Virus record (IMG/VR): IMGVR_UViG_3300029499_000043
From: a virus
Lineage: Duplodnaviria > Heunggongvirae > Uroviricota > Caudoviricetes
Reading direction: 5' to 3' (one strand)
Length of the DNA stretch: 4,982 nt
Shown here: in pieces, positions 1-4,982 of the stretch
How the letters are laid out: each line of letters begins with the position of its first letter
Position numbering within the stretch: the stretch's first letter is position 1
The notes under the pieces: generated by a model
The model's input: the letters and a program-made list of their open reading frames with translations, nothing else
What the model was told of the DNA's origin: nothing
Database searches by the model: none
Program-made: the position numbers and the translations under genes

Positions 1-101
1 GTCGGCGAAGGTAAGTTGATGACTCATGATGAACCCTGTTCCATGGCTCCAGATGACAAACATGATCTCATATCAGGGACTTGTTCGCACCTTCCCTAAC
101 A

Positions 102-503
102 TTATCCCTGATAAAATGCCAGTATGCGCTGCATAACTTCACTCATCCGGCACTCGCGACAGATTATGTTTAGGCGACTGTCGTAGCGACGTATTTCTCC
201 ATCAGGTAACGACCAGATAAGGTCTGGATCAACCACAGCTGTTTTCTTCACCTTTGCCCTCGAGAGTTTTTTGCGGGCGTTTTGCCAGTCCTTACGCGCC
301 TGTTCAGACGGGAATAACCCGTAGCCGGAGTTGTATACATCGCCACTGGCTACCAGCTCTCTGGCAAGAACGCTCATCAGATATCTAGTCGCACCTGTTT
401 TAGCTTCCAGTTGCCGTAACGTCTCACGACCGCTCTGGCGCACGAGTTCCACCACCTGCCCTTTAATTTTTTCCCGCTCTTCTTGTGTAAAAACTTTTGC
501 CAC
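102..503 (-). CDS. Hypothetical prophage protein, 133 aa, basic; last gene of the replication module. Function not recognised.
   Basis: Intact ORF in the track. The start codon is GTG at 503..501, preceded by a strong Shine-Dalgarno (AAGGGGGA, about 3-4 nt upstream). It lies 40 bp downstream of the replication gene on the same strand. No motif I can name. Confidence 0.55.
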   Translation of the reverse strand: MAKVFTQEEREKIKGQVVELVRQSGRETLRQLEAKTGATRYLMSVLARELVASGDVYNSGYGLFPSEQARKDWQNARKKLSRAKVKKTAVVDPDLIWSLPDGEIRRYDSRLNIICRECRMSEVMQRILAFYQG

Positions 504-543
504 AAGTCCCCCTTAAAATTACCTCATGACCTGAAATCAAAAC

Positions 544-1509
544 TTATCCTCTGAAACCAGGCGGAATTTCTGTATCCGGTTCAGAAATATGATTAACACA
601 ACGCTGTACAGGTGAACGCCCCAGGCGGATGACCAGTTCGTCCCATTTTTCGCGGAGCTTTGACGGGCTCATGATGTTTTTTACCCAGAATGGATCCCGC
701 TGTACCCGACCAAACATTTCACAAATTTGTCTGTGGCTTCTGCCATCCAGCATCCGCATTGTGCGCACATCATTGGCCCAGACAGTCCAGTTAGGCTCTT
801 TTGGTCGCATGATCTCGCCATCATCACTGGCGGCCTGTTCGTAGAGACCCACGATCCGCCCCCATATCCACTGCGCACACGCCAGATCCTCCTGGCTACC
901 CCACTGGCGTTTTTTCGCACTAAACACAACTGCGCCAGGGTGCCGGATTAAAAAATCCTGTTCAGCCGTCTGCGGGTCCGGTTGCGAAGCTTCCGGACGA
1001 AAAGTGTTTTTATTCTCTGTAGTAATCTCTGTTGTATTCTCTGTAGGATCATCGGGCCATTTTGACCCGATGACATTGGGTCGTTTTGAACCAATGGAGC
1101 GTTTCATTTTGACCTCTTCCATCGTGTCATTTTGACCTGATGGAGCGGCGCATTTTGAACCGATGGATTCGCTCAATTTGCCATCATCTAAAAGCTCGCT
1201 TCCATAGTTAATCGTGTAGAAATTGGTCATATCGCGCTTTGATTTATTGAGCTTTTCACAACGCAAAAGCCCCAGCGTTTTCAGACTTGCAAACGCGCGC
1301 TTTAACGTTGACTCTGACCAGAATGGGAACTGTTCCAGCCATTGTTCCGTTGTGTTGTAAATCCAGCGAACACCATCACATTCCATGCCGGAATTGGTAT
1401 CTCTCAACCAGTAATGCAACTGCTGCAACACAATGGCTTCATTTAAGCCAATCTTCATCGCAAGCTGTGTGTTTATAACCAGTGGGCGTTCAGCAAAAAG
1501 AAGGCTCAT
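544..1509 (-). CDS. Phage replication initiation protein (lambda O-like / replisome organiser), with an N-terminal helix-turn-helix region and an internal iteron-encoded linker. The track ORF starts at TTG 1563; the more likely start is ATG at 1509..1507 (MSLLFAERPLVINTQLAMKIGLNEAIV...).
   Basis: 339-codon ORF in the track. The N-terminal segment resembles the DNA-binding domain of phage replication initiators/replisome organisers. The gene contains five direct repeats (iterons) and an AT-rich repeat block, as the lambda O gene contains ori-lambda. It sits immediately downstream of the cII-like gene, the canonical lambdoid position for O. Confidence 0.75.
   Translation of the reverse strand: MSLLFAERPLVINTQLAMKIGLNEAIVLQQLHYWLRDTNSGMECDGVRWIYNTTEQWLEQFPFWSESTLKRAFASLKTLGLLRCEKLNKSKRDMTNFYTINYGSELLDDGKLSESIGSKCAAPSGQNDTMEEVKMKRSIGSKRPNVIGSKWPDDPTENTTEITTENKNTFRPEASQPDPQTAEQDFLIRHPGAVVFSAKKRQWGSQEDLACAQWIWGRIVGLYEQAASDDGEIMRPKEPNWTVWANDVRTMRMLDGRSHRQICEMFGRVQRDPFWVKNIMSPSKLREKWDELVIRLGRSPVQRCVNHISEPDTEIPPGFRG
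1011..1047. repeat. Three tandem 12-bp repeats (TATTCTCTGTAG / TAATCTCTGTTG / TATTCTCTGTAG) in an AT-rich tract next to the iterons. Candidate DNA-unwinding or accessory-factor element of the origin.
   Basis: Read directly from the sequence. Encodes the repetitive peptide TENTTEITTEN in the initiator linker. Its position relative to the iterons mirrors the iteron plus AT-rich layout of ori-lambda. Confidence 0.45.
1058..1172. repeat. Five iteron-like direct repeats (candidate origin of replication) embedded in the replication-initiator coding sequence. Consensus on the + strand is CATTTTGA(A)CC-N-GATGG.
   Basis: TTTTGA cores begin at 1060, 1084, 1107, 1130 and 1154, giving a regular 23-24 bp spacing. 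On the coding (minus) strand they translate to the repeated peptide motif SIGSK / IGSK. A sixth degenerate copy may lie at about 1173-1188. Confidence 0.6.
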
Positions 1510-2011
1510 AATTCCATCCAGCTTTTTGTTGGTATTGCTGTCGATACGCAAGTTTGAAAGCAATTGCTTTTTCTATAAGTTCGTCAGTTTCACGATCCAC
1601 TACGGCAGGATCAGCAAAAAGCAGTCCGGACTCCACCACATCGCCATATTCTTTGTTTAACCCGGCGATCATGTACGTGATGCTTTTTCCGTCACTAATT
1701 TCACGATACAACCTGAAATCATTAATCCGGATAGCCTCCATAATTGCAGGCACTAGCGCCGTGAACTTTTCACGCTTATCCCTGGTGTCGATAGCCTTCC
1801 AGCGTTCGAATATCTTCACTCGATTAACGCCAAGCGCTCGCTGATCAACCGCGCCACCTTCATCTGTGACACGCTGAACATCGATGTTCGGGCGCTCTTT
1901 CAAAGCCCAGAATGCTTCAGTGATTAATATCGTCGCCTGCTCCTGTGTCATTCCTGGTCGACATATCCAGGCATCCAGAGCCTCACGAGCCTGTTCAGGA
2001 GTGATTTTCAT
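1490..2011 (-). CDS. YdaT-like (CII-like) prophage regulator, 173 aa. Likely corresponds to the full-length form of the ydfX region of Qin.
   Basis: ATG start at 2011..2009; intact ORF. It lies directly downstream of the cro-like gene on the same strand, in the cI-cro-cII order. The 3' end overlaps the replication gene start by about 20 nt and the 5' end overlaps the dicC-like stop by 17 nt. The YdaT family assignment is from recollection of the protein family, not a search. Confidence 0.7.
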   Translation of the reverse strand: MKITPEQAREALDAWICRPGMTQEQATILITEAFWALKERPNIDVQRVTDEGGAVDQRALGVNRVKIFERWKAIDTRDKREKFTALVPAIMEAIRINDFRLYREISDGKSITYMIAGLNKEYGDVVESGLLFADPAVVDRETDELIEKAIAFKLAYRQQYQQKAGWNYEPSFC

Positions 2012-2222
2012 TGTTCAACCGCCCCGCCCGCTTCGTCTTACGATATTCGTCATAAACCTTGGGATCATACAGAAGCTCGCCGCCAGATGCCTCCTGTAGA
2101 CGCATCGCGCGACCTTCAGGAACCAGCTCTTGCCATTGAGAAACAGCAGATGGGTCAACGCCAGCAGCTTTCGCTACTTTGGCTTTCGTACCGTAAAAAT
2201 TAATTACGTCTGATTTAAACAT
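1995..2222 (-). CDS. dicC: Cro-like small DNA-binding regulator (DicC/YdaS family), 75 aa from ATG 2222 (MFKSDVINFYGTKAKVAKAAG...). The track ORF begins at an upstream TTG at 2249.
   Basis: Shine-Dalgarno GGAGG about 4 nt upstream of ATG 2222 on the minus strand. Divergent from the repressor gene. The C-terminal segment (LVPEGRAMRLQEASGGEL...YDPKVY...NNENHS) matches my recollection of DicC. Size about 76 aa, as for DicC. Confidence 0.75.
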   Translation of the reverse strand: MFKSDVINFYGTKAKVAKAAGVDPSAVSQWQELVPEGRAMRLQEASGGELLYDPKVYDEYRKTKRAGRLNNENHS

Positions 2223-2299
2223 CGCACCTCCAGTATTGAGTTTTCTCAATGCTAATCACTCAAGGAATCTCAAGTCAAGGGTTATTAAGATATCTAAAT
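2223..2299. promoter_or_regulatory. Divergent promoter/operator region between the cro-like (dicC) and repressor (dicA-like) genes. Contains operator-like motif copy A, TTGAGTTTTCTCAA, at 2236..2249, and CTCAAG direct repeats.
   Basis: 77-bp intergenic region between divergent starts. Motif A is an inverted repeat (TTGAG-TTTT-CTCAA) that recurs twice upstream of ydfA (2772..2785 and 2809..2822). Confidence 0.55.
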
Positions 2300-2707
2300 A
2301 TGAACGAGAAAACTTTAGGTCAACGCATTAGAGAAAGACGTAAGCAGGTAGGTTTAAGTCAAAACGGTTTAAGCAAAGCTGCTGGCGTATCTGGCTCATC
2401 AATTTCATTATGGGAAAGTGACCATACAGCCCCGCGCGGGCAAAATTTGCATCGCCTCGCCGAGGTATTGCAATGTTCACCAACCTGGATACTGTTTGGC
2501 GACGAGGACAAAACACCAGCTCCCCCTGTTTCACTCGATAGTGCCTTAGACTTATCGGAAGATGAGTTAGAGATGCTGCGTTTGTATCGCGCACTTCCTA
2601 AATCAGAGCAACAAGCACAACTCAGCGAACTCCGCGCCCGCGTTGAGAATTTTAATCGCCTGTTCACCGAGCTATTAGAGGCTCGCAAACGCAACAAGCA
2701 TCAATAA
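2300..2707 (+). CDS. dicA: DicA-like HTH (XRE-family) prophage repressor, 135 aa from ATG 2300 (MNEKTLGQRIRERRK...). An alternative upstream ATG at 2249 would give 152 aa.
   Basis: The N-terminal region has a clear helix-turn-helix signature (QRIRERRKQVGLSQNGLSKAAGVSGSSISLWESD). The VLQCSPTWILFGDEDK segment and the C-terminal region match my recollection of DicA. The 135-aa length equals that of DicA. No strong Shine-Dalgarno for either start, so the start is uncertain (possibly a leaderless or short-leader transcript, as for cI). Confidence 0.8.
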   Translation: MNEKTLGQRIRERRKQVGLSQNGLSKAAGVSGSSISLWESDHTAPRGQNLHRLAEVLQCSPTWILFGDEDKTPAPPVSLDSALDLSEDELEMLRLYRALPKSEQQAQLSELRARVENFNRLFTELLEARKRNKHQ

Positions 2708-2794
2708 TCATCCCTTCACAAAATTTTAAAGCCTTACATTTCAATGTATTGGCTTTATCTTGCGCCAATACTTGAGTTTTCTCATCAAAAAGCC

Positions 2795-2823
2795 TTGACG
2801 AAAAATAATGAGAAAACTAAATT
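2795..2823 (+). promoter_or_regulatory. Candidate sigma70 promoter of the ydfA-dicF-dicB operon (PdicB-like): -35 TTGACG at 2795..2800, 17-bp spacer, -10 TAAATT at 2818..2823. Flanked by operator-like copy B (2772..2785) and overlapped by copy C (2809..2822, inverted).
   Basis: Hexamers and spacing read from the sequence. An operator overlapping the spacer and -10 is the classic repressor arrangement. Promoter strength is not computable here. Confidence 0.5.
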
Positions 2824-2899
2824 ACCTCCATCAACACACCGCACGGTGTTCTCAGCAAACAGTTCCGCTACCCCGGCGTTAAGGGGAAATGAGGTCAGC

Positions 2900-3055
2900 A
2901 TGGATACTATCGATCTTGGCAACAACGAATCTCTGGTGTACGGCGTGTTTCCAAACCAGGACGGCACGTTCACCGCAATGACGTATACCAAAAGCAAAAC
3001 GTTTAAAACCGAAAATGGTGCCCGTCGCTGGCTGGAAAGAAACTCAGGTGAGTGA
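2900..3055 (+). CDS. ydfA: YdfA/YdaF-family small prophage protein (DUF1391-like), 51 aa (MDTIDLGNNESLVYGVFPNQDGTFTAMTYTKSKTFKTENGARRWLERNSGE).
   Basis: Internal ATG of track ORF 2744..3055. Shine-Dalgarno GAGG at 2891..2894, 5 nt upstream. The 51-aa size and sequence match my recollection of the YdfA/YdaF family. First gene downstream of the repressor on the early-left side. Confidence 0.8.
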   Translation: MDTIDLGNNESLVYGVFPNQDGTFTAMTYTKSKTFKTENGARRWLERNSGE

Positions 3056-3056
3056 T

Positions 3057-3632
3057 ATGGATTTCGACACAATCATGGAAAAGGCTTACGAAGAATACTT
3101 CGAAGGCCTTGCCGAAGGCGAAGAAGCTCTCAGCTTCAGTGAGTTTAAACAGGCACTCAGAATAAGAATGCGCTCTCACAATGACGCGGAGCACAAATAT
3201 GAGAAGCAAAATCAGACCGCAGAAAATTTTGTTCTGGAACCCGGAGAAACGCTTTTCAAAATTCCCGTTACGTGCCCCATTTGCGGTTTTACATCAGAAG
3301 AACTTGACGACTCCTGTAACAATCAGGAAACAACCAAGTATGTCGAAGATGATACCGAGTGCGCACGAAGAACGATTATATCCACGAGTCCAAACTCCAG
3401 GACCAATAAATCTCACTTTGAGAGGGTGATTAATCCACTCCCCCAAACCAATAAAAAAGATGCCGGAGGACAAAAAAACCAATGGAACAACGGGATATCT
3501 GTCAAAAAAAGACGTTCCATTAAAGACAAACAACGCAGCGCCAACAACTGTAAGCGCTTTATACCAGTAATCAATTTTCATGTTCTTAAGCGGATTTATT
3601 GGTGGTTGCGACATTGCTTAATGAATCCTTAA
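3057..3632 (+). CDS. ydfB/ydfC-like early gene(s). One uninterrupted frame from ATG 3057 (MDFDTIMEKAYEEYFEGLAEGEEAL...) with a second in-frame ATG at 3168 (MRSHNDAEHKYEKQ...). The true 3' extent is uncertain: the C-terminal 80 codons are K/N/R-rich low complexity over A-tracts.
   Basis: Shine-Dalgarno AGGTG 6 nt upstream of ATG 3057. The start is 1 nt after the ydfA stop, which suggests coupling. In K-12 this region is annotated as two small genes (ydfB, ydfC), as far as I recall. Here no stop occurs until 3630..3632. The tail contains poly-A runs at 3453..3458, 3472..3478 and 3504..3510. Confidence 0.5.
   Translation: MDFDTIMEKAYEEYFEGLAEGEEALSFSEFKQALRIRMRSHNDAEHKYEKQNQTAENFVLEPGETLFKIPVTCPICGFTSEELDDSCNNQETTKYVEDDTECARRTIISTSPNSRTNKSHFERVINPLPQTNKKDAGGQKNQWNNGISVKKRRSIKDKQRSANNCKRFIPVINFHVLKRIYWWLRHCLMNP
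3294..3614 (-). CDS. Candidate small membrane protein, 106 aa, with three predicted hydrophobic helices, antisense to the 3' part of the ydfB/C-like frame. Possibly a superinfection-exclusion or holin-like protein; possibly an artefact.
   Basis: ATG at 3614..3612 with AAGGA about 11 nt upstream on the minus strand. Hydrophobic segments are ALTVVGAALFVF, VVPLVFLSSGIFFIGLGEWI and ALGIIFDILGCFLIVTGVV. Caveat: an antisense reading of lysine/asparagine-rich A-tracts automatically yields Phe/Leu-rich hydrophobic stretches. Confidence 0.3.
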   Translation of the reverse strand: MSQPPINPLKNMKIDYWYKALTVVGAALFVFNGTSFFDRYPVVPLVFLSSGIFFIGLGEWINHPLKVRFIGPGVWTRGYNRSSCALGIIFDILGCFLIVTGVVKFF

Positions 3633-3891
3633 AACTGTGGTGATTTTAAGGATACCACCTCGCCTGACGTGGTTAAAAGCAGGCACACAACACGAAAGCG
3701 CACGGCGAAGTTCGTCTCACTGTACGGTGTCGTCAAATTTAATTCGACCGTGCGCTTCCGGTTGTGGCAACCCGCGAAATGGCGCGGCGGTAAGTATGGC
3801 GGGGTTATTCCTTCCCCGTTGAGGACACCGAGTTGTCAGGTTGACCATACGCTTAAGCGACAACCCCGCTGCAACGCCCTCTGTTATCAAT

Positions 3892-3949
3892 TTTCTGGTG
3901 ACGTTTGGCGGTATCAGTTTTACTCCGTGACTGCTCTGCCGCCGTTTTT
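3892..3949 (+). ncRNA. dicF: DicF small regulatory RNA (Hfq-dependent antisense inhibitor of ftsZ translation), including its intrinsic terminator: stem GGCGG 3907..3911 with CCGCC 3939..3943, then T-tract 3945..3949.
   Basis: The sequence TTTCTGGTGACGTTTGGCGGTATCAGTTTTACTCCGTGACTGCTCTGCCGCC followed by TTTTT matches the roughly 53-nt DicF RNA as I recall it, almost base for base. It lies in an ORF-free stretch immediately upstream of dicB, as in Qin. Confidence 0.85.
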
Positions 3950-4118
3950 AAAGTGAATTTTGTGATGCGGTGAATGCGGCTAAGCGCACGCGGAACAGTT
4001 AAAACCAAAAACAGTGTTATGGGTGGATTCTCTGTATCCGGCGTTAATTGTTAACTGGTTAACGTCACCTGGAGGCACCAGGCACTGCATCACAAAATTC
4101 ATTGTTGAGGACGCGATA

Positions 4119-4307
4119 ATGAAAACGTTATTACCAAACGTTAATACGTCTGAAGGTTGTTTTGAAATTGGTGTCACTATCAGTAACCCTGTATTTACTG
4201 AAGATGCCATTAACAAGAGAAAACAAGAACGGGAGCTATTAAATAAAATATGCATTGTTTCAATGCTGGCTCGTTTACGTCTGATGCCAAAAGGATGTGC
4301 ACAATGA
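4119..4307 (+). CDS. dicB: DicB cell-division inhibitor (acts with MinC on FtsZ), 62 aa (MKTLLPNVNTSEGCFEIGVTISNPVFTEDAINKRKQERELLNKICIVSMLARLRLMPKGCAQ).
   Basis: Strong Shine-Dalgarno GAGGA at 4107..4111, 7 nt upstream of ATG 4119. The 62-aa length and sequence match my recollection of DicB. Located downstream of DicF. Confidence 0.9.
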   Translation: MKTLLPNVNTSEGCFEIGVTISNPVFTEDAINKRKQERELLNKICIVSMLARLRLMPKGCAQ

Positions 4308-4495
4308 ATTCAGCATTTGCGCTTGTTCTGACAGTTTTTCTTGTTTCCGGAGAGCCAGTTGATATTGCAGTCAGTGTTCACAGGACAATGCAGGAGTGTA
4401 TGACTGCAGCAACCGAACAGAAAATTCCCGGTAACTGTTACCCGGTCGATAAAGTTATTCACCAGTATAATATCGAAATCCCGGCAGGTCTTTAA
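4304..4495 (+). CDS. ydfD: YdfD, a small prophage lysis protein with a hydrophobic N-terminus, 63 aa (MNSAFALVLTVFLVSGEPVDIAVSVHRTMQECMTAATEQKIPGNCYPVDKVIHQYNIEIPAGL).
   Basis: ATG 4304..4306 overlaps the dicB stop TGA 4305..4307 (ATGA overlap). Shine-Dalgarno AAGGA at 4291..4295. The 63-aa size and sequence match my recollection of YdfD. The track ORF 4250..4495 is an N-terminally extended version of the same frame. Confidence 0.85.
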   Translation: MNSAFALVLTVFLVSGEPVDIAVSVHRTMQECMTAATEQKIPGNCYPVDKVIHQYNIEIPAGL

Positions 4496-4588
4496 AACAG
4501 TTCCGTAATAAATATCCGGTTTCATTCTTATATGCCAGCAATGGCAGGGATTTGTTCATCCTTAAATCTGTCATGAGGTTAAAACAAA

Positions 4589-4982
4589 ATGAGTAAAGTC
4601 TTTATTTGCGCCGCTATTCCTGACGAACTGGCAACAAGGGAAGAAGGCGCTGTGGCTGTAGCCACAGCCATTGAAGCTGGCGACGAACGCCGTGCTCGAG
4701 CAAAATTTCACTGGCAATTCCTGGAACATTATCCGGCTGCTCAGGACTGCGCTTATAAATTTATTGTCTGCGAGGATAAACCTGGCATACCCCGCCCTGC
4801 CCTCGATTCATGGGATGCTGAATATATGCAGGAAAACCGCTGGGATGAGGAGTCTGCTTCTTTTGTCCCGGTTGAGACTGAATCCGATCCGATGAACGTC
4901 ACTTTTGACAAGCTGGCCCCTGAAGTACAGAACGCTGTCATGGTTAAGTTCGACACATGTGAAAACATCACCGTTGATATGG
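4589..4982 (+). CDS. ydfE: YdfE-like acidic protein, 3'-partial: 131 codons to the window edge with no stop (MSKVFICAAIPDELATREEGAVAVATAIEAGDERRARAKFHWQFLEHY...). Possibly the N-terminal region of a RecE-type exonuclease-family protein.
   Basis: ATG 4589 with Shine-Dalgarno GAGG at 4575..4578 (about 10 nt upstream). The open frame runs to 4981 without a stop, so it is absent from the supplied ORF track. Position after ydfD as in Qin. Identity from recollection only. Confidence 0.7.
   Translation, partial: MSKVFICAAIPDELATREEGAVAVATAIEAGDERRARAKFHWQFLEHYPAAQDCAYKFIVCEDKPGIPRPALDSWDAEYMQENRWDEESASFVPVETESDPMNVTFDKLAPEVQNAVMVKFDTCENITVDM

Follow-up and report, generated by a model that had tools for sequence, protein, structure and literature searches.

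The window studied here, that is, the whole stretch of DNA that was analysed (4982 bp), comes from a lambdoid E. coli prophage of the Qin type, whose immunity and early-replication region it represents. The genes and RNA recognised in it are the following.

102-503, minus strand: DUF977/Ren-like protein, directly downstream of the initiator gene
544-1509, minus strand: O-like replication initiator gene, 321 aa, ATG at 1509, with the probable origin inside it (ORF list, phrog_391)
1490-2011, minus strand: YdaT/CII-like gene (Pfam YdaT_toxin; phrog_163, CII-like), upstream of the initiator gene in the same operon
1995-2222, minus strand: Cro-like gene (Pfam P22_Cro), also upstream in the same operon
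2297-2707, plus strand: DicA-like HTH repressor
2900-3055, plus strand: YdfA (DUF1391)
3893-3944, plus strand: DicF RNA (Rfam, 72.5 bits)
4119-4307, plus strand: DicB

The initiator gene and the genes upstream of it (1490-2222) form one rightward-type operon, the transcription of which traverses the candidate origin. The oriJ/YdaU system of the Rac prophage was considered on account of the YdaT- and DicB-type neighbours in the window and was rejected, since YdaU of the K-12 Rac prophage is a DUF1376 protein followed by the DnaC-like YdaV and belongs to another initiator family.

The start of the 321-aa initiator (MSLL...) agrees with the annotation of the sister phage HannyBb and with all homologues. 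The match to phrog_391 ('replication initiation O-like') is full-length, residues 17-321 of the protein aligning with positions 11-298 of the 298-position profile (E 3.1e-92). The gene was matched in 3026 of the 5426 complete E. coli genomes, mostly in prophages, many chromosomes carrying it at 100% identity, and the module is among the commonest replication regions of E. coli prophages. The element with the putative origin is also carried by isolated, complete phages: the initiator gene is 96-97% identical in HannyBb, mEp460_ev081 and PhiR42_1, and mEp460_4F5 shows 78% DNA identity to it. Many of the chromosomal copies are decaying, with deletion and frameshift alleles of the initiator gene, and the iterons described below are still kept in many of them; given this decay, the copy in our window need not be active. 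The initiator is labelled 'hypothetical protein' in RefSeq, the origin carries no annotation, and our literature search found no experiment on this initiator family or on its origin.

Inside the gene, protein domains and DNA repeats are laid out as follows, the structural predictions being taken from an AlphaFold2 (AF2) model built on 76 sequences.

1180-1509, minus strand: codes for aa 1-110, the N-terminal winged-helix domain, presumed to bind the iterons (pLDDT 80-93)
976-1179, minus strand: codes for aa 111-178, a predicted disordered linker that carries the iterons and the 12-mers (AF2 pLDDT below 50)
1050-1188, within 544-1509: iteron array of six abutting 23-bp units, five good and one degenerate
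1166-1188 (degenerate), 1143-1165, 1120-1142, 1097-1119, 1074-1096 and 1050-1072: the iteron units, anchored on the CAAAAT core
1011-1022, 1023-1034 and 1035-1046: three 12-bp repeats, gene-sense TACAGAGAnTAC, the presumed DNA-unwinding element adjoining the iterons
619-963, minus strand: codes for aa 183-297, the lambda-O-like helical C-terminal domain (BLASTP, tblastn, AF2 helices)
547-606, minus strand: codes for the last 20 residues, the DnaT-like C-terminal tail QRCVNHISEPDTEIPPGFRG (AF2 disordered)

All of the repeats lie inside the minus-strand reading frame 544-1509, in agreement with a sequence-only reading of this DNA that preceded our analysis. That reading described five evenly spaced iterons about 23.5 bp apart; the array is indeed there, but it comprises six units, one of them degenerate, and the spacing is 23, 23, 23, 23 and 24 bp, with a mean of ~23.2. 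Tandem Repeats Finder returned a period-23 array at 1084-1167, and the repeat search returned 23-nt units at 1050-1072, 1074-1096, 1120-1142 and 1143-1165. The iteron consensus CRTTTTGAMCNRATGR has four mismatch-free matches in the window, all within the array, against 0.24 expected, and none of 200 shuffles reached four. Each 23-bp unit is a partial palindrome around CAAAAT, with the gene-sense reading CATCGGGTCA-AAA-TGACCCGATG; between the arms, 8-9 of 10 positions match in three units and 5-6 of 10 in the other three, the dyad symmetry being poor (5/10) in the units 1097-1119 and 1166-1188. A search of the complete 45-kb genome of HannyBb gave perfect matches to the iteron only inside the O-like gene and no second iteron cluster.

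Beside the iterons, the AT-rich triple 12-bp repeat of the earlier reading was recovered as three units over 1011-1046, and Tandem Repeats Finder gave a period-12 array at 1014-1046. Immediately behind the last iteron, the segment 1000-1039 has the lowest GC value of the gene (27.5%) and is at the same time the least stable 40-mer of the gene (-44.6 kcal/mol, compared with a mean of -55.0 and an sd of 3.6). The AT-rich block reaches only 68% A+T, many unwinding elements being more extreme. The same order is found in the lambda O gene, whose least stable 40-mer (-43.0 versus a mean of -54.7 kcal/mol, sd 3.9) also comes right after the last iteron, and the sense strand of the low-stability block is purine-rich in both (62% here, 67% in lambda). 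Within the 45-kb genome of HannyBb, such a 12-mer cluster is confined to the place beside the iterons.

The iterons and the 12-mers encode aa 107-166, and the DNA repeats had been described as mirrored by peptide repeats in a presumably flexible linker. The flexibility agrees with the AF2 model, in which aa 111-178 are predicted to be disordered. Moreover, SIGSK and TEN/TTE each occur three times in the translated linker, and disordered linkers are a common setting for peptide repeats, so that selection might have favoured a repetitive, flexible stretch of peptide, with the DNA repeat as a by-product. The reading frames and the codon positions point in the opposite direction. Indeed, a period of 23 bp is not divisible by 3, and the copies therefore fall in three reading frames: three same-frame copies read S/V-I-G-S-K, whereas the other two of the five good copies lie in other frames and read PSGQND and EEVKM, and the mirroring by SIGSK is thus confined to the same-frame copies. 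When nine Enterobacterales initiator genes were compared, identity at codon positions 1, 2 and 3 was 0.88, 0.95 and 0.57 in the folded N-domain, which is the usual protein-coding pattern, but 0.86, 0.88 and 0.83 in the iteron array, a flat profile with no codon periodicity, and 0.88, 0.70 and 0.85 in the 12-bp repeats, where the single variable base is codon position 2 and gives N, I, S or T. The DNA core is also kept in relatives with different peptides. Because the copies fall in three frames and the third codon positions of the array are as conserved as the first and second, selection acts on the DNA and not on the peptide, and the SIGSK 'peptide repeat' arises as a side effect of the repeated DNA and is no feature in its own right. 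Judging from the frame and codon-position data, a purely peptide-level repeat appears largely refuted, and we consider it very improbable.

The interpretation of the repeats as an origin had been made to depend on their being kept in functional homologous replication modules, and the array was found in HannyBb, in mEp460 variants, in Klebsiella phages and in distant relatives. It stands in the same register in mEp460_4F5 and in Klebsiella phages with a differing C-terminal part, and relatives from Citrobacter, Raoultella, Enterobacter, Izhakiella, Trabulsiella and Morganella carry it too. In distant relatives of the N-domain (43-57% identity), a 22-23-bp array occupies the equivalent position in the gene, with a constant CAAAAT centre and arms that vary on both sides, as in the following iterons.

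Klebsiella phage ZX1: GGGGCAAAATGCCCC
Moraxella: CAGTGCAAAATGCAC, at least seven copies
Bacillus: TGTTCAAAATGAACAG
Staphylococcus phage P954: GGGACAAAATGGCCC
Staphylococcus phage BM31: CGTATCAAAATGATACG
Listeria phage: GACCCAAAATGAGCC

Most of the arrays in these distant relatives are then followed by ACAGAGA-type short repeats. Among the N-domain relatives, L034 has no array, and L036-L038 have no clear array and carry a tandem second N-domain instead. A constant centre with co-varying arms, in an array that travels with the N-domain, is what would be expected of the site of a dimeric DNA-binding domain. The 12-bp repeats have likewise been kept in relatives, among them Bacillus and Staphylococcus elements, and their enterobacterial copies carry CTG on the other strand; beyond AT-rich melting, TACAGAGAnTAC could have a role that depends on its sequence, for instance in single-strand binding or in priming.

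Copy number differs between alleles, one class lacking 31 aa (equal to four units) and another having a fourth 12-mer, and this variation would suit functionless repeats that a tolerant linker had accumulated neutrally, through tandem duplication or slippage during replication. However, the array keeps its register and its core across genera, in Gram-negative and Gram-positive elements, and it is more conserved than the synonymous sites of the adjacent domain. Since the array is conserved across genera, we regard neutral slippage as excluded for practical purposes.

The domain that travels with the array and presumably binds it is not that of lambda O. In the AF2 model, the N-terminal domain has the order helix-helix-hairpin-helix-helix-hairpin. 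Residues 1-105 matched no Pfam family, not even at E<=10, and homology to the N-domain of lambda O, which is Phage_rep_O (PF04492), was considered and rejected, the hhalign profile probability being 0.1% with no Pfam hit, whereas lambda O itself matches Phage_rep_O at 5.7e-36. These results bear out, and strengthen, the previous suggestion that the iteron is not the one of lambda and that the initiator has a distinct specificity. In a Foldseek search with the N-domain, 4pql and the Rep-DNA complex 5kbj came near the top with weak E-values; the best structural match of the model was a staphylococcal plasmid replication initiator, which suggests a winged-helix fold of the RepA_N type. The N-domain profile matched no solved structure and no Rep chain among the PDB sequences, and the likeness is one of fold only. 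We take 4pta and 4pql to be RepA_N plasmid initiators (depositors' titles: 'Replication initiator protein; MDR initiator'), and Schumacher et al. in 2014 reportedly described both as RepA_N proteins.

RepA_N plasmid initiators such as pSK41 Rep have ~320 aa, a three-part plan and a winged-helix N-domain that binds repeats located centrally in its own gene (PMC5703833); the plan is alike in our initiator, in which the binding is presumed. In pSK41 Rep (319 aa), the central aa 121-199 are an origin-encoded, dispensable linker and the C-domain contacts the host DnaG (PMC5703833). The N-domain studied here has no sequence match to Pfam RepA_N or to the solved chains, although its predicted fold is closest to that group, and the C-domain is DnaD-like in the RepA_N proteins of plasmids but lambda-O-like in the present phage protein. 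Closer in sequence are the 'replication initiation / DnaD-like' proteins of Staphylococcus, Listeria and Bacillus phages (P954 orf20, vB_SarS_BM31), which have the N-domain in common with our initiator (43-51% identity) and whose genes carry, at the equivalent position, 22-23-bp iterons with a CAAAATG core and then ACAGAGA-type short repeats, as here. Unlike our initiator, these proteins have a DnaB_2/DnaD-like C-domain and no DnaT-like tail, and helicase and loader genes lie downstream of them.

The C-terminal half is, in contrast, homologous to that of lambda O: aa 147-294 align with residues 135-270 of lambda O (BLASTP, 34% identity, E 3e-27), and the tblastn matches of the C-domain include the O proteins of 933W, 434 and phi80. 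An origin inside the initiator gene is a textbook concept, and in lambda as here the repeats lie in the part of the gene that encodes the interdomain linker. The lambda iterons cover approximately codons 117-145 of O with the AT-rich region just downstream, and in our gene the iterons cover codons 107-153 and the 12-mers codons 155-166. The iterons themselves differ, TCCCTC-AAAAC-GAGGGA in lambda and GGGTC-AAAAT-GACCC here, and have a common build, with dyad arms around an A-tract, four to six copies and a spacing of ~20-24 bp. The proposal of a lambda-like arrangement, with ori inside O, therefore holds in all elements that can be tested in silico: the phrog_391 match, the similarity of the C-terminal half, the same order and relative place of the repeats, and the disordered linker. 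Thus, the plan is the known one of lambda, but it is combined with a different origin-binding domain and with an iteron sequence of its own.

In our view, the segment 1000-1188 is very probably the replication origin of this lambdoid (Qin-like) E. coli prophage, lying where the prophage's own initiator gene encodes the linker. The N-terminal winged-helix domain would bind the 23-bp palindromic iterons as a dimer, through the CATCGGGTCA and TGACCCGATG arms around the A-tract, and the five or six abutting sites would be gathered into a bent nucleoprotein structure comparable to the lambda O-some. This bent complex would strain and open the adjoining AT-rich 12-bp block (1000-1046), after which the lambda-O-like C-domain and the DnaT-like tail would bring in the host helicase machinery. 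In lambda, O forms the O-some and transcription through the origin helps its activation; transcripts that start at the cro-side promoter and cross the gene may aid activation here in the same way.

It might also be that the iterons are true initiator-binding sites whose main role is regulatory or competitive, through autoregulation, through titration or 'handcuffing', or through the exclusion of superinfecting phages of the same specificity by a resident, often defective prophage, and that they are not a start site. The presence of the element in over half of the complete E. coli genomes, mostly in prophages, and the many copies that retain the iterons beside a truncated or frameshifted initiator gene would fit such a role, and cloned lambda origin segments are reported to inhibit rep-lambda phages (PMC3349717). 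Nevertheless, the iterons are always accompanied by the adjoining repeat block of low stability, with the same polarity as in ori-lambda, and titration alone would not need such a block; moreover, the complete HannyBb genome has no other iteron cluster that could serve as an origin. Regulatory roles are compatible with origin function and may coexist with it; we think it unlikely that regulation is the main role, and we retain the origin as the preferred reading. The iteron CATCGGGTCA-AAA-TGACCCGATG with its 23-bp period, together with the unwinding block, provides an annotation rule for a phage initiator family in Gram-negative and Gram-positive hosts, and it predicts replication-specificity groups (incompatibility or exclusion) among co-resident prophages.

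How the host helicase would be recruited is a further point at which this module departs from lambda. In lambda, the P gene follows O, whereas no P follows here and the next gene is the DUF977/Ren-like one; the other downstream ORFs checked encode QueH and PerC. The annotation of the complete HannyBb genome includes no P, DnaC, DnaB, helicase loader, helicase or primase. The initiator ends in the tail QRCVNHISEPDTEIPPGFRG, which is absent from lambda O and is identical at 14 of 20 positions to the end of E. coli DnaT, at the extreme C-terminus in both proteins; with phmmer, the tail matched the PDB chains 2ru8_A, 6aep_A and 9zbt_D at E 2e-4 to 4.5e-4. The whole initiator is labelled DnaT in some phage records, and this assignment was rejected: with NF002770 the score is 16.3 bits where 201 would be required, the alignment covers profile positions 160-179 only, and the protein lacks both the N-domain and the three-helix bundle of DnaT.

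An [IV]PxGFR[GST] end is also found in other enterobacterial initiators without a loader gene, namely those of mEp460_4F5, SfIV (gp41) and a Klebsiella ST147 phage. Lambda O and the initiators of BcepMigl, KF4, P954 and BM31 do not have it, and P, DnaC-like, IstB-like or DnaB genes lie downstream of them. The ZX1 initiator also lacks this end, and the ORF downstream of it gave no Pfam match. A division of the tail-bearing C-domains into two unrelated kinds was considered and dropped, the Klebsiella C-domain being Pfam Phg_2220_C, which is linked by HHpred to the C-domain of lambda O (PMC5509034); the Klebsiella and the lambda-O-like tail-bearing C-domains may thus be distant relatives.

In the literature on the C-terminal tail of DnaT, older work implicated the final 18 residues both in trimerisation and in the cooperative binding of ssDNA, a 2026 preprimosome paper assigns the tail no function, and no partner is established. 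The link between the DnaT-like tail and helicase recruitment should accordingly be read as a lead suggested by sequence comparison rather than as a result. As a tentative proposal, in our estimate a possible but not the likelier outcome, this would be a 'solo-initiator' module in which a RepA_N/DnaD-like winged helix, a lambda-O-like C-domain and a tail copied from the host DnaT together replace the phage helicase loader, the tail plugging the origin complex into the host primosome and the 12-mers perhaps being more than a melting region. The tail offers a handle on host helicase recruitment by a lambdoid phage without P, and on the role of the tail in DnaT itself; together with the conservation of the 12-mers across phyla, it is the part of this module most worth following up. 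A protein of comparable build is DopC, an O-like protein with a DnaT C-terminal motif described by Brezellec et al. 2017 (PMC5509034). DopC was reported without iterons (PMC5509034), whereas the initiator described here carries them within its own gene.

The 12-bp motif TACAGAGAnTAC lies 3' of the iterons within the initiator gene and is kept in elements of E. coli, Klebsiella, Bacillus, Peribacillus and Staphylococcus.

1011-1046 of the window: 12-bp motif TACAGAGAnTAC; also present at four loci carrying relatives of the initiator (L006, L014, L028 and L032)

Judged from these sequences, its conservation exceeds what a plain AT-rich melting region would need. The variable base of the motif falls on codon position 2, and the enterobacterial copies present on the complementary strand CTG, the trinucleotide recognized by the E. 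coli primase.

The iteron array itself varies in nature, since initiator alleles with an altered iteron copy number or a frameshift were found in E. coli and Shigella.

Homologous initiator proteins P0018-P0023, P0100, P0127 and P0130, and locus L033 1835-1850: iteron copy-number or frameshift alleles

Variants of 290 aa lack exactly 31 aa, that is 93 nt or four iteron units, P0100 has a fourth 12-mer, and P0130 has lost about two iteron units with a shift of the frame. The first good iteron is the site of the frameshift both in P0127 and in a Shigella flexneri locus; in the Shigella flexneri DNA, the frameshift is due to an extra A within the iteron A-tract. Such alleles suggest that iterons recombine with each other and that decay takes place in cryptic prophages. 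A fourth 12-mer, following the same iteron array as in the window, was also found downstream of the N-domain in L015, the only one of three loci (L015, L016 and L029) whose downstream DNA was read. The three loci lie on contigs assigned by binning to Veillonella parvula, Bacillota and Collinsella MAGs, and the N-domain encoded at each shows 100% identity to the N-domain of the window prophage, probably a result of binning contamination.

Other relatives differ in their N-domain. The initiators of Shigella phage SfIV (gp41) and Klebsiella phage Kp4877-4 share the C-terminal two-thirds and have an HTH_36 N-domain, and their genes carry a different array of five or six copies of GTCAAAATCTGAC with a 15-bp period, similar to the window iterons in its core but different in phasing.

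L007 1627-1790: in-gene repeat array, Shigella phage SfIV gp41
L009 1638-1760: in-gene repeat array, Klebsiella phage Kp4877-4

At L036, L037 and L038 (~1840-2000; Deferribacterales and Proteobacteria MAGs), two copies of the N-domain stand in tandem, the second in place of an iteron array.

At its other end, the initiator has a tail that resembles that of DnaT.

547-606, minus strand: C-terminal tail of the initiator, last 20 residues, QRCVNHISEPDTEIPPGFRG

This tail shares 14 of its 20 residues with E. coli DnaT, in which the matching stretch likewise forms the very C-terminus. The terminus [IV]PxGFR[GST] also occurs in related enterobacterial initiators from modules without a helicase-loader gene, and was not found in the compared initiators that precede P, DnaC-like or DnaB genes.

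Elsewhere in the window, the following features were recorded.

3057-3632, plus strand: predicted ORF, 191 aa, no Pfam family
3294-3614, minus strand: predicted ORF, 106 aa, hydrophobic, no Pfam family
3893-3944, plus strand: DicF antisense RNA (Rfam RF00039, 72.5 bits)
4119-4307, plus strand: DicB (Pfam, E 1.9e-40)

DicF and DicB form a Qin-type cell-division inhibition cassette, which adjoins an intact-looking immunity and replication region. The two predicted ORFs are long and overlap on opposite strands. Finally, the YdaT/CII-like and initiator genes overlap by 20 nt (1490-1509, from the YdaT/CII-like stop at 1490-1492 to the initiator ATG at 1509), suggesting that they are translationally coupled.

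Follow-up and report, generated by a model that had tools for sequence, protein, structure and literature searches.

Probable operators of a heteroimmune DicA/DicC switch in a Qin/mEp460-like lambdoid prophage

The window, which is the whole 4982-bp stretch of DNA analysed here, matches a segment of the chromosome of E. coli SCU-482 and of many other strains with 100% identity. It is part of a lambdoid prophage of the Qin/mEp460 type at the Qin site. One side of the prophage carries the late and lysis genes, cspI/cspB, rem, and hokD. The other side carries exonuclease, xis, and int, followed by rspB. The window contains the following genes and elements.

1-94: end of an IS5 element
102-503, minus strand: DUF977/Ren-like gene
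544-1509, minus strand: O-like replication protein
1490-2011, minus strand: YdaT/cII-like gene
1995..2222, minus strand: cro-like gene, dicC homolog, 75 aa (Pfam P22_Cro, 3e-16; PDB 1RZS, P22 Cro, 2e-12)
2300..2707, plus strand: dicA-like repressor gene, 135 aa (Pfam HTH_3, 2e-15)
2900..4495, plus strand: controlled early-left operon ydfA, DicF, dicB, ydfD, running on into exonuclease, xis, and int
2900-3055, plus strand: ydfA
3893-3944, plus strand: DicF RNA (Rfam, 72.5 bits)
4119-4307, plus strand: dicB
4304-4495, plus strand: ydfD

The names dicC, dicA, ydfA, DicF, and dicB had been given to these genes in an earlier, sequence-only reading of the window. They are correct, as indicated by the matches to P22_Cro, HTH_3, and the Rfam DicF family, and by the Pfam matches of the early-left operon genes (DicB, DUF1391, and DUF1482). 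For a 106-aa ORF on the minus strand, Pfam and PHROGs searches returned no match. The HTH_3 repressor gene and the P22_Cro homolog are divergent and separated by a 77-bp spacer, and the ydfA-DicF-dicB-ydfD operon lies directly 3' of the dicA-like gene. The Pfam search of the 135-aa repressor showed only HTH families and no S24 self-cleaving domain. The repressor therefore belongs to the DicA/Gifsy short-repressor subclass. The gene for Rem, 98% identical to K-12 Rem, is found at 7599-7850 of the 29-kb prophage locus (L001).

The sequence-only reading had proposed that a 14-bp operator-like motif occurs once at the divergent promoter and twice at the promoter of the operon. A pattern search recovered all three copies, with A and B at the positions given there. 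Copy C had been placed at 2809..2822 with one mismatch; the site is real, but its coordinates were one base off (a 13-nt match with 1 mismatch), and the full 14-mer occupies 2808-2821. Copy A lies, as described, between the two start codons, that of the dicC-like gene (minus strand, 2222) and that of the dicA-like gene (2300). The predicted sites and promoters are as follows.

2236-2249: predicted operator A, TTGAGTTTTCTCAA, a palindrome taken as reference (0 mismatches); equivalent to K-12 Oc, OR1-like
2249..2278, minus strand: predicted dicC-like promoter (PR-like), with -35 TTGACT at 2278-2273, an 18-nt spacer, and -10 TAGCAT at 2254-2249
2260-2273: candidate weak operator O2, TCAAGGAATCTCAA, with 2/10 half-site mismatches and a perfect right half-site; equivalent to K-12 Om
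2285-2298: candidate operator O3, TTAAGATATCTAAA, with 2/10 half-site mismatches; equivalent to K-12 Oa, OR3-like
2772-2785: predicted operator B, TTGAGTTTTCTCAT, with 1 mismatch to A
2795..2823, plus strand: predicted ydfA-DicF-dicB promoter (dicBp, PL-like), with -35 TTGACG at 2795-2800, a 17-nt spacer, and -10 TAAATT at 2818-2823
2808-2821: predicted operator C, ATGAGAAAACTAAA, read on the minus strand as TTTAGTTTTCTCAT, with 2 mismatches to A

Copy A is a perfect 5+4+5 palindrome, TTGAG-TTTT-CTCAA, which widens to a perfect 16-mer, ATTGAG-TTTT-CTCAAT, at 2235-2250. Copy C differs from the reverse complement of copy B at one position. The centres of A, B, and C are all TTTT or AAAA. The centres of B and C are 36 bp apart, about 3.4 helical turns, which differs from the 24-25 bp of adjacent cooperative lambdoid sites. 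Extending the motif search to the prophage, as the sequence-only reading had suggested, revealed no further good copy in the 29-kb locus, and no third site is present upstream of B at up to 2 half-site mismatches.

A consensus scan of 2150-2950 found one sigma-70-like promoter per strand, whose starts are predictions. On the minus strand, copy A overlaps the final base of the -10 and spans the predicted start at ~2242. It is followed by the Shine-Dalgarno sequence GGAGGT and then by the ATG at 2222. The -35 of this promoter (AGTCAA) is kept in other immunity types. The dicA-like ATG has no visible Shine-Dalgarno sequence. On the plus strand, copy B ends 9 nt upstream of the -35, with its centre at about -51, and copy C begins 7 nt downstream of the -35 and extends from the spacer 4 nt into the -10. 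B and C had been said to bracket or overlap the -35/-10 of a candidate ydfA-dicB promoter, and they do so at the sole promoter predicted on the plus strand in 2150-2950. The half-site CTAAA of copy C, where the consensus has CTCAA, is part of the -10 region CTAAATT, which is common to other immunity types. This deviation is thus explained by the double duty of these bases as the -10 region, not by decay. Homology to other immunity types resumes at 2817-2829. The conserved operon leader at 2829-2899, examined as a structured nut-like RNA, showed only one covarying pair.

In the divergent spacer, O2 and O3 were found by the half-site pattern with the centre left free. The centre-to-centre distances are 24 bp for A-O2 and 25 bp for O2-O3, and these steps between the predicted sites correspond to the spacing of lambdoid OR sites. 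O2 is within the spacer of the minus-strand promoter, and O3 ends 1 nt 5' of the dicA-like ATG. O3 is identical at 13 of 14 positions to the P22 consensus core TTAAGATATCTTAA (core from PMC5175364). Both are weak matches that, from sequence alone, look no different from chance; the half-site-only pattern, with up to 2 mismatches, matches 6 times in the whole window against 2.9 expected. It is probable that the divergent region holds three sites (A, O2, and O3) in an OR-like three-part operator, two of which were missed in the sequence-only reading. In K-12 in vivo, only Oc bound DicA by itself, and Om and Oa did not (PMC3441716).

The comparison with K-12 Qin by blastn revealed flanks of 98% identity (1732-2123) and 99% identity (2829-3157) on either side of an exchanged segment.

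2124..2828: immunity cassette, 705 bp, running from the HTH codons of the dicC-like gene through the OR-like spacer and the dicA-like gene to the PL-like promoter and its predicted operators

The junctions at 2123/2124 and 2828/2829 are sharp. The cassette cannot be aligned to K-12 except for 2465-2530 (66 bp, 82% identity), which encodes the invariant VLQCSPTWILFGDEDK motif. The left junction is within the cro-like gene, just past the HTH, and the right one coincides with the predicted +1 of the leftward operon. A, B, C, O2, O3, the repressor gene, and the Cro HTH are all inside the cassette. The operators, the repressor, and the Cro HTH thus appear to have been exchanged together, as is classically seen in lambdoid immunity regions.

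The relationship between operators and proteins was analysed in DicA-family loci from E. coli genomes and from other species. The site of each locus was picked by its anchored position; the automatic choice of the best palindrome was noisy and often returned unrelated AT-rich palindromes. In each immunity type, a distinct 5+4+5 palindrome occupies the corresponding positions.

K-12 locus: operator TTAGY-N4-RCTAA, DicA recognition helix SHVSVSQWER
Loci L005, L017, L019, L007, and L018: operator TTAGR-N4-YCTAA, DicA recognition helix AHVTISQWER
Window type: operator TTGAG-TTTT-CTCAA, DicA recognition helix (V)SGSSISLWES
Loci L012 and L013: hybrid TTGAG-N4-TTAAA sites, DicA recognition helix xxISLWES

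In the cross-match matrix, the window-type operator occurs at exactly 2 sites downstream of dicA in every window-type locus. It is absent from K-12-type and TTAGR-type loci, where the best match has 3-4/10 mismatches, and the reverse searches separate the types alike. The recognition helices of the DicC/Cro-like proteins also change in step with the operators. Across these loci, the predicted operator half-sites therefore covary with the recognition helices.

Conservation within the window type was analysed in an alignment of five loci: one from Buttiauxella gaviniae, one from a MAG, and three E. coli variants, the most distant at 91% identity. In 2752-2828, variable columns account for 6 of 36 in B, the -35, and C/-10, versus 32 of 41 in the remainder (Fisher 7e-8). 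Copy B has 3/14 variable columns, against 15/20 and 7/9 in the adjoining DNA. Among the five relatives including Buttiauxella, copies A and C have 1/14 variable columns each, O2 has 3/14, and O3 is invariant. The repressor of Buttiauxella gaviniae is 74% identical; its locus retains CTGAGTTTTCTCAA at A and B and TTGAGAAAACTAAA at C amid diverged DNA.

Could the copies be chance repeats in AT-rich intergenic DNA, without function? The loose motif test leaves some room for it: at least 3 matches to the 14-mer at up to 3 mismatches were seen in 10 of 200 shuffles, which is weak, and the half-site counts given above are in line with this. The sharper test is the 13-nt word common to the two intergenic regions (2223-2299 and 2708-2899), a length reached in just 4 of 5000 dinucleotide shuffles; the sharing of this word between the two regulatory regions is significant. 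Chance also fails to account for sites that are conserved amid diverged flanks, that occupy the positions of the K-12 operators, and that covary with the repressor across immunity types. It retains almost no probability. A different explanation concerns B and C, which form an inverted repeat and could be an RNA or DNA hairpin that ends or attenuates read-through from dicA, instead of protein sites. The region 2708-2830 does fold with a B/C stem (-23.2 kcal/mol, z = -4.3), and in Buttiauxella the outermost B/C position is altered on both sides with complementarity retained. However, no T-run follows C, and a terminator scan around dicA found nothing. The 3' arm is upstream of the predicted operon start, and the hairpin would therefore be absent from the operon mRNA. 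In locus L003, a T to C change in the centre of B is uncompensated, and in K-12-type and TTAGR-type loci the site centres are non-complementary (TATA/CATG, TCAA/TTAT, and TTTT/CTAT). Copy A would be left unexplained. A hairpin in place of protein sites is thus highly improbable.

A further alternative is that only the Cro-like DicC homolog, or a host nucleoid protein drawn to the A-tract, binds the sites, with the repressor acting elsewhere or only at A. ChIP-seq of K-12 DicC gave peaks with an inferred site on either side of dicA and the palindromic motif TT(A/C/T)G...C(G/A/T)AA (PMC11430063), and the covariation of DicC-like recognition helices with the operators is compatible with this explanation as well. 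For K-12, one source calls the DicA site at dicB "low-evidence, location unknown" (PMC7567609), and the K-12 dicBp sites therefore rest on sequence and genetics rather than on direct DicA binding. The genetics, however, point to DicA: in K-12, deletion of dicA derepresses dicBp 22-fold, and deletion of dicC has no effect on the repressed level (Ragunathan 2023, PMC10448788). A host factor would not covary with an exchangeable phage cassette. Since lambdoid repressors and Cro proteins share operators, DicC and DicA binding are complementary, not mutually exclusive. That the Cro-like protein or a host factor is the only binder is considered quite improbable.

It is very likely that A, B, and C are the operators of a heteroimmune DicA/DicC switch of the P22 type in a Qin/mEp460-like lambdoid prophage. 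B and C, which belong to one sequence family with A, make up a second operator-like set, located at the early-left promoter. The proposal that a single DicA-like repressor controls both the cro-like gene and the DicF/DicB operon is supported by the K-12 geometry, the cassette, the covariation, and the footprint, all of which are features of the sequence.

From the sites observed here, with their positions, conservation, covariation, and cassette structure, we infer how the repressor binds, where transcription starts, which sites each protein prefers, and what Rem does. A dimer of the DicA-like protein would bind (A)TTGAG-N4-CTCAA(T) with one HTH per half-site. The A-tract centre would probably be uncontacted, as in P22 c2 on TTAAG-N4-CTTAA; the binding mode would be that of P22 c2, but the half-site code would differ and a narrow A-tract minor groove may be needed more strongly. 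The repressor on A, at the -10/+1 of the rightward promoter, would shut off the cro-like, cII-like, and replication genes. The K-12 analogy suggests that it may, in addition, stimulate transcription from its own weak promoter, which would yield an almost leaderless mRNA. The repressor on C, in the spacer and the -10, and on B, at about -51, would block the leftward promoter to RNA polymerase, leaving ydfA, DicF, DicB, YdfD, exonuclease, xis, and int unexpressed. On the same sites one also expects the Cro-like protein, a point absent from the sequence-only reading; it would probably prefer O3, the site at the dicA start, which would make the switch bistable. As the repressor has no peptidase domain, release probably occurs via the Rem antirepressor and not via RecA cleavage. 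The presence of the rem gene together with the lack of an S24 domain makes induction by Rem the likely route, as in K-12 (PMC10448788).

A more specific scheme, with two partly separate operator codes for the repressor and the Cro-like protein and with Rem acting across heteroimmune DicA repressors, is conceivable but rather unlikely. The repressor may read the TTGAG half-sites plus an obligatory A4-tract centre by the shape of the minor groove. It lacks Val33, Gln37, and the two acidic residues with which P22 c2 reads the centre, and Arg46 is new. The Cro-like protein, with its P22-Cro-like helix SAVSQW, may prefer the nearly P22-type O3 (TTAAG-ATAT-CTAAA), the site at the dicA start. The conserved Rem may target the C-terminal half, which is conserved among heteroimmune DicA repressors. 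If Rem does act across types, Qin-like prophages of different immunity would be cross-inducible.

This immunity type is carried by about 800 complete E. coli genomes (~797 of 5426) and by at least two viable phages. A full-text literature search on the motif strings returned nothing relevant. The architecture is already known from K-12 Qin, and the allele in the window is almost certainly, as judged by its sequence relationships, a differently specific version of the DicA/DicC switch that silences DicF/DicB. Since 1986-88, the model for K-12 has been one repressor at both the divergent promoter and dicBp (Bejar and colleagues, cited by PMC10448788 and PMC3441716), and the understanding of the system is therefore unchanged. 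The result is not surprising; its value lies in annotation and in a data point on specificity. The map of predicted operators with coordinates allows a forecast of which Qin-like prophages are heteroimmune, and it shows targets of mutation that may release or lock the DicF/DicB division inhibitors in carrier strains. The natural series of TTAAG (P22), TTAGY/TTAGR (Qin types), and TTGAG (window type), each with a change in the recognition helix, is a data set on HTH specificity.

The closest known system is Qin of K-12, which shares with the window the chromosomal site next to rspB, the gene order, and the architecture of the 135-aa repressor. From its predicted +1, the dicB operon is within the nearly identical (98-99%) flanks. 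In K-12, the single repressor DicA controls both dicC and dicBp (PMC3441716, PMC10448788). Operator sequences resembling lambda PR and PL have been reported at both regions (PMC10448788). K-12 Oc, TTGTTAGTCATAACTAACAA, binds DicA in vivo, and a single base change abolishes the binding (Yun 2012, PMC3441716). Its core, TTAGT-CATA-ACTAA, is 17 nt from the dicC ATG, whereas copy A is 13 nt from the ATG. The K-12 dicBp region is stated to contain three operator sequences (PMC10448788), but only two sites are recognisable in the sequence; they were read from the sequence in this analysis, guided by that paper. Upstream of ydfA, K-12 has TTAGCTATAGCATA, 9 nt, TTGACC, 6 nt, and TTAGTCATGGCTAA, the last overlapping the -10 TAATCT. 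This is the layout of B, the -35, and C. The gaps to the -35 are 9 nt upstream and 6 nt downstream in K-12, and 9 and 7 nt in the window; the site centres are 35 bp apart in K-12 and 36 bp apart in the window. The promoter is TTGACC, 17 nt, and TAATCT in K-12 and TTGACG, 17 nt, and TAAATT in the window. The K-12 operators and the predicted sites of the window are alike in number and placement: one strong and two weaker (in the window, the candidates O2 and O3) at the dicC promoter, and two around the -35/-10 of dicBp.

The differences from K-12 are in specificity and gene content. The DicA-like protein is 57% identical to K-12 DicA; the recognition helix differs, while the VLQCSPTWILFGDEDK motif and the C-terminal region are conserved. 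The DicC-like protein is 71% identical to K-12 DicC, with a different HTH. No site for the K-12 Oc core was found in the dicA-ydfA spacer of the window at up to 2/10 mismatches, and the reverse search likewise found none. Because the operators (TTGAG-TTTT-CTCAA versus TTAGT-CATA-ACTAA) do not cross-match, the two types should be heteroimmune. The prophage of the window keeps the cII-like and O-like replication genes, exonuclease, xis, and int, which have been lost from K-12 Qin.

P22 is the structural reference. Residues 1-72 of the repressor align without gaps to the N-terminal domain of P22 c2 (PDB 1ADR, 2R1J, and 3JXB; 8e-16), and the Cro-like protein is homologous to P22 Cro (1RZS). The P22 operators have two half-sites of 5-6 bp around a 4-bp centre, with the consensus ATTTAAGATATCTTAAAT, the same 5+4+5 layout as in the window. 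The P22 c2 dimer binds this consensus with Val33 and Gln37 sitting in each TTAAG half-site. The 4-bp centre is uncontacted and read indirectly, with Glu44, Asn46, and Glu48 nearby; P22 c2 binds an A-tract centre best, and the N46A protein binds that centre only (PMC5175364, PMC4267663). From P22 c2 to the window repressor, the recognition residues change by N32G, V33S, Q37L, E44A, N46R, and E48Q, and the half-site changes from TTAAG to TTGAG. The window repressor lacks the P22-type C-terminal S24 peptidase/oligomerisation domain and has a DicA-type C-terminus instead. Unlike in P22, the leftward promoter has only two recognisable sites.

Repressors of the Gifsy type (GfoR/GftR; Lemire 2011, as cited in PMC10448788) are likewise short, non-cleavable, and controlled by an antirepressor, and the prophage of the window has the Gifsy-like trait of a candidate antirepressor gene, rem, in the same prophage. 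The closest relatives are two viable phages, mEp460_ev081 (LR597641.1) and HannyBb (PP925841.1). They are 99.3-99.5% identical to the window over 1995-2830, and their repressor is 100% identical. In the literature searched, no description was found of the operators of these phages or of the window allele. Their early-left operon is the same as in the window, and the switch shows no differences; they are free phages, whereas the window belongs to a chromosomal prophage. Ragunathan et al. described homologs of DicA, DicC, DicB, DicF, and Rem in mEp460_evo81 (PMC10448788).

A short conserved element lies between the dicA stop codon and operator B, one of the predicted sites of the DicA-like repressor.
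2735-2748: perfect 5+4+5 palindrome TACATTTCAATGTA, downstream of dicA and upstream of operator B
This is a second perfect 5+4+5 palindrome, and its sequence is unrelated to the operator motif. Only 4 of the 17 alignment columns at 2735-2751 are variable; in the flanking DNA, 18 of 27 vary on one side and 15 of 20 on the other. The diverged locus of Buttiauxella also retains the string TTTCAATGT.TTG. Loci of other immunity types carry similar strings at the same position (CATCAATGAGTTAT, TTTCAAGTGATTAG, and TATCAGTAAGTTAA). Its occurrence in more than one immunity type makes a role as a repressor operator unlikely. The strings resemble the IHF consensus, WATCAR-N4-TTR. In E. coli, the element is also within a weak AAAGCC...GGCTTT hairpin.

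The record of phage HannyBb (L031) gives different starts for the two genes flanking this region. Its coordinates 3755-4213 and 4250-4561 correspond to 2249-2707 and 2744-3055 of the window. There, the ATG chosen for the repressor (152 aa) lies inside operator A and that for ydfA (103 aa) precedes the promoter, while the RefSeq starts are 2300 and 2900, respectively. Both the alignment of the family and the location of the promoter agree better with 2300 and 2900 than with the starts in the HannyBb record.

The 29-kb prophage locus L001 also encodes an antirepressor.
L001, 7599-7850: rem (antirepressor), product 98% identical to K-12 Rem
In contrast to Rem, the repressor encoded at 2300-2707 is just 57% identical to its K-12 counterpart, and most of the differences fall in its DNA-binding half. 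Should Rem be active in this prophage, its target must be the conserved part of DicA-type repressors, and prophages of different immunity could be induced by it.

Downstream, the segment 3158-3674 stands in place of the K-12 ydfB C-terminus and ydfC. Two ORFs overlap it on opposite strands.
3057-3632 (+): 191-aa ORF, annotated in RefSeq
3294-3614 (-): 106-aa ORF
The 191-aa product has a basic, low-complexity C-terminal half. The 106-aa product has three hydrophobic stretches resembling membrane helices and may represent an antisense "moron" gene overlooked by annotation. Neither ORF has a match in Pfam. Only the 191-aa ORF has a PHROG family, which could itself be a product of gene calling.

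The left edge of the window is derived from an insertion sequence.
1-94: end of an IS5 element
79-94 (-): IS5 terminal repeat GGAAGGTGCGAACAAG, followed by CTAA
In many genomes, the match to the window begins only at base 95, indicating that the IS5 insertion is strain-specific. This E. coli prophage region, with a 100% identical repressor, also occurs in two contigs (L009 and L010) from MAGs labelled "Bacillota bacterium" and "Veillonella parvula", most likely as a result of binning contamination.

The operon leader (2829-2899) is almost identical across immunity types. An alignment of eight loci contains only one covarying pair in it, and the leader has no match in Rfam. Two candidate elements lie within it.
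Within 2829-2899: 5' hairpin ACACCGCACGGTGT
Within 2829-2899: string GTTCCGCTA, then a CCCC...GGGG hairpin
The latter combination bears a loose likeness to boxA/boxB.

What the first reader, a model, noticed from the sequence alone, without database searches (positions are those of the whole stretch)
3294..3614. Three-helix membrane-protein ORF antisense to the A-tract-rich tail of the ydfB/C-like frame
Both strands carry long open frames over 3294..3614. The minus-strand ORF (106 aa) has three well-formed hydrophobic segments separated by short polar loops, an ATG start and an AAGGA upstream. It sits in the opposite orientation inside the early-left operon, which is how sieB sits in Rac (and lambda). 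I do not recall any such gene being annotated at this place in Qin-type prophages. If real, it is a candidate superinfection-exclusion, abortive-infection or holin-like protein. The alternative is that the hydrophobicity is a by-product of reading poly-A/lysine codons backwards.
Basis: partly seen in the sequence, partly recalled or inferred. Interest (0 to 1): 0.62.

Follow-up and report, generated by a model that had tools for sequence, protein, structure and literature searches.

The report
Overlooked antisense prophage membrane-protein gene
The minus-strand ORF is a genuine, widely conserved gene for a small three-helix inner-membrane protein of unknown function. It sits backwards inside an early-operon reading frame of lambdoid prophages, and databases tend to annotate that plus-strand frame, which evolution keeps open but does not constrain in sequence.

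Summary
Window 3294-3614 (minus) is a 106-aa ATG ORF with AAGGA upstream. It lies in register antisense to a 191/205-aa plus-strand ORF. The minus frame is the selected one. It belongs to an unnamed family of ~100-110-aa proteins (motifs DYWYK and GLGEWINHP; 488 clusters) found across Proteobacteria and beyond. Its dN/dS is 0.12-0.20, against 1.3-1.7 for the plus frame. All 86 ungapped E. coli copies compared keep it intact. AlphaFold gives three helices (pLDDT 89), and charge bias suggests N-in/C-out.

The gene lies in a 517-bp cassette that replaces the ydfB 3' end and ydfC of K-12 Qin. It is present in 805 of 5426 complete E. coli genomes. In the four RefSeq records opened, only the chimeric plus ORF or a ydfB pseudogene is annotated.

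There is an unexpected addition. The plus frame is not mere shadow. Its 20 codons just 5' of the overlap evolve as coding sequence. Across the overlap, phage-context lineages show 15 stops where 82.8 are expected, yet the amino-acid sequence there is unconstrained.

Function is inferred only: a prophage-expressed accessory membrane protein, possibly involved in exclusion or defence. It has no homology to SieB, Imm, holins or PADLOC models.

The parts
3294..3614 (-). CDS of the 106-aa three-helix membrane protein (family motifs DYWYK at residues 15-19 and GLGEWINHP at 56-64); the stop codon is 3296-3294
   Evidence: The ORF is listed. Homologs appear. dN/dS is 0.12-0.20. All 86 ungapped E. coli copies are intact. 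AF2 pLDDT is 89.
3626..3630 (-). Shine-Dalgarno-like AAGGA, 11 nt upstream of the ATG
   Evidence: Read directly from the sequence. An equivalent (A/C)(A/G)GGA/AAAGA box sits at the same place in L043, L044, L009 and L012. The mEp390/Pantoea clade has AAGGA plus a TTG start.
3649..3684 (-). Nearly invariant upstream element, read here as an extended -10 promoter. The -35 is TTTAAC (3677-3672), followed by a 17-nt spacer and TGgTATCCT (TG at 3657-3656, -10 at 3654-3649). It overlaps an inverted repeat, GCCTG (3684-3680) and CAGGC (3666-3662).
   Evidence: The hexamers were read by hand. The strict consensus scan did not call a promoter here. The element is conserved across clades whose proteins are only 35-58% identical, and it also occurs upstream of unrelated small genes. 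Its function is inferred.
3158..3674 (.). 517-bp cassette that replaces the 3' end of ydfB plus ydfC and downstream sequence of K-12 Qin
   Evidence: blastn against MG1655 Qin aligns the window only at 2829-3157 (99.4%) and 3675-4982 (97.6%) around this segment. The 321-bp gene is present in 805 of 5426 complete E. coli genomes.
3057..3632 (+). Chimeric 191-aa plus-strand ORF with three parts: YdfB codons 1-34 (3057-3158), a cassette-borne segment (3159-3293), and an in-register antisense read-through of the membrane-protein gene (3294-3629). The stop codon is 3630-3632.
   Evidence: PGAP calls it hypothetical protein WP_000344958.1. It matches phrog_35040 over its full length and phrog_2061 over residues 1-34. 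Newer PGAP runs call only a ydfB pseudogene at 3057-3158.
3234..3293 (+). Conserved coding segment of the plus ORF just 5' of the overlap (LEPGETLFKIPVTCPICGFT)
   Evidence: Related peptides (PGSVxID..V.L.GW or PLYDxCPxCG) occupy the same position in all phage-context lineages and in Roseateles. Pairwise differences fall on plus-frame codon position 3 (52.2, against 22.8 and 20.8).
2795..2823 (+). Early-left (dicB-operon type) promoter TTGACG-17-TAAATT, which drives the plus-strand frame. It is bracketed by operator-like repeats at 2773-2784 and 2809-2820.
   Evidence: The promoter comes from the consensus scan. The 12-mer TGAGTTTTCTCA occurs at 2237-2248, 2773-2784 and 2809-2820.
2900..3055 (+). 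ydfA (DUF1391), first gene of the early-left operon
   Evidence: RefSeq annotation of an identical locus.
3893..3944 (+). DicF sRNA, downstream on the early-left transcript
   Evidence: Rfam RF00039, 72.5 bits, E = 3.8e-15.

Best explanation
Window 3614-3294 (minus strand) is a genuine gene. It encodes a 106-aa inner-membrane protein with three helices and a short cytoplasmic beta-hairpin. The likely topology is N-terminus in, C-terminus out, with the conserved DYWYK and GLGEWINHP motifs at the cytoplasmic membrane face. It belongs to an unnamed, uncharacterised family.

The gene rides in a 517-bp cassette at the head of the repressor-controlled early-left operon of a Qin/DicB-type lambdoid prophage. 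It is convergent with the repressor gene and antisense to the operon.

Shown:
- Purifying selection acts on the minus frame.
- The plus frame inside the overlap carries no amino-acid constraint.
- The plus ORF has a conserved coding segment just 5' of the overlap.
- In phage lineages the plus frame is strongly depleted of stop codons across the overlap.

Inferred mechanism:
- In the lysogen the operator-flanked plus promoter is repressed. The membrane-protein gene is then transcribed from its own conserved extended -10 promoter, which has no operator. It supplies an accessory function to the lysogen. I put roughly 0.35 on superinfection exclusion or abortive infection.
- On induction, early-left transcription and translation run head-on through the gene and silence it.
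- The early ORF is kept open so that ribosomes cover this ~330-nt stretch. That would protect expression of downstream early genes (DicF, dicB, recombination genes) from Rho-type polarity.
For: Family:
- 60 homologs were found, including 100-110-aa proteins of 34-58% identity from Yersinia, Herminiimonas, Reinekea and metagenomes.
- 29 loci occur in GTDB species representatives from several phyla.
- 488 clusters at 50% identity match the profile at E <= 0.001.
- 13 columns are invariant, including W17 Y18 K19 and G56 G58 E59 W60 N62 H63 P64.

Selection:
- dN/dS is 0.12-0.20 in the minus frame and 1.3-1.7 in the plus frame for the 84-88% identical pairs. 22 of 40 and 35 of 53 differences fall on minus-frame position 3.
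- In 86 ungapped E. coli copies the minus frame is always intact, and 4 copies carry a plus-frame stop. Variable sites by minus-frame codon position are 9, 5 and 20.
- The minus frame is open in all 36 distinct homologs. The antisense frame has up to 17 stops in non-phage homologs. Bcep176 gp33 is annotated in the membrane-protein frame.

Structure:
- AF2 pLDDT is 89, with three helices plus a hairpin.
- Mean K+R is 3.4 in loop 2, against 0.8 in loop 1.

Context:
- The gene is convergent with the repressor gene and opposite to the early-left genes in L009-L013, L018, L043 and L044.
- The cassette boundaries come from comparison with K-12.

Plus frame:
- Phage-context clusters show 15 antisense stops against 82.8 expected (Poisson 6e-20), and 14 of 21 have none. 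Other contexts with GC < 0.52 show 117 against 81.5, and 1 of 18 has none.
- TTA/CTA/TCA account for 0 of 111 Leu/Ser codons, while A-ending Val/Ala/Gly/Pro/Thr codons account for 61 of 273.
- Antisense amino-acid identity is 0.244 observed against 0.239 expected over 91 saturated pairs.
- The pre-overlap segment varies mainly at plus-frame position 3.
- The plus ORF has an SD and start codon in every lineage listed except L012.

Regulation:
- Operator repeats bracket the plus promoter only.
- The upstream element is conserved.
Against: There are no expression data of any kind. Transcription, translation and membrane insertion are all inferred.

The consensus promoter scan did not call a minus-strand promoter. 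The proposed -35 matches only 3 of 6 positions, and the SD-ATG spacing of 11 nt is long.

The first hydrophobic segment is marginal in the E. coli protein (Kyte-Doolittle 1.41).

No homology or specific fold match points to a function. Many homologs lie in non-phage contexts that say nothing about function, so a phage-specific role is not implied by the family.

The stop-depletion statistic treats 70% clusters as independent. It uses one enterobacterial background codon usage and a coarse context classification.

One phage clade and the Burkholderia phages do carry antisense stops.

Frameshifted alleles exist in some assemblies.

The Rho-polarity rationale is untested.
Confidence: 0.8

Rival explanations
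1. The minus-strand ORF is a non-coding shadow of a real 191-aa plus-strand protein. Its hydrophobic look would come from reading Lys/Asn/Glu codons backwards.
For: PGAP annotates the plus ORF (WP_000344958.1) and PHROGs holds it as phrog_35040. In-register antisense frames are the ones most often open by chance.
Against: dN/dS is 1.3-1.7 for the plus frame against 0.12-0.20 for the minus frame. Distant homologs keep the minus-frame protein while the plus frame carries up to 17 stops. Plus-frame identity equals what the minus frame alone dictates. Population variants break only the plus frame. The plus ORF is a recombination chimera that begins with 34 YdfB codons.
Confidence: 0.02
2. This is true dual coding. 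Both proteins are functional over the whole overlap. The ~110-residue hydrophilic tail of the plus protein would act as a disordered region that depends on composition rather than sequence, attached to the conserved N-terminal segment.
For: Phage lineages are depleted of stops. The plus ORF has a conserved N-terminal segment with a coding signature and SD/start codons. The tail's hydrophilic, charged composition is guaranteed by the hydrophobic codons opposite.
Against: There is no excess amino-acid conservation in the tail (mean z = 0.12 over 91 pairs). L043 has a stop directly after CPVC, and L166 and L136 truncate the tail. E. coli variants with plus-frame stops exist. In the window the N-terminus has been swapped for YdfB codons.
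Confidence: 0.12
3. The module works mainly at the RNA level, as a convergent sense/antisense switch of the type I toxin-antitoxin kind. The membrane protein would be a toxic or growth-arresting effector. The fully complementary early transcript would be its antidote, or the reverse: transcription of the membrane gene would damp leaky expression of the toxic DicF/DicB operon.
For: The two transcription units are completely complementary and convergent. Both units move together between two different phage positions, the head of the early-left operon and the cro-cII interval. The downstream operon is known to be toxic (PMC5069750).
Against: Non-phage homologs lack the antisense partner. At 106 aa, with a conserved polar motif, the protein is unlike type I toxins. 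Nothing here shows toxicity. RNA-level control would not by itself require the plus frame to stay open.
Confidence: 0.15
4. The protein is a holin or other lysis-timing protein.
For: It is small and has three transmembrane segments, a topology shared with class I holins. The lysis protein gene ydfD lies about 700 bp away.
Against: No Pfam holin family matches. The gene is not next to an endolysin or spanin gene. It is antisense to the lytic operon and sits beside the repressor gene. Homologs occur in chromosomal, non-phage settings. The C-terminus is not the charged tail typical of holins.
Confidence: 0.04

Closest known systems
SieB (superinfection exclusion B of lambda, P22 and the Rac prophage; Pfam PF14163)
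   Same: It is a small inner-membrane protein gene that lies in the early-left region of lambdoid prophages, opposite to the surrounding operon. It is thought to be expressed from the prophage. The orientation of sieB is recalled from memory, not tested here.
   Different: There is no sequence relationship: Pfam gives no SieB hit at E <= 1 or for any of 43 family members. The protein is shorter (106 aa). It has different conserved motifs. The gene is entirely covered by an open early-operon reading frame. An exclusion phenotype has not been tested.
Other phage membrane exclusion/defence proteins (T4 Imm, P22 SieA, HK97 gp15, RexB)
   Same: These are small prophage- or phage-encoded inner-membrane proteins, usually unannotatable by homology and placed as 'morons' with their own promoter.
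   Different: No match in Pfam, PHROGs, PADLOC or the BFVD fold library. The family also occurs outside phages.
YdfB/YdfC of the K-12 Qin dicBF operon
   Same: They occupy the same slot between ydfA and DicF. The plus ORF starts with YdfB codons 1-34, within a segment 99.4% identical at the DNA level to K-12. The literature describes both as proteins of unknown function (PMC5069750).
   Different: The rest of ydfB and all of ydfC are replaced by the cassette. The 191-aa product is a chimera, not a YdfB or YdfC homolog.
Antisense overlapping gene pairs described in E. coli O157:H7 (e.g. pop/ompA, asa, ano, laoB, olo genes)
   Same: These are long ORFs on opposite strands of one locus, and genome annotation keeps only one of them (PMC7103648, PMC6294744, PMC9927249).
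   Different: In those cases a young, taxonomically restricted ORF is embedded in an old conserved gene. Here the embedded gene is the old, widely conserved one. The covering ORF is conserved only outside the overlap and is merely kept open inside it. None of those papers describes this locus.

Membership tests
Unnamed DYWYK / GLGEWINHP membrane-protein family (defined here by alignment A2) | Length of ~100-110 aa with the invariant residues W17 Y18 K19 A20 G56 G58 E59 W60 N62 H63 P64 G87 G94 | tested here: met
   The window protein has all invariant columns. It scores 134 bits against the family HMM. Its cluster representative P0001 scores 131.7 bits in the 1.84-billion-protein search.
Unnamed DYWYK / GLGEWINHP membrane-protein family | Three hydrophobic helices with a basic loop between helices 2 and 3 | tested here: met
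   AF2 gives helices 17-32, 42-62 and 85-105 plus a hairpin at 66-78, pLDDT 89. Mean K+R in loop 2 is 3.4 across the family.
SieB (PF14163) | Significant match to the SieB profile | tested here: not met
   There is no SieB hit at E <= 1 for the window protein, and none at E <= 0.01 for 43 family members.
SieB (PF14163) | Aborts or excludes superinfecting lambdoid phages when expressed from the prophage | not testable with these tools
   This needs infection assays.
T4 Imm / Imm_superinfect (PF14373) and other Pfam exclusion families | Profile match | tested here: not met
   Searches show only sub-threshold hits to unrelated families (TMEM238, DUF7103, DUF7533, DUF202).
Phage holins (Pfam Phage_holin_* families) | Profile match to a holin family | tested here: not met
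   No holin family appears. The only 'Holin' fold hit in BFVD has E = 0.56 and TM-score 0.28.
Phage holins | Gene located in a lysis cassette with endolysin and spanin genes, co-oriented with the late or lytic operon | tested here: not met
   The gene lies between ydfA/ydfB' and DicF, antisense to the operon and next to the repressor gene.
Known anti-phage defence systems (PADLOC-DB v2) | Match to any defence-protein model | tested here: not met
   No family matches at E <= 1.
YdfB (plus-strand ORF) | Full-length similarity to the 42-aa YdfB | tested here: not met
   Only residues 1-34 match (phrog_2061, E = 2.5e-21). DNA identity to K-12 ends at window 3157. PGAP flags it as 'missing C-terminus'.
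Prophage 'moron' (autonomous accessory gene with its own promoter, expressed in the lysogen) | Own promoter independent of the prophage repressor, and orientation or regulation separate from the surrounding operon | tested here: inconclusive
   The opposite orientation is shown. A conserved extended -10-like element with no operator repeat lies upstream. The consensus scan does not call it, and there are no transcript data.

The most novel reading that the evidence does not exclude
A conserved two-gene antisense module of temperate phages. An ancient small membrane-protein gene is embedded backwards, codon for codon, inside an early-operon ORF. Only the first ~20-45 codons of that ORF are under protein-level selection. 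The remaining ~110 codons are kept free of stops but are otherwise unconstrained. Ribosome passage itself, not the product, would be the thing selected, either as protection from polarity or as head-on silencing of the membrane gene. The locus would then switch between a 'lysogen protein' and 'lytic read-through' on opposite strands.
Probability: 0.45. Interest if true: 0.8.

Novelty: new variant of a known kind. Interest (0 to 1): 0.68.

Why it matters
About 15% of complete E. coli genomes (805 of 5426) carry this gene. In the RefSeq complete genomes inspected, and in PHROGs, the locus is represented by the wrong-strand chimera or by nothing at all. A conserved membrane protein of prophage immunity regions is therefore largely invisible to comparative and defence-system surveys.

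It occupies the classic slot for lysogen-expressed exclusion or defence genes, which makes it a cheap, testable candidate.

The plus frame also has wider value. It is a clean natural case in which an ORF is maintained open without any amino-acid constraint. That separates 'selection for translation' from 'selection for a protein'. It bears on how overlapping ORFs and shadow ORFs should be judged, and on how early phage operons cope with an antisense insert.

Tried and rejected
Searches that gave nothing useful for the 106-aa protein:
- Pfam, PHROGs, NCBIfam and PADLOC.
- A profile search of PDB sequences, which found no hit.
- Foldseek against BFVD, where nothing reached E <= 0.001.
- The afdb50 fold library was unavailable.

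Other negative results:
- Rfam found only DicF in the window. It found no family for the conserved upstream element in related loci.
- The consensus promoter/terminator scan found no minus-strand promoter. It found only a weak terminator-like site at 3117-3098, inside ydfB.
- Neighbours of non-phage homologs gave no conserved partner gene. They included DUF5677, Imp-YgjV, glmS, an IS110 transposase and many ORFs with no match.
- The plus ORFs of other lineages match only phrog_35040 and no Pfam family.
- Literature searches found nothing on this gene. The dicBF paper and the EHEC overlapping-gene papers concern other loci.

Ideas considered and dropped:
- That CPxCG marks a zinc ribbon. No second Cys pair is conserved, and one clade has VTLxGW in its place.
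- That the 36-nt conservation beyond the membrane gene's stop is a terminator. I saw no convincing hairpin by eye, and the substitutions are synonymous in the plus frame.
- A CII-dependent pRE-like promoter upstream of the mEp390-type copy. The conserved TTGC-N6 motif lies inside the cII coding sequence, so its conservation carries no information.

Full report
**Map of the window.** The window is the immunity and early region of a Qin/DicB-type lambdoid prophage of E. coli. On the minus strand lie a DUF977 gene, an O-like replication gene, a YdaT/CII-like gene and a Cro-like gene. On the plus strand lie an HTH repressor gene (2300-2707), ydfA (2900-3055), a 191-aa 'hypothetical protein' (3057-3632), DicF RNA (3893-3944; Rfam 72.5 bits), dicB, ydfD and the start of an exonuclease gene. 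The only consensus sigma-70 promoter in 2700-4000 is on the plus strand at 2795-2823. It is bracketed by two copies of a 12-mer, TGAGTTTTCTCA, at 2773-2784 and 2809-2820. A third copy lies in the repressor/cro intergenic region at 2237-2248. This fits a repressor-controlled early-left operon of the dicBF type, as described for K-12 (PMC5069750).

**Checking the observation.** The minus-strand ORF 3294-3614 (106 aa, ATG) exists as described. AAGGA lies 11 nt upstream of the ATG. The ORF is in register with the plus ORF 3015/3057-3632, so each codon of one is read backwards as a codon of the other. The three hydrophobic segments are real. Kyte-Doolittle peaks are 1.41, 1.79 and 2.45, and AlphaFold2 gives helices 17-32, 42-62 and 85-105 at mean pLDDT 89.

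**Which frame is under selection.** The minus-frame protein has 60 homologs in the word-indexed search. Many are 100-110-aa proteins of 34-58% identity from Yersinia, Herminiimonas, Reinekea and metagenomes. Relatives occur in 29 loci of GTDB species representatives, from Gamma- and Betaproteobacteria to Desulfobacterota, Nitrospirales and others. A profile search over 1.84 billion representatives finds 488 clusters at E <= 0.001 and 218 at E <= 1e-10. Thirteen alignment columns are invariant (W17 Y18 K19 A20 G56 G58 E59 W60 N62 H63 P64 G87 G94), which gives the motifs DYWYK and GLGEWINHP.
- For the informative close pairs (84-88% protein identity), dN/dS is 0.12-0.20 in the minus frame and 1.3-1.7 in the plus frame. 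22 of 40 and 35 of 53 differences fall on minus-frame codon position 3.
- Among 86 ungapped E. coli prophage copies (18 haplotypes), none has a stop in the minus frame, whereas 4 copies have one in the plus frame. Variable sites fall 9/5/20 on minus-frame codon positions 1/2/3.
- In non-phage homologs the plus-equivalent frame carries up to 17 stops while the minus frame stays open.
- Burkholderia phage Bcep176 gp33 is annotated in the membrane-protein frame.

The minus ORF is therefore a real gene. The Lys/Asn/Ser-rich tail of the plus ORF is what one gets from reading hydrophobic codons backwards, not the reverse.

**The cassette and its setting.** Against MG1655 Qin, the window aligns around this locus at 2829-3157 (99.4%) and at 3675-4982 (97.6%). 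The 517 bp in between replace the 3' end of ydfB, ydfC and its downstream sequence. The left joint falls after YdfB codon 34. This puts the YdfB N-terminus in frame with the cassette's plus-strand frame and creates the 191-aa chimera. Its residues 1-34 hit phrog_2061, and the whole ORF hits phrog_35040. The 321-bp gene is present in 805 of 5426 complete E. coli genomes. In the four RefSeq records I opened, PGAP annotates either the plus chimera (WP_000344958.1) or only a ydfB pseudogene, and never the minus gene. NCBI nevertheless holds the 106-aa protein as 'hypothetical protein' from other assemblies, for example WP_247162388.1. In homologous prophages (protein identity 51-88%, plus Pantoea at 39%) the gene has the same placement: convergent with the repressor gene and opposite to the early-left genes. 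In phage mEp390 and its relatives it lies between cro and cII, again antisense to the early operon. There the annotated 'gp39' is the antisense frame.

**The plus frame is not just a shadow.** In every enterobacterial phage homolog the in-register antisense frame has no stop. The membrane-protein genes contain no TTA, CTA or TCA among 111 Leu/Ser codons, although A-ending codons make up 61 of 273 Val/Ala/Gly/Pro/Thr codons. The chance of that is 0.01-0.04 per gene. With IMG/VR loci added and sequences clustered at 70% identity, the counts are as follows:

| Context | Clusters | Antisense stops observed | Expected | Clusters with none |
|---|---|---|---|---|
| Phage/prophage | 21 | 15 | 82.8 | 14 |
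| Other, GC < 0.52 | 18 | 117 | 81.5 | 1 |

The Poisson probability for the phage-context deficit is 6e-20. Clusters are not fully independent and one background codon usage was used, so the exact P value should not be leaned on. The effect is nevertheless large.

Inside the overlap, however, the plus-frame amino-acid sequence is no more conserved than the minus frame alone dictates. Identity is 0.244 observed against 0.239 expected over 91 saturated pairs, with mean z = 0.12.

Outside the overlap, the 20 codons just 5' of it encode a conserved peptide. In the window it reads LEPGETLFKIPVTCPICGFT. Elsewhere it reads PLYDxCPxCG(C/F)D or PGSVxID..V.L.GW, and a Roseateles element has PPGATITPFYFNCPKCGHR. 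Pairwise differences there fall on plus-frame position 3: 52.2, against 22.8 and 20.8 on positions 1 and 2. This is the signature of coding sequence. Each lineage has a start codon with a Shine-Dalgarno sequence 31-47 codons before the overlap, except L012, where none was found. The plus ORF ends 5-13 codons past the membrane gene's start codon in most lineages. So the plus gene is real at its 5' end, and its long tail is kept open but unconstrained.

**Expression signals of the minus gene.** Upstream of the ATG lies a nearly invariant ~35-bp element. It is conserved between clades whose proteins are only 35-58% identical. I read it as an extended -10 promoter: TTTAAC at 3677-3672, a 17-nt spacer, then TGgTATCCT ending at 3649. 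It overlaps the inverted repeat GCCTG/CAGGC. One relative (L167) has changes on both arms, GCCGGG/CCCGGC. The same element precedes unrelated small genes in other phages. The strict consensus scan does not call it, Rfam has no match, and no operator 12-mer lies near it. Its role as a promoter is an inference.

**How it most likely works.**
- Shown: the gene is real. It is membrane-protein-like. It is embedded antisense at the head of a repressor-controlled early operon. The covering ORF is kept open.
- Inferred: in the lysogen the early-left promoter is shut, and the membrane-protein gene is expressed from its own promoter. The protein then serves the lysogen. Its position beside the repressor gene is the classic place for exclusion or defence genes, so I rate that role at about 0.35. 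After induction, early transcription and translation run head-on through the gene and silence it.
- Selection for an open plus frame without sequence constraint is most simply explained by a need for ribosomes to cover this ~330-nt stretch. An untranslated stretch that long could expose DicF, dicB and the recombination genes to Rho-dependent polarity.
- Rivals: a functional disordered tail (true dual coding), or an RNA-level sense/antisense switch. A holin role is unlikely given the position and the lack of any family match.

**Comparison with known systems and novelty.** In position and orientation the gene resembles sieB, though that resemblance rests on memory of sieB's orientation. It fails the SieB, Imm, holin and PADLOC membership tests that could be run here. 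The family itself is unnamed and uncharacterised. The overlap differs from the antisense overlapping genes reported in EHEC. Here the embedded gene is the ancient one, and the covering frame is maintained only as an open frame. I class the finding as a new variant of a known kind, namely a prophage accessory membrane gene with an unusual, conserved antisense architecture.

**Limits.** There are no expression data. Function is unknown. The promoter assignment was made by eye. The stop-depletion test is not phylogeny-corrected. Some assemblies carry frameshifted alleles at the homopolymer tracts.

Noticed in passing
window 3649-3684 (minus strand); also L018 4145-4178, L132 5294-5327, L133 5656-5689, L150 6190-6226: A nearly invariant ~35-bp element, GCCTG-N13-CAGGC..GGTGGTAT(C/T)(C/T)T, lies upstream of the membrane gene in very divergent clades. 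It also lies upstream of unrelated 66-94-aa genes in other phages. L167 has matched changes on both arms of the repeat. It could be a portable promoter/operator or a plus-strand RNA hairpin. Rfam has no match.
   Followed up: partly
window 2237-2248, 2773-2784, 2809-2820: There are three copies of the 12-mer TGAGTTTTCTCA, one with a single mismatch on the minus strand. One copy is in the repressor/cro intergenic region. The other two bracket the plus-strand promoter at 2795-2823. They are probably repressor operators.
   Followed up: partly
L009 5802-5875, L010 3952-4033, L160 2776-2852: tRNA genes (Gly-CCC, Asn-GTT, Arg-TCT) sit immediately upstream of the membrane-protein gene, on the opposite strand, in three related phages.
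   Followed up: partly
L178 (IMG/VR UViG_2529292829_000010), plus frame around 3001-3318: Here the cassette and ydfC are both present. The plus frame stays open for 280 codons, running from the cassette's own start through the antisense overlap and into a full YdfC sequence.
   Followed up: no
L004 3456-3911 (phage mEp390 gp39) and L005 3384-3848 (Bcep176 gp33): mEp390 gp39 is annotated on the strand opposite to the membrane-protein homolog. Yet its note cites similarity to Bcep176 gp33, which is annotated in the membrane-protein frame. The two records are inconsistent about the strand.
   Followed up: yes
window 3057-3632 (+); phrog_35040; WP_000344958.1; UniRef A0A148HRN8: A PHROG family and RefSeq/UniProt entries are built on the chimeric plus ORF (YdfB N-terminus plus the antisense read-through). 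Newer PGAP runs drop it and call only a ydfB pseudogene, which leaves the locus without any annotated gene.
   Followed up: yes
window about 3440-3520 (A/T homopolymer tracts); proteins P0009, P0015-P0019, P0026, P0032, P0058: Some E. coli assemblies carry frameshifted versions of the membrane-protein gene that diverge at or near homopolymer runs. These could be true pseudogenes, phase-variable slippage or sequencing error. None of the 86 ungapped IMG/VR copies had an indel.
   Followed up: partly
L026, L027, L028 (Arcobacter sp. Pygsuia-1 chromosome): Three copies of a family member occur in one genome, with identical match statistics. This suggests a repeated mobile element. The flanking ORFs have no Pfam match.
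   Followed up: partly
L016 4959-5483 (Roseateles aquae): A betaproteobacterial copy has the same antisense architecture, including a CPKCG peptide 5' of the overlap. It lies upstream of a DUF5906/VapE-like primase gene, so the two-gene module is not confined to enterobacterial lambdoid phages.
   Followed up: partly
L037-L042 (Desulfobulbaceae / Desulfocapsaceae MAGs): Distant family members lie in conserved synteny with [NiFe]-hydrogenase-like genes. This is a chromosomal, apparently vertically inherited context quite unlike the phage one.
   Followed up: no

Follow-up and report, generated by a model that had tools for sequence, protein, structure and literature searches.

The interval 3633-3891 of the window (the whole stretch of 4,982 nt analysed here) forms the 5' portion of a conserved RNA cassette that opens the repressor-controlled early-left operon of a lambdoid phage. 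In this cassette a long hairpin (H0) is followed by a structured domain, a linker, a terminator hairpin (here that of DicF), a long helix (helix B) and the first downstream gene. H0 is strongly supported as the RNase III site from which the 190-nt DicF RNA derives its 5' end, and the segment at 3761-3875 is predicted, again with strong support, to fold as an autonomous four-helix junction representing a new RNA family. DicF is among the oldest known bacterial small RNAs, of which only the last 53 nt have been studied so far, and the literature describes the long stretch 5' of it simply as an untranslated region. That stretch is a highly ordered cassette of RNase III hairpin, probably pseudoknotted domain, terminator and second RNase III helix, of which the domain is previously undescribed, with no Rfam entry and no annotation. 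The best explanation overall, which we favour with some reserve, combines a conserved cassette, an RNase III site in H0 and a new domain that has a functional role. The features of the cassette are as follows.

3686-3766, + strand: H0, a long interrupted hairpin, CACAAC-A-CG-A-AAGCGCACGG-CGAA... / ...UUCG-A-CCGUGCGCUU-C-CG-GUUGUG (fold and covariation)
3696-3705, + strand: left arm of the perfect 10-bp core, AAGCGCACGG (repeat search)
3748-3757, + strand: right arm of the perfect core, CCGTGCGCTT (repeat search)
3761-3875, + strand: conserved, predicted four-helix-junction RNA domain, body of the 190-nt DicF species (RNAalifold consensus; covariance model R1, 134.9 bits)
3761-3768 with 3868-3875, + strand: P1, 5' strand GUUGUGGC pairing with GCUGCAAC (consensus, covariation analysis)
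3772-3787, + strand: P2 hairpin, CCGCG-AAAUGG-CGCGG (98.7% paired, one-sided changes only)
3789-3829, + strand: P3a, GGU (3789-3791) with ACC (3827-3829), enclosing the variable P3, CGGGG (3800-3804) with CCCCG (3814-3818)
3794-3799, + strand: 5' strand of the probable pseudoknot, GUAUGG, whose partner is the P4 loop, CCAUAC, at 3845-3850 (100% paired)
3830-3867, + strand: P4, GAGUUGUCA-GGU / loop UGACCAUAC / GCU-UAAG-CGACAAC-CCC (covariation)
3876-3891, + strand: AU-rich single-stranded linker, GCCCUCUGUUAUCAAU (sequence)
3892-3949, + strand: DicF sRNA with its own intrinsic terminator (Rfam RF00039, 72.5 bits, model match 3893-3944)
3945-4111, + strand: helix B, a 28-bp stem (3945-3972 with 4083-4111) round an insert of ~110 nt (fold of -65.5 kcal/mol, z -5.8)
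3982-3990, + strand: downstream copy, AAGCGCACG, real, its pairing with the right arm unsupported

Genomic setting and coding potential of the leader

The window corresponds to the early-left (dicB) operon of a lambdoid phage of the Qin/HannyBb type. It is identical to a sequence of E. coli 118UI (100%) and 98.8% identical to the isolated phage HannyBb, in which exo, xis and int are located past the DicF-type terminator and no N-like gene was detected. The only Pfam families in the operon are DUF1391, DicB and DUF1482, and a scan of the window and six related loci with ARAGORN gave no tRNA and no tmRNA. Copies of the K-12 type are ~89% identical to the window over 3675-3891. Between dicBp and DicF there is no further consensus intrinsic terminator on the + strand; the DicF terminator itself consists of a stem at 3907-3943, with a hairpin of -15.1 kcal/mol, and a U tract. 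DicF adjoins the domain on the same transcript and shares with it the 190-nt precursor, although the RF00039 model covers 3893-3944 only and does not include the domain. In K-12 an RNase E-dependent cut yields the 5' end of the 53-nt DicF (PMC10448788), at what is here the 3' edge of the linker (3876-3891). The 3' end of the 72-nt DicF is made by RNase III, at helix B (PMC5069750). Helix B lies outside the leader 3633-3891, yet is part of the same cassette; it takes in the terminator U tract and the dicB Shine-Dalgarno sequence, and has a sub-threshold match to STnc100 (34.5 bits).

The leader had been described, from the sequence alone, as lacking any credible ORF, and its non-coding status is borne out. 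Mechanical ORFs are present (61 and 95 aa on the + strand, 57 and 35 aa on the - strand), and no PGAP CDS underlies the interval among the listed matches, which come from 4348 matching E. coli records. Homologues of the domain vary in length from 120 to 133 nt (mostly 128 versus 129, with length variants of 1-5 nt), a stop-free + frame is almost absent across them, and their variable columns are spread evenly over the codon positions (30/30/25). Because the homologues differ in length and their variable columns are even over codon positions, there is no coding signature; a small protein was rejected on this ground, and the listed matches have no annotated CDS here.

The H0 hairpin and RNase III processing

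The 10-bp inverted repeat reported in the sequence-only reading is real, with its right arm at 3748-3757 as claimed and its left arm at 3696-3705 rather than 3697-3706; in general that reading is confirmed in what it observed, with arm coordinates wrong by 1-3 nt. The repeat extends to 13 nt with one mismatch (3693-3705 / 3748-3760) and forms the core of H0, a helix of ~21 bp made up of segments of 6, 2, 10 and 4 bp with one-nucleotide bulges, a length of about two helical turns, as for an RNase III site. Folding of H0 yields -34.2 kcal/mol (z = -4.4), a stability reached by none of 200 shuffled sequences. Above the arms, the top of ~33 nt is variable: the apical part exists in at least five unrelated versions, with the arms preserved. 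Among 39-52 distinct arm pairs the arms are 97.7-98.8% paired, as opposed to 27-46% in slid controls. When the covariation check proposed in the sequence-only reading was run on homologues, compensatory changes were found across six phage lineages in 8 of the 18 pairs, changed on both sides, a count that is biased because non-DicF left arms were chosen by maximal pairing in a 225-nt search window. The covariation score of 0.352 compares with 0.174 in shuffles, of which 0 of 500 reach it, and the covariation spans the DicF-type, module-less, cdtI, Citrobacter, Erwinia/Izhakiella, Trabulsiella and Serratia lineages.

For the 190-nt DicF RNA of K-12, primer extension has mapped a 5' end that depends on RNase III (PMC10448788, section 6, Fig. 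S1). Its equivalent in the window, obtained by counting 190 nt back from 3944 and by alignment with K-12, would be at ~3755-3757, placing the putative cut in the right arm of H0, ~11 nt from the base of the hairpin, a distance that holds only if GUUGUG is paired. H0 is thus strongly supported as the site of this cut, as is a subsequent RNase E cut in the AU-rich linker (3876-3891) that sets free the 53-nt DicF. The earlier proposal that the helix is a processing determinant is upheld by the presence of a K-12-mapped end (PMC10448788) within a covarying stem. The processing site of the dicB operon in that study and H0 are the same element, H0 being the homologue of the K-12 sequence with the mapped end; the study gives the cut position only, and the helix, its conservation across lineages and its overlap with P1 are described here. 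That RNase III cuts a hairpin in this part of the leader is already known. Faubladier et al. in 1990 reportedly described RNase III processing of the dicB-operon transcript and the 190-nt DicF. The PL leader of phage lambda likewise has a long RNase III helix just before the ribosome-binding site of its first gene, and the RNase III site of the lambda nutL/N leader occupies the same position in the PL leader as the cassette; unlike at lambda nutL, there is neither an N gene nor boxB here. The string TGCTCT... 5' of the domain was considered as a boxA/nut element and rejected, being the paired 3' strand of H0, with compensatory changes.

The sequence-only reading further proposed that a downstream copy of the left arm competes for the right arm, so as to sequester or release DicF within the polycistronic precursor. 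The copy, AAGCGCACG, is at 3982-3990 as claimed. This 9-mer has three exact copies within 300 nt, both strands counted, and five matches in the window at one mismatch or fewer, compared with 1.36 expected (1 of 200 shuffles reached 5); the exactness of the 9-mer and the invariance of its core, GCGCACGC, in all lineages are in keeping with the proposal. The covariation points to the local partner, however: in lineages whose right arm has become GAGTGCGCCT, the left arm has become AGGCGCATTT, retaining 10 of 10 pairs, and the downstream copy stays AAGCGCACG, so that its contiguous pairs fall to 6. The downstream copy also sits within a separate, very stable domain closed by the 28-bp helix B, neither the predicted MFE structure nor the centroid joins it to the right arm, and both RNase III cleavage and the 230-nt transcription delay would favour the local hairpin. 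Competition by the downstream copy is accordingly very improbable. An ancient tandem duplication of ~286 nt, as two equally spaced repeats might imply, was rejected too, since local alignment of the two flanks was no better than for shuffles (score reached by 77 of 300) and no diagonal was enriched.

Structure and distribution of the four-helix-junction domain

The remainder of the leader does contain the uncharacterised structured RNA that had been suspected, now with covariation over 62 sequences. Across 62 distinct homologues the domain of ~115 nt is 97.3% paired, and 11 pairs are changed on both sides, compared with 3.2 in shuffles (0 of 500 reached the observed number). The small CCGCG/CGCGG hairpin noted earlier exists, at 3772-3776 and 3783-3787 instead of the claimed 3769-3785, and is helix P2 of the domain. 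Three pairs of P3 are changed on both sides (e.g. CGGGG/CCCCG, CUGGG/CCCAG, CCAGG/CCUG and GAGG/CCUC), as are five pairs of P4 (e.g. GUUGUC/GACAAC to GGUAACC/GGUUACC in Izhakiella), in which the copy in the window has two A-C mismatches (A3831, A3838/C3859). A pseudoknot from the P4 loop to an internal loop is probable; left out of the model used for aligning, this helix has one covarying pair, U-A to C-G in the phage P1 lineage, and two U-G pairs. The junction and loop bases (GGCGGUAAG.AUGGC, CACCG, CAGG.UG.CCAU.CGC) are near-invariant from E. coli to Erwinia, Serratia and phage P1. The thermodynamic MFE structure of the cleaved 190-nt RNA differs from the fold supported by covariation. A search of Rfam 15 with permissive filters found no match in 3680-3895 at E <= 10, and C4/IsrK, tRNA-like RNAs, ribozymes and known riboswitches were set aside on this basis.

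H0 and the domain overlap at GUUGUG (3761-3766), which can pair either with CACAAC (3686-3691) at the base of H0 or with CUGCAAC (3869-3875) in the closing stem P1. A mutually exclusive pairing is present, but it differs from the one proposed earlier: it lies between the H0 base and P1 and does not involve the downstream copy. This either/or arrangement is strongly supported as a predicted property of the RNA, its two states being nearly iso-energetic (-72.7 versus -69.5 kcal/mol, pseudoknot not counted). Because the shared GUUGUG is almost invariant, both competing helices are backed there by one-sided, transition-type changes only. Cleavage by RNase III would irreversibly free P1.

Of 5426 complete E. 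coli genomes, 4289 (79%) carry the domain, often in several copies, none of them annotated as such among the listed matches. Six other enterobacterial genera have it in their prophages, and phage P1 has it in its ban leader; it was found in enterobacterial phages and prophages only. It is always 3' of a repressor-controlled early promoter: in phage P1 it starts ~25 nt after the Pban/C1 operator promoter, in cdtI it lies ~285 nt after a TTGACA/CATAAT promoter adjoining cI, and the Erwinia, Stx2c and pPE4 loci have the same arrangement. In nearly all copies an intrinsic terminator follows at 3-48 nt (3-25 nt in most), as surveyed in 77 distinct downstream sequences with ~14 different hairpins. 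The domain is intact in K-12 (143.6 bits with R1), and the P1, cdtI and Erwinia-type copies have it without a DicF seed; it is better conserved and more widespread than the seed. A literature search for a dicF-like region of P1 found nothing.

Since relatives that lack the domain keep H0, a DicF-like hairpin-terminator and helix B, the domain is dispensable for the rest of the cassette. An N-like gene was detected by tblastn with two N queries in 0 of 100 loci that bear the domain, compared with 22 of 57 that lack it. All the loci without the domain have one common junction, GGTTGTG-AATA-ACAAC, and one deletion allele, passed on by recombination, may account for the anti-correlation. That the domain substitutes for N is weakly supported and was not adopted, in view of this shared junction, the many domain-less loci that also lack N, and the use of only two N queries.

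Possible functions of the domain

We infer that the domain has a function of its own and is more than a spacer. Among the possible mechanisms, the one tentatively preferred is an action in cis, either on the transcribing complex or on the terminator behind the domain. The domain would thereby determine how much transcription ends there, giving a DicF-type sRNA, relative to how much reads through into dicB, exo, xis and int, and its folding would be gated by RNase III activity. The supporting position is that between a repressor-controlled promoter on the 5' side and an intrinsic terminator on the 3' side, with exo, xis and int past the terminator in the N-less HannyBb. In K-12 the terminated DicF species are abundant, and a read-through transcript is seen only when RNase E is inactivated (PMC10448788); because K-12 has this abundance of terminated DicF together with an intact domain, the domain is not a strong constitutive antiterminator. 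Inspection of aligned variants revealed no conserved antiterminator pairing between domain and terminator, and although the 3' end of the domain (CCGCY) could pair with the terminator base (GGCGG), such an antiterminator hairpin is doubtful: by inspection it is not conserved in the cdtI type, whose change of G to A is uncompensated there.

The putL and putR elements of HK022 and the putL-like element of HK639 are also structured phage RNAs located between a repressor-controlled early promoter and the first terminators, in operons without N, and the HK639 element, annotated as 126 nt, is similar in size to the domain. The put RNAs consist of two stem-loops in a V shape (PMC9378689), whereas the domain is a predicted four-way junction with a probable pseudoknot; the sequences are dissimilar, and binding of RNA polymerase or antitermination is only hypothetical for the domain. 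R1 has no matches at the annotated putL-like site of HK639 or in the HK022 stretches searched (nt 22000-40751), and homology with the put RNAs was rejected on this basis. It is conceivable, though we consider it rather unlikely, that the domain represents a third class of phage RNA, unrelated in structure, with a put-like or attenuator-like effect on the machinery of transcription elongation or termination, that RNase III, by cutting the overlapping H0, gates its folding, and that it sets early-left passage past the DicF-type terminator into genes of cell-division inhibition, recombination and excision in most such E. coli prophages and in the P1 ban operon. If the domain controls read-through, this would explain how lambdoid phages without N achieve expression beyond the DicF terminator, and would tie the expression of prophage genes to the RNase III activity of the host.

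The domain could instead be a passive scaffold for folding, stability or processing that guides RNase E to the 5' end of DicF or protects the precursor. It lies directly 5' of the RNase E site, and for sRNAs that derive from 3' UTRs, upstream stem-loops are known to direct processing by RNase E (reviewed in PMC9438474). The retention of H0, hairpin-terminator and helix B by domain-less relatives is at variance with such a role, as are the copies in P1, cdtI and Erwinia-type loci that have the domain without a DicF seed, and the near-invariant unpaired bases and pseudoknot exceed the needs of a spacer; a scaffold is thus improbable. Less probable still is a new riboswitch for a metabolite or ion, in which the domain would serve as aptamer and the terminator after it as expression platform. 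Riboswitch aptamers built on a four-way junction, such as SAM-I, have four helices, a closing P1 and a pseudoknot that joins two arms, and a terminator comes after them. The domain resembles them in its predicted four-way junction, pseudoknot, closing P1, conserved junction bases and terminator within 3-48 nt, but the likeness is one of architecture alone, without homology, ligand or overlapping expression platform. The searches placed it in enterobacterial phages and prophages only, inspection showed no conserved alternative pairing that overlaps both P1 and the terminator, and for the cdtI-type change of G to A in the 3' strand of P1 the compensating change lies in P1 itself rather than in the terminator.

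A further possibility, doubtful in itself and ranked nearly as likely as the preferred cis mechanism, is that the processed RNA of 140-190 nt is a stable trans-acting non-coding RNA in which the domain binds a host or phage macromolecule. RNase III would produce the 5' end (in P1 the promoter would set it), the 3' end would result from termination or from an RNase III cut in helix B, and the DicF seed would be a lineage-specific addition in the linker. Both ends are defined, a conserved RNase III-type helix borders the unit on each side, and the layout in P1 is compact and gene-like (promoter, ~25 nt, domain, 11 nt, terminator). In vivo, the 190-nt species is stable and accumulates in stationary phase (PMC10448788), and the linker and upper hairpin evolve fast, in the manner of an sRNA seed, whereas the domain is conserved. 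Against this, no partner is known, no neighbouring gene is conserved across the contexts, and the absence of the domain from the examined phages that carry N is left unexplained. Should the domain act in trans, it would be an unrecognised and very common prophage RNA of E. coli.

The 10-bp repeat and the RNase III hairpin

The window comes from a Qin-like lambdoid phage, of which it forms the immunity and early-left region. Its identity is 100% to a prophage in E. coli 118UI and 98.8% to the isolated phage HannyBb, in both of which exonuclease, xis and int genes lie downstream of ydfD.

Features of the locus
2300-2707, + strand: DicA-like repressor
2795-2823, + strand: dicBp-like promoter (TTGACG/TAAATT)
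2900-3055, + strand: ydfA (DUF1391)
3057-3632, + strand: 191-aa CDS (PGAP annotation; phrog_35040, unknown function)
3633-3891, + strand: interval in question
3893-3944, + strand: DicF (RF00039, 72.5 bits)
3945-3972 / 4083-4111, + strand: helix B (-65.5 kcal/mol, z -5.8)
4119-4307, + strand: dicB, followed by ydfD

In K-12, the place of the 191-aa CDS is taken by a pair of short genes, ydfB and ydfC; within this CDS, an antisense 106-aa hydrophobic ORF (3294-3614, minus strand) matches nothing in Pfam or PHROG. A perfect small hairpin, ACACCG-CA-CGGTGT (2836-2849), lies ahead of ydfA at the extreme 5' end of the dicBp transcript.

The sequence-only reading described the interval as free of ORFs. 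Mechanical ORFs do overlap it, but signs of coding are absent: no CDS is annotated under it among the matches listed of 4348 matching E. coli records, homologues of its downstream part differ in length by 1-5 nt, and the variable columns of their alignment are spread evenly over all three codon positions. The other features of that reading are all present, with small errors of position: the left arm of the inverted repeat, AAGCGCACGG, is at 3696-3705 rather than 3697-3706, and the arms of the CCGCG/CGCGG hairpin are at 3772-3776 and 3783-3787, while the right arm, CCGTGCGCTT, is correctly placed at 3748-3757 and the third copy, at 3982-3990, is an exact 9-mer.

Upon folding, the 10-bp repeat extends to an interrupted hairpin, H0 (3686-3766; -34.2 kcal/mol, z -4.4), the lower stem of which pairs CACAAC-A-CG-A-AAGCGCACGG-CGAA with UUCG-A-CCGUGCGCUU-C-CG-GUUGUG. 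The 190-nt DicF species, the 5' end of which was mapped by primer extension, is lost in an rnc mutant (Ragunathan et al. 2023, confirming Faubladier et al. 1990; PMC10448788), and the 53-nt form is a product of RNase E (PMC10448788). A length of 190 nt, measured back from the 3' end of DicF, places the 5' end at ~3755-3757 of the window, inside the right arm of H0 and ~11 nt from the helix base if GUUGUG is paired. The repeat is the core of a known RNase III site; as far as the hairpin is concerned, the finding is correct and had been established before.

Both arms of H0 are almost invariant among E. coli-type homologues, in which the top (~40 nt) exists in at least five unrelated versions. 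In a lineage reached via relatives that lack the downstream domain, AGGCGCAUUU / GAGUGCGCCU replace AAGCGCACGG / CCGUGCGCUU, and the cdtI, Citrobacter, Erwinia/Izhakiella, Trabulsiella and Serratia lineages have further arm sequences in the same pairing register (for example, CACAACGA-U-GAGAGCAUUG / CAGUGCUCUC-U-UCGUUGUG). Across 39 distinct arm pairs, 97.7% of cells are paired (27-46% with the partner strand slid), 8 of 18 pairs have changed on both sides, and the covariation score is 0.352 as opposed to 0.174 in shuffles (0/500), figures for which the left arms of divergent lineages were chosen by maximal pairing in a 225-nt search window and one spacer N was placed by hand to keep register. 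Compensatory covariation, proposed as a check on the 10-bp helix, is therefore present, and the helix is real.

Several variants of this segment were observed. The enlarged H0 top of three homologues (L180, L187 and L054) contains, ~60-130 nt upstream of the domain, a string resembling a tRNA T-arm and acceptor end, GGCAGGTTCAATTCCTGCCACC, at which ARAGORN calls no tRNA. In copies L061 and L164 (Shigella flexneri), a deletion that takes out H0 and the 5' strand of helix P1 fuses the H0 left-base CACAAC to GCGAAATGG of P2; the terminator of the Shigella copy is likewise decayed. Cronobacter phage phiES15, Klebsiella phage Kp4866-6 and mEp460 share the block GGATACCACCTCGCCTGACGTGGTTAAAAGCAGGCACACAAC (3649-3702) at 90-94% identity but lack the remaining region; in K-12-type copies, the place of this block is taken by a different hairpin, CCCTGAAAAGTCAGGG.

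A widespread RNA domain adjoining DicF

The remaining ~115 nt of the interval are well supported as a very widespread RNA domain, a four-helix junction absent from Rfam and with no described fold or assigned function in the available literature. Its fold is based on RNAalifold, a covariance model (R1) and the R1 alignment of 62 distinct sequences.

Elements of the domain
3761-3768 / 3868-3875, + strand: helix P1, the closing stem
3772-3776 / 3783-3787, + strand: P2, the small CCGCG/CGCGG hairpin
3789-3791 / 3827-3829, + strand: P3a (GGU/ACC), enclosing P3
3800-3804 / 3814-3818, + strand: P3, a variable hairpin
3830-3841 / 3851-3867, + strand: P4
3794-3799 / 3845-3850, + strand: probable pseudoknot, GUAUGG with CCAUAC of the P4 loop

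Among the 62 sequences, 97.3% of cells are paired (34-57% in slid controls) and 11 pairs have changed on both sides, compared with 3.2 in shuffles (0/500), in an alignment that was fitted to the model and hence is biased toward structure. The pseudoknot, which lies outside the fitted model, is graded as probable because of a single covarying pair, U-A to C-G in the phage P1 lineage. The bases of the junction and loops hardly vary across the range from E. coli to Erwinia and phage P1. Rfam 15 yielded no match to the domain even at E <= 10 with permissive filters, and ARAGORN found nothing.

By sensitive BLAST against phage records, 3761-3883 recurs by itself in phage cdtI, Stx2c phages, 2H10, Salmonella F1055, P1, P7, D6 and SJ46; the P1 copy is annotated as 'dicF-like region', directly behind the ban promoter, which is under C1 control. 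Many further copies came from scanning IMG/VR and GTDB species genomes for the pattern, among them copies in prophages of E. albertii, E. ruysiae, Shigella, Citrobacter, Trabulsiella, Erwinia tracheiphila, Izhakiella and Serratia symbiotica. The domain alone is found in 4289 of 5426 complete E. coli genomes (coverage of at least 80%), at 8793 places, as many as 8 in one genome, with no annotation among the matches listed. Actinobacillus phage vB_Apl-pPE4, a DicA-type phage with a recorded Pasteurellaceae host, has a copy (L281 3600-3770; 85 bits) with a degenerate 5' strand of helix P1, after which the helix P1 3' strand, linker, terminator and start of helix B are tandemly duplicated. Copies in MAGs of Veillonella parvula (L167), Collinsella (L174) and Bacillota (L165) are almost identical to those of E. 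coli, being E. coli-type or P1-type, and most likely reflect binning contamination rather than true hosts.

Competing pairings and helix B

GUUGUG (3761-3766) belongs to two helices, as the 3' base of H0, with partner CACAAC (3686-3691), and as the 5' strand of helix P1, with partner CUGCAAC (3869-3875). Constrained folding, from which the pseudoknot was excluded, gives -72.7 kcal/mol with full H0 versus -69.5 with helix P1 formed. The H0 left base (C/U and A/G) and the helix P1 3' strand (UG/CA/UA) vary only by transitions that preserve pairing, which makes both helices, and a choice between them, plausible, neither helix being proven at the shared bases. Cleavage by RNase III within H0 would take away the competitor strand, fixing helix P1.

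The long-range switch of the sequence-only reading, in which the downstream copy (3982-3990) competes for the right arm, is not supported. This 9-mer is unlikely to be pure chance; no extended duplication was found around it, and its core, GCGCACGC, is invariant across all lineages. Where the right arm has changed, it is the left arm that compensates (10/10 pairs kept), complementarity to the downstream copy falling to 6 contiguous pairs. The copy sits in a separate domain closed by the 28-bp helix B, in which the U tract of the DicF terminator is paired with the Shine-Dalgarno region of dicB and which corresponds to the RNase III site giving 72-nt DicF (PMC5069750). The segment 3942-4151 matches Rfam STnc100 below threshold (34.5 bits; gathering score 47), and phage P1 has a partial STnc100-like match upstream of tciA (L003 3842-3961). 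The order terminator, long helix, first gene recurs in cdtI (helix at L004 2668-2685 / 2746-2763).

Architecture and possible function of the domain

The domain is always downstream of a repressor-controlled early promoter, at distances of ~25 nt (P1), ~215 nt (pPE4), ~285 nt (cdtI, an 11/12-match promoter beside cI) and ~930 nt (the window, with ydfA and the 191-aa CDS between). H0 directly adjoins it in all lambdoid lineages. Of 77 distinct downstream sequences, nearly all have an intrinsic terminator 3-48 nt beyond the domain, as ~14 different hairpins of which most share a GGCGG/CCGCC base, the decayed Shigella copy being the sole clear exception; in the window and cdtI, a long helix including the terminator U tract precedes the first downstream gene. 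A scanner whose loop-size limit makes it miss even the DicF terminator detected no further consensus terminator on the + strand from dicBp to DicF, nor beyond that along the HannyBb left operon.

In the processing pathway, the steps of which are well supported, dicBp transcription passes ydfA and the 191-aa CDS; H0 forms and is cut by RNase III to give the 5' end of the 190-nt RNA, whereupon the domain folds; the RNA is ended by the terminator, or by RNase III cutting helix B of read-through transcripts; and RNase E finally cuts in the AU-rich linker (3876-3891) to yield 53-nt DicF. The domain may be functional in its own right. Relatives in which it is replaced whole by GGUUGUG-AAUA-ACAAC, that is, helix P1 capped by a short loop (86 IMG/VR stretches and 76-163 complete E. 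coli genomes; e.g. L194 4040-4110; L195-L274), keep H0, a DicF-like terminator hairpin and helix B, which counts against a requirement for the domain in production of DicF-type sRNA. An N-like gene lies ~1.5 kb upstream in 22 of 57 domain-less loci, whereas none was found in 100 domain-bearing loci, a contrast that may rest on few evolutionary events because one junction is common to all domain-less loci; many of these are N-less DicA/YdfA types.

Our tentative preference is that the domain acts in cis, gated by RNase III, on the elongation complex or the adjacent terminator, which would set how much transcription terminates and how much continues into dicB, exo, xis and int. Its invariable place between early promoter and first terminator, the failure to detect an N-like protein, the conservation of its unpaired bases at the sequence level and a positional parallel with the put RNAs of HK022 and HK639 all favor this reading; against it count the lack of homology to those put RNAs, the abundance of terminated DicF in K-12 despite an intact domain, and the failure to find a conserved antiterminator pairing. 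Defined RNA ends, stability in vivo and a layout in phage P1 that resembles a gene support a stable trans-acting RNA, a possibility almost as likely as action in cis. Less likely than either are a passive scaffold, which seems rather improbable, and a metabolite riboswitch, which seems very improbable.

Variants from Erwinia, Serratia, Trabulsiella and Izhakiella have a 60-70-nt terminator hairpin behind the domain (L180 ~4670-4745; also L161, L175, L187 and L054), and the loop of this hairpin contains a Shine-Dalgarno sequence and start codon (AGGAG, 6-9 nt, ATG/GTG TTC TAC CG), from which a reading frame would cross the 3' strand of the hairpin and the U tract.

Follow-up and report, generated by a model that had tools for sequence, protein, structure and literature searches.

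An intact dicF allele in a dicBF operon carried by a Qin-type lambdoid prophage

The DNA analysed here (the window; 4,982 nt of IMG/VR virus record IMGVR_UViG_3300029499_000043) carries at positions 3892 to 3944 what is, with high confidence from its sequence, a functional allele of dicF. This gene encodes DicF, an Hfq-dependent base-pairing small RNA (sRNA), and belongs to the dicBF operon of a Qin-type prophage next to rspB. The copy is intact, ordinary and already known. DicF has been known since 1989-1990, and how it is processed and regulated, and what it targets, has been worked out in detail. As a DicF finding the locus matters little, the gene being present in about three quarters of complete Escherichia coli genomes; its use is that of an anchor, which fixes the strand and the identity of the Qin-type early-left (dicBF) operon. 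The gene and its terminator are placed as follows.

3892-3944, plus strand: dicF, the 53-nt DicF sRNA (Rfam RF00039; comparison with K-12 b1574)
3907-3949, plus strand: DicF intrinsic terminator, a hairpin at 3907-3943 and then a U5 tract at 3945-3949

The Rfam covariance-model search proposed in the initial annotation (cmscan) returned a significant match to RF00039 at 3893-3944 (72.5 bits, E = 3.8e-15), which spans model positions 1-52 of 52 and exceeds the gathering score of 48 bits over the full model. DicF was the sole family above threshold when both strands of the whole window were scanned with 4227 Rfam families. Bases 3892-3944 read TTTCTGGTGACGTTTGGCGGTATCAGTTTTACTCCGTGACTGCTCTGCCGCCG and are followed by TTTTT at 3945-3949. 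The comparison with K-12 that had likewise been proposed was made base by base against dicF of E. coli K-12 MG1655 (b1574, NC_000913.3 1649382-1649434), the K-12 Qin region being aligned with the window, and 52 of the 53 bases are identical. The sole difference is at nt 53, which is G here (window position 3944) and C in K-12; nt 1-52 are the same. This C53G change affects the final base ahead of the U-tail, lies outside both the terminator stem and the predicted ftsZ pairing, and corresponds to RF00039 scores of 76.7 bits for the K-12 allele and 72.5 bits for G53. A chance match is excluded by the E-value together with the identity to an experimentally characterised gene. Thus, the near-canonical DicF sRNA reported at 3892-3949 stands, down to its exact coordinates.

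The 3' hairpin (3907-3943) has a minimum free energy (MFE) of -16.6 kcal/mol (z = -2.1; RNAfold) in a fold that equals the Rfam consensus structure, and nt 1-15 are single-stranded in this prediction. The terminator stem is invariant among eight distinct DicF loci and the single-stranded 5' region (nt 1-15) among nine. The locus therefore combines an RNA of about 53 nt with a GC-rich hairpin and U-tract at its 3' end (a Rho-independent terminator), a conserved 5' seed for regulation of xylR, pykA and manX (nt 1-52 being the same as in K-12), and a dicBF operon setting in a lambdoid prophage immunity region, 5' of dicB. A simple terminator scanner gave no call at the hairpin because the loop (>8 nt) is larger than its limit, which is no evidence against a terminator.

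An open reading frame (ORF) of 95 aa at 3669-3956 on the plus strand spans both the DicF precursor and DicF and matches phrog_8854 at 95.5 bits, and in phage HannyBb the stretch is annotated with 'hypothetical protein' coding sequences (CDSs), including one that overlaps dicF. The probability that the DicF match simply lies inside this protein-coding ORF, or inside the short CDSs of phage records, is nevertheless practically negligible: single-base indels in Shigella flexneri and vB_EcoS-640R1 break the frame, the nucleotides are almost invariant, the curated K-12 record annotates only dicF at the locus, and PHROG families inherit gene-caller output. The protein-coding reading of 3669-3956 across DicF was rejected on these frame-breaking 1-nt indels, and the stretch is treated below as an sRNA gene.

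The part of the sRNA predicted to act on ftsZ is its 3' region.

3915-3943, plus strand: DicF nt 24-52, predicted ftsZ-pairing region (RNAduplex)

With the K-12 ftsZ leader as target, RNAduplex predicts that nt 24-52 pair with positions -28 to -1 of the ftsZ mRNA, that is, with the ribosome binding site/Shine-Dalgarno region. Mismatches in the pairing region had been named initially as a point against a DicF assignment, and relative to K-12 there are none. The energies given for the predicted duplex are -28.3 and -38.9 kcal/mol, against -27.9 and -38.5 kcal/mol, respectively, for the K-12 allele, and nt 53 is unpaired with ftsZ in both alleles. Pairing of the DicF 3' region with the ftsZ ribosome binding site has been shown experimentally, as has the need for the DicF 5' end in xylR and pykA regulation (PMC5069750), and DicF alone causes filamentation in K-12 (PMC5069750, PMC6832061). 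Of 5426 complete E. coli genomes, 5389 show 100% identity across the ftsZ leader (-80 to +30); therefore, any plausible host has the target. By analogy with K-12, binding of nt 24-52 to ftsZ mRNA -28 to -1 would cover the ribosome binding site, prevent FtsZ synthesis and lead to filamentation, and the K-12-identical 5' end would repress xylR, pykA and manX. The sequence identity, the operon anatomy and the predicted structures and pairing are observations on the window itself; from experiments in K-12, we infer that DicF would also be transcribed, processed, bound by Hfq and able to repress its targets in this prophage.

The genes identified around dicF are listed here in window order.

1-94: end of an IS5 copy, abutting the replication module
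102-503, minus strand: DUF977 gene
544-1509, minus strand: O-like replication initiator
1490-2011, minus strand: YdaT-family gene
1995-2222, minus strand: DicC-like Cro, 75 aa (Pfam P22_Cro; 70% identical to K-12 DicC)
2300-2707, plus strand: DicA-like HTH repressor, 135 aa (Pfam HTH_3; 57% identical to K-12 DicA over 127 aa)
2900-3055, plus strand: ydfA (DUF1391), first gene of the operon (Pfam PF07151, 98.5 bits; K-12-identical in the alignment)
3057-3159, plus strand: ydfB-like start (K-12 alignment; phrog_2061 matches residues 1-34 only)
4119-4307, plus strand: dicB, cell-division inhibitor, 62 aa (Pfam PF05358; RefSeq WP_000854559.1)
4304-4495, plus strand: ydfD, lysis protein, 63 aa (61/63 identical to K-12 YdfD; Pfam DUF1482)
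4589-4982, plus strand: 5' part of an exonuclease gene (YdfE/RecE-like) that is cut by the window end (RefSeq annotation of the identical SCU-482 locus)

The order is that of the K-12 dicBF operon, with the DicC-like Cro on the minus strand and the DicA-like repressor, ydfA, the ydfB-like start, dicF, dicB, ydfD and the exonuclease on the plus strand. The dicB start lies 175 nt 3' of dicF on the same strand, and its product is a member of the DicB family, identical to K-12 DicB at 62 of 62 residues and scoring 136.8 bits against PF05358 (cut-off 27). DicB and the K-12 gene order together bear out the proposed dicB-type cell-division-inhibition operon, and DicF is a valid orientation anchor because that gene order is the one found here. 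In K-12, the induced operon confers about 100-fold lambda resistance, which is DicB-dependent and acts via MinC and ManYZ, and deletion of dicF only has a minimal effect on this resistance (PMC6832061). Of the suggestion that DicF and DicB both affect phage susceptibility, the part concerning DicB is therefore correct; the part concerning DicF was overstated, because lambda resistance depends on DicB and loss of dicF hardly changes it. DicF represses manXYZ but is not known to change phage susceptibility on its own. Should read-through RNA be made here as in K-12, the DicB translated from it would block Z-ring assembly via MinC, independently of DicF.

Control of the operon appears to reside in a promoter and a set of palindromes flanking the repressor gene.

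2236-2249, no strand assigned: perfect palindrome TTGAGTTTTCTCAA, OR-type operator candidate in the intergenic region between the dicC-like and dicA-like genes
2772-2821, no strand assigned: two operator-like palindromes at dicBp, relatives of TTGAGTTTTCTCAA
2795-2823, plus strand: dicBp-like sigma-70 promoter, TTGACG-17 nt-TAAATT (promoter scan; consensus match)

In the K-12 alignment the TTGAC of the dicBp-like site lines up with the K-12 dicBp region and identity resumes right after the -10 element, so that the K-12-conserved transcribed leader begins at about 2831, just 3' of the site, which probably acts as a promoter. The palindrome TTGAG-N4-CTCAt at 2772-2785 has one mismatch to TTGAGTTTTCTCAA and that at 2808-2821, on the other (minus) strand, has two; the pair brackets the -35 element and overlaps the -10 element of dicBp. 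Three sites were observed at up to three mismatches against 0.83 expected, a count equalled in 10 of 200 shuffles, and the 13-nt exact repeat is stronger evidence for an operator than the number of sites. The layout appears to be the OL/OR arrangement expected for a repressor-controlled early-left promoter, and the DicA-like protein presumably binds the candidate palindromes and represses dicBp. Since this repressor is 57% identical to DicA, its immunity type probably differs from that of K-12. In the leader itself, a put-like antiterminator RNA at 2828-2905 was considered and rejected, its fold being no better than shuffles (z = +0.54) and giving no Rfam match at E <= 1.

K-12 dicBp is repressed by DicA and relieved by Rem, with spontaneous switch-on in a subpopulation (PMC10448788). 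A rem gene is annotated in the same prophage in strain SCU-482, and Rem-driven induction here would be an extrapolation, because the repressor is 57% identical and the operators differ from those of K-12. In a lysogen, the DicA-like repressor on the palindromic operators bracketing dicBp (2795-2823) would keep the operon almost silent; lifting of repression, for example by the antirepressor Rem, would give a polycistronic RNA starting at about 2831.

K-12 DicF is a processing product of the dicBp transcript, from which RNase III yields a 190-nt and RNase E a 53-nt species; no internal promoter was found 5' of dicF, and K-12 makes a ydfABC-dicF transcript as well as a longer one that reads through (PMC10448788). 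A 190-nt RNA with its 3' end at 3944 has its 5' end at 3755, which defines the following feature.

3755-3891, plus strand: 5' part of the 190-nt DicF precursor (5' end placed from the published length of the RNase III species)

Near-identity with K-12 resumes at 3744, 11 nt ahead of this presumed end, and extends to the dicB start with five substitutions in 376 nt (3744-4119; 98.7% identical), three of the differing positions lying in 3744-3944. Because 3755 falls 11 nt inside the conserved block, the unit preserved by recombination appears to consist of the processing substrate, dicF and the dicB leader. An RNase III site near 3755 is suggested by the published length and by this conservation; the fold of the 190-nt precursor is not distinguishable from shuffles (z = -1.03). 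RNase E prefers AU-rich single strands, and the bases at 3890-3894 (A-U/U-U-U) would fit this preference. If processing follows the K-12 scheme, the dicBp RNA would in part terminate at 3907-3949 (DicF hairpin and U-tract) and in part read into dicB-ydfD; an RNase III cut near 3755 would generate the 190-nt species, and an RNase E cut at the AU-rich AAU/UUUC (3891/3892) would release 53-nt DicF.

An alternative is that DicF is mainly operon punctuation, a terminator and RNase site gating the toxic dicB-ydfD genes, of which the sRNA would be a minor by-product. The hairpin with its U5 has the shape of a bona fide terminator 175 nt ahead of dicB, the two K-12 transcripts are of the kind that such gating would produce, and the block from DicF to dicB is kept as one unit across prophage backgrounds. 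Punctuation of this kind is, however, compatible with an sRNA role, and as the main function it is improbable. The invariant nt 1-15 have no terminator function and are needed for xylR/pykA regulation (PMC5069750), the ftsZ complementarity of about 29 nt far exceeds what a terminator needs, and DicF by itself suffices for filamentation in K-12. DicF is therefore retained as a regulatory sRNA, and the RNA between it and dicB forms a further structure.

3945-4111, plus strand: structured dicF-dicB intergenic leader (folding; 28-pair outer helix round four hairpins)

The 181-nt segment running from the U-tract up to the start of dicB has an MFE of -65.5 kcal/mol (z = -5.76), and 0 of 200 shuffles were as stable. 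The outer helix joins 3945-3972 with 4083-4111 in 28 pairs. An alternative 72-nt DicF species made by RNase III has been described (PMC5069750), and its 3' end maps to 3963, in the middle of this helix. The helix is thus probably the RNase III substrate that yields this end, and in the proposed scheme RNase III would probably also cut the 3945-3972/4083-4111 duplex to give a 72-nt DicF ending at about 3963. Among eight distinct DicF loci, 99.1% of the cells of the helix are paired, and the variable positions 3968/4087 and 3969/4086 alternate only between C-G and U-G and between G-U and G-C, respectively. The changes among these eight loci are one-sided and pair-preserving, with zero double compensatory changes, and the covariation signal is not separable from column shuffles. 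The structure is well supported by energy, consistent with the variation and unproven by covariation.

The same leader resembles the STnc100 sRNA family (RF02076), which gives a full-length match at 3942-4151 with 34.5 bits (E = 6.5e-5), below its gathering score of 47. Sub-threshold matches (34.4-38.8 bits) also occur in six of the ten other DicF loci scanned, K-12 Qin among them. STnc100/PasD and the dicF-dicB leader share the CACCnGGAGGCACCnGGCAC hairpin and an enclosing long helix. The genomic contexts differ: STnc100 proper is a late-region element of Stx phages located 3' of stx2B, as in Stx2a phage F451, where the consensus-like copy directly follows stx2B, whereas the dicF-dicB leader belongs to the early-left operon. 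Membership of 3942-4151 in STnc100 was rejected on the score and on this difference in context, and the match is treated as resemblance only because genuine copies sit 3' of stx2B. Even so, the RNase III-bounded leader might be functionally related to the STnc100/PasD sRNAs.

Upstream of the precursor block, the end of K-12 ydfB and all of ydfC are replaced by about 580 nt of unrelated DNA (approximately 3160-3743 in the K-12 alignment), which contains a gene on the opposite strand.

3294-3614, minus strand: gene for a 106-aa membrane protein, antisense in the operon transcript, in the place of K-12 ydfC

Homologues of the 106-aa protein (100-111 aa, 34-58% identity) were found in Yersinia, Herminiimonas, Reinekea and many metagenomes, and 41 sequences of the family have 13 invariant residues and common motifs that include IDYWYKA and GLGEWINHPLQ. 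Against three relatives, substitutions in 3294-3614 fall at the gene's own third codon positions (which are the first positions of the plus frame) in 35 of 53, 22 of 40 and 55 of 115 cases; because of this third-position bias, the minus-strand gene is the one under selection. On the plus strand, only the first ~34 codons of the ydfB-like sequence match K-12 ydfB, and the open frame runs on to 3632. RefSeq WP_000344958.1 (191 aa, 3057-3632, plus strand) is thus the ydfB start continuing as a shadow ORF. RefSeq annotates this shadow ORF in place of the real minus-strand membrane-protein gene.

The AlphaFold2 (AF2) model of the 106-aa protein has three helices and a beta-hairpin (pLDDT 85). Searches of Pfam, PHROGs, NCBIfam and PADLOC gave zero family or defence matches, Foldseek found no similar fold in PDB or BFVD at E <= 0.001, and the promoter scan showed no consensus promoter 5' of the gene on the minus strand. 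In five other prophages, too, the gene adjoins the repressor and opposes the early-left operon. Homologues occur outside prophages as well. Lambda and P22 have, in sieB, a gene that lies next to the repressor and opposes the early-left operon. The 106-aa gene is like lambda/P22 sieB in encoding a small membrane protein, in its place next to the repressor and in being embedded against the early-left operon; it differs in that its product resembles no described family, in sequence or in fold, in the databases searched.

Given a real minus-strand gene inside the operon, the dicBF precursor would have to be transcribed antisense through 3294-3614. The cassette that replaces ydfC could, with its opposing gene, lower or alter read-through from dicBp to dicF. 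A further proposal, by analogy with the position of sieB and rather doubtful, is that a 106-aa protein expressed in the lysogen (of superinfection-exclusion type) and the division inhibitors might be mutually exclusive outputs, via transcriptional interference or RNase III cleavage of the sense-antisense duplex. If true, the antisense coupling would add to DicF production an extra layer of control that is absent from K-12.

The cassette also bears on whether dicF is expressed at all. The replacement of ydfC by about 580 nt of unrelated DNA with a convergent gene, the lack of an independent promoter 5' of dicF both in K-12 and in the scan of the window, and the IS5 that abuts the replication module at 1-94 would fit an intact but silent relic, cut off by the upstream cassette and the nearby IS5. 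Such a relic is highly improbable. The promoter, operators, precursor block, dicF and dicB are without disabling changes, and the stretch from dicBp to dicF is free of the IS5, which is located beyond the immunity region. Moreover, the window is covered to at least 80% in 802 complete E. coli genomes and is 98.6% identical to the isolated phage HannyBb; these share the arrangement, which is therefore a maintained and transmissible configuration. The favoured reading thus remains a functional dicF allele.

Two E. coli chromosomes, those of SCU-482 and GN05505, match the window from end to end at 100% identity. In SCU-482 the window is part of a lambdoid prophage next to rspB, the K-12 Qin site, that has an integrase, an excisionase, a 2.5-kb exonuclease, an O-like replication gene, a Q-like antiterminator, a lysis cassette, terminase, portal and capsid genes, rem and hokD. 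The 58-nt DicF query is present in 3947 of 5426 complete E. coli genomes (73%), with up to seven copies per genome, and a wide multi-copy, multi-context distribution of dicF has already been published (PMC5069750). G53 is a common allele: in 892 records the top match is an exact copy of all 58 nt, and E. ruysiae, S. flexneri and phage HannyBb carry G53 as well. A search for the exact 22-nt DicF core found it in E. coli, E. ruysiae and S. flexneri alone, apart from two metagenome-assembled genome (MAG) contigs binned as Veillonella and Collinsella, for which mis-binning of E. coli prophage DNA is the most likely explanation. MG1655 apart, RefSeq and phage records leave dicF unannotated or cover it with spurious CDSs. 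Modestly useful by-products of the analysis are these gaps in dicF annotation and the real antisense membrane-protein gene hidden by a shadow ORF.

Compared with K-12 Qin, dicF is the same in 52 of 53 nt, in its hairpin and U5, in its slot between ydfABC-type genes and dicB, and in the rspB site. Also shared are the precursor block and the dicF-dicB intergenic region (98.7%), an identical DicB, and the near-identical leader from about 2831, ydfA and first ~34 ydfB codons; in contrast, the promoter-operator region, the repressor (57%) and the Cro (70%) have diverged and ydfC has given way to another cassette. Integrase, excisionase, exonuclease, replication, lysis and head genes, all lost from K-12 Qin, are retained in the prophage described here, which is thus a much more complete lambdoid prophage and distinct from the cryptic remnant of K-12. 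The toxic module of that remnant is therefore also carried by a near-complete prophage and by an isolated phage. The same dicF-intergenic-dicB module occurs with varied immunity regions in PPompW, in loci associated with Stx phages, in vB_EcoS-640R1 and in the four published O157:H7 copies. Across other lambdoid phages and prophages DicF scores 72.5-76.7 bits and only the flanking cassettes differ; nothing sets the copy in the window apart from these in function.

Within the dicBF operon, two reading frames on opposite strands share the same DNA, and an AT-rich palindrome lies close to one end of the overlap:

3057-3632, plus strand, 191-aa 'hypothetical protein' WP_000344958.1 (RefSeq annotation; phrog_35040)
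3294-3614, minus strand, conserved gene for a 106-aa three-helix membrane protein, antisense within the dicBF operon
3628-3652, AT-rich palindrome CCTTAAAA-N9-TTTTAAGG

WP_000344958.1 is probably a shadow ORF. Its resemblance to YdfB is confined to the first ~34 residues, and in comparison with relatives the substitutions hit its first codon positions, where the minus-strand gene has its third positions. Yersinia, Herminiimonas, Reinekea and metagenomes contain homologs of the 106-aa protein at identities of 34-58%, and the motifs WYKA and G-x-GEW-x-NHP are invariant among them; the protein has no match in Pfam, PHROG, NCBIfam, PADLOC, PDB or BFVD. The palindrome lies just upstream of the minus-strand start codon (ATG, 3614-3612) and shares bases with the plus-strand stop codon. 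It may serve as a regulatory site or form a weak hairpin that acts in both directions.

Two further features of the window are:

1-94, end of an IS5 element
2236-2249, 2772-2785 and 2808-2821, three copies of the palindrome TTGAG-N4-CTCAA

In genomes without the IS5 insertion the match to the window starts only at position 95; the transposase gene of the element extends to window position 27 in E. coli SCU-482. Near-identity to the Qin prophage of E. coli K-12 returns abruptly at 3744. This boundary is 11 nt upstream of 3755, where RNase III is inferred to generate the 5' end of the DicF precursor of 190 nt, so that the mosaic junction coincides with an RNA-processing unit. The first TTGAG-N4-CTCAA copy is located in the gap that separates the divergent cro-like gene and repressor gene, and the other two bracket the dicBp-like promoter (2795-2823); all three are candidate operators of the DicA-like repressor. 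With no more than 57% identity between that repressor and K-12 DicA, the immunity type of this prophage may well differ from that of K-12.

The dicF gene (3892-3949) is unannotated in RefSeq (PGAP) records of E. coli ('none' in 10 of 10 among the matches listed), and the record of phage HannyBb places a 'hypothetical protein' CDS across it (locus L003, 5236-5325). The PHROG families phrog_8854 and phrog_24763 correspond to ORFs covering the DicF precursor and a dicB with an N-terminal extension, and are probably gene-caller artefacts. DicF matches were also found in metagenome-assembled genomes binned as Veillonella parvula (locus L008, 72.6 bits) and Collinsella sp. (locus L009, 72.5 bits), and the Veillonella-binned locus additionally has the DicF-dicB module in its Enterobacterial form. 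The likeliest origin of both contigs is an E. coli prophage, with mis-binning into Firmicutes and Actinobacteria genomes.

The intergenic leader between dicF and dicB folds with unusual stability (-65.5 kcal/mol, z -5.76). A full-length but sub-threshold match to Rfam STnc100 (RF02076; 34.5 bits versus a gathering threshold of 47) spans 3942-4151 on the plus strand, and a similar sub-threshold match is present in six of the ten other loci scanned, including K-12 Qin. Genuine STnc100 copies are located downstream of stx2B in Stx phages.

The K-12 dicBF operon has ydfC in the slot that is taken here by the membrane-protein gene. In five other prophages this gene adjoins the repressor and is oriented against the early-left operon, a placement like that of sieB.

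Follow-up and report, generated by a model that had tools for sequence, protein, structure and literature searches.

The stretch of DNA analysed here, a window of 4,982 nt, was found at 100% identity within a lambdoid prophage adjoining rspB in Escherichia coli CFSAN061770. In this species some 11,500 places were matched, and close copies are present in 4,763 of the 5,426 complete genomes. The prophage is of the Qin type, and the window is its immunity and early-left region. This region includes a Cro/DicC-like gene and a gene for a DicA-like HTH repressor, with divergent transcription, and the gene order ydfA (encoding a DUF1391 protein), an open reading frame (ORF) of 191 aa, the DicF small RNA, dicB, ydfD and the start of an exonuclease gene (Table 1). 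The early-left (dicBF) operon, which is repressed by DicA, ends with dicB and ydfD as its final two cistrons. A ydfABC-dicFB-ydfD transcript of 1,608 nt, and nothing longer, has been seen (Ragunathan et al. 2023), and dicB and ydfD are thus on one mRNA. The weak terminator-like hairpin past ydfD fits the end of this published transcript after ydfD, and no promoter-like sites were found on the + strand between positions 3850 and 4700.

The 191-aa ORF (3057-3632, + strand) lies between ydfA and DicF, where it stands in for the ydfB and ydfC genes of K-12, and begins 1 nt past the ydfA stop codon; a search of Pfam and NCBIfam returned no match for it. A 106-aa antisense ORF with a hydrophobic-looking product is located within it (3294-3614, - strand).

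Table 1 Features of the dicB-ydfD region, numbered from the first nucleotide of the window.
Feature	Position	Strand	Details
DicF small RNA	3893..3944	+	Rfam RF00039, 72.5 bits (gathering score 48), E 3.8e-15; same operon, upstream of dicB
Shine-Dalgarno sequence of dicB, GAGGA	4107..4111	+	7 nt 5' of the dicB ATG; anti-Shine-Dalgarno duplex -5.9 kcal/mol
dicB, 62 aa + TGA, cell-division inhibitor	4119..4307	+	ATG 4119-4121, TGA 4305-4307
Predicted mRNA hairpin	4262..4317	+	3' arm with the GGA of the ydfD Shine-Dalgarno sequence, AUG and UGA; in minimum free energy (MFE) and centroid folds, 101-nt and 501-nt contexts
Shine-Dalgarno sequence of ydfD, AAGGA	4291..4295	+	in dicB codons K59-G60; spacer to the ydfD ATG 8 nt
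ATGA, ydfD start (4304-4306) over dicB stop (4305-4307)	4304..4307	+	read from the sequence
ydfD, 63 aa + TAA, DUF1482 'lysis protein'	4304..4495	+	ATG 4304-4306, TAA 4493-4495
Weak terminator-like hairpin with T-rich tail	4533..4556	+	consensus scan; 38 nt past the ydfD stop
Exonuclease (RecE/exo VIII-like) gene, 5' part	4589..4982	+	RefSeq annotation of the identical locus; 93 nt after ydfD, without overlap

The product of dicB matched Pfam family PF05358 (136.8 bits, cutoff 27, E 1.9e-40) and NCBIfam family NF049927 (132.8 bits, cutoff 100, E 2.8e-39), in both cases over residues 1-62 of 62, and is identical to DicB of K-12. YdfD matched PF07358 (DUF1482) over its full length (90 bits, cutoff 25, E 9e-26) and phrog_1092 (E 1.2e-35), and is named 'lysis protein YdfD' in the RefSeq annotation of the identical locus. 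Over the dicB-ydfD stretch 374 of 377 nt are identical to K-12, and YdfD differs from its K-12 counterpart in two residues, listed as A6V and Y55D, the window copy having Tyr55 and K-12 having Asp55. The pair therefore closely resembles that of the Qin cryptic prophage of K-12 (b1575/b1576), with which it shares the same DicB, the ATGA overlap, the Shine-Dalgarno sequence and the upstream DicF. Unlike K-12 Qin, the prophage of the window is more complete, is next to rspB and has an intact exonuclease gene, xis and int downstream; it also differs in the 191-aa ORF that replaces ydfB/ydfC and in the D55Y change of YdfD.

At codon 55 (window 4466-4468) the local sequence is HQYNIEIP, whereas K-12 and most relatives have HQDNIEIP; the Tyr55 variant is common to 13 of 267 loci. 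[quoted passage not shown]

The start of dicB was predicted to lie within a hairpin at window positions 4098-4123 (UUCAUUGUUG / CGAUAAUGAA), with the GAGGA in the loop and the AUG paired. Opening this start takes much energy, and the amount scarcely varies (mean 11.6, sd 1.1 kcal/mol over 120 haplotypes); such uniformity in the modelled values hints that translation of dicB is under a conserved restraint. The reading frame of dicB is open from a GTG at 4014, in agreement with the 'in-phase internal start' to which the title of Cam et al. 1988 refers.

The AAGGA preceding ydfD forms an anti-Shine-Dalgarno duplex of -6.0 kcal/mol, on a par with the duplexes of dicB (-5.9 kcal/mol) and of the exonuclease gene (-6.3 kcal/mol), and a site as strong or stronger precedes only 6.2% of the + strand positions of the window. 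The original prediction had placed the ydfD start codon over the dicB stop codon, with a Shine-Dalgarno sequence inside the 3' end of dicB, and it proved exact in its coordinates, in the ATGA overlap and in the Shine-Dalgarno position, the RefSeq annotation giving the same geometry. Indeed, RefSeq records this 4-nt overlap for the genome that matches the window at 100% as well as for K-12 MG1655 (dicB 1649609-1649797, ydfD 1649794-1649985), and a 'partial overlap' of dicB and ydfD was remarked on by Lu et al. 2022; the overlap is thus already known.

The ATG at 4304 is the true start of ydfD, being the sole start common to all loci compared. Two other starts were considered and rejected. In 42 loci an in-frame stop codon is found no more than 27 nt before the 4304 start, which excludes the ATG at 4250 that some gene callers choose to give an 81-aa YdfD; the other candidate, an ATG at 4295, is missing from many haplotypes.

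As a bare feature the 4-nt overlap is no more than would be expected by chance and is ordinary in such phages. Phage Tritos, which has the same DicF-dicB-ydfD-exo module, was found to have -4 overlaps at seven of its 48 co-directional junctions and an overlap of any length at 14 of 48, and the share of overlapping pairs among co-directional genes has been put at about 15% for most groups of prokaryotes (Huber et al. 2019). Nonetheless, the arrangement at this junction is strongly conserved in a set of 267 loci in which DicB is 55-100% and YdfD 65-100% identical to the window proteins. In every one of the 267, dicB lies directly 5' of ydfD. A distance of -4 between stop and start is seen in 229 loci (ATGA in 228 and GTGA in one) and one of +2 in 37 (TGA-CA-ATG), while one locus has a one-base frameshift by which both ORFs are fused. 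The 2-nt gap of TGA-CA-ATG is due to a TGG-to-TGA change that makes DicB three residues shorter.

Among the 52 distinct junction haplotypes, an AAAAGGA block (-15 to -9) and the motif CAATGAA (-2 to +4) were nearly invariant, the six spacer positions from -8 to -3 were hypervariable, with 11-22 minor haplotypes each, and the last two or three residues of DicB changed freely. Conservation of the ATGA is partly 'free', as the conserved Met-Asn start of YdfD dictates the TGA that is read in the frame of dicB. A further argument for the Shine-Dalgarno sequence, from synonymous sites, was discarded: the third position of GGA is invariant in 51 of 52 haplotypes, but so are 9 of 17 nearby third positions. 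Since the neighbours are equally invariant and the set is closely related, this invariance was not counted as independent evidence, and a better argument is the recurrence of the motif behind unrelated upstream ORFs, described below.

A natural DicB-YdfD fusion was encountered in one locus (L017:2810-3192), where a 1-nt deletion in the spacer causes a frameshift. The 108-aa frameshift fusion protein of DicB and YdfD (P0096) has both Pfam domains.

Distant relatives are more informative than the close set. Twenty INPHARED records encode DicB, and in 20 of 20 it adjoins a DUF1482 gene with shared-base geometry. In PPompW phages and phage 204576, in which YdfD is 39-50% identical, the junction is GTGA and the Shine-Dalgarno sequence GGAGA. 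Eight other INPHARED phages, namely six Klebsiella phages, Salmonella phage SW-37 and Citrobacter phage Omnitron, have a genuine DUF1482 gene (65-69 bits against the Pfam model, same PHROG) and neither DicB nor DicF. The upstream partner differs by host: it is DicB in Escherichia, a 37-aa ORF of phrog_22279 in the Klebsiella phages and a 66-aa ORF of phrog_3722 in the Salmonella and Citrobacter phages. In Klebsiella phage ST974-OXA48phi18.2 (L273:2391-2692) the 37-aa ORF is joined to the DUF1482 gene by an ATGA overlap with the Shine-Dalgarno sequence AAAGGAG, and in SW-37 and Omnitron (L274, L275:2262-2698) the unrelated 66-aa ORF is joined by TGATG with GGGGA. The possibility that the 37-aa ORF is a diverged DicB was rejected, as it gave no BLASTP alignment and belongs to a different PHROG. 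Both small ORFs are uncharacterised and occupy the place of DicB upstream of DUF1482.

A Shine-Dalgarno-like motif of -5.3 kcal/mol or lower was present in eight of eight junction lineages, those with unrelated upstream ORFs included, compared with 11% of random positions. Because they are kept behind unrelated ORFs, the overlap and the internal Shine-Dalgarno sequence are a general trait of DUF1482 genes in phage early operons rather than of the partnership with DicB. This retention of overlap and Shine-Dalgarno sequence, whichever of three unrelated kinds of small ORF lies upstream, is, as read from the phage sequences, mildly new. The two families are not obligatory partners: a DUF1482 gene follows wherever DicB is encoded, but DUF1482 occurs without DicB in the eight phages and as yebW. 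This chromosomal paralog (L280:4122-4313, K-12) stands by itself 104 nt past yebV (DUF1480) and abuts the convergent pphA, with neither dicB nor an overlap at the K-12 locus.

In 185,579 species genomes, scanned with two search patterns whose reach does not extend to YebW-like relatives, the YdfD-type subfamily was found at six loci, all in Escherichia or Shigella except for one probable contaminant of a metagenome-assembled genome (MAG); the subfamily thus appears essentially limited to these two genera. The exceptional locus (L270) is on contig JAGZPX010000007.1 of a Veillonella parvula MAG, has an E. coli-type dicB-ydfD pair with a YdfD identity of 87%, and its presence in a Veillonella bin is almost certainly binning contamination.

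It seems probable that ydfD is translationally coupled to dicB by termination-reinitiation, which by analogy with tested gene pairs is the most likely behaviour of this junction. Coupling was judged likely because of the 4-nt overlap geometry and because 13 of 14 overlapping pairs tested, five of the pairs from E. coli, were strictly coupled (Huber et al. 2019). Coupling requires an overlap or a very short gap (Huber et al. 2023) and is lost once the gap reaches about 20 nt, the contributions of the Shine-Dalgarno sequence being variable (Huber et al.); here both genes are on the same strand, and all but one of the 267 loci have a stop/start distance of -4 or +2. A ribosome ending at the dicB UGA would already sit on the ydfD AUG and could re-initiate there with the aid of the Shine-Dalgarno sequence, and a substantial share of YdfD synthesis would then depend on DicB synthesis and follow it. 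The pair is like the ATGA/TGATG coupled pairs of Huber et al. (2019, 2023) in being co-directional, with a -4 overlap and a Shine-Dalgarno sequence inside the upstream ORF. However, subunits of heteromeric complexes in which a fixed stoichiometry is required were over-represented among those pairs, whereas DicB and YdfD are not known to form a complex and their coupling is an expectation drawn from the likeness.

The ATGA might instead be incidental, reflecting the usual tight packing of lambdoid genomes, with ydfD translated mainly de novo from its own Shine-Dalgarno sequence and the overlap devoid of regulatory meaning; this we regard as doubtful. De novo initiation at ydfD is possible, as its Shine-Dalgarno sequence is of normal strength, matching those of dicB and the exonuclease gene, and ideally spaced, and no special mRNA structure was found at the ydfD start. 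Overlaps are common in phage Tritos and genome-wide, as given above, but overlapping pairs have almost always proved to be coupled in experiments, whatever the evolutionary cause of the overlap. Likewise, the TGA is set automatically by the Met-Asn codons of ydfD, and the overlap proper has been lost in the 37 loci with TGA-CA-ATG; yet none of 266 loci has a stop/start distance greater than +2 nt, even though the spacer is hypervariable and the C-terminus of DicB varies, and DUF1482 genes keep the stop/start overlap behind unrelated upstream ORFs too.

A different question is whether dicB and ydfD form a genuine toxin/antidote (addiction-like) module, in which DicB would be a dedicated antidote neutralising YdfD and coupling would set their ratio. 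An order with the antidote upstream, the toxin downstream and a 4-nt overlap resembles many type II toxin-antitoxin loci; as in such operons, the two genes are small and adjacent and the first product counteracts the second, and in Escherichia prophages dicB and ydfD are always adjacent. Overexpression of YdfD lyses E. coli and co-expression of DicB prevents this (Masuda 2016, as related by Lu et al. 2022 and a 2024 preprint), and by these accounts the original prediction was correct in taking YdfD for a lysis protein offset by DicB. However, SulA, an unrelated division inhibitor, rescues equally (Lu et al. 2022). Since SulA also rescues, the rescue by DicB is probably indirect, and lysis would simply need ongoing division; the effect would be exerted via blocked division and not by binding. 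For the K-12 YdfD, both lytic activity and binding to IspG have been shown, lysis being reported to act by way of IspG (Lu et al. 2022).

The supposed antidote is, moreover, itself highly toxic. The native operon under Plac is extremely toxic and deletion of dicB largely relieves this toxicity, while a strain without dicF and dicB, in which ydfD is still present, grows and looks like wild type (Balasubramanian 2016). Most of the toxicity seen on induction is therefore due to DicB, and the loss of dicB lessens it rather than freeing lysis. The non-lytic behaviour of the dicB deletion is the opposite of what the loss of an antidote should cause, and it fits strict coupling, by which YdfD would not be made when dicB is not translated. 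It is equally explained by low expression of the operon, as DicF too was undetectable from the construct. The primers published in 2019 for a dicB deletion remove the dicB ATG and keep the last 29 nt of dicB, and with them the Shine-Dalgarno sequence and ATG of ydfD; reconstruction of the scar allele gave a residual ORF of seven codons that ends at the native UGA. Because of this residual ORF, the published deletion is suggestive only and provides no clean test of coupling.

Several other observations set the pair apart from type II operons. Neither a labile antidote nor autoregulation is in evidence, the operon being repressed by DicA; DUF1482 proteins occur without DicB, with other partners in the eight phages and alone as yebW; and a comparison of DicB and YdfD with the PADLOC defence models gave no match at E <= 0.1. 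Taken with the rescue by SulA and the toxicity of DicB, these points make a neutralising module very unlikely, and they do not support the tight stoichiometric coupling and toxin/antidote-style module that had been proposed for this pair from the sequence. The coupling interpretation as such is reasonable by analogy; its stoichiometric toxin/antidote form is not supported.

As for the role of YdfD, phages with the dicB-ydfD module also carry their own holin/endolysin (S/endolysin) cassette, and for this reason YdfD is probably not the lysis device of the phage. More plausibly it would be an early modulator of host metabolism, its 'lysis' being an overexpression phenotype. In the termination-reinitiation reading preferred here, YdfD, which binds IspG, would lyse dividing cells only, and coupling would ensure that it is rarely made without DicB, whose inhibition of division would indirectly mask lysis. 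The junction would thus let a compact phage operon express two host-takeover proteins together and in order; these would not be a neutralising toxin-antitoxin pair, and no fixed stoichiometry would be needed.

A precedent for the gating of a lysis gene is found in the coat-lysis junction of phages MS2 and fr, where the lysis gene depends on translation or termination of the upstream cistron. Like it, ydfD encodes a phage single-gene lysis protein behind an upstream cistron, and it would be gated in a comparable manner. In MS2 the overlap is -50 or -38 nt, RNA unfolding or ribosome scanning operates and the lysis gene is without a good ribosome-binding site (RBS) of its own, unlike the 4-nt overlap and conserved Shine-Dalgarno sequence of dicB-ydfD.

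No conserved RBS-sequestering structure was found at the ydfD start by folding, comparison with shuffled sequences, comparison of haplotypes or calculation of accessibility, and the hairpin predicted at 4262-4317 is probably neither conserved nor functional. That this hairpin locks the ydfD Shine-Dalgarno sequence and AUG until a ribosome translating dicB opens it is highly improbable: the GGA, AUG and UGA are indeed paired with dicB codons 48-55 in both the MFE and centroid structures, but the hairpin is not more stable than shuffled sequence (z-score +0.39), its shape is not conserved over 55 junction haplotypes and its energies there are ordinary (-8 to -21 kcal/mol), opening the ydfD RBS costs 11.1 kcal/mol, which corresponds to the 47th percentile for positions along this mRNA, and the cost is higher than at the dicB start in no more than 32 of 120 haplotypes.

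Extended to the whole family, termination-reinitiation coupling leads to a broader proposal, which we consider unlikely. In enterobacterial lambdoid phages, DUF1482 proteins would obligatorily be products of a 'second cistron', always translated via a stop/start overlap with a varying small upstream host-takeover ORF; the partners other than DicB would be undescribed functional analogues of it, for example division inhibitors, by which lysis as a side effect of inhibiting IspG is masked, and the real role of YdfD would be in early metabolic takeover, not lysis. The three kinds of upstream ORF suggest, at low probability, such a systematic gating of DUF1482 genes by a variable upstream partner.

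The gene pair, its overlap and the antagonism of DicB and YdfD are all already in the literature and the reference annotation, so that the practical value of the analysis is modest and no new category is opened by it. If ydfD depends on translation of dicB, dicB deletion alleles may silence ydfD too, and phenotypes attributed to DicB could be compound. If the coupling is true, it would also explain how a 'lysis protein' can be encoded in an early operon without premature killing of the host.

Follow-up and report, generated by a model that had tools for sequence, protein, structure and literature searches.

A partial gene at the edge of a prophage fragment is very probably the start of the Qin-type ydfE/exonuclease gene

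The 4,982-nt stretch of viral DNA analysed here, called the window throughout, carries the DicF small RNA, then dicB and ydfD, and after these an open frame that runs off the 3' end (Table 1). Because the window holds DicF, dicB and ydfD, the region is recognised as the dicBF early-left operon of a Qin-type lambdoid prophage. The preceding segment, from position 102 to 2707, is an intact-looking immunity and replication region of a kind largely lost from the Qin prophage of K-12. At its 5' edge (1-94) the window opens within the end of an IS5 element: the IS5 transposase CDS of NZ_CP053247.1 ends at window position 27, and genomes that lack this insertion match the window from position 95 on. 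IS5 also sits elsewhere in the same prophage of related strains, for example within dicB in NZ_CP030768.1. The putative 191-residue protein at 3057-3632 has a C-terminal half that is rich in Lys and Arg and of low complexity. The minus-strand ORF nested within this frame is a rival coding candidate; it would encode strongly hydrophobic segments, with Kyte-Doolittle values above 1.6 around residues 40-60 and 81-106, and has no PHROG match.

Table 1. Genes, RNA elements and overlapping ORFs of the window (nucleotide positions), and domains of the full-length exonuclease protein (aa positions)
Feature	Position	Strand	Details
Ren-like exclusion / DUF977 protein	102-503	-	phrog_142
Replication O-like protein	544-1563	-	phrog_391
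YdaT-family protein	1490-2011	-	
Cro/DicC-like protein	1995-2222	-	
DicA-like repressor	2300-2707	+	
'Hypothetical protein', 191 aa	3057-3632	+	phrog_35040; YdfB-like beginning
ORF, 106 aa	3294-3614	-	Wholly inside 3057-3632 (+)
DicF small RNA	3893-3944	+	Full-length Rfam RF00039, 72.5 bits, E 3.8e-15
dicB, cell-division inhibitor, 62 aa	4119-4307	+	Early-left (dicBF) operon
ydfD, lysis protein YdfD, 63 aa	4304-4495	+	Directly upstream of the exonuclease gene, same operon
Leader hairpin TGCCAGCAATGGCA (4533-4546; 5-bp stem, GCAA loop), then T-rich GGGATTTGTT	4533-4556	+	Terminator-like match
Third overlapping ORF, 52 aa	4571-4729	-	From the ORF list
Shine-Dalgarno sequence GAGGT	4575-4579	+	9 nt 5' of ATG 4589
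Exonuclease gene start	4589-4982	+	131 codons plus 1 base, of 823 codons when intact
Shadow ORF, 74 aa, TTG start	4671-4895	+	Non-coding; lies in the +1 frame relative to the exonuclease gene
Antisense shadow ORF, 72 aa, GTG start	4753-4971	-	Non-coding; its wobble positions coincide with those of the exonuclease frame
YdfE_N (PF27430)	~aa 1-95		Compact alpha/beta fold; wholly window-encoded
YdfE_C (PF27432)	to ~aa 255		Only its beginning window-encoded
RecE-homologous acidic central region	aa 262-625		CxxC...CxxC motif
C-terminal DEDDh 3'-5' exonuclease domain, Rv2179c-like (PF16473)	aa 642-813		

The frame at the 3' edge begins with an ATG at 4589-4591 and translates without a stop through position 4981, to the end of the window. 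An in-frame TAA at 4580-4582 makes this ATG the earliest possible start. At this base composition, the chance of a 131-codon open run is P ~0.001, and homology decides the point regardless. Both the GAGG of the Shine-Dalgarno sequence and the ATG are unchanged in 9/9 aligned diverged copies, and the base after GAGG is deleted in three of them. The 131 codons encode a strongly acidic product with 26 Asp and Glu residues against 12 Lys and Arg residues and a pI of 4.36. The frame is missing from the ORF list because ORFs that run off the source are unlisted. The initial annotation had proposed a genuine partial CDS here that was absent from the ORF track, preceded by a good Shine-Dalgarno sequence and encoding a strongly acidic product; each of these points is borne out, and CDS annotations in other genomes start at the same ATG.

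Several lines of evidence identify the gene. The product is identical to the N terminus of K-12 YdfE (b1577) at 131/131 positions (E 9e-99), as expected from the earlier proposal that it resembles the start of YdfE. It also matches PHROG 2082 'exonuclease' over residues 1-131 (E 1e-95). Of 5426 complete E. coli genomes, 3888 (~70%) contain the 394 nt of the partial gene, as do 17 phage records, among them HannyBb, PhiR42_1, Tritos, Evi, mEp460_ev081 and PPompW. The CDS covering these 394 nt is always named exonuclease, 3'-5' exonuclease or exodeoxyribonuclease VIII, and its annotated start coincides exactly with ATG 4589. Over its whole 4982 nt the window differs from NZ_CP053247.1 by one mismatch, at position 225. 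In that genome, a CDS of 2472 nt starts at the same ATG and encodes an 823-aa protein (WP_000048333.1); the gene order is dicB, ydfD, the exonuclease gene, excisionase (xis), integrase (int) and chromosomal rspB. NZ_CP030768.1 has the same arrangement. Positions 4589-4982 thus very probably hold the beginning of the final long gene in a Qin-type lambdoid early-left (dicBF, pL-like) operon, the gene called ydfE in K-12 and encoding an intact 823-aa exonuclease in most other strains. It is an ordinary and already known gene, annotated in thousands of genomes. A literature search found no experiment on this exonuclease protein, and the term 'ydfE' returned incidental mentions only.

The ATG lies 93 nt beyond ydfD, and this gap contains a conserved leader. 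Its ~57 nt (4532-4588), comprising the hairpin, the T-rich tract and the Shine-Dalgarno sequence, are essentially invariant in nine copies. The leader is kept even where the upstream sequence is unrelated, as in Evi, which has kil upstream, and in PPompW types. The hairpin is a terminator-like match of a kind whose count is not above that in shuffled sequences, and the leader RNA (4490-4600) folds no more stably than shuffles (z = -0.21). The hairpin pairs are invariant in the nine copies, so they yield no covariation evidence. Lying after ydfD and ahead of the exonuclease gene, the segment at 4533-4556 is a plausible candidate for a weak terminator or a processing site. In the published description the dicBF operon reads ydfABC-dicF-dicB-ydfDE, with dicBp as its promoter and DicA as its repressor (PMC10448788). 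Northern blots of K-12 detected a 1608-nt ydfABC-dicFB-ydfD species and no longer one reaching ydfE (PMC10448788). The leader hairpin may explain why K-12 transcripts end after ydfD. In a lysogen the operon would be repressed by the DicA-like repressor, with expression following on induction, and expression of the exonuclease gene would probably need read-through of the conserved hairpin after ydfD.

The domains of the full-length protein are read from near-identical genomes, as the window itself ends at codon 131. The C-terminal exonuclease domain lies ~1.5 kb beyond the window. It matches PF16473, a family whose name refers to an exoribonuclease, over the full length of the domain (E 1.6e-66; 223.8 bits, gathering cutoff 27). 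The DEDDh set is complete: D646 and E648 (in DLET), D746 (in NGANFD), and H796 and D801 (in HNALDD). In a sequence search of the PDB, T4 DexA (8kel/8ken) aligns to aa 643-776, over Exo I and Exo II. The central region contains a four-cysteine motif, CTACGQTGGGNCPDCG (CxxC-x7-CxxC), at aa 551-565 of the protein encoded at 10589-13060 of locus L002, with the CxxC pairs at 551 and 562. This motif is conserved between the full-length protein and RecE (~517-531 in RecE, in a part of RecE to which no function is ascribed), and it looks like a zinc ribbon.

The N-terminal part is less readily placed. PF27430 and PF27432 appear in the precomputed Pfam annotation of proteins 86-99% identical to the window product, which is strong though indirect evidence for both families here, and the extent of YdfE_N and YdfE_C in the window was judged from which partial proteins carry which family. 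A search of the 131 residues against Pfam, in a release that predates the YdfE_N and YdfE_C models, and against NCBIfam gave no match; the empty Pfam result is explained by these models being newer than the release searched. An AF2 model of the 131 residues, built from a 27-sequence alignment, has a mean pLDDT of 82 and agrees with this extent: residues 1-95 form one compact domain, the linker at 98-101 is modelled with low confidence, and the next domain opens with a helix at 111-121. Foldseek comparisons of this model gave no significant match in the PDB (best E 0.31, TM <0.4, weak ferredoxin-like matches only) or in BFVD (best E 0.04, all to small uncharacterised proteins).

Two of the listed ORFs that overlap this frame are the plus-strand one at 4671-4895 and the minus-strand one at 4753-4971, and either might be taken for the true gene or for an additional one. 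Both stay open in 8/8 diverged copies, which is weak evidence because the copies are merely 4-9% diverged. These eight copies, 91-96% identical, come from Evi, mEp460_ev081, a PPompW-type prophage, phage 204576 and four E. coli chromosomes. As judged from their alignment, purifying selection is shown to act in the 4589 frame, whose third codon positions account for 33 of the 46 variable columns (chi-square p = 2e-7). The minus-strand ORF shares the wobble positions of the main frame, so codon-position statistics alone do not tell the two apart, and counts of synonymous and non-synonymous changes were added for this reason. The non-synonymous fraction of changed codons is 0.27 over the whole 4589 frame and 0.38 over the interval it has in common with the minus ORF, as against 0.97 for the plus-strand ORF and 0.53 for the minus-strand ORF (eight copies throughout). 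Moreover, both ORFs have non-ATG starts, with no Shine-Dalgarno sequence ahead of TTG 4671. Neither product has a significant match in Pfam or PHROG (the best for the plus-strand ORF is phrog_22567, E 0.12), and neither ORF is annotated in any record inspected. The plus-strand peptide (NIIRLLRTALINLLSARIN...) occurs in protein databases solely within frameshifted calls of the exonuclease gene. Given this substitution pattern, the lack of a family match and the restriction of the peptide to frameshifted calls, the two ORFs are artefacts, as the initial annotation had supposed in calling them shadows, and it is scarcely credible that either is a gene here. Granted that the 4589 frame is the coding one, the source copy could still be a decayed fragment, as in K-12, with no functional exonuclease downstream. 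At the same position, K-12 MG1655 has ydfE, an annotated pseudogene that matches the intact gene without a difference over 767 nt (255 codons) and is then cut by IS2E sequence. K-12 strains carry the same 394 nt unchanged, and the upstream neighbours dicB and ydfD, the 5' leader and the start are likewise shared, apart from an SD-to-ATG spacer that is 1 nt shorter in K-12. Damaged copies also occur elsewhere: L008 is interrupted by IS1203, L007 (PPompW) has a 4-bp frameshift, and P0020 and P0055 carry in-frame deletions. The window's own start, being the end of an IS5 element, points to IS activity in this prophage. On the other hand, every record that matches the whole window at ≥99.98% carries an intact 2472-nt gene. 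The replication genes retained in this prophage type are missing from K-12 Qin, and 3537 of the 5426 complete E. coli genomes have 80% or more of the full gene, compared with 3888 for the N-terminal segment. An immediate stop beyond the window, giving a short product with no homologs, had been raised as the outcome that would count against the gene; in the closest genomes the frame instead reaches codon 823. Judged from these near-identical genomes, this copy is probably intact downstream, as is usual for the prophage type, and decay of the K-12 kind is quite unlikely.

A different question is whether the intact gene encodes a genuine orthologue of RecE (exonuclease VIII), that is, a 5'-3' PD-(D/E)XK dsDNA exonuclease partnered by RecT. 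The earlier description of the product as resembling YdfE / RecE-like proteins stands for YdfE, over all 131 residues, and fails for RecE in the window's 131 residues; likeness to RecE is confined to aa 262-625 of the full-length protein. There it is considerable, with 39% identity to RecE 277-590 (E 2e-61) across a central, non-catalytic region that includes the CxxC...CxxC stretch. The gene also takes the position of recE in Rac, a slot in the lambdoid early-left operon between a cell-division inhibitor and xis-int, and like RecE its product is large, acidic and multi-domain. Matches to NF007259 and to PHROG 607/412 'exonuclease VII/VIII' point in the same direction, and some records call the gene product exodeoxyribonuclease VIII. 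However, the NF007259 RecE equivalog model gives 281 bits, where its cutoff is 1269, and is matched at model positions 271-602 only, and a BLASTP comparison of the 131 residues with RecE detects no similarity (best E 1.7). K-12 RecE consists of PF06630 (Exonuc_VIII; residues 1-177, E 6e-98) and the PD-(D/E)XK domain PF12684 (residues 614-849). In Pfam searches PF06630 is missing from the window product and from the full-length protein alike, and PF12684 is absent from the full-length protein of near-identical genomes. The two proteins therefore differ at the N terminus, where RecE has Exonuc_VIII and the exonuclease protein has YdfE_N and YdfE_C, and in their catalytic domain, which is of the 5'-3' PD-(D/E)XK type in RecE and here has the DEDDh fold, with an expected 3'-5' chemistry of opposite polarity. 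In Rac, recE is followed by recT; here there is no adjacent recT, and xis and int come next in the genomes inspected. At the level of sequence comparison RecE orthology is refuted, and the likelihood that this gene is RecE is very small. The N-terminal portion of RecE is likewise of unknown function (PMC11611040).

More distant relatives of the exonuclease protein point to a modular organisation. A phmmer search with the 131 residues against 1.84 billion representative proteins returned only 55 clusters at E ≤0.001. The long distant relatives (25-50% identity) are from Enterobacter and Pantoea. Distant relatives share aa 1-460 with the exonuclease protein and are without its DEDDh domain. One of them, P0232, has a RecE-type PF12684 domain. 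Most of the Enterobacter and Pantoea relatives carry another C-terminal domain, with a KKSLTDAIKKALS motif, which PHROGs labels 'exonuclease'. This domain has no match in Pfam or among PDB sequences, and its AF2 model (P0211 type, pLDDT 84) has no significant Foldseek match in the PDB. One relative of this kind occupies the same lambdoid slot, with a repressor and Cro, Kil, the YdfE-type protein, a Gp157-family gene and, further on, an integrase.

Proteins that combine YdfE_N/YdfE_C with an uncharacterised C-terminal domain are 670-800 aa long and occur in Enterobacter and Pantoea prophages (L013/L014, 5001-7361; P0211, P0213, P0218, P0226, P0233-P0235, P0238, P0242 and P0244-P0246). In their C-terminal domain, long beta-hairpins precede a helix that bears the motif KKSLTDAIKKALSLLGFSADVWLG (P0211 type). 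P0211-type proteins are labelled 'exodeoxyribonuclease VIII' in databases, yet have no recognisable nuclease domain. A Rad52/Sak-like annealing domain was considered for the P0211-type C terminus and is unsupported by Pfam, PDB sequence and Foldseek searches. In these Enterobacter and Pantoea prophages the Sipho_Gp157 gene comes next after the YdfE-type protein. P0020 and P0055, the in-frame internal-deletion derivatives mentioned above, are found on 10 and 19 contigs; in them ~63-95 N-terminal YdfE residues run straight into the C-terminal portion of the exonuclease domain. They lack its first DxE motif and appear to be recurrent decay products of the exonuclease gene.

The pattern of shared and exchanged domains suggests that the YdfE N-terminal module is conserved and non-catalytic, and that the effectors attached to it vary. 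The module encoded in the window would accordingly be non-catalytic and probably serve in targeting or assembly, because it recurs before different C-terminal domains in related prophages; this role is conjecture, since neither the PDB nor BFVD offers a significant structural neighbour for the N-terminal domain.

By comparison with T4 DexA and Rv2179c, the C-terminal domain would remove nucleotides from 3' ends by two-metal DEDDh chemistry. The exonuclease protein and T4 DexA have in common the PF16473 domain with all DEDDh residues. An E. coli homologue of DexA, EcD ('HREX', HAK9828821.1), is reported to degrade 5hmC DNA, to protect against T4 and to have Ala at the position of DexA D90 (PMC12153337). 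The equivalent of D90, a tetramer-forming Asp in DexA, is retained here as Asp718, unlike the Ala reported for EcD, and DexA S87 corresponds to Pro715. The HMMER alignment to DexA leaves out the 5hmC-recognition residues (around DexA D169). Furthermore, DexA and EcD are small proteins that stand alone, lacking the N-terminal extension of 640 residues seen in the exonuclease protein. PADLOC finds no defence-system match for the full-length protein, and a role in anti-phage defence is possible but unsupported.

Several functions could follow from this activity, including processing of DNA ends in place of a RecET/Red module, scavenging of host DNA and exclusion of other phages. The DEDDh version has no annealing partner and therefore might act outside recombination. 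A broader and rather doubtful proposal is that YdfE_N/YdfE_C is a conserved, non-catalytic adaptor of lambdoid early-left operons with interchangeable effectors, the DEDDh version of which might serve, as a DexA/EcD-like nuclease, in host-DNA scavenging or phage exclusion and not in recombination.

The case illustrates how ORF tracks delimited by stop codons lose genes at the edges of a window and leave the shadow ORFs of those genes behind; frames that are open at an edge merit separate reporting in such tracks. The exonuclease gene is among the commonest E. coli prophage genes, being found in ~70% of complete genomes, and its database names, 'exodeoxyribonuclease VIII', 'exonuclease' and '3'-5' exoribonuclease', conflict. 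To call the product RecE is misleading, since its catalytic domain has a different fold and would act with the opposite polarity. Knowing the domain content guards against wrongly assuming a RecET-type recombination module in Qin-type prophages.
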